Part shown: positions 1 to 51,829 of the stretch, one piece after another
Position numbering within the stretch: the first letter of the stretch is position 1
Layout of the letters: the number at the start of each line of letters is the position of its first letter
Origin: Podarcis gaigeae
Taxonomy: Eukaryota
NCBI GenBank assembly: GCA_964106915.2
Contig: OZ066928.1
Length of the DNA: 51,829 nucleotides
Reading direction: 5' to 3' (one strand)
The notes under the pieces: model-generated
The model's input: only the letters and a program-made list of their open reading frames with translations
Databases searched by the model: none
Told to the model about the DNA's origin: nothing
Translations under genes and position numbers: made by a program

Positions 1-433
1 AGGCAGGGAAGCATCCTCCTATTTATGCCCCCTCCCACGCGCTTGTATATCAGTTATGCTAATAAATAGCGCTTGTCTTCACAGAGGTTTTATTAGTTGC
101 TATAAACTGTGCGGCTTGGGGGTTTCTTTTTATTTAGTTTTTTTGTTTTTGTTTCGAAGAAAGAGAGAGGCATCCTTGTTATCTTGTTATTGGTGACCTT
201 CCTGCTGCAGCTGATGTGACTGATGACATAATAGGTAATGGGGAGAGATGGTGCATTAATATTTAATCAGGACAGAGAGGTTTATTATGGAAACATGTAA
301 AACGCTCTCACAGCTGTCGTTTGTAATGACTGCTGGAGTCAAAAAGGTATGTGCCCACTTGTCTACAGGATTAAGTTTGGAACACTAGGGAGGATGACAA
401 AAAGTTAAAGCAACTCAGTGGACCAATTTTGTC

Positions 434-657
434 CTTCTTCTTCTTCTTTGGTGATCATTTGTAGTCAAGTAAGATTGTCTTCCATAAACATGGTTTTAAC
501 ATTGAGTCCATAAGTGACTGAGGAGGCCAATGCTGGATCCACACGTCCTTCCACAGTGGGGACATTGATTTCCAGGTGGGAGTTGATCGTGGGGAGGGTT
601 TGCCAAGTGTGCCTTCCTCTTAGCACATTCTTCCTTGCATTCTGAGTTCCTTGCTCT
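434..657 (-). mobile_element. RTE-clade LINE (non-BovB, RTE-1-like) 3' end, 5'-truncated
   Basis: Minus ORF 496-723 ends in CPHCGRTCGSSIGLLSHLWT, the RTE C-terminal C2H2-like motif, followed by a (GAA)n tail (cttcttcttc on +). Confidence 0.85.
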
Positions 658-2485
658 AATATCCCAAATGTTCCATCCACTTAAGAAGAGTAGCCACATA
701 GACCTGTTCATCCACCACTGCAACCAGCTCTGTCACCCACCTCTCACTCCTGGTCAGACAACAGTGTTAGTGGTCATATGGAGAAGGCGGAACAGCAACT
801 CCCACTGCCTGCTTGCTCACTGGATCTCTATCTGACCAGTAAGCAGGTGGCAGGAATTATAAGGAAGATGAGTAGCAGAAGCTGGTGAGCTAGAATCATG
901 GAAGGAGGAGGCCACGAAAGGCACCCGGGGGGGTGGGGTGGGGAGGAGAATGCCATCTGCAAAAGTTCTCTCATATTAAGAATCTCCTTGCAAGTACTAG
1001 TATTATCAGGAAGAAAAGGTCTAGCTCCAAGTGGGACTAGATTTCTACTTTAAGAGACAATATTGCATATACTGGGCCAAGTTCAAGATGTTACCATTGA
1101 TATATAAAATCCTTGAGAACTTGGGACCAATTTACTTGCGGCATTACTCCATATGTGCTCGCTCAGCCACTTAATGCAGACCCAGGTCACCAATCCTGAG
1201 CTTCCACAGCTGCCGTCTGCCATGAAACACCATTGGAAGAACTCTCAGCCGCAGCAGCCGCAGCAAATATGTTGTATGCTTATGATAATATTTTATTCCC
1301 TTGCTAATTATGCTGCTTTAAATGTTTGTTTTACATTTTTCTTCCTTTAGTAGCGTTTTCTCTTGAAACATTTCAAGGTTTTGTTTTTTGTTTTTTAAAC
1401 TTTGCTGTGTTAAATGTGCATCCTATACCTGACCTTCTTTGTACCGTAATGTTTTATTTCAAAATTGTAAAGATAATATTTTAGTTTCCTGTTACTTTTG
1501 TTGCTTTTGAATGTTACTTTATACTTGACCTTTTTCTGTAATGCTTTATACTGGATTGCTTTATTTTATGTTTCAATGTAGGCTGTCAACCTCTTTTGAG
1601 ATTTTCTTCTTTAAATTATAAAGTGGTATAGAAATGAATGTATAATAGTACAGTGCCAGAGGAGCACCCACCTCCAGAGAGGCAGAGCTACTCCCAGTGT
1701 CTCACAGCACCACGGCAGAGGGAAGGGTCAGAGAAAGGTTCCAACTGCTATGGGGAGGGAAGTGGGAATGGAGAGGGAGGTGGGGCTCGAGGCTTTCGTT
1801 TTGGAGATGGGTGAGGTGAGAGAGCAAGTTGAGGACCCTCACCCCACTATCAGGCTGCCCCGGTTCCAGCAGAATCCTCCACATCCCACTGGAGCCCTCT
1901 CTCAGCCCTCTATTCTGCATCATCTTGACTTGGCTATTACACACCTGTGAGATTTCTGATTGTGATGATCGATCTGTCCACCAATAGACAACATTTCCTA
2001 ACAGCAGTTCCTGATCTCTCAATAGTATGACCAAGGCTGCCTTCATGTGACAGTTTACTCCATTTATTCCAACACTTTCCTAACTGTTAGTTTCCAAATA
2101 ATTTCTGAGCCTTGATACAGCGCGAAAACCACTTCCGTAAAACTAATGGAATATAGTGCTTTGTTTGATTTTTCTTTTTAAAATCTGTTTCCAGCCCCCT
2201 TAAGTTGGAAAATCATAGGAGTAAAGTGATGAAATTTAGGGCAGTGTACCAGCTCAATGTTCTTTCCTGCCACTTTCAGGGGGGGACAGAAGTAGGCATA
2301 TGCAGAGAGGGTGGTTGACTAGCAATGTTGTCCAGTAACAGTCATTGTGCCACACCACACCCACTGGTGTAAATGAAATGTAGTGCAACATGATGGTATA
2401 TCCATCAGAAAGCCACAGTTCCATGGCACAACTGCAGTATGAAAGAAGCATTAGAAAAATGGGACAGAAGCACTAGCTTAGTAAT

Positions 2486-2750
2486 CCTTCTGGCAGTTCC
2501 CTCGCTACGAGAAGCCAAGTTACAGGGAACCAGGCAGAGGGTCTTCTCGGTAGTGGCACCCACCCTGTGGAACGCCCTCCCACCAGATGTCAAAGAGAAA
2601 AATAACTACCAAACTTTTAGAAGACATCTGAAGGCAGCCCTGTTTAGGGAAGCTTTTAATGTTTAATAGGTTATTGTATTGTAGTGTTTTGTTGGACGCC
2701 GCCCAGAGTGGCTGGGGAAACCCAGCCAAATGGGCGGGGTATAAATAATA

Positions 2751-2792
<42 letters not shown>
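2486..2792 (+). mobile_element. L2 LINE 3' end with (ATT)n tail
   Basis: Encodes QRVFSVVAPTLWNALP...FRRHLKAALFREAF, the L2 ORF2 C-terminus. It is followed by the 3' UTR gccgcccagagtggctgggg and (ATT)n at about 2750-2791. Confidence 0.92.
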
Positions 2793-2978
2793 CCGGCAAG
2801 CAATATTTCCTACATCTGAATATACCCCACAATATAGAACACAGGGCAGGGCTATGTAAATGAAGTGCTGGGACTATGCAGATTCGGTCTGTATTGGTTC
2901 TCACATAAGTTTTGTGAGAGTTGGCAAATTAGCAGGAGCTCCTGAAGTGTACAGGTCCTACGTCTACATTTACCCATC

Positions 2979-3109
2979 CATGGGTGCAGGAACCATGGGT
3001 TCCACTATATTTTTTTTAGGGGGCCAGGCCTCCCTCCTGCATGGCGTCAGGACGTTGTGCGGCATTGCCCGCGAGCCCCCTCAATCCTCCAGAGAAGGTG
3101 GCACCTCTG
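2979..3109. mobile_element. hAT-type MITE (CATGGGTGC...GCACCTCTG termini)
   Basis: Imperfect TIRs; 8-bp TSD tacccatc / tgcccatc (1 mismatch). Termini resemble those of 46865-47056. Confidence 0.7.
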
Positions 3110-3164
3110 TGCCCATCATGCCAGCTACAAGCATTTTGCTGGTTTCACACTATGCAGATATGTT

Positions 3165-3651
3165 AGGGGCAGAGGAGTGTGCTGTGCGCCAGGTTAGACT
3201 CTTTGTCCATCTAGTGCATCATTGTCTACTCTGACAGGCAGCAGTTTTCTAGGATTTCAAATGGAAGGGATCATTCCCATCAGCTGCTACCCGATCCTTT
3301 TAAGTAGAGAGGCCAGTGTAGTGGTGACTATGCCTATTGGGGCCGGTGGTGCAGAAAGCAGGGAGGCCAATGGCAGGTGGAGTCAGAGCCAATGACAAGC
3401 ACAGCCAGAGCCAATGAGAAGCAGAACCAACTAATCCTAAATTTTGTCCTCATCCTCCTCTCTGCTGAGCTCTGCAAGGGCATTGCAAGAAGGAGGTAGC
3501 TGATAGGTAGTGCTACCCCCTAGACTGGATATAGCCAGGTGGCTGAGGTTGGTGGGGCAGTGCCCCATTTGCTCTGGTTGACCAGCCTTTGCTGAGCAGG
3601 CACTGAATATAGGATCTTCTGCATGCAAAGCAGATGCTTTTATTACTGAGT
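3165..3651 (-). mobile_element. tRNA(Ala)-derived SINE with CR1-type tail, split by MITE 3319-3594
   Basis: Tail half at 3165-3318 (gtccatctagtgcatcattgtctactctgac) and tRNA-head half at 3595-3651 (ttctgcatgcaaagcagatgc) match the other copies in the window. Confidence 0.7.
3319..3594 (+). mobile_element. Non-autonomous DNA transposon (probable hAT MITE) with repeated GAGCCAATG motifs
   Basis: Degenerate tagtggtga...ccagcctttgctg termini. Related copies at about 14810-15030 (-), 19469-19685 (+) and 36155-36345 (+). Confidence 0.6.
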
Positions 3652-4009
3652 GGGACGTGGGTGGCGCTGTGGGTTAAACCACAGAGCCTAGGACTTGCTG
3701 ATCAGAAGGTCGGCGGTTCAAATCTCCACGACGGGGTGAGCTCCCGTTGCTCAGTCCCTGCTCCTGCCAACCTAGCAGTTCGAAAGCACCTCAAAGTGCA
3801 AGTAGATAAATAGGTACCGCTCCGGCGGGAAGGTAAACGGCGTTTCTGTGCACTGCTCTGGTTTGCCAGAAGTGGCTCAGTCATGCTGGCCACATGACCC
3901 AGAAGCTGTATGCCGGCTCCCTTGGCCAGTAAAGCGAGATGAGCACCGCAACCCCAGAGTCGGTCACAACTGGACCTAATGGTCAGGGGTCCCTTTACCT
4001 TTACCTTTA
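3652..4009 (+). mobile_element. Sauria SINE (Squam1/POM-type), full length
   Basis: GGGACGTGGGTGGCGCTGTGGG head with A and B boxes, the characteristic body (aagtgcaagtagataaataggtacc) and an (ACCTTT)n tail. Confidence 0.95.
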
Positions 4010-4010
4010 T

Positions 4011-4165
4011 GGTTACAAGTGGCGCCATGGGTCTGTGTCCAGCTGTTAACCAGAAGGTTGGTGGTTTGAGCCCACCCACGGATGGCTGTGGGTAGGATTT
4101 CTCCAGTGCAGTGGCTTCAACTAGATGACCCTTGGGGTCCCTTGCAACTCTACAAGTCTATGAAA
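4011..4165 (+). mobile_element. Short tRNA-head SINE with CR1 3' tail
   Basis: Head ttaaccagaaggttggtggtttgagcccaccc and tail ctagatgacccttggggtcccttgcaactcta...ctatga. Related copies at 23048, 35679 and 42031. Confidence 0.75.
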
Positions 4166-6469
4166 TGTTCCATATAATAAATAAAACAGCTTTACTCTTC
4201 CAAGCTCTTTCCCTGCATCTCCAGGATGTGGTACAGAATGTGAAAAGGAAAAAGACAAAAAAAAGTTATGAAATCCCCCCCACTCCATGTCCACTATTGG
4301 AAAGGGTTTGTTTTGTGGAGGGGGTGTGGCTTACTCTGATTTGAGTACATGGCTTCTCTAGCTTCTCCTTTCACCATGCTTAGTCTCTCTTTCTCCTTTC
4401 ACTCCCACCCCTTTGGTTTTTAAAAAGAGGCTTGATGACAAACTATGAGGGATGCTGTTGCAATGGGTTTCCTGCATCAGGGGCCAGACTATTTGATATT
4501 TGGACATACCTCTCAACTCCAGGCTATTCCAAGGATTGCCATTCTTTCTGGGCCACTGGTCACTCTTGGAGTTATGTGCAAGTACAGTGAGCATCCGTCA
4601 CAAAATATCTGCCATCGTGTTATGGCATAACACAAAAGAGCTGCCACACCTAAACAAAGGAGCATGGGAAAAGATAGGAACAGAACATGGCATAGCCATG
4701 CCCCTCCACATCAGTACCCACAATCCACAGAAAGCACAGGCATTTACATTACACTTATGCCATGTATCTTTGCACCTCTCCTCTGTTCAGACTAGATAGG
4801 CTATGCCTCCAGTGCTGACATTCAATGAAACGTGAGCATGCAGCAGGGCGTATGCTCAGTGTAGGAGAAGCCAAGCCACTACAAGCAGGAACTGAGCAGG
4901 AACAACAACCAATATCTTGTGCACTGTGAAGTTTTAAAGGGATATTTATAGAGGCATTTGATTGCCTGTGACCCCAGATTCATGACTCCTGATCTGTTCC
5001 CTGACCCCAGCTCCATAGCCATCATATCACTTTTCTAAAAGCTCCCCCCCCCACTTGGTTCTTCCTTGCAGTCCATGCTTACGGTCCCAATGTAGCCTCC
5101 CCTTATCTTGCCCCTGAAAGTTCACTCAGGGTTGACTCTGGGGACATGCCAAAAATCATGTCACTCTTGGTTGTGCCTCTGCTGGTTGCAGCTCTCCTTT
5201 CTGAAGTCTAAGCTCCCAGGGGTGAGTGAATCCTCTTACGCTCCAGTAATGCTGAGTATACAAAATCATTTAGTTTACTACCATTTGCATTTTGCTCATC
5301 AAAAACGAAGTAGCATCCCCCCACACTCCCACCAAAAATAATAATTAAAAAACGCATTATACAAAATAAGTTGGCAGAGATGAGACATCAGTACATCTGA
5401 TTCCAGAATGGTTCTTCTGCCCTCTGGAAACCTAGTCAGGTATATTTATGCATGCATGACAAGGGTTAATCAGTTTCCCACAGTTTGGTTATTAAAAAGG
5501 GTTCTCCCTGACCACTAGCCATCTGCTAGGGTGCAGAATTCTTTCCTTCAGGGAAGTGTGCCTTAACAAATTTTTGACATCACTGTCGCATCGGCTCAGC
5601 GTTTTCCTGTCATCTCTCGGTTCCGATTAACTTTTTCTGAATTGACAGCTGCCATCAAAATTGCTGAGGTGGCAATCTGGAGTGTGTGCTCAATGGAGCA
5701 AGGTTAAATCTTTTCCCCTCTTGTTTGCCACATGGCAGAAAAGCAGGGGCAGAGAGAGTGGCAGGCTGAGCTTTTGCCAAACCATGCCCCACAAGGAAAA
5801 CTGATGTATACTCCTTTGGGTGTTAGTATTTACAAATTAAGTAGCATTTCCCTCCAATGTGTTCTTTTTAAAAACTACATGAAATGCTTCACTGCTTTCT
5901 AAAACTTAAGTCTTAGTTTATTGGCAGAAGTGGACGAAGACTGTACGTACGCTGTGCTAAAAACTAATAATAATTGGTCAAAATTCTGCATCAGTGTTGG
6001 CCATCTTTTGTAACTATGTAAATGTGCATGTTGTTTCCTGTCTTGTATAACCTATTATGTGTGTTTTTATTTAAAGGAAAACTATTTTGCACAATTTATT
6101 TCACTTTTAGTAGTCATAGAGAGGTTCAAAAGTCTGTCTGCCTCCCCACAGTGATGTATAAACCCACTGAGGTGCTGACATCTGAGATTTGTTTGGTATT
6201 ATTTGGTATTGCCCACTCCAATCATAAAGACTAGATTTATTAAAGGCGTAATTTTTTAGAAAGGAAAGCAGCAGCAGCAAGCTGAGATATTTAGGAAACT
6301 GGTTTCTGCAACCAATACCTGCAGAATTCTGCAGTGTTCCATGCTTCAGGAGGACCATGTTATACACACAGTCCGGGGTCCTCTCTGTGTAGAAAGGACT
6401 GAGAATGAAATTCCAGTCCCTTTAGAAATCCACTGAACATGGCTCAATGGACTAGCTCCTCCATTGCAT

Positions 6470-6540
6470 TGTTGTAACCCACCCTGAGACCTGCTGGAGA
6501 ATAATAGGTAATTGATTAATTAATTAATTAATTAATTACT
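6470..6540 (+). repeat. Probable L2-type 3' tail ending in (TAAT)n
   Basis: tgttgtaacccaccctgagacc followed by a TAAT tetranucleotide run at about 6515-6538. Confidence 0.5.
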
Positions 6541-6654
6541 AACAAGAAATAAATTGTGGTTTTGCTTTGAATACAGTGTGGACATCTCTGAACTTTCCTG
6601 GGGAGAAGAAATCAGTTTCTAGCAAAACTGTAAAATATAAAAGAACTATCTGTC

Positions 6655-6746
6655 TTGCAGGGGATTGGATGAAATGACCCCCAGGGCTCCTTCCAGCTCT
6701 ACAATTCTATGAAAGCTGGCACCTAGTCTGAAACTAGGATCTGTAG
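6655..6746 (+). repeat. CR1-type 3' tail plus flank; left arm of an inverted duplication
   Basis: ggattggatgaaatgaccc...ccttccagctctacaattctatga, then aagctggcacctagtctgaaactag. The reverse complement recurs at 7564-7640. Confidence 0.8.
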
Positions 6747-7080
6747 GGTGGATGAAAGGGGGGAAAACATACAGGATGACAGCAGGCAGGTATTTGGGCA
6801 TGAACATATGAACTGGATGGGTGGAGAGATATAGGCAGTCACTACAGGAGACCTGCAGGAAGGCTGGCAAGCAGCCTTTGGCTCAAAGCCAAAGCCATGG
6901 GTTTTTCTGTGCTGTGGCAGAGCTCGAGTAGGGAAGGAAAGTGTTTTCTGCTCAAGGCAACCTTATGGGGGCACTGCATGCTAGTTGTGGACAGGGCAGG
7001 GGCAAAAGTGTGTTAAGTAACAGATGTGGCAATTGCACCTACTTTAGTTCTGTAGGCTGAATTACAATTAAGCAAAAGCC

Positions 7081-7235
7081 ATAGGGAAGCAGGAACCTGA
7101 TTTGAACCATTGGTCCACCTTGCTCAGCATTGTCTGCACTGACTTAAAGTGGCTCTCCAGAGATTCAGGCAAGAGTGTCCCCCAGCCTTGCCTGGAGATG
7201 CTGAGGATTGAACCTGGAGTCTTCCGCATGCTTGT
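7081..7235 (-). mobile_element. tRNA(Ala)-derived SINE with CR1-type tail
   Basis: cattggtccaccttgctcagcattgtctgcactgac...ctggagatgctgaggattgaacctgg, the reverse complement of the B-box region. Confidence 0.8.
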
Positions 7236-7563
7236 GCATAAATTCCCCCCACCCACTCCTTGCATGTACAGCATATAGGTGCATACCCAACCTCCATTCA
7301 GGCAAGCAAGAGGAAGCATCACATATCAATGAGGCATTCCAGTCATGCAAAATCACTTGAGGAGGGTGTGCAGCAGGGAAAATAAGGGGCGTGGCTTGGG
7401 GAAAGAGGGTGTGGATTGTGAAGAGCCTTGAGGACTCACTAGAGAGGGATGGAGGGCTACATTCAACCCCTAGGTCTGATCTCCCTTAAGAGTTTCAATA
7501 GCAGGATGTGGATCCTGAGTGGTCCTCCACTGTCACTTCCAGGCTCAAGCTGAAGCTCTGCTT

Positions 7564-7640
7564 CTACAGATGCTAGTTTCAGACTAGGTGCCAGCTTTCA
7601 TAGAACCATAGAATTGTAGAGTTGGAAGGAACCCCTAGGG
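7564..7640 (-). repeat. CR1-type 3' tail plus flank; right arm of an inverted duplication
   Basis: Reverse complement of 6679-6746, with one extra 8-nt tail unit. Confidence 0.8.
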
Positions 7641-8435
7641 TGAGTAGAACTCTTAACTGGGCAGTAGTTCTAGCAGTATGGTGAATGATATACCTGGCTG
7701 TCCAGGCTTAATGTATTTGAGATACTTTTCAGTCATTTCCATCATACTTGATTCATTCCTGTTGATTCTCTACCTCGCCACCACACAAATGATTTATGGT
7801 ACTGGCAATAGTAGGGGAATGGTTTGGCTTGAGTTTTCCCTCAGGTATCATGCTTTACAAGGGCTTTTCCCACATGAGGCATGAGGCTTGCCTAAACTTC
7901 AGTGTTAACAATACGGCAGAAGCAGAATGCAAAGGCGAAACAGTCTTCAAATTGGCATACTTTCGCAATGGCATTTTTGACACATGGCCTCCATTATTAG
8001 AAGCCATTTTCTTCCTGTAGTTTGTGCATTTTTGGAAAGCACTTAGCCCAAAGGTGAAAAATGCTCCATTATGCAGTTTTGGGAAACTATCAAGGAATCC
8101 TAAAATGAAATAAAGCACATTTAAAAGTATCCCCTCTCCCAGGTTCCTGACCTAGTTTGTTAGATACACTGTTTCCTACAAAATTTACTAGATAACAGCT
8201 GAATTCACATCATTATAGTTAAAAGCTGTATCAGCATATCCTTTATAAAGTATCCCTTTCTCTCAACCTTCCCCAGACAGGTCTCAAGTTATTTCCCCCT
8301 ATAATGATCCTCTGACATTCCCTACGCCTTTGTGAACAGTGACCTGTTTATTGCTGCTTAGAGACACTAAGATTACTTCTTTTTTGGGGGGACCAATTCT
8401 CAGTTCTGATCTGGTTCTTTTTATCACATATAGGG

Positions 8436-8641
8436 CAGAGCTTTCCAAACTGTGTGTCGTGACATGTTAGTGTGTCGGCTGCAGTGTGTAGGTGTGTCGC
8501 GCAAATGCTTCCTGCGCTCCTCCTGGGACTGAAAAGGGGTTAGTTTGATCTCCAGTTTGCTAGTAAAACTGAATTACTGTGTTGTGAAATGATGCATGCC
8601 CAAAAAGTGTGTCACCAACATAAGAAGTTTGAAAAGCTCTG
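8436..8641. mobile_element. hAT-Charlie-type MITE (206 bp)
   Basis: TIRs cagagctttccaaact / agtttgaaaagctctg; 8-bp TSD atataggg / acataggg. Confidence 0.9.
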
Positions 8642-9329
8642 ACATAGGGAATGAAAAGTCAAAAGTGAAATATTTCCATTTTTAGTGATTTTGCGGATGT
8701 TTGAGAAAGGGTGCTTGACAAAGCCAACCCTGCTATTAGGCAAGGTGAGAAAGCTACATAAGGCAGCAGATATGGAGGGATGCTAGACATAGCTTCATGT
8801 GCCAAATGGTTGCCTTGTGCCTTCTAAGCTAGCCCGCTTAGGACATAGTGTGGAATGGTAGCACTTGGCTGACCTCCCCACAGCTGAGTTGCTTCTGTTT
8901 CCTGAGAGGGAAATGGGGAGGGGCAAAGTGGTGGGGAAGTCAGCATGGTGCAAATACCAATCCAGTGCTCTTGCCACTGTGTTTGCAGTGCACCATCCTC
9001 CCTACTGCCTTGCCTTCCCCTTCTCCTTCTTGGAAAGCAGCACGGACTCATCCGTTAGGAAGTCAGGTGAGCCCCACCAGCCCCGCTTGCTGTCTACTAG
9101 CAGGTGAAATGGAGGGTGCCGCCAATGCTGAAGTAAGGATTAAATGCCAATCTAGTTCGTGTTTGCACATGGGATGAAGGGGGAGGTTGTCAGAGTGAAA
9201 GATGACTCTGTTGCAAGCATTGATGTCTTCGGCATTGTCCACTAAGTAGGTAGTCATGGCGATGTTGCTCATTATTTCGTGTGAATAATTATGGTTTGCT
9301 GTTGACTTTCCTAATAGCCCTGAGTAACG

Positions 9330-9360
9330 CATTGATTTATTTGATTGATTAAATCAATGG
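9330..9360. promoter_or_regulatory. Candidate enhancer core: clustered PBX-HOX sites
   Basis: TGATTTAT (9333-9340), TGATTGAT (9342-9349) and minus-strand TGATTTAA (9349-9356) within 30 bp of repeat-free sequence. Confidence 0.5.
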
Positions 9361-10522
9361 CTAAGAAAGCTTGGGTTATAGTATTTTGGACTCCTCTGTG
9401 TGCTTCTGAAATTAATTGAGCTGAAGCCTGTGGCTGGACTGCAGGAGGCAATTTACTGACCCACTCACTGTAGTCTTTGTGTGTGCCTCTGATTGTTCTT
9501 GCTTTTTCAGATATAGTCTTCTGTGAGCTTGTGGAAAATGCATTCTGTCCATTTGCTCCAGTATAACTCTATCCCCATCACCATGAGCACTGTCAGTGGG
9601 ACATCCAGGAAGCTTGAGCCCCACAACGTTTTGCTGCCCCCCGCCCCTGGTTGTGATTGGGCATTGTGAGAGCAGGAGGCTGGGATAGATGGCATAACCA
9701 AGCAAGGCTCTTTTTAGGTTCTTAACATTAGCTATCTTTTTACCTTCAGTATTCAAGATGTTTTCTTATTGTAGTCTGATTATTGTGCCGTGGCTGGTGG
9801 TGCTTGTTTCTTGCCAAGCCAGACAAAGTGTTCTCTTGCCAGCTTCTTTTTCTGTCCAATGTGTGCTTGCTATTGAATGTACAGATGTTTTTAAATCACA
9901 TTTCAGCATGTTGTCTAATTTTTATGGCACGTCATTACAGTAACTATCCTGATGAAAATGAAAGAGGAAATTGGTTTGGCTTCAAAAATCAATGAGCCAT
10001 TAAATAGGGGACAGTAGTTGGAATAGGAATTTAGGATATTTAATTAGCTTGGCAGTGCAGTTGCCTATTCCCTGTTTCCTTCAAAATATCAAGCATGTGT
10101 ACTGATATTTTTGTGGGATTTGGACATAACACCTTCATTTTTATTTTTATAAGGGGTCATCCATCACTGGAGCATAGGAAGATATAAAGATGCCATGCTC
10201 TGAGGCCCTAACCACACTTCCATTTCTCTCACATCTACCCCCCTCCCACTTGAAGATCAGTAGTGCCATAGGTTTTGTCCAGGAATCCTGTTCTTCATGC
10301 CACACTGCAATGTTTTAAGGAGGCATCCCTGAAAACATTTGATATTCCATCCACTGCTGTTCCACTGTTCCTCTTTCTCTGCCCCCTTGTGGTTCAGCTT
10401 AGCTGCACATGCCCTCCTTTTCTGTTGTTCTTTTCCTGGGGATCCTTGCAGTTCACTGTGTTCCTGAACACAAGCACTTAATATCATGTTGTCACTTCTC
10501 CGGAAACCCCAAGAGGTCCAAC

Positions 10523-10869
10523 AAGGTAAAGGTAAAGGGACCCCTGACCATTAGGTCTAGTTGTGACTGACTCTGGGGTTGTGGCGCTCATCTCGCTTTA
10601 TTGGCCGAGGGAGCCGACATACAGCTTCCGGGTCATGTGGCCAGCATGACTAAGCCGCTTCTGGCGAACCAGAGCAGCGCACAGAAACCTTCCCGCCAGA
10701 GCGGTACTTATTTATCTACTTGCACTTTGACGTGTTTTCGAACTGCTAGGTGGGCAAGAGCAGGGACCAAGCAATGGGAGCTCACCCCATCATGGGGATT
10801 TGAACTGCTGACCTTCTGATCGGCAAGTCCTAGGCTCTGTTGTTTAACCCACAGTGCCACCCATGTCCC
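10523..10869 (-). mobile_element. Sauria SINE (Squam1/POM-type)
   Basis: Reverse complement of the 3652-4009 copy with a short internal deletion; aaggtaaaggtaaaggg tail. Confidence 0.95.
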
Positions 10870-11334
10870 TTATAGCCAAGGGACGAGGGTGCAATTTGGA
10901 CAGTGTACATTCATCCGAAGTCATTCCTAACTTTTGCGTTGTGGTCACACATCTGACACACATTGGGCACTGGAAAGGAAAAGTGCTTTCGCTCACATAT
11001 ATGTGGTTGAACACAATGCCTATATGACTGCTAAAGGGGGACACATTAAAAAATAGTGTGGGGCAGAGGACTGGGAGTGCACAGCAACGTGCTCTGGAGA
11101 CAACTGGCAAATTTTACTCATGGTGTGGGCAGAAAGAGCCCAGGAAAGGATCAGATCAGAAGGGGAACAAATTTCTATTTGGGTTTTAAGGGGTTTTTCA
11201 TTTGTTCTGATACAGCAGTAAAAAGCGTGTGTTTTTTGGTTTTTTTAATGTTTCTTTGTTGGGATATAAATGAAAAGCTTTTGGGCTGGTGTTGCTGATC
11301 CAGTGCAAATTCCAAGAAAGCACAGTACAACTGG

Positions 11335-11490
11335 AAGTGTGTGTCAGACTACTGTTCCAACTAGACTCACTGGCAATTCCTCTATTGGGTTTCAGACAAA
11401 GGATAGTCCCAGTTCTACCTGGAGATTGAACCTGGGAACCTCCGCATGTGGATCAGATGCTTTGCCAATGAGCAAAGGGAATGGTCCCCT
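11335..11490 (-). mobile_element. Degenerate tRNA(Ala)-derived SINE
   Basis: gggtttcagaca...ctacctggagattgaacctgggaacc...cagatgct matches the family. Confidence 0.65.
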
Positions 11491-12660
11491 GCATTGCACT
11501 GGCTACTCAGTTTGCCTATAGACTGTAAGGTTCTTTGTTCTGCACATAACTTTTAATCATTTAAGTGACATATGAATTTTACTGAAAGTCAGTTGGGCTT
11601 GTCTACCATTGTTGCTCTTAAAAATCCCACCAACTGAGTTCAGTGCAATTATGCAATGGAAACACATTAGTATCTCCTGCTGCAATTATTAAGTGTGATT
11701 ACCCTGGCTTGCCTTGGGTTGCTGTATAGTTTACTTTTTATTTTTCACCCAGGGCATGTCTTTCTGAATCTAGGTGATTCTCTTTGTATGCTTTTTGCAT
11801 GATGACAGCTGCATAATGGAGGCAGGAGAAGAGCAGGAGCCTGAATTGAAGGGTTATTTTCTAGTCTAGAAAAGAAAATTGCGATAGAAAATTGCATATG
11901 TTGTAGAACTACTCTGTATCCTTGCCAAATCAAGGCTTCTTGCTTTCCCTCATTTGTCATGGTGTATTTTTTGGGTTTTTCCCCCAGCATGGATTCAGCT
12001 GGCCCAGACTCTGCTGGACTTCCCAGTAGGATGATGTAGGCATTATCAGCCTGAAGCAATCCCATTGTCAGGACAGCTTTGGCTGATACTCATTGTGAAA
12101 TTCTTTTCTGTTAATTTAATCAGGAGCACTGGAAAGAAATCAGTGCCTCAGGCATGATCTCACAGTGGCCTCTAATACCAATTTAAGTCATTTCCAACTG
12201 GTAGATGAAAGAGGCTACTGACATACAGCTTTTCCTCCCCCTTCCCATTTATTAAACTGTTCTCTTAAACCTCAAAGTGAGGTCAATTCTGCAGCTCCTG
12301 TGCATTTACACTGATGTGCCAGCTACTGTGCAATTCAGATACTTGCCCACAGCCTACACATATATGGATATAACTAGAGGCTGTTGCCCTGCTCATGTTG
12401 CTCATCAGCTTCATGCTGCTCTGTGACTTCATGCAAACCCAGGACTTTGATGCAGTAGTACATATCCTCCAATGGGAGCTGAGTGGTGACAGCCTTACAT
12501 TTTTATGTATATTGGAAGACACAGTGCTTTTTCTGGGGATACACAGGGGTACGTATACACATTTTGTGAATCTTTGTACTTTTGTCCATTTACTGTATTT
12601 ATTTTTCCTGATTTGAACTATAAAATGATGATTTCATTGAGTCAAAATGAGAGGACCCCT

Positions 12661-12661
<1 letters not shown>

Positions 12662-12700
<39 letters not shown>
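12662..12700. repeat. (AC)n microsatellite
   Basis: Perfect AC run. Confidence 0.98.
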
Positions 12701-12707
<7 letters not shown>

Positions 12708-12759
12708 GCACTGGGAAGACATAATAATTACTTTGCTGGATCAAACCAAGATGCATCTA

Positions 12760-13196
12760 GATCAAAATCATTTTGCCTTTATATACATATCTAATTCACA
12801 CTTTTTGAAAGAAGATGCAAACTGAAATACAGCCATCCTTCAAAATTCACTCTTCTTCAGATTTTGCAGTGTAGTCAGGTAACATGTACAAAAATGCATA
12901 GTGTAAAGTGTGCATATAAATTCATATTTTATTGGAAATGCTGTACAAAATTGCATTATATTAGCAAACATTGCTTTGTAGAAATGTGATTATTAGGCAA
13001 AATTGCATACAAAAAATGTGTTATGTGTTAGAAGATGTATCAGGAGAAATTCACACTAAAATGCTATTGAATTTTCATAAGGACTTTCTTTTTCTTTTTT
13101 AAATGCAAACATATCTGAAAATGTGGAAAACTGAACGTAAGTTTAGGAAAAGGAGAAACTGAGAGCAACCAACATTGACATTTTTGGCCATCCCTA
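12760..13196 (+). mobile_element. hAT-Ac-type MITE (TAGGGATG...CATCCCTA family), 5' end eroded
   Basis: Colinear with 39658-40099 and 46277-46704 (acagccatccttcaaaattcacac, aaaatgcata, aaattcacactaaa); ends in catcccta. Confidence 0.75.
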
Positions 13197-13254
13197 TTGT
13201 AGGCAAACTTTCCATTTCCAGCAGTGGCCCGGCCAGATGGAATTTTCTGCCCCA

Positions 13255-13477
13255 AAAATCTGCCTTATGATGATTCAAATCATTGGTTTACCTAGCTCAG
13301 TACTGCTGACACTGACTGGCAGCATCTCTCCAGCGTTTCAGACAGGGACTCTTCCAGCCTTACCTCTAGGTTGAAACTGCAACCTGCTGAATGCAAAGTA
13401 GATGCTCTGCCACTGATCTAGGACTGTTATCTGAGGGGCCATAGCTCCATGACAGAAAGTCTGATGTGCAGGCAGAA
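13255..13477 (-). mobile_element. tRNA(Ala)-derived SINE (-, 13255-13425) plus head fragment of a second copy (+, 13434-13477)
   Basis: tgcaaagtagatgctctgccactga on +, followed by aggggccatagctc in the opposite orientation. Confidence 0.7.
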
Positions 13478-13724
13478 AATTGTTTTTGCACATTTTTGTA
13501 TATTATTTTCACTAATATGGTATATACATTTTATGCACAGCTCATTTACCCTAGTATATGCATTTTTCTTCACATTACTTGCCCAGAGAAATAAACTTGC
13601 ACTTGCTTGCACTGCAAAACGTGGGAAAATGTTAATTTTGAAGGTATTGTATTGTTCTGGAAAGTGTAGATTAGATTGGTACACTTTAAAATGCAATCTG
13701 AATCTAATACCTCCCCCATCCCTA
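13478..13724 (-). mobile_element. hAT-Ac-type MITE (TAGGGATG family), 5' half
   Basis: Ends in ctcccccatcccta (TAGGGATGGGGGAG on the minus strand). Interior is the reverse complement of the family body. Confidence 0.7.
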
Positions 13725-14035
13725 TTGTTATGATCCAGCAGGGCTCTATTTATTCCCTTGTGATTTCTTGGTGGGCTTTAGCGGTTGCCTAGATGGAATC
13801 TGATGCAGATTCTTTTTTGGGTTGGGGTGCCTCATGGACATGTTGGCTTTTGCAACTTTCAGGCAACCCATCTCCTTTCCCATTTCTCACCTCCTGATGT
13901 TGCAGGAAGCCTTGTGTCTTGCTGTGAGTGGAGTGTGTGATTTAGCCAAGCATTCTTAACTTTGGAGACTGTGAAAGCAAAAAGAATAGGATTTTGGTAG
14001 CTTTTAGTGTGCTTGAAATGTTTTCCTTCTTTGTA

Positions 14036-14261
14036 CAGCGGTACCTCGGGTTACAGACGCTTTGGGTTACAAACTCCACTAACCAGAAAGTGGTTGCTCC
14101 AGGTTAAGGACTTTGCCCCAGGATAAGAATGGAAATCACACAACAGTGGTGCAGCGGCAGTGGGAGGCCCCATTAGCTAAAGTACGCCTCAGGTTAAGAA
14201 CCGTTTCAGGTTAAGAACAGACCTCTGGAATGAATTAAGTTCTTAACCTGAGCTACCACTG
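14036..14261. mobile_element. Tc1/mariner Tigger-like MITE
   Basis: TA|CAGCGGTACCTCGGGTTA...TAACCTGAGCTACCACTG|TA; TA TSD; internal ggttaagaac repeats. Confidence 0.9.
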
Positions 14262-14809
14262 TAAATGGAAATGATATTGCAATAAAGAAACACTGAGAAA
14301 CTTTTTCTTATGGAACTGGAGAATCAGCCGCCCTGTTTTTTTTGTTTTTGTTTTTTACAAAGTGCTCAGTGTCTCTGTAGCCTCCTTCGATTTCAGCTGA
14401 ATTTGTGAGTAAGCAACACTTCCAAAAGATTAGGCCATTTGCCTGTTTCCATCAGCCTGTTAAAATGCATATTAGATCTCCCTTTAAATTATTTAAAGGA
14501 AAGGTGAATCAGAGGATGAATTCAACAAGTAGTACCCATTCCTCACTGTGCAAAGGAAGAACTATTTTTGGGCATTTTTGCCAAAGTTTCAGGAGGACGG
14601 AAAAGCAAAACATGTTCAAGTAGCAGAAACTAATGGCTGAATCACCCCAAGAATTTTGAGCAGAGATTTCATAAACTGTGTGCCTCAAGGAGAAAATAAA
14701 TTCAGTGGACCATCTACCCACAGAAGAGGCTGCATGATTCTACTTAGCACCCACCGACTGGATGGGGAATTCTACCTTGAGATACCACTGGAGTAGTCAA
14801 TCACTCCTA

Positions 14810-15030
14810 AAGTGGAGGCTAGTCCATCAGCATCAATGTCACCCCTTAACTGCCTGTTTTCTGAGTCATCCACAGGATGACAATGGCGGTCAGCCTCCTG
14901 CTCCTTCGTTTCGGTGTGGCATTTTTAGGACTCAGCAGTGAGGAGGATAGGGACAAAACTAGAATTAGTTGGTTCTGCCTGGTGTTGGTTCTAGCTCCAT
15001 TGACCATTCATCTACTTCATTTGTAGGCCA
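14810..15030 (-). mobile_element. Copy of the GAGCCAATG-motif MITE family
   Basis: gaggaggatagggacaaaactagaattagttggttctgc is the reverse complement of about 3420-3460. Confidence 0.65.
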
Positions 15031-15110
15031 ACTCTAGTGGCCCCAGACAGCTGTGGTGATGATCTAACAGAATTGCCACCCCCAGAAGAGGGTGATCATT
15101 GAATCTCTTT

Positions 15111-15270
15111 AGGTTTGTTCACACGTTACAATGAAGACAAGCACAAGCTTGTGCACATGCCCCAAGTGTTTGTACAGAGGGGTGTATAATTGTACAGCAT
15201 AATTGTTGTCAGCTACTGTGTGCGCACATTCAAGACTGCACGCTTGTTGGATGTTACATGTGGATAACTG
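15111..15270. mobile_element. Possible PIF/Harbinger-type MITE relic
   Basis: aggtttgttcacacgttaca...tgttacatgtggataact imperfect inverted ends. Confidence 0.35.
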
Positions 15271-16164
15271 CGAGTATACAGCTCAGCTATTTGGGTGCAC
15301 AGATGCACACTCATTTAAACACCCTTTTTGTGATTCTGGGTTCTAAAGCTGCCTCTTTCCAGTTGAGAGATGTGTCCACAGAAGAGTGACTCTTTCGGAA
15401 TATAAGGAGTGGGCTTTACCCACAAAGGGTAATTCTTATTCTTAAGAAGCCTTTAAGCAAATTTCCAGGGAAGGGAGTGTATGAATGGCGAGGAACCTAT
15501 GGTTTTAGCTGTGAGGAGGTGGCAACTTTGCTCTGAAATGTTTGAGAAACATTGATTTTGGATTTACTGAAGGTTTATGCATGTATTTATTTAAAGCATT
15601 TGCAGCTTCCCTTTTATATAAACAGCTCTAGAGGGCTAACAACACTCATTCGTAGCCCAAGGAAACCAAAGGACATTGCAGGTGAAGTTCTATGGCATGT
15701 CCTAATTGGTATTCTGTGTGAAGGAATCCATCCATAAGCATACTTATTAAGATGAAAATAGAGTTAAGTACTGCTTTTTGGTATTTAATGAATCACAGCA
15801 CTCCTAAGCAAGCCTTCTGCTTTGTTGTTGTGTGCAAATGGGAAACATACCTTTAGGGACTCTTCCTCAATTTGAACAAAGAGCCGGGAGTGACACAAAC
15901 ACTCAGGCTGCTACAAGTGCTGGCACAAAGTATTCCCATGAGGGCTGCCTTATGAGTCAGCACCCCATGGCAGGTGCCCAAGGCAGCACTTTTGCTGTAG
16001 CAGCAGATGGACGTGGCTTCCCCCTCTTGCAAAAAACCTCAGTGTGTATGTGTGCCTCTATTGCTCAAAGATAGCAGAGCAGAGGGATGGAAGGACAGAA
16101 GAATTTGCTATAAGGAAGGATCAAGCAAGGGACAAGGGGTGGTAGAAGGAGAAGGAGAGATGTG

Positions 16165-16315
16165 TGGAATGTAACTAGAGGAAGGTGACCAAGATGATGA
16201 AGCTGGGCTCTGGAGACCAAGTCTTAGGAAGGAGAACTGAAGGAACTGGATATGTTTTTAGCTTTGGAAAAGAGGCACTAAATGGGTATTGAGAAGCATC
16301 TTCAAATATTTCAAT
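16165..16315 (+). mobile_element. Old CR1 ORF2 fragment
   Basis: Degenerate match to [43 protein letters not shown], homologous to the younger CR1 at 24076-24540. Confidence 0.75.
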
Positions 16316-17915
16316 AATATTTAGCATCATTTCTGTTGTATGTACTGTGCCTGTGTGTGTTACACACACACACAATCTCAGTCACTCACATACATTTATC
16401 TATTGTAAACTGCTTCAAGATCTCCAGTTAGTCTATAAATGACAATAATGATGCTGCTGCTCTTTGGATGAAGGACAGTATACAAATTCAACTAACAACA
16501 ACAACAACAATTCAAAAGCCATTTAGTCCTATGCAGAGGCAATAAAGCACTGCATTTGCAGGCAGGATTGCAGTGGTGGAAATTCCAGAAATATATATAT
16601 ATTCAGCTCGCTGCTGTCCACTTGACGCTGTTAAGCTGGCCATCAACAATTAAAAATCATTTAATAACCACTTTGATACATGCTCTTTAGAGTGATTCAT
16701 TTCACCTTCATTTCACTTTCACAATTCTTTCCCTCCCCACCTCTCTCTCCTCTCTTTTTAATAATCTCTAAATGGAATCGTAGGAAACTGATTGAAGATA
16801 AATGTCAGAAAAGATATAATGAGCTCCTAACAAGTGTGTGGCTCTATTTGCTGTGCACTCAAAAGTCTATTGGAGCAAAGTTTTCTTAAAAGCTTTGAGT
16901 CAAATTGAACTTGCTTCCATTTTTAGAACGCTCTTAACTTTTTATTTAGGAGAGAGGGAGGTAGATGTTAATGGATAACAGGATTTTATTTTTATACAAT
17001 AGTTTTCAGAGTGGGCTCACTTATGGGCATTTGTGAGCATTGTCAAACTTTAATTATTTGACTTTTCTGGCCAGCAAGACCTTGTATTGGTGGTGCAAAT
17101 AGATCCCTAGGGAACGGAGTGAAGAAAGAGATGGACCATGGAATGTAGTCCAGTTAGCGGCTTTTGCAGTTACTGGCTGAGATGCACCAAGTCAGAGTGG
17201 GTTCTTTCCACATGAAGAAGGATGTGAAGGACCACCCCACTACTCTCTGTGCATCTATCCTTGGTGGGTATAGGATCAGCAACCCAGTTAGCAGGGCTTG
17301 CTGGTGGAGAATGATTGGGAGACAAGCCTGCAGCCAGACAAGACTTGCCAATTCTCCTCCCTGCAGTGTGGCCTGATAAAACAGATAAGGAACATCTGGG
17401 GAGAGATTCACTGGTTGACAGTGTGGCTTCAGAGTTCCTTATAACTGAGGAGGAAGGAAATGGATAGGGCAGAAAGGATCTGCCAGAAGTTCTGGTTGAG
17501 CCAAAGCTCAGCATGAGAGAGGGTCTAGAAGGAATTTGAGGGACTGACAGGCCACAGGGGAAAGTGGCACTCCAACAATTTGCTGCTGAAGTATATGGGG
17601 TAGTGTGTGATGTAACATCCTGTCCCCAACAAAGAACTGTAATCTGAACAACCCAGTGGTTGTGGCTGTGCAGGAAGAGAGGTTCTGGGGACACGCACAC
17701 AAACACATTTTTTGTGTAAGTATTTCCTTACATATCTAGGTCTTGAAGTAGCAGTTACAGTAGCAAAATGAAGGCAGGTTTATAAAAACTATCTAAGTTA
17801 CAAAAGTACAAATATCTAATTTCAAAATGTTGTCTGAGCTGCAGAGCTCAGACACACATGTGTGGTCAGCTTGGAGGCATGATGAAGAAAGTGAGACCTA
17901 GATAGGAAGAAAGTA

Positions 17916-18173
17916 CAGTGGTACCTCTGGATGCGAATGGGATCCGTTTCAGAGCCCCGTTCGCATCCTGAAGTGAACGTAACACGCGTCTGCGCGTCTG
18001 CGCGTGTGCAGGCCATGTTTTGCCGCTTCCGTGCATGTGTGTGACGTCATTTTGAGCATCTGCACATGCACAAGTGGCAAAACCCAGAAGTAATGCACTC
18101 TGTTACTTCCGGGTCACCGCAGAGCGCAACCCCAAAATGCTTAACCTGAAGTGTATTCATCCCAAGGAATGTG
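17916..18173. mobile_element. Tc1/mariner Tigger-like MITE (second subfamily)
   Basis: TA|CAGTGGTACCTC left TIR; degenerate right end cccaaggaatgtg|ta; CpG-rich interior. Confidence 0.8.
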
Positions 18174-19468
18174 TAGTATTATAGCTTCCTCCTAAGGCAG
18201 ATAAAGGAAGTGATCTCACAGAGTTCTCTGTAGCAAATTTTACAAGGAAAGTTCTTTGAGCCTCAGACTCTTCATGTGCCTATCTAGCAAAACATGAATT
18301 ATTGGCTTTGACTGTAATAATGTCCCACACTGATGAGGGTGTGAGGCCTGGGCAGGTTCCCAAGGGCCTGATAGAGAGGTTTGGAGGACCAGATTTGGTC
18401 TCTAACTCTTGTGCTAACTGTTCATCTGTACTTCTAGAAGTTTCACTGGCTGCTAGCCCACTATTGCCTCTTCCTGCTTCCAGACTCCTTGCTAGCCAAC
18501 TGCACCAACTTCTGGCTACCTGCAGCCTCTCTAGCTGCTGCAACATTTCCCTGCCAGTACTCAGCATATCTTTAAGTTTTATGGAAAGTCTTGCTGTTTC
18601 CATTGAACTTGGCTGGCCTTTTAGCATGGCCCCATCCTACTTTACACCAGCTGAGGATCGGCCACAGGAGCCCTTTTCCCCAAACGGTCGCTGTCATCGT
18701 TTTTGTCATTGTTCTGCCTTTGATGATGTTTTTCCGCAGTGACATTAAAAAACAAGAAGAAGATTTTGCCAATTTATTTACTCACTGTGTCTGGTGGGGA
18801 TTATATAAGATACTTTCAGCCGGGATGTTGTCTTTTCCCTTACTATCTCCAAAACAGGATGGCTTTTGATCTTTCTTGATTGTTACTTGTGTTCAGTGAA
18901 GCAAATGGAACTGTCTAGTGGTTATGTGCCGAGCAGGGGAGTTAAATAGAAATATTTAGATGGGGGTAGGTAGAATTGAAAAACAGATTGGAAGAAAAGT
19001 TGCAGGCTGTTTACAGTTGAAGAAGCAAAACATCTCATTGTTTGTATGTGTGCTTGATAGGTGGCATAACTTAAGGCCACCTTGATAAGTGTCATATCAC
19101 AGTACCAGTATGTCTAATATGGCCATTGCAATATCATAACACCCACATTATTCAAAAAGCACACTCATAAATGCTGAGAGGTTGTGGCAGGAAATGAAAT
19201 CCAGAAAAGTACGGTAGATTAAACACCATGTCAACAGCCCTGAAATTAAAAGATAAAGGGCAGTATGCTTATTTAATAAAATTTAATAAAATTATTGTAT
19301 ATTCCCAGGAGTACTAAGTTTGACTGTAATTGTTCTGATGGCCTGAGAGCCTTCAACATCTCTTATCTGGCAACCAATGTGGAGCTTCTTTCTTTGTTTC
19401 ACTCTCCCTTTTCCTTACTCCCTGACATGTGAAACTGTGCTATGATACCTTTGCAGTCACCAGCACTC

Positions 19469-19685
19469 AGTGGTGGCTGGGACTGATGTTGTGTAAGGTA
19501 GGAGGCCAACAGTAGGTGGGGCTAGAGCCAATGTGCTCCATCCTCCTTCTAAGTTCTACAAAGTTCTACAAAGACAACACAGGGACTGAGGAAGAGCATG
19601 TGGACAGCCAGTGCCACCCCTTGGACTAGTAAGGAGGCAAATGGGGGCTTCCTGAAAATAGACTAAGGTTGGTGGGCCAGTGGTT
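19469..19685 (+). mobile_element. Copy of the GAGCCAATG-motif MITE family
   Basis: cagtggtggctgg start; ggaggccaacagtaggtggggctagagccaatg aligns to about 3361-3395. Confidence 0.65.
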
Positions 19686-19880
19686 ATAGCTGTGTTCTCT
19701 CCACACTGTTGGAGAGAGTATCAGCCCTAGAGTCAGAGCATTTTTTGTGTGGGGGAAGCACAAGGTGCCAACCAATTCCCCATTCTCCAGAGGGAGAAGA
19801 TGCAAAGTCCAACCCAAGGAAAGGGAAAGACAGGGGCCTTTCCCACCCCCATACAGAAAGTGTGTTAACTTGACATTTAC

Positions 19881-20091
19881 TAGGGCTGCCACATGTATGG
19901 AATTTCCCAAACATTACTGGGATTTCAAAGGTGGAATTGATGTCCGGGGAGAATTTATGAAAGGTGGCACTTTCTCCTGGATCTTAGGCAAGTCAACAGA
20001 AAAATCATGGTTGGGGGGGGCAATTTTGTAAAGGAAAAGCTCAACAACTTTGGGGTGTCCTGGTTTTTACTTAATGAAATATGGCAACCCT
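19881..20091. mobile_element. hAT-Blackjack-type MITE
   Basis: tagggctgcca / tggcaaccct termini; 8-bp TSD acatttac / acgtttac. Confidence 0.8.
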
Positions 20092-21457
20092 ACGTTTACA
20101 TTGCCCTTTATATAAGTTAACAGAAGAATAAGTATGTATGGTAGGAATGAAATGACTGGCATTTTTTTGTTTCTTAAGAAAGGAATGTTAAGGATACAGC
20201 AAACAAGGCGATACCAAAACATGCACCAAAAGTTTCTTTTTCATGCCACGTAAACATTACTGAAACATGAACCATGTTTGTGAAACCCTCTTGATTTTTC
20301 AAATGCCTTCTTCTAGTCTTTGAAACCTCTCGAAGTAAAGACATCTTATTTTTACAAATTTGGCTGGAGGTTTAGACAAGCATAGACAGAAACTGTATCA
20401 GCTGGTAGAGAATATTCTAACCATTCATAATTTTGAAACCATTCTTGTTGGAAATTACAACCCCACACTGTTTTCTGGGTATGAATGAAGTTAAATATGT
20501 TGAATTGTCTCACCCCTTATGAGAGATCCTCAGGAATACCAGTCTCAAAAGTTTAACTTTGCCTTTAGCTCCAGTTCTCTTTCACCTGTGGTCTGTCCTG
20601 CATTCTGATTCATCACGAACTGAATTACTTTGGTAATGACAGTGAGCTTCTGAGGTTGGCTTTGATGCTGGGTTAGTTACCTCAGGTTTAAATTCCACTT
20701 GAAAAACAAACTCGTCTATATTCCAAGTTTAGGGAAGGACATGTGGATAGCAACTGGAATTTTTTAAACTGGTTGCTGAGTCGATTTCTATGTCTAGAAA
20801 CCCTAAAAAGGTCTCATGTTGAGCTGCAAAGATTAGGAAAATAAAAAATAGGCCTTTGTTACAGCCTAGGTTTCTAGTCTGTCAGCTATCCATAGTGTGC
20901 ACAGCAGTGTTTCTGTTCCCCTACAGCTGTTTTCATCTTTCCCCATCAAGTACTTAAGAAAGAGAAGAAAAATAGCCACTATAATTTGAATGTAGTGAGT
21001 GTTTCAAAAGAGTAACAGGTAAATAGTAGGGTTGTTCCCCCCCCCCCAGATCACTTTAACTCTTTATCTCACCTTTTAGCAGTAACCCTGCAATGCTGCT
21101 CTGCTAATTGTAATAACTGCAGAATAAACAAACTCTTCTCGCTGCAGGCAAACAAGCATGCATCTTGATTGCAGGCTGCATTGAGAGCAAAAACTGAAAC
21201 TGAAAAGCAGAGCAAAGGAAGGTTGAATGGGTGGAGTCTTAACTCTAGCCCATAATACAAAGTTCTAACATTTAACTCTACAGGCTGTGTTTTTTGTTTT
21301 TTTCCCAGGATCACTAAATTATAAGAGGGTGATTGTGATCACGAAAAATCCACCCTCTGTCAGGGAAAGTATTGAGTGAGCAGACTTTTGGAGGATCTCC
21401 CAAATGAAGTTTTGTAGGGCCCTATTCTAAAATTGTTCCCCCCCCCCACATACATAT

Positions 21458-21682
21458 TTGTTGTTGTTTAGTCATGTCCGATTCTTCGTGATCTTCCACT
21501 GCCTCCCGCAGCTTGGTCAAACTCATGTTGTTAGCTTCGAGAACACTGCCCAACCACTTCGTCCTCTGTCGTCCCCTTCTCCTTGTGCCCTCCATCTTTC
21601 CCAACATCAGGGTCTTTTCCAGGGAGTCTTCTCTTCTCATGAGGTGGCCAATGTATTGGAGCCTCAGCTTCACGATCTGTCC
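21458..21682 (-). mobile_element. BovB (RTE) LINE 3' fragment
   Basis: KLRLQYIGHLMRREDSLEKTLMLGKMEGTRRRGRQR, then a (CAA)n tail. About 30 nt are deleted relative to the 29745 copy. Confidence 0.95.
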
Positions 21683-21754
21683 ATATATATATATATAACA
21701 GGAACAATTTTAGAATACACACACACATATAGACACTGGGCAAAGTCTAGGAGC

Positions 21755-21918
21755 TTGCAGTATTCCTCTGAATACCAGCTGCTGGCAGTCCAAGGTGGGG
21801 GCAGAACTGTTGCACTGAGGTCCTCTTTGTGGACTTCCCATAGGCATCTGGTTGACCACTGCAAGAAGAGGATGCTGGTCTGGGGCCCCCTTTGGCCTAA
21901 TCCAGCAGGGGTCTTCTT
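21755..21918 (+). mobile_element. CR1 3' UTR fragment
   Basis: gcatctggttgaccactgcaagaagaggatgctgg...ttggcctaatccagcagggg; same family as 35150-35282 and 37497-37752. Confidence 0.75.
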
Positions 21919-21998
21919 TTGTTGTTGCTGTTTTTACAATTATTATTACACTTTTTTTCCCCCTGACACGACTCAAGGCATCTTACCTATACAAATAA

Positions 21999-22352
21999 AG
22001 GTACCCCTGCCCGTACGGACCAGTCTTGACAGACTCTAGGGTTGTGCGCTCATCTCACTCTAGAGTCCGGGAGCCAGCGATGTCCACAGACACTTCCTGG
22101 TCACATGGCCAGCGTGATGACGCTGCTCTGGCGAACCGGCACCAGAGCAGCACACGGAAACGCCGTTTACCTTCCCGCTCTAAAGCGGTACCTATTTACC
22201 TACTTGCACTTAAGGGTGCTTTCGAACTGCTAGGTGGGCAGGAGCTGGGACCAAATGATGGGAGCTCACCCCGCCGTGGGGATTCGAACCCCAACCACGC
22301 GATCGGCAAGTCCTAGGCGCTGAGGTTTTACCCACAGCGCCACCCACGTCCC
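21999..22352 (-). mobile_element. Sauria SINE, divergent subfamily, full length
   Basis: Perfect 14-bp TSD acctatacaaataa at 21985-21998 and 22353-22366; Sauria head and body. Confidence 0.95.
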
Positions 22353-22561
22353 ACCTATACAAATAAGAACCGCTAAAAGCATAGAAAAAGCAACCATTGA
22401 AAATCATTATGTTGTTATGAATGAGGAGCAAGATGCCATAAGTAAGTTGTTTAACAGATATGCAGTTCCAAAAGCAACATTTGTGTATCTTCTTTTGCAT
22501 CTAAGAATCCTGAATATGCAATACCATGTGAGGGAACACATACAAATCAGATGGTTATACT

Positions 22562-22700
22562 CAGTGCTATTTTTCTAGAAAAAGAGGTGCCGGAACTCCC
22601 CATGAATGCCTCCCTTGTTCTCTTAGAATGGTAATGGCACCCACCTGAGAGGTGCTAGAACGGAGTTCCAGTGAGTTCCGACTGGGAAAAAAAAGTATTG
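22562..22700. mobile_element. hAT MITE (139 bp)
   Basis: cagtgctattttt / aaaaaaagtattg termini, internal (cc)ggaact repeats; 8-bp TSD gttatact / gttatgct. Confidence 0.85.
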
Positions 22701-23047
22701 GTTATGCTGAGATATCTTTAGCACATTCCCAGATTGATTCTGCATTCTTGGGGAAGTATTATTTGGTACCCTTGTTTCACGCACATGCGCTGCCACCAAA
22801 CTGAAATTTCATTGCAATGACATTGAGATATAAATAAAATGGGGTCATAGGGACTGGAACGACCTTCCCAAGTGTAGCCTGTGGGCTTTTCTGCATGAGA
22901 TCTTGAGTACTTAAAAGCATGACCTTTTGGCACTTGAACTCAAAGGACCAAGGGCTGGTTATCATCAAGGCTTCCCACATAATAATGAACCCAGGCATAG
23001 AATGCTTCTGCTCTCATTGGCAGAAAGACCCTGAAGTAGGGGAGAAT

Positions 23048-23202
23048 AATAGAATCATAGAATTGTAGAGCTAGAAGGCACCCTGAGGGTCATCTTGTCC
23101 AACCCCCTGCAATGCAGGAATTCTGCCCACAGCCATCCTTGGGTGGGCTTGAACCGCTAACCTTCTGGCTAATAGCCAGGCACACTGGCCCAGTGTGCCA
23201 CA
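23048..23202 (-). mobile_element. Short tRNA-head SINE with CR1 3' tail
   Basis: Reverse complement of the 4011-4165 family; agaatcatagaattgtagag tail. Confidence 0.8.
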
Positions 23203-23366
23203 GCTGTGAGTGTGTGAAGTGGAGCAAAAGGCCTTTGCAAATGTAAAACCAGAACAAGATATTTGTGCAGATGTCTTTTTCTGCTTTAGGATGGTTGGGC
23301 CTTCAGACGGTCATTTCCAAAATAAGATCTGGAGTAGGAGTTCTTGAGCCCCAAATCCACTGTAGT

Positions 23367-23551
23367 CACTGGCGGAGGAAGAGGAGTGTGTGGGGGGGAG
23401 CGCACCACCCCCGGCAGCGCGATCCCCAGGGTGCCATTGCAGCTGCCCCCCACCTGCGTTGGGCACCCCACCCCCAGAACACGCACCCCACCACAGCCCC
23501 GCCCCAGCTGTTCTCTGCCACCCGGTGCTGGAGCATGAAGCTCCGCCACTG
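23367..23551. mobile_element. GC-rich hAT MITE (185 bp)
   Basis: TIRs cactggcggag / ctccgccactg; 8-bp TSD actgtagt / actatagt. Confidence 0.85.
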
Positions 23552-23988
23552 ACTATAGTCTGTTGCTAGAACCATATCTGGGATCGGTAATGCTGTAAGC
23601 AGGAATCCCTACTCTGCTAATTAGGCAAACACAGGAGGAGAAAGGCTGCAGACGCAGGAGGAGAAAGGATGCATACCTGGCCTGACCAGCCCAAAGCATT
23701 GTCCTGCATGCTAAGCAAATGAGGTGATGTTCAGGACTGGCACCAGTACATGCCATCCTTGAATAGTTGCAGGACCCCAATGCTGATGCCTCTCATGGAC
23801 CCTTAATTCCCTGCCCCACCGGCACTCTGCAGAGTGCCAATTGCCTAGGTCTAGTCATCATTTTAGCTCACCACAATGCTCCAATCTAGCATAAATTTAC
23901 AGCATGGCTAGACCAAGTACTACTCTGCCACCAGAACCGGAAACAGTCACCAGGCTACCAGAGTACACTTTGCCCAGAGCCATCTCAA

Positions 23989-24547
23989 CATGGAATCATA
24001 GAATCATAGAATCATAGAGTTGGAAGAGACCACAAGGGCCATCGAGTCCAACCCCCTGCGAAGCAGGAAACACCATCAGAGCACTCCTGACATATGGTTG
24101 TCAAGCCTCTGCTTAAAGACCTCCAAAGAAGGAGACTCCACCACACTCCTTGGCAGCAAATTCCACTGTCGAACAGCTCTTACTGTCAGGAAGTTCTTCC
24201 TAATGTTTAGGTGGAATCTTCTTTCTTGTAGTTTGGATCCATTGCTCCGTGTCCGCTTCTCTGGAGCAGCAGAAAACAACCTTTCTCCCTCCTCGATGTG
24301 ACATCCTTTTATATATTTGAACATGGCTATCATATCACCCCTTAACCTCCTCTTCTCCAGGCTAAACATGCCCAGCTCCCTTAGCCGTTCCTCATAAGGC
24401 ATCGTTTCCAGGCCTTTGACCATTTTGGTTGCCCTCCTCTGGACACGTTCCAGTTTGTCAGTGTCCATCTTGAACTGTGGTGCCCAGAACTGGACACAGT
24501 ACTCCAGGTGAGGTCTGACCAGAGCAGAATACAGTGGCACTATTACT
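23989..24547 (-). mobile_element. CR1 LINE 3' end, 5'-truncated, ORF2 C-terminus intact (24076-24540)
   Basis: [23 protein letters not shown]...[16 protein letters not shown]...VFKQRLD; (TATGATTC)n tail. Confidence 0.97.
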
Positions 24548-24551
24548 AAGG

Positions 24552-24733
24552 CAAGAACATATGCAACTGCCTTGCACCAAGTTAGACCATCGATCCACTT
24601 AACTCACTATTATCTGAGGTGCCTGGCTGAGGCTCTCCATATTTCAGGTAGATGTCTCTCCCACACAGGGATGGAAGCTTGGTGCTTCTGCGTGCAAAGT
24701 AGATGCTCTGCTGAGTGAGCCGTAGCCCTTTCC
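24552..24733 (-). mobile_element. tRNA(Ala)-derived SINE with CR1-type tail
   Basis: aagaacata...ctgccttg tail and tgcaaagtagatgctctg...gagccgtagccc head, both reverse complemented. Confidence 0.7.
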
Positions 24734-24854
24734 CGAGGTGCATGAAGAGGTTCTGAAGTCTAAGCACTGTCAGTCCTAAGCAGTAGGCTTAGTCTATGAG
24801 ATGCCTAGTTCAACATGGCAAATCCTGGTAACTTCCACAGAAGCCCCTTTCTAT

Positions 24855-24975
24855 GGGGAAGGTCCATAGCTTAGTGCCAGAGAATCTGCTTTACATGTAG
24901 ACTATCCCACGTTCAATCCCTACTGTCTCCCTGCTGCGACAGACCCCTGTCTGAAACCCCAAGGAGCTAGCTGTC
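24855..24975 (+). mobile_element. tRNA(Ala)-derived SINE, 5' part
   Basis: ggggaaggtccatagcttagtg (A box)...gttcaatccc (B box)...gacccctgtctgaaaccc. Confidence 0.75.
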
Positions 24976-25150
24976 TTATAGCGAGTCAAACTATTGGTCT
25001 ATCTAGCTCAGTATTTTCTACCTTGTCTGTCAGTTGTTTTCCAGGGTTTCAGACAGGGGCTTATCCTGTCCTACCTAGAGATGTTGGAGGTGGCATCTGG
25101 GACCTTCTTCATGCAAAGCAGATATTCTGCCACTGAACTGCACCCCTTCC
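24970..25150 (-). mobile_element. tRNA(Ala)-derived SINE, near full length
   Basis: ttggtctatctagctcagtatt...ccagggtttcagacagggg...catgcaaagcagatattctgccactgaact. Confidence 0.8.
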
Positions 25151-25287
25151 TTGAAAGCAGTTTCTCAGCAGTGAAAGCAACCACATAGACATCTGGCTGT
25201 GCCATGATGGCAGTGCTAAGATGAAGTAGCAAAAGAAAAATAAACCACCCCTTTAATTGTAGAAGAGTTACACATGATCTAATAGAG

Positions 25288-25465
25288 CAGTGGTTCTCTT
25301 CTGGGTTGCAGACCACTTTGAGAATCTAATGAAAGCTATGGGGCCCCCTTCCTTGAAAAATATACACAAACATTTGTCTACAATTTATTTTATTGCATTG
25401 GAAAAATCATTTATATCTGCACCTGGTTCATGATCCTTCTGAGGCCCACAGGTTAAGAACCCCAG
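25288..25465. mobile_element. Old hAT-Charlie MITE resembling mammalian Charlie4z
   Basis: cagtggttct...ctttgagaatctaatgaaagctatgg...caggttaagaacccc matches my recollection of the Charlie4z consensus; TSD eroded. Confidence 0.7.
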
Positions 25466-25989
25466 TAGTATTAGATATGTGGTTATGTAGGAGATATTTT
25501 CTTCTGTACCAGTTTTCCTCTGTACCAGTACAACTCAATCAATTTCTTGGAAAGTGAACTGGAAGTTACTCAACTTTTCTGTTTCATCACATCAACAACT
25601 TTCCACATCATATCCTATTAGAATCAGGTTGAATTAGTGTTAGTTGTCATCATTAAGGTATGAAAGACTGATCACATTAGAAAGTGTCAGACTGCATTAG
25701 TTGAAGCAAATGCTGAAACAATAAGATTGAGGGAGGGGGTTGTATCACTCATTGCAGTGTTGAGCCTCGTTAGTTCAAGACACCAGCATAATAAGATGGG
25801 AATAGTTGAGAGGGGAGATCACTCTCTTCACTGGAAGCAAAAGTCCTCCTTTTGAATGTAGGAATGAGATCTTCGGGTCTGGTCAAGATCAGGACAGTAT
25901 GCCAGAGTATGAGAGAGGGAGAGAGAGAATTGATCTCCTGAACCTCAAGGATCTGGATCCCTCTACCACTCATTGAAAAAGTGGCTCCA

Positions 25990-26650
25990 ACAATCAAGAA
26001 GGTGGTTTCTGCACGTGCTGTAGAAGGAAGCAAGGGGCAGATGGGGCTTGTCAACCTGGGAAGGGAACCCATCTATGAGAAGGAAAACTCTGATCCTAAA
26101 CATGTGGTCTTTGTTGGAAGCCGCCCAGAGTGGCTGGGGAAACCCAGCCAAATGGGCGGGGTACAAAAAATAAATTTTATTATTATTATTATACTCATTC
26201 AGGAGAAATGCTTTGGGATCAAACCCTGAGGAAAAATGCATACCCGCTGCTTTACAGAACATCTTCGGGAGAAGAAGGGACAAAGCAGTAAACCCTACAC
26301 AAATCCAGAGTGGAGTCCCTAAAATGGTTGGACAGCATCTTATAAGCCTCCTTCTGGCAACTCCTGCAGCCCACTTGGTGTCAAATGTATATTGCTCTGC
26401 TTTCTTTTCAACCACATCAGCGAGGCTGAGACTTGTTGTCAGGGCAACCCAGGGATCTCCTTACACACTGCCCAGGCTTGCGTCACAGAGAGGTCACTTC
26501 GGTGCTGCTAACGCAGCAAAAACAATACGGGAAGCAGCTGTTGCAAGTTACTGGTCTCTGTAGACACAACAGGTGCTGTGATTCTCCAGTGGTTTGACTT
26601 CATCTCAAGAGGTGCACTCCATTTCTCTTGAGATAGAGAGATGACAACAA
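25990..26650 (+). mobile_element. Non-autonomous bipartite RTE derivative (5' UTR-like + 3' tail, no ORF)
   Basis: RTE 5'-UTR-type motifs cccatctatgagaaggaaaactctgatcctaaac, ggagtcccta, ctggcaactcctgc and actgcccaggcttgcg. Ends in an RTE-like stem-loop tail tctcttgagatagagagatgacaacaa. Confidence 0.6.
26108..26192 (+). mobile_element. L2 extreme 3' tail nested in the RTE derivative
   Basis: tgttggaagccgcccagagtggctggggaaacccagccaaatgggcggggta is nearly identical to 2690-2741; short (ATT)n tail. Confidence 0.9.
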
Positions 26651-27611
26651 TGCAGTGCATTGGAAGCAGGAGTCCTTACTTCAAATTTTGGAAACTGGGC
26701 AGTTGGTGTTGGAACTGGAACTGCATGGATCATTCAATTTGTAACTTAAGGGTTAATTCTGTTGGCGTTATAGTCAGCCAGATGTGTGGGTGGGTGTTGC
26801 TTAGGAACCAGGCAGAGTGGTATGATATTCAGTGAGGTAGCATGTGCTCTGGCTGTGTAGTTCTGAAGGAGTTCTTCCTCTGTACGCTTAGTTGAATGTC
26901 TCCCTGCTATGTACAAGGCCTGAACTAAGAAATACAAAACCTCTCTGTTCCTTTCTTCTCAGACTATACTCTGTGTTTTGTTCAGCCTCCCAAGTAGAAT
27001 GGCACAAATACTTTTCTCTCTGGACTCCATCCATAATCTTTAAGTGATTTTGCCAGCAGTAGAAACAAATTTTCAAGGAAGGCCTGGTCAATATCAGAAG
27101 AAAAGGCCGGAGCATGGGAGCATTGATCTCCTAAGCTTCTAGGATCTGGGTTCCTCTTCCAATGATTGGAAGCAGGATTCCTGATTTCAAATTTAGGATG
27201 GGGATTTGGGCAGTAGAAATGAGATCTTGGGACGTGATCAAAACCGGGACAGTATGGAATATGGAGTTGTTGATCTCTTGAACCTCAAGGATCTAGATCT
27301 TTCTCCCATTCTTCATTTATAAATCCAATTCTTTGGTAATCAGTAACAATACAGAGTTGGAAAGCAAAATGCCCGAAGACTGGTTCACATTTGTAGACAT
27401 ATCACTCACCGTTTCCATAGGTGAATGTTGCAACTGAAAAGTGAGATCTTGTGAAAGTTCTGTTGACCTGTGTGGTGGCCTGTCCAAGTCACCATTAGAT
27501 GCTGCATCCTCAACAAATAAACTTTCATGTGTTACCTAGCCCAGAGGTAATCCTGGATTAGGTGGACAGCATACTTCACAGTTTTGAGGTTTTTGTCAGA
27601 TGGGGTTAGAA

Positions 27612-27749
27612 CAAGAATGGGGAAACTGTAGCCTTCCATATATGCTGGATTCTGAATCCCATCATCCTTGAATATTGGGCTATGCTGGGTGGGGCTGATG
27701 GGAGTTGGAGTCCAACAACATATGGAGAACCCCCAGCTCCCCATCCCCA
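27612..27749. mobile_element. Palindromic URR1-like hAT-Charlie MITE
   Basis: tcccatcatcc...gctgatgggagttggagtccaacaaca. Further copies or fragments at about 27915-27965, 31375-31435, 32594-32701, 33843-33989, 47520-47641 and 48140-48255. Confidence 0.7.
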
Positions 27750-28620
27750 AGTACATTAACCATGGGTTGGCTGGAATCTGAAACAGAGAAGAAAAGGCCA
27801 CCTGTAAAAGGTGGGTAGGGGGGCGGGTTGTGCAAGCAGTACTAAACTGCATTAAAAAGGTAAAGGGGATTTCCTTCCATGGAAAAACTTCTTCTGAACT
27901 GAACATGGAGAGCTTTTGCATCTGGGGTCTAACAGCATCTGGAGGGCGCAGTTTCTCCATCCCTGGGTTAGAAAGAAGGAATCTGAAGCTCTGGTGGGAA
28001 AAGGAGACTAGCTTAAGAAACTTCGGTTCGGCTATTGCTTCACAAAGGCTGCGTAGTTTAGTGGGTGGATAGAAAATTGTCATTGGGAGATAGGGACAAG
28101 TGAACATTTTAAAAAATGTATGTGGTGTGTTACGGGAGCTGTCACGAACCCTACAATTATGTGTGATGATCTTGCCTTTCAGAAGATCAGGATGGAACAG
28201 TGACAATTGAATAGTTAATGGCTATTTAATAATGAAACCCTTTTGTTAATCTTCAGTAAATGCAGCACACACACGTAAGCAGATTATGTAAAAAAAATAA
28301 TGCTTTTTTTAAACCACTAAATCCCACTTTAGGGAGGAAAAGCTTTTAATACGCTGGTTAAAGAGTCTAGTCATGCTAGATTAGCATTGTTATACATGAA
28401 TAATAAAAATAGCCGGGCCTGATTAATGTCACTTAAAGTTTCTTAAAATGAGCAATATAACTCTTTGAATTAAGCAGCTTGAACTGCAGCTAAGGATTCC
28501 TGGGGAATGATTTGTATTAAAAAGTTAAGACCTTCACTTCTTTTTCTAAAGGGAAATCTATCATCCATGCAGGAATTGCATACCATTCACTTGAAAGCAT
28601 GAAAGGGAAGGCACTTCACA

Positions 28621-28640
28621 GGCCATAAAGCGTAATAAAA
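28621..28640 (+). promoter_or_regulatory. Tandem posterior HOX/CDX motifs in a candidate enhancer (block about 28190-28690)
   Basis: GGCCATAAA directly followed by GTAATAAAA, in an AT-rich repeat-free block with other TAAT cores. Confidence 0.4.
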
Positions 28641-28963
28641 GAAGATCTAAAATTGACTTTCATGTTAAACAGATTACTTACGTTTTTTTCCTTCCAGAAA
28701 GGGACAGGTATGGGGAAGCTTCCTTGACTCTTTATCACCATCCAGACCTATAGTTACCTCTTTCAACCGATAGCTTCATTTTCTACCAAGTGTTCATAAA
28801 CCAATCACTGTGTTTCAGAATTCCCTTTCTTATTGGTGGGCAAAGAAGTGAGAAGACCATTTCACTATATTTCTTAAGAATCCCACCCCAGTCATTTATC
28901 TTGAGTATGGGACTCACCATTGGCAGTGGCACAGCTTCTTAGTGTTTCACCCTACTCCCCAGG

Positions 28964-28964
<1 letters not shown>

Positions 28965-29001
<37 letters not shown>
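28965..29001. repeat. (TG)n microsatellite
   Basis: Perfect TG run. Confidence 0.98.
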
Positions 29002-29002
<1 letters not shown>

Positions 29003-29744
29003 GCAAGCAATTGCAGCAGCAACTGTGTCAGCAGCTTTCCCCCTTTCTTCATCTTCCACAATGCCCAGGACATGGCGTCGTTCTGGTGTACCCATAACAA
29101 ATATCTGAAAATATTTGGAGAAAACTATGCAAAGCAGTCATCTTTTTCAAGATGCATGAGGCACAGAGAAATCCTTGTTGTTTTCTCAGAAAAATCTCCA
29201 TGGAGAAATTGTGGTTCAGCTCTATTGCAAATGCAGCTCTGCTTGGTTGTAGGTAGATACCAGGTAGAAGAACCATACCATCAGCCAGGAAACAGGTGAA
29301 AGAGATCAAGTAAGGGAAAGTGCCATGAGTGGGAACAAGCTAGAGCTGGGAAAGACTATCATTGCCCAGGCAAAAGGCCCAGCTTAAACTTGTAGCCTTC
29401 ACAGCCCTTCATGCTGAGGGATAACACAAGAAACTTATGCATCTGGGAAACTGTCTGATACCCACCCCTGCTGCTGTGTGGATCATATTCACTGTTTACT
29501 GACAAGTTCAGGGAGGTGTTCAATAAACCAAGTACTTCACGATAGCACTGGAGCTGTTCCACAATGAAATCATTAAAAGCTGAACTGGATGACATTAGGA
29601 TACTGGAAATAATGAGGCAAGACACAAGGTATTGGGCAAAACTAGGACCACTTTATTAAATATAGCATCAGAACATAATGACATATGCAACTGCACGGGG
29701 GAAATGAAAACTGTGAGTAGTAAATATCCCCAATAGTTGATATT

Positions 29745-30237
29745 TCGTTGTTGTTTAGTCTTTTAGTCGTGTCCGACTCTTCGTGACCCCCTGGACCAGA
29801 GCACACCAGGCACTCCTGTCTTCCACTGCCGCCTGCAGCTTGGTCAAACTCATGTTCGTAGCTTCGAGAACACTGTCCAACCATCTCGTCCTCTGTCGTC
29901 CCCTTCTCCTTGTGCCCTCAATCTTTACCAACATCAGGGTCTTTCCCAGGGAGTCTTCTCGTCTCATGAGGTGGCCAAAGTATTGGAGCCTCAGCTTCAG
30001 GATCTGTCCTTCCAGTGAGCACTCAGGGCTGATTTCCTTAAGAATGGGTAGGTTTGATCTTCTTGCAGTCCATGGGACTCTCAAGAGTCTCCTCCAGCAC
30101 CATAATTCAAAAGCATCAATTCTTCGACAATCAGCCTTCTTTATGGTCCAGCTCTCACTTCCATACATCACTACTGGGAAAACCATAGCTTTAACTATAC
30201 GGACCTTTGTCATGCAAGGTGATGTCTCTGCTTTTTA
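29745..30237 (-). mobile_element. BovB LINE 3' end, 5'-truncated, with TSD
   Basis: ORF 29755-30213 TKVRIVKAMVFPVVMYGSESWTIKKA...RIDAFELWCWRRLLRVPWTARRSN; perfect 10-bp TSD agttgatatt at 29735-29744 and 30238-30247. Confidence 0.97.
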
Positions 30238-30299
30238 AGTTGATATTAATATCCCCTTAAGTTGAAGAGGGAGGTATGCCTGATTCACACCCTCTAGGG

Positions 30300-30546
30300 C
30301 ATGGGTAGGCAAACTAAGACCCGGGGGCCAGATCCAGCCTAATTGCTTTCTAAATCCAGCCCGCGGACGGTCCAGGAATCGGCGTGTTTTTACATGAGTA
30401 GAATGTGTCCTTTTATTTAAAATGCATCTCTGGGTTATTTGTGGGGCATAATAATTCATTCATTTCCCCCCAAATATAGTCTGGTACCCCACAAGGTCTC
30501 AGGGACAGTGGACCAGCCCCCTGCTGAAAAAGTTTGCTGACCCCTG
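30300..30546 (+). mobile_element. hAT-Charlie MITE, OposCharlie1/nhAT-like (247 bp)
   Basis: catgggtaggcaaact / agtttgctgacccctg TIRs; perfect 8-bp TSD ctctaggg; 3' end agggacagtggaccagccccctgctgaaaaagtttg. Confidence 0.9.
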
Positions 30547-32049
30547 CTCTAGGGGCTGCAAAATCCCAAGTCAGTGACACATGTTAACCTCAAAAGTGAT
30601 CCATACCCTGCCCCATGGGTCACAAAGCCTAATGTGCAAGTTTCTGGCACCACTGTTCACCTCAAACATGCTGCAGGGTAGTCACCATCTGTTTGAACCT
30701 CTTTCCTTCCCAGCACACCTCCAAGGAACCCATGGGAATTAAACCAAGCTACCTAATTATCCAGCATCCACTCATAACTGCTCCTACTCCAGTGTGGAAC
30801 AGGCAAAAGAATTCCCCTCTATAGACCAGTAATAGAAAAATACAAAAATAAGCCAACTGCTTACTTGGTCCAAACTGTGGCAACCAGTTAAACTCATACT
30901 GCATACTGACTGAGTGCTCAGAAAGGAGGAGGAGGTGGGTGACCTGGCCTTAAATATCCTCTTTCCACCTCTCTCCTATGCTGGAACTTGCCAGCTTCAT
31001 AGACCAGAAGTGGCTTCATGCCAGTTTCCCAGGCCCCACACAAAGGCACTATTACCTAAGCCCTTTTTGAAGCTGGACACAGGAGCAATCTTGGCATCAG
31101 TGATTGCTAGTTATCAAAGACCTCTTCTGGTGTTTTCCTGAAAATGCAAAAGTTAAACGTCTAAAGGTGCAACAAGCCCTGCCCCCATCTGTGTGAGCTT
31201 AAGATGAAGGGGGCTTCTTCATGCATTCTACTAAACATGTATCAAGGGTTCCTGAACTCTTGGTTGCTTCTAAATCTCATCCAGTTCTCAATTTGTCACC
31301 GCTAGAGAACTTGCTAGCAGTGCTAGGAACCAACTCCCTACAATATGAGATTAAAGGCAAGGGTCAAGGGTCATCACTGAGATGGGGAACCTGTGGCCAA
31401 CAACAGCTCCTGGGCAGCCATAGGTTTCCCATCTCTAGGATAAGGGTTAAACGTGTACCCTGCCTCTCACAACAAATCCAGTGTCTAGAGGTAGAAGCAA
31501 GTTTTGCCCATGACCCAGACCACAGCATTTACTAAGATAGTCTGCCTAGATCTGTTTGGGGTACAGAGAGAGCTTGTATCATGGTCAATCTAGAGTGTGA
31601 AGGGACATTGCAAGAGTGGGGCAGGATGTTGACAGCTGTCTTCAGTCAAGAATGATTGTGGAACCATTATTTCTAACACAATTGTGTAGAAGTATTTTTT
31701 TTTAAAGAATAGAGCCTTTAATCTACCCATTTACTTTCACTCCCGCTACTGCACTGAATTAGCTTTATTCTCATGAGAATTCTGCAAGCAATCTATTGGG
31801 TTAAGCTTATATTGGGTGTTTGTGCTTTTGGCTAGGACTTAGAGCAGAAAATAGGAAAATGAGGTAATTCTTCACTGTATTTCCATGCTTGCCAAACCCA
31901 TTAAGTATTTATAATCTCTTACACAGAATTCCTTCTTAGTCAATCTGCAGTTCTGGTTGTGGGCTGGGGAGACTTGGGGAGATTTAGGAATAAACTGAGG
32001 AAGAAGACAGAGCCAGTTTATACAATCAGCTTGCATAAACTGTCTCTTG

Positions 32050-32230
32050 GGCACATCAGAAACTGCCTCCTGCTGAAATGGACCACTGGTCCTTCTAACT
32101 CAGTATTGTCTACCACTGTAGACTGGCAGTAGCTCTCCATGAATTCAGACAGCCCTACCTGGAGTTGTTGCGGAGCAACCCTGTGACTTCCTTCATGCAA
32201 AAGCTCTACCACTGAGTTTCGGCCTCTCTC
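32050..32230 (-). mobile_element. tRNA(Ala)-derived SINE with CR1-type tail
   Basis: gaccactggtccttctaactcagtattgtctac...gactggcagtagctctcca...catgcaaaagctctaccactgag. Confidence 0.75.
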
Positions 32231-32593
32231 ATGGCTGCATCACTTCAGTATGTAGCTGGAGAGATCTCAAGATCATATGCTCCCACATATATGTCTATGT
32301 TTTAATAAAGCTCCCTGCCAATGGGAAACATATTGTGTTCAGGTCAGCCCAGAACGCTGTTTTTGTAGGTAAAGACTTATTTTCATGCTCCCTGATGGAA
32401 TCCTCCAAGTGTTACATTTTACTTGAGTCTGGGGCGTATTATGAACTGGCCCTCCATGAGCCATGCTTTGGAGCTGCCTCCTACAGACACAATCTGTCCT
32501 GTTGTGGTAGGTCAGCAGAAGACCCAGAACAACGCCCTCTCAAACTTCCATTATATGCATTACATAAAGCAAATGCTACTCCCATGGACAGTT

Positions 32594-32701
32594 TAGAGAA
32601 GGGAACTTCTGGCCCTCTGGATGCTGTAGGACTTCCTTGACAATTGGCCACAATGGCTGGGACTGATGGGGGGGGGGGGAGCACAGGTTCCTCAACTCTG
32701 G
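32594..32701. mobile_element. URR1-like palindromic hAT MITE, internally deleted
   Basis: gggaacttctggccctctggatgctg...gcacaggttcctcaactctg; flanks gtttagag / gtttaggg. Confidence 0.65.
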
Positions 32702-33189
32702 TTTAGGGAGGAAAATCCCCACAATGTGTTTCACTTACATTTTCAGGAAGTAGTGACATCTGAACAATCCTGAAGGCTCTCACAGCTGCACTTGAAAATA
32801 TAGCTTGGGGCGCTGGATAAGGCTTCCCGAGCTGGGAGTTAGCTACCTCTGCTTTCATATGAGTTGATGCTGTTGCTAATTCTGAATTCCTCTGCTAGTT
32901 ATTTTATTTGTTGATGTGTTAAAAGCTTGCCTTTGCTTTTCTGAAAGGAAACAACCTCTGACAGCCATCCCCCCCCCCAATGCCTTGGAACATTTTTTAA
33001 AAGGAAGTTGGTTGCAAATTGTCCAATCCCAGAAGTCTTACTGTCCAGCTCTGTTTTCCTGATATTATTGATTCTAAAGCTTTGGAGCAAGAGAGAGAGT
33101 CTTGCCTGAAATTCTTTGCTGGCCAAATGCCCAACAGCTTGAAATAGTTTCTTATGGGGATCTTAAATTGGAAAGTTGGCTCAGACTTG

Positions 33190-33275
33190 AATGCAGTAGG
33201 TGGCCCTGGGCAAGTCACTGCCTTTCTGCTTCATTGTCCCTGCCCCTAAAATGGGTATAGTTGCCATCTTTCTTT
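33190..33275 (+). mobile_element. MIR/Ther1 CORE-SINE fragment
   Basis: gtggccctgggcaagtcact...ctgcttca...ctaaaatgggtata matches the MIR core. Confidence 0.6.
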
Positions 33276-33597
33276 CCCAAGAAGGTTTAACATCTACATG
33301 AAGCAGCTAAGTGGGATCATCTGGAGTTTTGGAGTAAGTTGTCAGCAGTAGGCTGATGACATGCTGATGTCTTGCCTCCATAACATACTGAATAAGAGCC
33401 AACAAAATGAAGGATTTGATGGTAAAGAAATGTGGAAGCTTTAATTCTGCATGTAACTCTCAATCCAACAAAGCTTTTAGAAGTCATTCAAACTTAAGGT
33501 GAAAAAGCACAGCTTTTTAGCACAGATGACAACACAAATGGTTATAATCAATGGTAATAAGCTATGGCTTAGAATGCAGTTTCCCAGCTGCTGTAGT

Positions 33598-33740
33598 GTG
33601 GAGCTGGTGTGGTGTAATAGTGCAGAGACTGAGTTGTCAACTGGAAATCTTACCTTTGCCATTAGGTGACTTAAGACAAGCCATCATGTCTCAGCCTCAA
33701 TCTCTGCCTGCAATATCAGGATTAATAAACTGACTTAGGC
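33598..33740 (+). mobile_element. MIR-derived (Squam3-like) SINE, degenerate
   Basis: gagctggtgtggtgtaatag head; ggtgacttaagacaagcca...tctcagcctca core. Confidence 0.5.
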
Positions 33741-33842
33741 CAATACATTCTATCTGAGAAATTGAACATGACTAGGAATTTATAGAGCAGGAAGTCGTAT
33801 GTGATTGGTTCCCTGTATCTAACTGGCAGTGACACAGCACAT

Positions 33843-33989
33843 CAGGGTTGGGAACTTGGTATCCCTCCAGATGTTGCTTGAGTCCTTCAGCTCCCAACAC
33901 CTCCAGCAGTCAGAATGGCCCATGGTAAGAGATGATGGGAGTTGTAATCCAGCAACATTTGGGGAAGGGGCACAGGTTTCCCATTCCTG
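33843..33989. mobile_element. URR1-like palindromic hAT MITE, near complete
   Basis: cagggttgggaac...ccctccagatgttgct...gatgggagttgtaatccagcaacatttgg...gtttcccattcctg; fold-back structure. Confidence 0.8.
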
Positions 33990-35149
33990 CCCTAGAATGT
34001 TGGCATTCCTAAAAAAAACCTGCTGCCCCATATGGGTCTTTGCTACTTGGACCAGCCTTTAAACCAAAGGATCCTAATAACTAGACAGTTCCATCACTTA
34101 TCAGATGTCTAGGAACCAGCCTAGCTGAGAAGATGCTTGCCTGAAACACTGTGTGTTGCCTGATGGTGGAATGCCTTATTTTAAAAGACAGGTACTTGTA
34201 CCCTTGGTGACATGTCTGCATATGCCCCTCTTTCACATTTCCAAACACTCAGATGCATTTTGGCCTTCCAGCCCTTTCCCCATTCTCTCAGCACTTTTGT
34301 ATGAAATGAGTGTGCTTCATACAGTGTCAGAGTGAATACAAGAAAATCAATAAGCAATTTGTGTGATAATTAATTAGGGTGCCAGAGTGAATTATGGCTC
34401 CTTCCCCTCCTGATTTGGGTCAGAGTCCCATTTGATTTAGGAAGTTGTCCATTTTTCAATTATAGTTTGCTGGGTACTTTTTTGGGGAGGGAAAGAAAAT
34501 ATGACCAGAGAAGAAGACTGGCAGGTGGAAAATCATGTTATACAAAAATGCATGACATGGTAAGCTGACCATGTCAGCTACAACGTCCTGGATTAATTCT
34601 ATGCCACAGGAAATTCACTGTATCAGTGCATATCAGAGATCAAAAGGCTAGGGCTGCCATCCAGCAAAGCTGTTGTGCATGAATAAAACTGGATGTGTAC
34701 ATGGAAATCGTTATCTGCTGTGCCCTTGGTTGGCTTGATCCAGGGATTGGAAAATCTTGTGTTTCTGGGGGAGGAACTATGTTGCTGAAATGCTGACATT
34801 TTTCATGGTGACTGAGCTGAAATGCATCTAATTTTTTATTCTTTTTTTGAGGGGAGGAGAATATAAGAATGCTTCCCATTTTCTCTAGTCAGGTGCATTT
34901 TGGTTGTTTTGATCCCATTTCTGTGTTCCTCTTACTGTTCTAGGCACTACAGGAAGAAGCCTTATCTATTATCAGATCATTGGCCCCACTAGCTCTGTGT
35001 TATCTGCTCTCATGACAGCAGCTTCCTGGGATCACAGGCATCAATTTTTCCCAGCCCTCTAATTGAACCCCGCACATTTTCCCCTGCAAAATGATGGCCC
35101 TTCCTTGTCTTTGCACTAATTTGTCTACATGATGTCTGTGTTCTGCCTC

Positions 35150-35282
35150 AGATGTGTTATGCCTCTGAGTATCAGTTACTGGGAATATCGGATGGGCTGA
35201 TTGTATCTGGTCAGCTATTGTGAGAAGTGGATGTTGGACTATACAAGCCATTGGTCTGATCCAGCAGGTTTGTCTCATGTAT
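35150..35282 (+). mobile_element. CR1 3' UTR fragment
   Basis: atctggtcagctattgtgagaagtggatgttggacta...ccattggtctgatccagcagg. Confidence 0.7.
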
Positions 35283-35678
35283 ATTAAAGACAGGCACCAG
35301 GATGAGGTCAGTGAGATTCATAGTTTGCACAACAACATCTGCATCTGTATATAAGGAGATTTCTTGTCCTGGGTGTGGGAATGATAGAGGGTTGGTGGCC
35401 CAATCATTATTATTTGTATTGGAATCTGGGTGAACGCTGTTGCAACATTTCACATGTTGAGAAGCCTGCATGCCCATATTAGAATCGGAATTCATTCTGA
35501 ATCTGAAAGGCAATAGTAACAACAAAGGAGAAATGGAACCTACTAGTTCTGGCCATAATGATATCACCATACTTCTTCGGTTAAGTATGGTGTGTATGTG
35601 GACTCAATAAATTGTCTCAACTGCTATGTGCCATACCCTAGCATGGCTTTTGCTCCTCCTTACTTTTATTAGTCCTTA

Positions 35679-35780
35679 GGTGGTGCAGTGGGTTAGTGTG
35701 TCTTGTCGTTAATCAGAAGGCTGGTGGTTCAAGCCTACCCAGGGTCCCTTCCAACTCTACAGTTCTATCATTCTATGATC
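35679..35780 (+). mobile_element. Short tRNA-head/CR1-tail SINE with internal deletion
   Basis: ggtggtgcagtggg...ttaatcagaaggctggtggttcaagcctacccaggg joined directly to tcccttccaactctacagttctatcattctatga. Confidence 0.75.
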
Positions 35781-37496
35781 TACCTATAGGCATAAACAGG
35801 TCTCCACAGGAACAGGAGTAGAAGCGGCTCTGCTGTGAATATGGTGGATGATTGCCTGTGTTATTTTGGACAAAAACCAACATTGTTGAATTACATTAAC
35901 ACTCAAACCTGCCAGTTCTGCTGTTTTACACATGTTCTACCTCCCTGCCATATATTGTTACCCATCCAGAGGACATCATTAATTTGGCAGTGTACGAATG
36001 ATGTAAATTAATATAATGCCAAATTGCAATAAGTGAATCTGCTTTTAGCTTTTCCTCTTGCAAGCTTAATTCCCAGGGATGGCTGGTACCCACTGGAACT
36101 GGCAGAGAATAAGTCAGGGAGACCAATTACAGTCAGAATCAATGAAATCTAGATTTGCCGCCGTCTTCCTCTCATAAGAGTTCTTCAAGGGCCAAACTGC
36201 AAGGGCCAAACAGACTAAAGAGGAGGAAGCTGACAGCACATACTGCTTGCTGTACTGTGAATAAGAAGGCAAGCAAGTGGAGGCAGACTGAAGTTGATGG
36301 AAGGCTAGGCCCCAGTGGCCTAGCCTCCACTATCAGTGCCTCTTAAAGAAACATTAATTTTTTTTGTGGTCCTTTGCAATGTCTTTTTGTGGAGAAAAGT
36401 AATTAGCAAGAGATAAAAAGGGTGGAGCTTAAGAACCAATGCAGCTTGCAGTCGAAGGAAGCTAGAGTTGCTCTCACACTGTTACATAATATTTTGGCTG
36501 TGTGGTTCATGGAAACAGTGACTTGACCTTATACCAGTGCTTTGTCAAATGAGTACATAAATTGTTAGCTCAGTCTCCCTTGGGGGTAGACAGCTTGGGA
36601 AACTGTCTCCTTGCAATCTTTGAATCTGATTTGCTGCTATTAGTTCATGTATGTATTTGAGCAGTTTCCCAATAGTGCAAAAACTCATCACAATAACAGG
36701 ATTTGCCATAGCCCAAACAGACATGTAGTTTCTCTTCTAACCTTCTATACTCCCACATTAGAATTCCAGAATATTAGGCACTTTAAAAAAAAAGCAAAGA
36801 AAGTGCTAACTCTGTGCAGGTGCTCATAACTCTGACATTTGCAGACCAGAGGAACACAAGGGTGTGTAAGGTGTGTGAGAACAGTCACATAACTTCTCTC
36901 AGTTCTGGCACAACCTATCATTAGGTCAGAAAGGAAAACCTTGCACTCAGTCTTGGATAACAGCAGCGTGTGACCAAAGGTGCAGACAATCAGCAGCAAA
37001 TTCACTCTTGAAAACATCAGATCGAAGTGGTAAGAGCAGAAAGGCCATAATTATTTTGCATCCCATCTCTGCATTAATCTATGAATTCTTTTTTTTTAAA
37101 AAAAAACAACCTGTATTTATACATATTTTTTCGCAGTGTAAGCATTTCAAAATGTATTTGGTTCTAAAATATGCACAGGATTCATAGGTTGAGACGGGCC
37201 CAGTGTTGTTTTCCTGAGAGAGATGGCACATCAAGAAAAACAAGGAGAGGTGATGTCTTAGTCAGAGCGGGCAGGAATTCCTGCAGGGATTCTTGTATGT
37301 ATTCTTTGCCTCTTCTTAAAAGCTTGGTGGGTAGGCAGGAAAACCCATGGGAACAAGTTTGCAGTGCCTAGGCATTCTTGGAACTCCTGTTACTAACCTC
37401 AGGCTTGTGAATCTCAGCCCTTGGTCCAGGACTAGATTTATTGTTGCTACTCCTTTTTCTTGTAAGGGCACCTGGATGAGCTTGTGTCTTTAACAC

Positions 37497-37752
37497 AATA
37501 AGAGCTTACTGAATCAGGCCAGTGGCCCATCCAGTCCAACATCCTCTTCTCACAGTGGCCTGTTGGATCACATGCGCAGCGAAAGTGATGCCGAACCCAG
37601 TTCCATCTAAATCATCCATCAGAGGTTGATGGATTGATCCAACATGGCCAACCAGATTCCTGTGGGAAACCAGCAAGCAGGTTTCAAGTACAAGAGCTCT
37701 CTCCCCTTCTGTTCTTTCCAGCAACGGATATTCAGAAGAATTACTGCCTCTA
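37497..37752 (-). mobile_element. CR1 3' UTR fragment interrupted by an 84-bp insertion
   Basis: aagagcttactgaatcaggccagtggcccatccagtccaacatcctcttctcacagtggcc [insert] tggccaaccagattcctgtgggaaacc... Confidence 0.85.
37561..37644. mobile_element. 84-bp TG...CA element: minimal solo LTR or Ginger2/Tdd-type MITE
   Basis: Perfect 10-bp TIRs TGTTGGATCA / TGATCCAACA; perfect 5-bp TSD TGGCC (37556-37560, 37645-37649). The empty site is visible in other CR1 copies. Confidence 0.85.
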
Positions 37753-38850
37753 GAGCATTTCTTTCCTTTCATCTAAGTGCACTTGTCACTGGTTTGGGGC
37801 AAGTGCTAGGACAGGAGAGCCACTGCCAGTGTAGAGAATAATGTAGAACATAATGGGCTAGATGAACCAGAAGCAGCTTCTTAAGTTTGCTTGTGGCTCT
37901 TTGCATGGCGGCTTGGACCAACTTATTGACTTTATTATGTACTCATTCTGTGATGTACAGCTACTGTCCCATCACTATTAGCAATGGCAAGAATTAGCAG
38001 ATTCTACTGGAGGTTCTTCAGCTCCTTCTCCAAGAAATGATACCAAGGTCCTCTGTCAGCATCAGCTATGAAAACATTGCCTTTCTGTGTCCCTTTGCAA
38101 AACTTGGTGGTGTTGCATCAAAGAGCTAAATACACCCTGCAAGTCTTCTAAAGATAACGGTCTGCCCTTTTAACCTGAGAGGAGGCAAGACAGAAGCACT
38201 GTAGTGTTAGCTACTTGTGTTTAATGAAGAATGCCGGTTGCGATACAAAAAAATCTCTGTGTGTGTGTGTTCAGTGATGACCTGGGAATGTAAGAGCCCA
38301 GGGCACTGCAACAATGTGTTGCTATTTTTAAGGATGGCTGGGTGACAGGTAAAACCCATTAATTTGCGCTCCTATAGGGGTTGATGGAAGATTAGATTAC
38401 TTTTCGATGCTTTTTTCTCCCTAAAGGATTTTAGTAAGGCGAGGGAGAGAAACCAGGGTGGCTTTTTTATTATCGATTCAAAAATGCTTTAGTGGACTCT
38501 TTTTCAAACTGGAGTACTGTGGGGATCTTTTCAATGTGGAGGTTAAAGAGATGGTGTACAAAAATATGTTTAAATGAGGGCTTATCTATGCCACCATGAA
38601 CCTAGCTTGCTGTTGCACCAGTTTGCCTGTTACGTATTCTTCTAAAGAACCTTGGCAATTATAGTCTGGCTAGTATTCCTTGCTGATGATCCCCAAAACT
38701 ATAAATGAAAATGCTTCCCAACCAAATAATTCAGGTTAAACCCATTTTAACTCTGTAGTGGTGATGCAGCCTAAGTAAACGCTACCATAGGTCTTGCAGC
38801 TCTGCTTGGGAAAGCATGCTATAAGGGACTTTGGGTGTGAGCCTCTTGAG

Positions 38851-39420
38851 CAGGACCGGCCCACACAGGAAGCAAGGTGAGGGAACTGCCTTGGGTGGCA
38901 GGATCCACAGGGGCAGCACATCCAGCCTCCAAGGAACACATTGCCCATGGCTGCTGCTGCTGTCACAGTTGTTGTTGTTGTTGTTGTTTACTCATTTAGT
39001 TGTGTCCGACTCTTTGAGACCCCATGGACTAGAGCATGCCAGGCACTCCTGTCTTCTGCAGTGACAAATACATCATGCTCTTTGGAGACTGTTCAGCAGC
39101 TCCCACCCACCCCCATACCACTTCTGCAGGGGCCTCTTGGTGTCTAGGAGGCACTTCTGGTCTGCTCCCAATGCTAAGGATTAAATGGCAGGGGCTCCCT
39201 TCTGGGATCTCCTGGGGTCTGCACCTTCAAGGCGTGAGTCAGAGTGCCCCCAACCCCCCCCCCCAGCCTTTGATTCCCACTTTAACCATTGGATAAGGTT
39301 GATTTGAATCCCCTCTCTACTTGTTCCCAGTGTATATCTTCACTCCCTGTTTCTTCCCTGGTATTGGAGGGCACCATGTTGTAGTTAGCCTCAGGTGCCA
39401 AAGGTCATGAGCTGGACCTG
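38851..39420. mobile_element. hAT non-autonomous element (570 bp including nested BovB tail)
   Basis: caggaccggc / gctggacctg termini; perfect 8-bp TSD ctcttgag (38843-38850, 39421-39428). Confidence 0.85.
38968..39060 (-). mobile_element. BovB extreme 3' tail
   Basis: (GTT)n then tttagttgtgtccgactctttgagaccccatggactagagcatgccaggcactcctgtc, matching 29745-29825. Confidence 0.9.
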
Positions 39421-39657
39421 CTCTTGAGCAGCAGCCACACCTCACCCCCCCACCCCATGCTGCACAACAACCTGCTTGCCTCCTTGTGAAACAGAAGGTG
39501 GCCCAAACAGCTGTTTGTGATAAAGAAGGGCCTGGTACTGATAGATAGAAAGAAAAATCCCTACAGCTATGACCAGTCCCTTGGAAGCACCCAATGAAGG
39601 AGTCTTTGGACCTTGGCCAAGTTATGTCCGAAAGAAGTGCTTCTGTTCTACTGTATT

Positions 39658-40099
39658 TAGGATGGGGGATGAATTATATTCAGTTTGCATTTGAAGGCAA
39701 ATCTATCAAATTTACACTTTCCTAAAGAATGTGGAACCAAAACACAGCCATCCTTTGAAATTTGTTCTTGTATTGAATTTGTGATGTAGTTCTCCAACCA
39801 AACAATATTTACAAAAATGCATGTTAGGGTAAATTACACATAAAAATAATTATATTCAAGGGGAGAAACATACAAAATACATTATGTTCAGGAAAACTTT
39901 GAAAAATAATAATAATACAGTAGTCAGAAATGCATACAAAAATTGTTTATTAGGATGAATTCACACCAAAGTGTTGATTAATTTTGATAAGGAATTAAAA
40001 CAAAAAATACATAGTGCTGAAGAAATGTGGAGAGCTGAATTTAAGATTGGAAAAATGAGAAACCAAGATGTCTGAAATCATCAGATTTTTTCAGCCCTG
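39658..40099 (+). mobile_element. hAT-Ac-type MITE (TAGGGATG family), full length
   Basis: taggatggggg...cagccctg termini; colinear with 46277-46704. Confidence 0.75.
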
Positions 40100-42030
40100 A
40101 TAGTAATATGGTGTCACAATTCCTCTGTTTTTTGTTTTTGTTTTTGTCTTCCATGCTCTCCTTTTCCATTGGATATGGAGTATAGCTTACTCCTTTTTCC
40201 TCTAAGGCTCAGCTCCTCAAACAGTGGCTCATCTTGTAGTCATCCTTCCTGACTCCAGCCTTCATTAACAAAACCTTTTATAATTTCCATGTCTTATGGT
40301 CTTTGAAGGTAGCTTTGATGGCGCTGAGGTTGTGCTTTTTTAGTGTATTTTCTTCTGCAGCAGACAGATGTTTAAAAATACAATGCAAACATGCTAGCCA
40401 TTTTTAAAGAACCTTTCAAGACAAGCATCTCTTGCGATCCACATTAGACAGGTTCAGCAGGTTTTGTTTTCTGAAAGCAAATTTTGTTTGGCAGGAATTG
40501 GCTTGGAGCCACTAAGAATTTGAGTGACGCGGTAACCTGATTTTCAGAACCATTCGAGGAAAATGCTTCTGAGCCTCCAGTAAATAAATAAAAGTGAAGG
40601 ATCCTCTTGTACAAGTCAAAAATTCTGTGGCTTTTCTGAAAACACAGTATTTCATCAGTTTAAGGCAGGTGTGGGAAGACTTCTTTTCCATCAAGGGACC
40701 TTATGACAGAGGTGGGTGAGGCTAAAGTAATAAATGGGCAGGGCAATTTAAAAAGAGGGCAGATTCCTCCTTCTTTCTCTGCCACACACTTTCTGCCCCA
40801 CTTCCCTCCAGTGCTTGGAATGAACTTATTTGGTTTAATGAGCTTCACTGAATTAGGTTTTTTTTTTTTTTAAAAAAATAAAATATCTCTGACCTGCACC
40901 CAAAAGTTGCTCCCAAAGTTACCAGGTAAACTGAATGTGAATGAAGTCCTTTTGGGGGTAGAACTTTGAATGATTTTCTTAAAGGAATCTTTGAAATATA
41001 GCCTTTGCCCATAAAACCCCCAATCCAGATTTCATTTTTGCAAAGTTTCATGTGACCAGTTGTTGATGGCATTGTGCATGTGTGTGTTTATACCACTGAG
41101 AGATAGCCATGCTCATGTATCCAATTGGAATCGCATGCAGCCTGTGTTTCTCCTTCTCTGCCAAACCTCCATATTCAGTCATTGATTTCCCTCCTTTACA
41201 GAAAATAAATTGTATGGAATCAGACACAATGAAAGTTGAAAATAATTGCCCACACCAATGGAGCAGCAGTTTCTGCATCTGATTACAGTGGTATCTATTG
41301 TTTAAGGTCAGATAGAGTCAGCAGACAGACCATCCAAAGCTCCTCCATTATACATTTTCCTTCGCTCAGTTGCAACACAGTCAGTTCAAGTTAATGCAAC
41401 ATGAATTGTGCACTGCAACTATTTCAGCAAGAACATTTCAAATGTCAAAGGTACTCCTTTAAAGTTATCTTGAGTACACCGTGCTTCAGTGGCATATTTC
41501 GTGAAACATGCATAGAACTTTAGCAAAATGCTTTAAAAATAACATTTAAAATAAATAAATTGGGGGAGTTCTTGCTGGGCTTTATCACATCAGGCTGAAA
41601 GTGGTGGTAGAGGATTGCACCCCAAGTAGATTTTCTACATGTGGGGATATGCATGCATGTGAATGTGATCCTTGTTTTAGGGAAGCTGGATAATTCCACT
41701 GAAAGCAGAAGCAGGAATAGCTTTCACTTATTTGTCCCATGTCCAGTATGGAAATCCATCCAGTGAATATGATCAGTATTTATTCCTTTTGGTGTTGTTA
41801 CTTTTTCCAGTTTGCAGTTGATTGGTATCTGATCACCCACCCACACAATTTGCATTACATTCTCTTTTAACTGAAATAAATGGGGTAGAATAATGTAATG
41901 ACAAGGTATCTGTACCACAGTGGACAGTGAGATGAATAATGTAGGTTTTTTGTCAGAAGCCAAACTGCAGCAGGACAGAAAATGTGGCAAATACAGGGCA
42001 GAATAGAAAATTGCACATTCTCCCATCCCT

Positions 42031-42170
42031 TTGGTGCAAATGGGTCAGTTCGTCTGGCTGTTAACCAGAAGGTTGGTGGTTTAAGCCCACCCAGGAATGA
42101 CTGTGGGCAGGATTCCTGCATTGCAGGGAGCTGGACTAACCTTCCAACTCTACATGATTCAGTGATTCTA
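42031..42170 (+). mobile_element. Short tRNA-head SINE with CR1 3' tail
   Basis: ctgttaaccagaaggttggtggtttaagcccacccagg...ccttccaactctacatgattc. Confidence 0.8.
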
Positions 42171-42229
42171 CTCACCACCATCACATCCTGCAGACATGTT
42201 CTAAAGCAGAGATGAGGAACCTCAGAGAT

Positions 42230-42563
42230 GAGGGCCAACCAGGCTTCCCTATTCGTCCTTCAGGACTTTCCACAGATCCTCCTCAGGCCATGCTTCTCAC
42301 TGGCACTGGATTCCCCTGAGTACTTTTGCCTGGCTGGATTGTGTTTTTGAACTGGGATAATGCCTCTTGCTTGCCTGCATGGAGGATGCAGAGAGATGTA
42401 CTTGTGTATAGAAACCTCTTTCATGGCTTACTGATGCCACTTCTGTTGCTCCACCCTCTCTTGCCTCTGGCCACACCCACTTTTGCCACTGTTGCTGCCC
42501 ACTCTTGGAAAGTTGACCAAGAGGGAATGTGGCTCCTGGGCTGAAAAAGGTTTCACACACGTG
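42230..42563 (+). mobile_element. Degenerate hAT-Charlie MITE
   Basis: 3' end gaatgtggctcctgggctgaaaaaggtttcacacacgtg. Related sequence lies in the opposite orientation at about 6890-7480. Confidence 0.5.
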
Positions 42564-43049
42564 CCCCAAATATTCAATGGCTGTCAAGGAACCATCTTCT
42601 GGATTGCTTGATGATGATAGGGGTGAGATCTTTCTGCAACAATGAGCCTTCATGGTTGGTGTCTGGACCACACGAAACATGCATCCATGGGGACTGAAGC
42701 AGCTGTTAAAGATAACCAGCATGAAAGACGGGTGAAGAGGCTGCTTGTTTGGGGGAGGAACTGGTGCTGCTTTGCACCACTGGCCTTCAGCTGGTGGGTC
42801 AGGATCCACTATTGGGTCACAGCTGGATCTTACGTGGGCTGCAACAGTAGCACTACCACTATACAAATACATGGTAAAGGTGGGCCTTTAACCCAAACAA
42901 GTCTGAAAAGGATGGAGACTACCAATGTATACCATATATATGTGTTACATAAGCAAAGTATTGCTTAGAAAGACCATAAACTAGTGGACATTTTCATCAC
43001 TTGTTGGAAGTGACTAGGGATGGATGAATGTGTCAATTTCGGTTTTTCA

Positions 43050-44787
43050 TTTTTTTTTATATAAATATTTATTAAGAATTTTTATAAGAAAAAAGCATAA
43101 ATAACAAACAACATTGCTTATGTCATACACAAAATTTCATAACTCCTTTGGACTTTCTCACATCTCCCGCTCCCACTTACATTGTTAAAAATTTTTTTCA
43201 AGCAAATTATCATCTTGTTTGCAATCTTATATCCACTCATTTAAATATAATCTGATAGTTCTCCCAAAGGATTTGTCTTTTCCTTTATCTCGCTTATCGT
43301 CTAGTTTCAATCTAGTTTAGTGGTGGCCAATTATTTATGATCAAGCATCCTTCTTAACATTCAATCAAATTACAATATTTTTGTAAATAAGTTTTAAATT
43401 TCTTCCAGTCTTCTTCCATCCTTTCTTCTCCCAGGTCTCGGATTCTGCCGGTCATCTCTGCCAGTTGCATATAGTCTATCAGCTGTATCTGCCATTCTTC
43501 CAGTGTGGGTAGATCTTGAGTCTTCCAATTTTTGGCAATAAGTATCCTTGCTGCTGTTGTTGCATACATAAAAAATGTTCGGTCCTTCTTTAACACCCCC
43601 TGGCCGACAATACCCAAGAGGAAGGCCTCTGGTTTCTTGGTGAAGGTATACTTAAATACCTTTTTCAGCTCATTATATATCATTTCCCAGAAGGCCTTCA
43701 CTTTAGGGCAGGTCCACCAGAGGTGAAAGAATGTTCCTTCATTTTCCTTACATTTCCAACATTTATTATCAGACGAATGGTATATTTTGGCAAGTTTAAC
43801 TGGGGTCATGTACCATCTATATATCATTTTCATTACATTTTCCTTCAAAGCATTACATGCAGTGAAGTTCAGCCCAATGGTCCACAACCTTTCCCAGTCC
43901 TCAAACATAATGTTATGCCCAATATCCTGTGCCCACTTTATCATAGCAGATTTAACCAGTTCGTCTTGTGTATTCCATTTTAACAGCAAGTTATACATTC
44001 TTGATAGTACCTTAGTCTTTGGTTCTAACAGTTCTGTCTCCAACTTCGATTTCTCCACCTGGAACCCTAGTTTTTTGTCATTTTTAAAACCTTCTTTAAT
44101 CTGGGCGTAATGTAACCAGTCTCGCACTTTACCCTCCATTTTCTCCAAACTCTGCAATTTCCAATTGTCACCGTCTTTTTCTAATATTTCCCAATATTTT
44201 GGCCATTTGGCCTCCATATTGGGTCTTTTTCGGGCCTTGGCTTCCAGAGGGGACAGCCACCTCAGAGTTTTGTTTTCCAATAAGTCTTTATATTTTGTCC
44301 AGACATTAAATACTGCTTTCCTGACAATATGGTTCTTAAAGGCCTTATTGATCTTAACTTTATCATACCATAAATATGCATGCCAGCCAAAAGCATTGTT
44401 AAAACCTTCCAAATCGAACACATCAGTGTCTTCAAGAAGTAGCCAGTCTTTTAGCCAGCAGAAAGCTGCGGCTTCATAGTACAGTTTTAAGTCTGGCAGG
44501 GCGAAGCCCCCTCTTTCTTTCGCATCAGTTAATATCTTAAACTTAATTCTGGGCTTTTTGCCCTGCCAGACAAATTTAGAAATATCTCTCTGCCACTTCC
44601 GGAAACACTCCGTCTTGTCCACAATTTGCAATGTTTGAAACAAAAACAACATCTTTGGCAATACATTCATCTTAATAGCAGCAATTTGGCCTAGCAAAGA
44701 AAGCTTCAATTTTGACCAACTGTCCAAGTCTCTCTTAATTTCAGACCAACATTTTTCATAATTATCCTTAAATAGACTCAGATTTTT
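43050..44787 (-). mobile_element. L1-clade LINE, 5'-truncated (about 1.74 kb), young
   Basis: Uninterrupted ORF2 C-terminus, about 300-nt 3' UTR, AATAAA (43068-43073) and poly(A); 13-bp TSD tttcggtttttca at 43037-43049 and 44788-44800. Confidence 0.97.
43354..44787 (-). pseudogene. L1 ORF2 C-terminal fragment (post-RT region and zf-RVT-like Cys motif); 5'-truncated
   Basis: LSLLGQIAAIKMNVLPKMLFLFQ, GGFALPDLKLYYEAA and CWKCKENEGTFFHLWWTCPKV. The first about 29 residues of the listed 506-aa ORF come from the flank. Confidence 0.9.
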
Positions 44788-45303
44788 TTTCGGTTTTTCA
44801 ATCCCCCGCGCCCCCCAGTCTTCAATTTGGTGGTTCAGGATCTGCAAACGACAGAGGTTCAAATTAGAATGCAAACTTAACCAATTTTCCCCACATCTCT
44901 AGAAGCATGTAGCAATATAATCTCTCTTGCCCTTTCCAAAGTCTATTTGAAATCAGACTATTCCCCCAATGATGGCAGCAGCAGCAGCAGCAGCTCCTTG
45001 TTGACAAATGCACTTTAAGGAAAACTGCCTTCAACCTCCTCCTTTTTGAGAGAGAGTAATTGCAAAGGAATTTCAGAAACTGTTCACTTTCAAGATTGCA
45101 TTTGTCTCTGGAGAGTAATTGTGTACAGTTGTATATTCTTGAAGCAGTATTTACAATCCTTTTTAGAACTTGCTGTTCAGTGAAGGCTTACGTCTGTCAC
45201 ATTTCATTATTGTGCAGGCACGTGCTTAACACCTTTTTTCACATCAAAACATCGCTATGCCAAAGCACCCACTAGCACAGTGCTGCTGCATGATGGAAAC
45301 TTT

Positions 45304-45473
45304 GGCTGGATCTAGACACATCAAAGAAGCGTTTCAGTTAAAAGCATTGTAAATTTAAACAGGGAAAACAAGTAGAGAAAAACGGGACTCCACGTAGCAA
45401 TCTGGTGGCACAATATTATATTGCACGTACAACGCGTATAAATCGCTTTTTCTTTACCAGTCTAGCTCAGTCC
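45304..45473. mobile_element. Possible PIF/Harbinger-type MITE
   Basis: ggctggatctagac...gtctagctcagtcc imperfect inverted termini; retained CpGs. Confidence 0.45.
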
Positions 45474-46276
45474 TTTGTCTTTGTTTAATAAAAACACAAC
45501 AAACAACAGTTCATTCAGATCTAGTTACTTTATTGAGTTTCGACATATCTATGTTGTGTCAAACAATTGATTTGAAGAATTGTTTAATACTGATAAAGTG
45601 ACCAAGCGGCCCTTTTTGTGTTAAGGACATAGCTTCCTAGTATGTCTAAACTAGCTGCTGCAACTGCTTTTTGGGGGTGCATTTAGGAACCCTTGGGTTG
45701 AAGGAGATCTGGACCTCAGCTTAGAAGTCTAATCTTAGGCTGAAGTTCTGCTCAAACATTCCACATTTCTGAGTCATTCCTTGCTCTCCAGTATGGTGTG
45801 TACCAGATTTTGAGTAAAGTCAGGCAGTCCTTGGAGATTTTTATTTTTATTTTATTTTTTAGAAAATGGATTTAAGGTAAAAGTATTTTATTGTATTAAA
45901 AAAGAACACTTTGAAATTAGTTTAGAATACACGACTTTCTTATTGCTGCTGATCAAATGCAGAATGACTTCTCTATATTTTTTTTAACTTGAAAGAGGCA
46001 TGGATTCCTTCAAAACTAGAGAGAACAAGCTTCCCCCTTTCCCCAGCCTTTCAAAACAGAGCATTGTTGTATCGCTAAACCAGCCTGCCTCTGTGCAATC
46101 ATCTGTCTGCTCCTGGGACCTGACACAATTACTGCTGAGAACAAGGAAGCTGGAAGGACGCTGGTAGTTTTGTTGGTGAGGAGGGGATGGATGAAGTTTG
46201 TTCGAAAATATATTTCTTAAAATTTCCTTGTGATGCGGTGCAACTTTTGACTCTGAATTCAGAAGTGTGCTCCATG

Positions 46277-46704
46277 TATGGATGGGGGAGAAATCCGTTT
46301 CAGGTCACACTTGAAAACAAACCTGTTAAGTTCACACTTTTTGTAACAATATGTGAACCAAAGCACATCCACGGTTAAAAAATTACACTTCTCTAAATTT
46401 TACAGTGCAGTTCTCTGACCTGGTAATGTGCACAAAAACAATAATAGTGTAAGTAAAATAATAAAATAATAGTGTAAGTAATGTGCAAAACGGCATTACT
46501 TTTAGAAAAATTGCTTTGCAAAAAGGGATATATTAGCCAAAATTGCTTACATAAAAGAGTTTGTGCTGGGAGGAATTCGCACTAAAGTGACAATGAATTT
46601 TCACGAGGACTTAAAAAGAAATCCACAAACAGATGTGCAGATGTGGAGATTACAAAAAATGAGAAACTGCAAGGATCAAAAAATGACAGATTCCCTTATA
46701 CCTA
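46277..46704 (+). mobile_element. hAT-Ac-type MITE (TAGGGATG family), full length
   Basis: tatggatgggggagaaat...tataccta; colinear with 39658-40099. Contains a 17-bp internal duplication aataatagtgtaagtaa. Confidence 0.75.
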
Positions 46705-46864
46705 GTACGCAACTTCCAGGAGATGCTGATGTACTATTGATAAGAGTGGTTTTATTTTTTTAATTGCAACAGTACCCAAAATGTCTTCCACCTAAGATGT
46801 GCTTGTACAGCACTAAGGATCCAGCTATTTCACAGTCCATGGTGTTTTGTACTTTGCTGTTTTG

Positions 46865-47056
46865 CATGGGTGCCAACTTGAATAAAATACTGGAGGGGGG
46901 GGAGGAGGTAAGTCCCACCCACATAATAGATCAGAAGATGTGGTGCATGCACACCATTTGAATGCAATGCCCATCAACTTTGGAGGAGCCCAGCACCCTC
47001 AAATATTTTATTGGGGGAAGCGAAGGGACCTCAGCTGCTAGGAGTTGGTTCTTATG
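46865..47056. mobile_element. hAT MITE (CATGGGTGCCAACT...AGTTGGTTCTTATG)
   Basis: Imperfect 14-bp TIRs; degenerate TSD ctgttttg / ctgttgta. Confidence 0.7.
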
Positions 47057-47519
47057 CTGTTGTATTTTTTAATTTGGGGGTTTTCACTAATGAAAATATC
47101 ACCGGGGATCAGTTCGACCCCAATTAAAGTAAATAGGAGTGAAACACTATGCTTCTATGGTATTAGGGCTCTAACTGACCCCAACAAACTCAATATTTCA
47201 TTTATTTTGATGCATAGGGAGAAAGAGGGTTACCCACTCAGTATTCCCCCCACCTCGCTTAATTCATAAACTCAGCTGTTTAGACAGTATGACAGCCTGC
47301 TTCTACCGAGCCAGGGTAGCTCAGTGCTGTTTTTAACTGACTGGCAGCAGGTCTTGTGGGTTGAAGGCAGGGATATTTCCAAACCTCTTCTTTATATGTA
47401 AGGGCATTTTCCTTTCACAAGCTAAGTGTGCTTTGCTTTGTGCTACAGCCCTGCTGCTTTTCAGTTAAATTGTGTGGGTAAAAGGATCTGGGGCCTCCGA
47501 GACTCCATGACAGCATTCC

Positions 47520-47641
47520 CTTAGTTGGCTCTCCAGATGTTGCTGGCCTCTAACTCCCATCAGCTCAATGCAGTGTAGTCAAAGGATGATGGGCTCTGTA
47601 GTCCAATAATATCTGGAGGGTATATAACTGGAGAAAGCTGC
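47520..47641. mobile_element. URR1-like palindromic hAT MITE
   Basis: ctctccagatgttgctggcctctaactcccatca...tgatgggctctgtagtccaataatatctggaggg. Confidence 0.7.
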
Positions 47642-48139
47642 CTAGTAGGAAAGAACATAGTGAAGAACACTGGACACCATCGTTATATAGATGTAGCCCT
47701 GCACTGTAAACCATAATTCTTAACAGAATGTCATCTATAATATTATTTTATTTGTAAACCTATATATGTGGGTTGCCTTTTAGGACACTGTCCTCACAAG
47801 GCAGCTTATAATTTGTCTTTCTCTCACACCTCACCACCCCCCAAAAGCAGCCAACTTTTCATTACAGTAAAGGCTACAGACAATATTCAATTACAACTTC
47901 ATTTTCTCATTTCATATCACAAAATATTGAAGTGAGTGTCAGAGGTTCCCTTGTAGAGGTAAAATGGTAAGAAACGGTCACCACCTTTGAAGAAAATCAC
48001 CAATGTAAGAGAAATCACTTGCCTCTCAAAATCTTGTTCATAAGTAAAATTTCCAAGAACTTGTTAAACTGTTCTTTAATGGGTGGTGAGGGGCGGGGAA
48101 CTACTGCAGACTCAAGAGGAGCAACTCACCCTGTGATTA

Positions 48140-48255
48140 CTTTGCCCTCTGGATGCTGTTAGACTGCAGCTCCCTTCATCCCTGGTCTTGTTGACTAGGA
48201 CTAATGGGAAGTAGAATCCAACAACATCTGGAGGGTATCATGTTAGCTACCCCTG
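48140..48255. mobile_element. URR1-like palindromic hAT MITE
   Basis: gccctctggatgctgttagactgcagctccc...gggaagtagaatccaacaacatctggaggg...ctacccctg. Confidence 0.7.
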
Positions 48256-48271
48256 AATTGAAAGAGTCCCG

Positions 48272-48365
48272 GCCAACCTTAGTACATGTGCACCTTAAGT
48301 GGTAGTAAGTTCCTCTCTCCCCACATTGTTTGCAGCAATGTAAACTACTGATTTTCAATATTTGA
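48272..48365 (-). mobile_element. Old L1 ORF2 fragment (zf-RVT-like motif)
   Basis: KISSLHCCKQCGERGTYYHLRCTCTKV aligns to [26 protein letters not shown] of the young L1. Confidence 0.6.
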
Positions 48366-50876
48366 TTAGTAAAGTGTTTTTTCTTTCTTTAGCAGGATTA
48401 GGGCAATTAAAAAGACTGAGTAGCAGTTAAATGAAGTGTCACAGTCAATACCTAGGATTCTAACATGAGTGAACAGAAGGAAGTTCATGAAAGGCAAGTT
48501 TCTCATTTTTCCTTCTCCACTGTACCATCTACACAGTTTTCACCAGAGGGATCTTCCTGAATCATGTTGGATGGGGCATACATGGCCCCTGGGGAAGGAG
48601 GTATCTCCCAAAATGAGGTTGGAGGTACCTTTTCCTTTTTGATTGATTATTCCCTTGCAACCCAGCCCTGAACACATGGAGAGGTATTTCAGAGTACTTA
48701 GCAAGGGTAAGGGAATGGAAAATGTTCCTTCTTTCACTTCCTCAGGATCCGAACCCATGATCAAAATTGTGATGTCGGCTGACATTCACATACAGATGCT
48801 GATAATCCCAGGCAAATGTCATGATTGTCAGTCATATATCCCCACTTGTTGGACAAATACTAGTGAATGATGATAGTCACACTTAGGTGACTGTCAAAAC
48901 CCATTGGTTTATTTATACTTGTGGGGCATTCATACAGGGAAGATTGCAAAGATATGAATTCTGGCATTCACCAATTTGGGGATATTTGCCATAATGTAAA
49001 TGTTCAAGAATGAGCAAGATTCCTGATGCTGGATTTATCCATAAACAAAGCTTCCTTTGATAAATCCTCTTGCACATTCCAAGTCCACATGCTGTCCTGG
49101 TAATGCTATAATTAAGCCAAAGAGTCATGTCAAAACGGCCTTTTCCATCTGTTGTGTGATCTGCTTAGGGACCAATTCAGAAAGAGTGACAACTGACCTG
49201 AAAAAAAAAGAGAGACACTTCCACCTCTTCTTTTTCAGGTCCACCTCTTCTTTTTCAAATGAACAGGAAAAGCATTCCAAGTCAATAAAATAACTGTTGT
49301 CCCCCCCATCTGACTGACACATTCTGAAATCTGCTGTGTTTTTCCTTGAAAATGTTGTGTCTTAGAGAGAAGGCACAAAGGTCAACTCATGCACAACATA
49401 CAAACACATTATGAAACATTTTAATTTCCCCCTTATGTAAAGTACAAAAACCATGGGAAGAATTAAAATTAGCAGCAGACTGTCTGTACCCCCCCCCCAA
49501 AAACCCCACTCTCTTTCATTACTAAGATCACATCCCAAATCTGCTTGCTGTTCTCTGCTAAGTCTGAGAATGTTTGGTCTAAAGAACTGACGTGCAGGAC
49601 ACCAAGAACTCGGCCTGTATTTATAATACTAATTGATTTCATTTATTTTCCCTCCCCAGAGCATTTTTCACTGTCAGCCTTGCCATTATCTTAATGTTGT
49701 TGTTTCCAATAAACACTCTGAAAAGTCGTTTTAAAGGCAGGGGGTCTTTGAGCACAGATGTGTCAGGTGTATCGGCCCGCTCTCCTCCGAGACAGTGAGA
49801 TTGGCTAGAGGAAACCCCATGGAATGTTGCTTCTGAAAGAGCCATGGTTTAGCCATCTGTTTGAATCTCTGCTACCTGGAGGAAGTCTGTCTCATGCTTG
49901 GTCCCATGACGGCATGGAGTCATATAGCAGAGGCGCTTACCGTTGGGTAATGTGAAACACGAGAGTGTTTGGAACCAGAGGCAATCTTTCGAAGGTCATT
50001 ATCTTTAACAGGGAGATAACAAGGTTTTTCTGTTGCTGTGTACATTGGAGGGGCTGAGTTTCTGCACCAAAATATTTGCAAGCAGATGGGGCTCCTGTGG
50101 GCAGCAGGATAGTGTTGCTGTTGAGTTTCACCTAAAGGGCAATCAGATTTCAGGTGAGTTTAGAAGTGCCAGCACCATCTGATGGAGTTGAGGAGGTGAT
50201 AAAAGTGGGTGGATAACTGTGTGATTCTAAGCACATTAACATGGAAGCATGTCCTAATGATTCCCTGGAGCTTAGTCCCAAGGAAGTGCATATAGGATTG
50301 CAGCTGAAAATGAGCTGAATATACTGTGGAGTGGAGGAGAGCACATTTTGAATATTGCAGAGTTGATACTGGAATTCATTTGGACAAATTTGGTTGAATT
50401 TGGAGGTCACCAGCTGGTGAATTTCTAAGGAATGTTGGAGAGGTTCAATTTGGCTGTAATGAAATATGTCAGACTTTAGGGAGGTTTACACAACCCCCCA
50501 CCACACACACAATGATAGCATCTGTGTCAGAGGTGGCTTGTAAGAGCCATGCATTCTGAATTTGGAGCAACCAGCTCAGACCTCACACATGGAACTTCCC
50601 TAGTTAACTGGGCAAAATATTTTTTCCCACTGGAGATTTTTGAGAACAATGTATTATTTTGGGCATTTTTCCTTGCCACCAACCAAGAGTATCTCTGGGT
50701 CTTCATTGAGCTAGAGTCTCTCCCCCCACCCATACATCACAATGCTCAAGAAGACCTTATCTCTGTGGACAGTGGGGAAGCATTCCTAATATATTTGGCT
50801 GCTGTATGGACTCTTTCAATATGCATAGGTGTGCATGCATGTGTGAATTGCCAAATTAAGTTTTAAGCAAGACTTA

Positions 50877-51020
50877 GGCCCGATTCATACATAACTGGGA
50901 AATCATTGTTTGTGCTCTGACTACAACCCTGGTTTGCAAACCAGGATGAAACCATGGTTTACCAGCTTTGTTTCTAGTCAGAGCTTGAATCACAGCTTCC
51001 TGGTAAGGGTGTAACAGGGA
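50877..51020. mobile_element. Palindromic MITE relic (possibly Harbinger-type)
   Basis: gctctgacta...tagtcagagc inverted arms around cctggtttgcaaaccagg and aaaccatggttt palindromes. Confidence 0.45.
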
Positions 51021-51829
51021 GCTTCAGTTTAACAAACCTTAGATGGATTGCATTAAGGGGCGAGACTGGAGGGAGGGCACTTTTTCTTGATCTTGGGTGT
51101 ATTCACACCTGGGGTCTAATTAGTTTCACTGGTTATAATGGTAGTACTTCTGTTCTGATAGAGTTGCTTGCTGTTCTCTCTGTGGAACTTATATAGTCAG
51201 AGTGGTCCAGTGCAAGAATGTCTTCGATTTTTGCTAGGGATTTCATTTGATCTAGTGCCAGAACTTTTTTTGTCCTCAAATCCTTTGAGGATATGTAACA
51301 ATAGTAGTATAAATGGCTATCACTTCTCTCTCTTCTGGTGGGAGGGTACTTGCATAATTATCTTCTCCCATGCAACCTTAGATTGTGACCTGCTGCTTCT
51401 CATTCTGTTATACATATGACTAGTTTCATGGAAAGCAGAATCCTCTGACATTTCCCCAGCAAATTTATTATCATCTTTTGCTAGAACACAAGCTGAAATA
51501 AAGCAAGATAAACATGTTGTCTTGGATTGTGGTTGGGATTGTACAATGCAACTTTGTCACTGAACCTCAAAATGTGATAAAGTCAGTGATGATGATGGTT
51601 CTTTTTTCCCATTTTGCTTTAACATGTTTGTGAAGTTGATCTGAATCTCTACACCAATATTAAAATAAGTCATGCTGTAGGGTTGGCCATACTTTTAGCA
51701 TAGGGTCAGTGGCTTAAGATATCCAACCCATAAATGTTGCTGGAGACTCACTACTTTAAAATGCATATTCTTGTTGAGTTTTCTCTCAGGCTACAGTCTT
51801 ATACTAGCCACATTGAACTCAATAGGACT

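What the first reader, a model, noticed from the sequence alone, without database searches (positions are those of the whole stretch)
37556..37649. 84-bp TG...CA mobile element with 10-bp TIRs and 5-bp TSD, inserted in a CR1 3' UTR
Seen: TGGCC|TGTTGGATCA...TGATCCAACA|TGGCC. The CR1 copy at about 21840-21870 reads contiguously across this site (cagtggtc-aaccagatg on its minus strand), so this is a genuine insertion. Termini and TSD are perfect and CpGs are retained, suggesting it is young. It has two internal hairpins (ATCAC/GTGAT and ATCCATCA-gaggt-TGATGGAT). Known: TG...CA ends with 5-bp TSDs are made by retroviral-type integrases; Copia LTRs often read TGTTG...CAACA, and BEL, some Gypsy and Ginger2/Tdd DNA transposons give similar ends. 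The other MITEs with recognisable TSDs here have 8-bp or TA TSDs. Inference: an exceptionally small solo LTR or TRIM, or an undescribed integrase-mobilised MITE family in lizards.
Basis: partly seen in the sequence, partly recalled or inferred. Interest (0 to 1): 0.72.

Follow-up and report, generated by a model that had tools for sequence, protein, structure and literature searches.

The report
Shrunken Copia retrotransposon end-piece
This 84-base insert, found once in the genome, is the tail end of a roughly 530-base end-repeat of an old Copia-type jumping gene, likely capped with a short flipped copy of its own end during DNA repair, so it looks like a mini-transposon but is most likely a dead remnant and not a new mobile family.

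Summary
In detail: an 84-bp TG...CA insert with 10-bp inverted ends and a TGGCC duplication, in a CR1-like 3' end whose paralogues carry that word once. The interpretation mostly does not. Bases 9-84 are the right end of a ~510-550-bp LTR (65 right ends, 59 left ends), mostly solo with 5-bp duplications (31 of 45). Seven copies sit behind a polypurine tract, and the longer ones behind Copia RT/RNase H remnants. The 84-bp junction occurs once in the genome. It is not young: rank 19 of 45 in divergence, and the same junction is in two other species' contigs. Two further copies (76 and 399 bp, with target duplications) carry an inverted right end as their left end, so the 10-bp cap is likely a fold-back copy; plain deletion gives such ends in 0.28% of simulated products. 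Whether this arose after insertion or from aberrant cDNA at integration is open. The scan had not noted this sequence before. Mostly ordinary.

The parts
37556..37560 (+). Left copy of the 5-bp target-site duplication (TGGCC)
   Evidence: paralogous empty sites carry the word once
37561..37570 (+). Left cap: 8 bp identical to the parent LTR's left end, all 10 bp identical to the reverse complement of its right end; the last two bases (CA) also fit the internal side of the junction
   Evidence: junction single-copy
37569..37644 (+). Last 76 bp (U5 side, by position of the polypurine tract in other copies) of the ~530-bp Copia-type LTR
   Evidence: 85-93% identity to right ends of other copies; orientation
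37614..37634 (.). 8-bp-stem hairpin inherited from the parent LTR
   Evidence: perfect in 24 of 45 complete copies
37635..37644 (+). Right end of the LTR (TGATCCAACA)
   Evidence: 65 matches of the terminal 28 bp at up to 2 mismatches, control 0
37645..37649 (+). Right copy of the target-site duplication (TGGCC)
37497..37555 (-). Host repeat, tail side: short abundant CR1-like 3' end (start approximate)
   Evidence: (4574 candidates)
37650..37750 (-). Host repeat, body side (end approximate)

Best explanation
The 84-mer is a single-copy remnant of a ~530-bp Copia-type LTR insertion: it keeps the LTR's last 76 bp and the 5-bp target duplication, and its left cap is likely a fold-back copy of its own right end, probably made during repair of a break in an ordinary solo LTR early after insertion. 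Steps: (1) a Copia-type integrase inserted the element into a CR1-like 3' end, duplicating TGGCC (duplication shown; enzyme inferred from the family); (2) LTR-LTR recombination left a solo LTR, as in most of the family (inferred); (3) a break near base 455 of the LTR was resected, the 3' end folded back on a 2-bp TG/CA match, copied the terminal 8 bases, and this new end annealed to the LTR's own 8-bp left inverted repeat, deleting about 445 bp (inferred, snap-back SD-MMEJ-like); (4) it has sat there since and has not moved (single copy shown; immobility inferred). I put the identity (dead Copia LTR remnant) at about 0.95, the fold-back origin of the cap at about 0.72, and this whole chain at 0.45.
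For: 34 of 39 non-self hits to the 84-mer start at base 9 or later and continue upstream into a common ~510-550-bp element. 31 of 45 complete copies have a 5-bp duplication with 0-1 mismatch, and 8 of 11 more. Seven copies follow a polypurine tract (L017, L025, L030, L074, L075, L076, L137); the DNA upstream in four of them gave tblastn matches to the RT end/RNase H of an intact Copia ORF (e.g. 32% over 155 aa, E 4e-15; 35% over 128 aa, E 3e-13, small local database; ORF = RVT_2, Retrotran_gag_2, rve). The junction is found once: exact ends with a 55-85-bp gap, and 25 bases at up to 3 mismatches. Fold-back precedents in the same family, both with target duplications: L118 (76 bp; left 20 bp match the inverted right end at 18 of 20) and L122 (399 bp; 67-bp inverted right end), 2 of the 70 right ends examined. 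Simulated plain deletions of 13 real full copies to 40-120 bp give inverted ends of 10 bp or more in 145 of 51,057 products. Internal loss is common in this family: TSD-flanked copies of 184, 289 and 330 bp, and orphan left and right ends. Snap-back synthesis from TG/CA primers that lengthens an inverted repeat is described in PMC5728401 (passages read).
Against: The cap exceeds the family's 8-bp repeat by only 2 bases, so a blunt deletion, or a deletion at a TGGA match in the minority subtype (3 copies) plus one substitution, also fits; this copy was picked because it looked like a MITE, which inflates the 0.28% argument. The arms of L122 (12 differences in 67 bp) and L118 (4 in 20) are as diverged as random family pairs (mean 14.3%), which favours formation at or very near insertion. 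No ortholog with the full LTR at this site was seen. No element with two LTRs was found, so step 2 is not shown. Perfect ends, perfect duplication and three CpGs lean younger than the family average.
Confidence: 0.45

Rival explanations
1. Made at integration: integrase inserted two right (U5) ends in inverted orientation, from a cDNA that folded back during reverse transcription or from two incomplete cDNAs in one complex, and host repair trimmed and joined the tails. The 84-, 76- and 399-bp copies would be by-products of abortive reverse transcription.
For: All three have two right ends and a 5-bp duplication. Arm divergence in L122 and L118 is as old as the family. No inverted left-left pair among 59 left-end matches. 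Ten copies carry internal DNA on their left (seven behind the tract, plus L078, L200, L201) and none of 70 right ends shares an internal-type right flank; the only two copies with the internal start begin at the same base with no LTR before it. L074 and L076 show 4- and 7-bp target-like duplications at the truncated side, L076 with an inverted copy of flank DNA.
Against: One-ended retroviral integrations usually give much larger duplications than 5 bp (PMC5041404, passages read). A 76-84-bp duplex is short for one complex to hold both ends (own knowledge). Orphan ends occur on both sides (6 left-only, 10 right-only without internal DNA among the 20 loci), so later deletion is common. I found no paper showing such products in vivo (listings).
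Confidence: 0.27
2. Plain internal deletion of a solo LTR joining base 8 to base ~455; the two extra inverted bases are chance.
For: Simple deletions with short direct matches exist in the family (L010, L020, L081). L020 breaks at ~463, and L112 and L116 are cut at 459 and 455, so this CA-rich spot breaks often. L109 keeps only about 27 bp of left end. The internal sequence at the junction resembles the left end (TGG in register).
Against: Needs the left break exactly at the edge of the 8-bp repeat and two matching bases: 145 of 51,057 simulated products; the junction has no microhomology to the left end as it stands; two clear fold-back cases exist.
Confidence: 0.24
3. A mobile 84-bp family: tiny solo LTR, TRIM/SMART or integrase-mobilised MITE.
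For: Clean ends, 10-bp inverted repeat, 5-bp duplication. Solo LTRs of 79-87 bp with 5-bp duplications exist for SMART elements in grasses (PMC3281118, passages read).
Against: Single junction genome-wide; the sequence is a piece of a larger LTR; L118 is of similar size but has a different junction; no direct pair of 84-mers (one search found one copy).
Confidence: 0.03

Closest known systems
Solo LTRs of Ty1/Copia retrotransposons; nearest intact relative here is the 4.77-kb Copia family at L071-L073
   Same: TG...CA ends, 5-bp duplication, polypurine tract before the LTR, RT/RNase H remnants 32-50% identical to the L072 ORF.
   Different: The parent LTR (~530 bp) has no detected similarity to that family's 253-256-bp LTR; its 2.1-kb internal part shows only RT/RNase H traces; no two-LTR copy was found; the window copy keeps 16% of the LTR.
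SMART / TRIM solo LTRs (PMC3281118, passages read)
   Same: About 84 bp, TGT...ACA, 5-bp duplication.
   Different: There the 85-bp unit is the whole LTR and occurs paired and in many copies; here it is a one-off fragment of a larger LTR.
Snap-back SD-MMEJ repair junctions (PMC5728401, passages read)
   Same: A deletion whose junction becomes part of a longer inverted repeat, primed by a 2-3-bp match; L118 also has filler resembling neighbouring sequence.
   Different: Shown experimentally in Drosophila near a cut site; here inferred from old genomic copies over 450 bp, with a 67-bp arm in L122.
Aberrant one-ended retroviral integrations (PMC5041404, passages read)
   Same: One clean integrase-made end, the other truncated or joined to element DNA in either orientation.
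   Different: Their host duplications are usually much longer than 5 bp, whereas all three capped copies here keep a 5-bp duplication.
Ginger2/Tdd DNA transposons (PMC2836005, passages and Discussion read)
   Same: TGT-type ends; TDD-4/5 make 5-bp duplications.
   Different: Inverted repeats of about 50-180 bp and mostly 4-bp duplications; no RT. Here the repeat is 8-10 bp and the ends belong to an LTR next to RT/RNase H remnants.

Membership tests
Ty1/Copia LTR (parent element) | TG...CA LTR with short inverted ends and 5-bp target duplication | tested here: met
   31 of 45 complete copies with 0-1 mismatch; 8-bp perfect inverted ends in 19 of 45
Ty1/Copia LTR (parent element) | Polypurine tract directly before the 3' LTR | tested here: met
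   seven copies
Ty1/Copia LTR (parent element) | Copia-type RT/RNase H at the 3' end of the internal region | tested here: met
   tblastn to an intact RVT_2/rve/Retrotran_gag_2 ORF; the remnant alone gave no Pfam match
Ty1/Copia LTR (parent element) | Two direct LTRs around the internal region | tested here: not met
   no second LTR within the 8.3-9.4 kb upstream in L031, L033, L070, L074, L075, L076; only about 1 kb seen for L137; none before the internal start in the two copies that have it. This lowers 'a complete element survives', not the Copia origin.
Ty1/Copia LTR (parent element) | Primer-binding site after the 5' LTR | tested here: inconclusive
   the site used by L071-L073 was not found after this LTR; the shared internal start begins TGGTTCAGAG, primer-site-like by recall only
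TRIM / SMART | The short unit is the whole LTR and occurs as direct pairs around a short internal part | tested here: not met
   84-mer is a fragment of a ~530-bp LTR, one copy
MITE | Terminal inverted repeats and target duplication | tested here: met
   10 bp and 5 bp
MITE | Many copies of uniform size and junction at independent sites | tested here: not met
   one copy
Ginger2/Tdd | Inverted repeats of about 50-180 bp | tested here: not met
   8 bp in the family, 10 bp here
Ginger2/Tdd | Ends shared with an integrase-only autonomous element | not tested
   no search for Ginger integrases was run; the ends are shared with an LTR next to RT/RNase H remnants
CR1 3' end (host repeat) | Octamer tail in the 3' UTR (PMC4316615, passages read) | tested here: met
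   ACATAAGA-type repeats at the tail of paralogues
CR1 3' end (host repeat) | Continuity with CR1 ORF2 | tested here: inconclusive
   no long copy among 20; one weak peptide link in L031
Any named Dfam/Repbase family | Match to a library consensus | not testable with these tools

The most novel reading that the evidence does not exclude
Copia integrase in a vertebrate germline recurrently integrates abortive cDNAs that carry two U5 ends, leaving 76-400-bp elements with true terminal inverted repeats and clean 5-bp duplications: LTR retrotransposons directly spawning MITE-shaped elements, with the window copy, L118 and L122 as three independent products, and the 3'-only elements as their one-ended siblings.
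Probability: 0.27. Interest if true: 0.5.

Novelty: new member of a known kind. Interest (0 to 1): 0.22.

Why it matters
As it most likely is, it matters little: an eroded solo-LTR remnant, and a caution that short TG...CA elements with inverted ends and 5-bp duplications can be LTR debris that structure-based MITE searches would misfile. The insertion and its junction are shared by related species, so it could serve as a phylogenetic marker. If the capped copies were made at integration, they would be a genomic record of abortive reverse transcription and a concrete route from an LTR to terminal inverted repeats, a step that PMC2836005 (Discussion read) calls unclear for the origin of Ginger1 transposons. 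Six searches (listings seen, open-licence library only) showed no paper on such capped LTR remnants.

Tried and rejected
Structured RNA: Rfam gave one chance-level match outside the insert (E 1.7). A primer site like that of the intact Copia family after this LTR: no match. Pfam on the RNase H remnant: none. One search queried a flank by wrong coordinates and is uninformative. Looking for a long CR1 copy to tie the host repeat to ORF2: one search hit another repeat, one search found nothing, searches gave only short copies. A second LTR upstream of tract-preceded copies: none. Left-left inverted remnants: none seen in the list or the loci (arms under 22 bp would escape). In one search, joints that skip the insert come from the very abundant host repeat and are not evidence of an empty orthologous site; the contigs of X5 and X9 cross the right junction with only 30 and 28 letters on the inner side, under the tool's 31-letter rule, so I count them as weak. 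In one search one poorly aligned copy was dropped before ranking. Earlier scan notes did not bear on this.

Full report
Observation. Window 37561-37644 is an 84-bp segment from TGTTGGATCA to TGATCCAACA between two TGGCC. The perfect inverted repeat is exactly 10 bp. The host is a short, very abundant repeat (4574 first-look candidates); 20 of 20 copies examined carry the target word once, 15 exactly TGGCC, as does the window copy near 21856. The insertion and its 5-bp duplication are real. The host has octamer tails as described for CR1 3' UTRs (PMC4316615, passages read), but continuity with ORF2 is only weakly shown.

What the 84-mer is part of. A genome search gave 40 scored matches of 81 candidates; 34 of the 39 non-self matches begin at base 9 or later. 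Their upstream DNA aligns with each other and defines a ~510-550-bp element beginning TGTTGGATAT and ending TGATCCAACA. The one other hit over bases 1-84 (L028, 85%) is a 477-bp copy. Pattern searches found 65 right ends (28 bp, up to 2 mismatches, control 0) and 59 left ends (22 bp, up to 2 mismatches, control 2); these are lower bounds. Of 70 distinct right ends examined, 45 had a left end within reach: 20 had a perfect 5-bp duplication, 11 one mismatch, 14 three or more (five of these 14 follow a polypurine tract). Of 20 further left-end loci, 11 were complete and 8 of them had 0-1 mismatch. This is a family of solo LTRs.

Which kind. Seven copies follow a purine tract such as AAAAATGAGAGGGGG. 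Upstream DNA in L031, L033, L070 and L074 matches the RT end and RNase H of an intact 1339-aa ORF at L072 (for example 32% over 155 aa, E 4e-15, local database), which Pfam calls Copia-type (RVT_2, Retrotran_gag_2, rve, gag_pre-integrs). The remnant alone had no Pfam match. The internal part is about 2.1 kb and shows no other coding match, so the parent looks non-autonomous (inference). No copy with two LTRs was found.

Not a family of its own. The exact ends with a 55-85-bp gap occur once, and the 25 bases over the junction occur once at up to 3 mismatches. The family's inverted repeat is 8 bp (19 of 45; one has 9, none 10). The ATCAC/GTGAT hairpin is absent from all 45 copies and is created by the junction; the other hairpin is the parent's (24 of 45).

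Not young. Over the last 68 bp the window copy's mean distance to the others is 0.123, rank 19 of 45, and its nearest relatives differ by 7.4%; 25 full copies differ pairwise by 14.3% on average (one copy dropped for poor alignment). Contigs of two other organisms span the left duplication and the junction without gaps (X14: 37526-37624, 4 differences; X3: 37502-37631, 3 differences), and X14's flank differs at 13 of 306 bases; two more runs cross the right junction weakly (4 of 24 listed runs laid). Against this, the ends and duplication are perfect and three CpGs remain, matched by only 2 of 45 copies; a perfect duplication is common in the family (20 of 45).

How it shrank. Ordinary internal deletions exist: 184, 289 and 330 bp with duplications. 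But two copies have an inverted right end as their left end. L118 is 76 bp between TGGCT repeats; its first 20 bases match the inverted right end at 18 positions. L122 is 399 bp between ATATT and GTATT, with a 67-bp inverted arm. The window cap fits the same pattern: 10 bases equal to the inverted right end, overlapping the internal side by CA. Enumerating plain deletions of 13 real full copies down to 40-120 bp gave inverted ends of 10 bp or more in 145 of 51,057 products; since this copy was chosen for its look, that overstates the case, and I leave plain deletion at 0.24. The mechanism I favour is snap-back synthesis during break repair, which lengthens an inverted repeat and can be primed by TG/CA (PMC5728401, passages read), using the LTR's 8-bp end repeat to close the deletion. 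All of this is inferred from end states.

The open rival. The arms of L122 differ at 12 of 67 bases and those of L118 at 4 of 20, as much as random family pairs, so these events date to the family's active period. Internal DNA was seen on the left of ten copies and on the right of none; the only two copies with the internal start begin at the same base with no LTR before it; L074 and L076 show short target-like duplications at the truncated side. This pattern would follow if incomplete cDNAs with a good U5 end were integrated. However, one-ended retroviral integrations usually duplicate far more than 5 bp (PMC5041404, passages read), and orphan ends occur on both sides. I give this 0.27.

Comparison with known kinds. 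Solo LTRs of 79-87 bp with 5-bp duplications are known for SMART elements, where that is the whole LTR (PMC3281118, passages read), so even the size would not be unprecedented. Ginger2/Tdd elements have 50-180-bp inverted repeats (PMC2836005, passages and Discussion read), which is not met. Dfam and Repbase could not be searched, so the LTR family may already have a name. Searches (listings and abstract starts) showed no paper on LTR remnants capped by an inverted right end; one search showed none on this family; the library lacks most subscription journals, and no supplements were read.

Verdict. A real insertion, but a single, old remnant of a Copia-type solo LTR rather than a new mobile element. 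Interest 0.22; the at-integration reading would deserve about 0.5 if true.

Noticed in passing
L118 (G000:C3, near 40171869) and L122 (G000:C15:34756443-34756841): Two copies of the same LTR, 76 and 399 bp, whose left end is an inverted copy of the right end, each with a 5-bp duplication. In L122 both arms differ from other copies at one site in a way that suggests a shared earlier change followed by CpG decay (inference).
   Followed up: partly
L070 and L033 (internal start), L031, L074, L075, L076, L137: Seven elements have internal DNA, purine tract and 3' LTR but no 5' LTR seen; L070 and L033 start at the same base, the others are cut at different points.
   Followed up: partly
L076 about 90-200 bp upstream of its LTR; L074 at its 5' junction: L076 has a 7-bp word on both sides of the element and an inverted copy of flank DNA at the truncated end; L074 has 4 bases matching its right flank at the junction.
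   Followed up: partly
L078:8115-8543 (coordinates as): An inverted LTR piece (299 to 209) sits between an RNase H remnant and LTR bases 184-529, another fold-back-like rearrangement.
   Followed up: no
L090, L108, L109: Three different inserts ending in CCCTG abut the same LTR word TTCTAAAT, suggesting a preferred site for another small transposon (hAT-like by recall).
   Followed up: no
L071, L072, L073: A young intact Copia family: 4.77 kb, LTRs of 253-256 bp that are 97.7-100% identical within an element, ORFs of 1231-1339 codons; at least 150 RVT_2 matches in the genome.
   Followed up: partly
L200, L201: Two copies join internal DNA directly to LTR base ~203-206, from different internal points.
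   Followed up: no
window 24076-24603 (-) and 43354-44898 (-): Stop-free frames of 175 and 514 aa that read like LINE ORF2 C-termini (labels recalled); the first is followed by a (TTCTATGA)n tail unlike the host repeat's.
   Followed up: no
L031, a 281-aa stop-free frame: Reads like a single-exon claudin (label recalled), a few kb from a truncated element.
   Followed up: no
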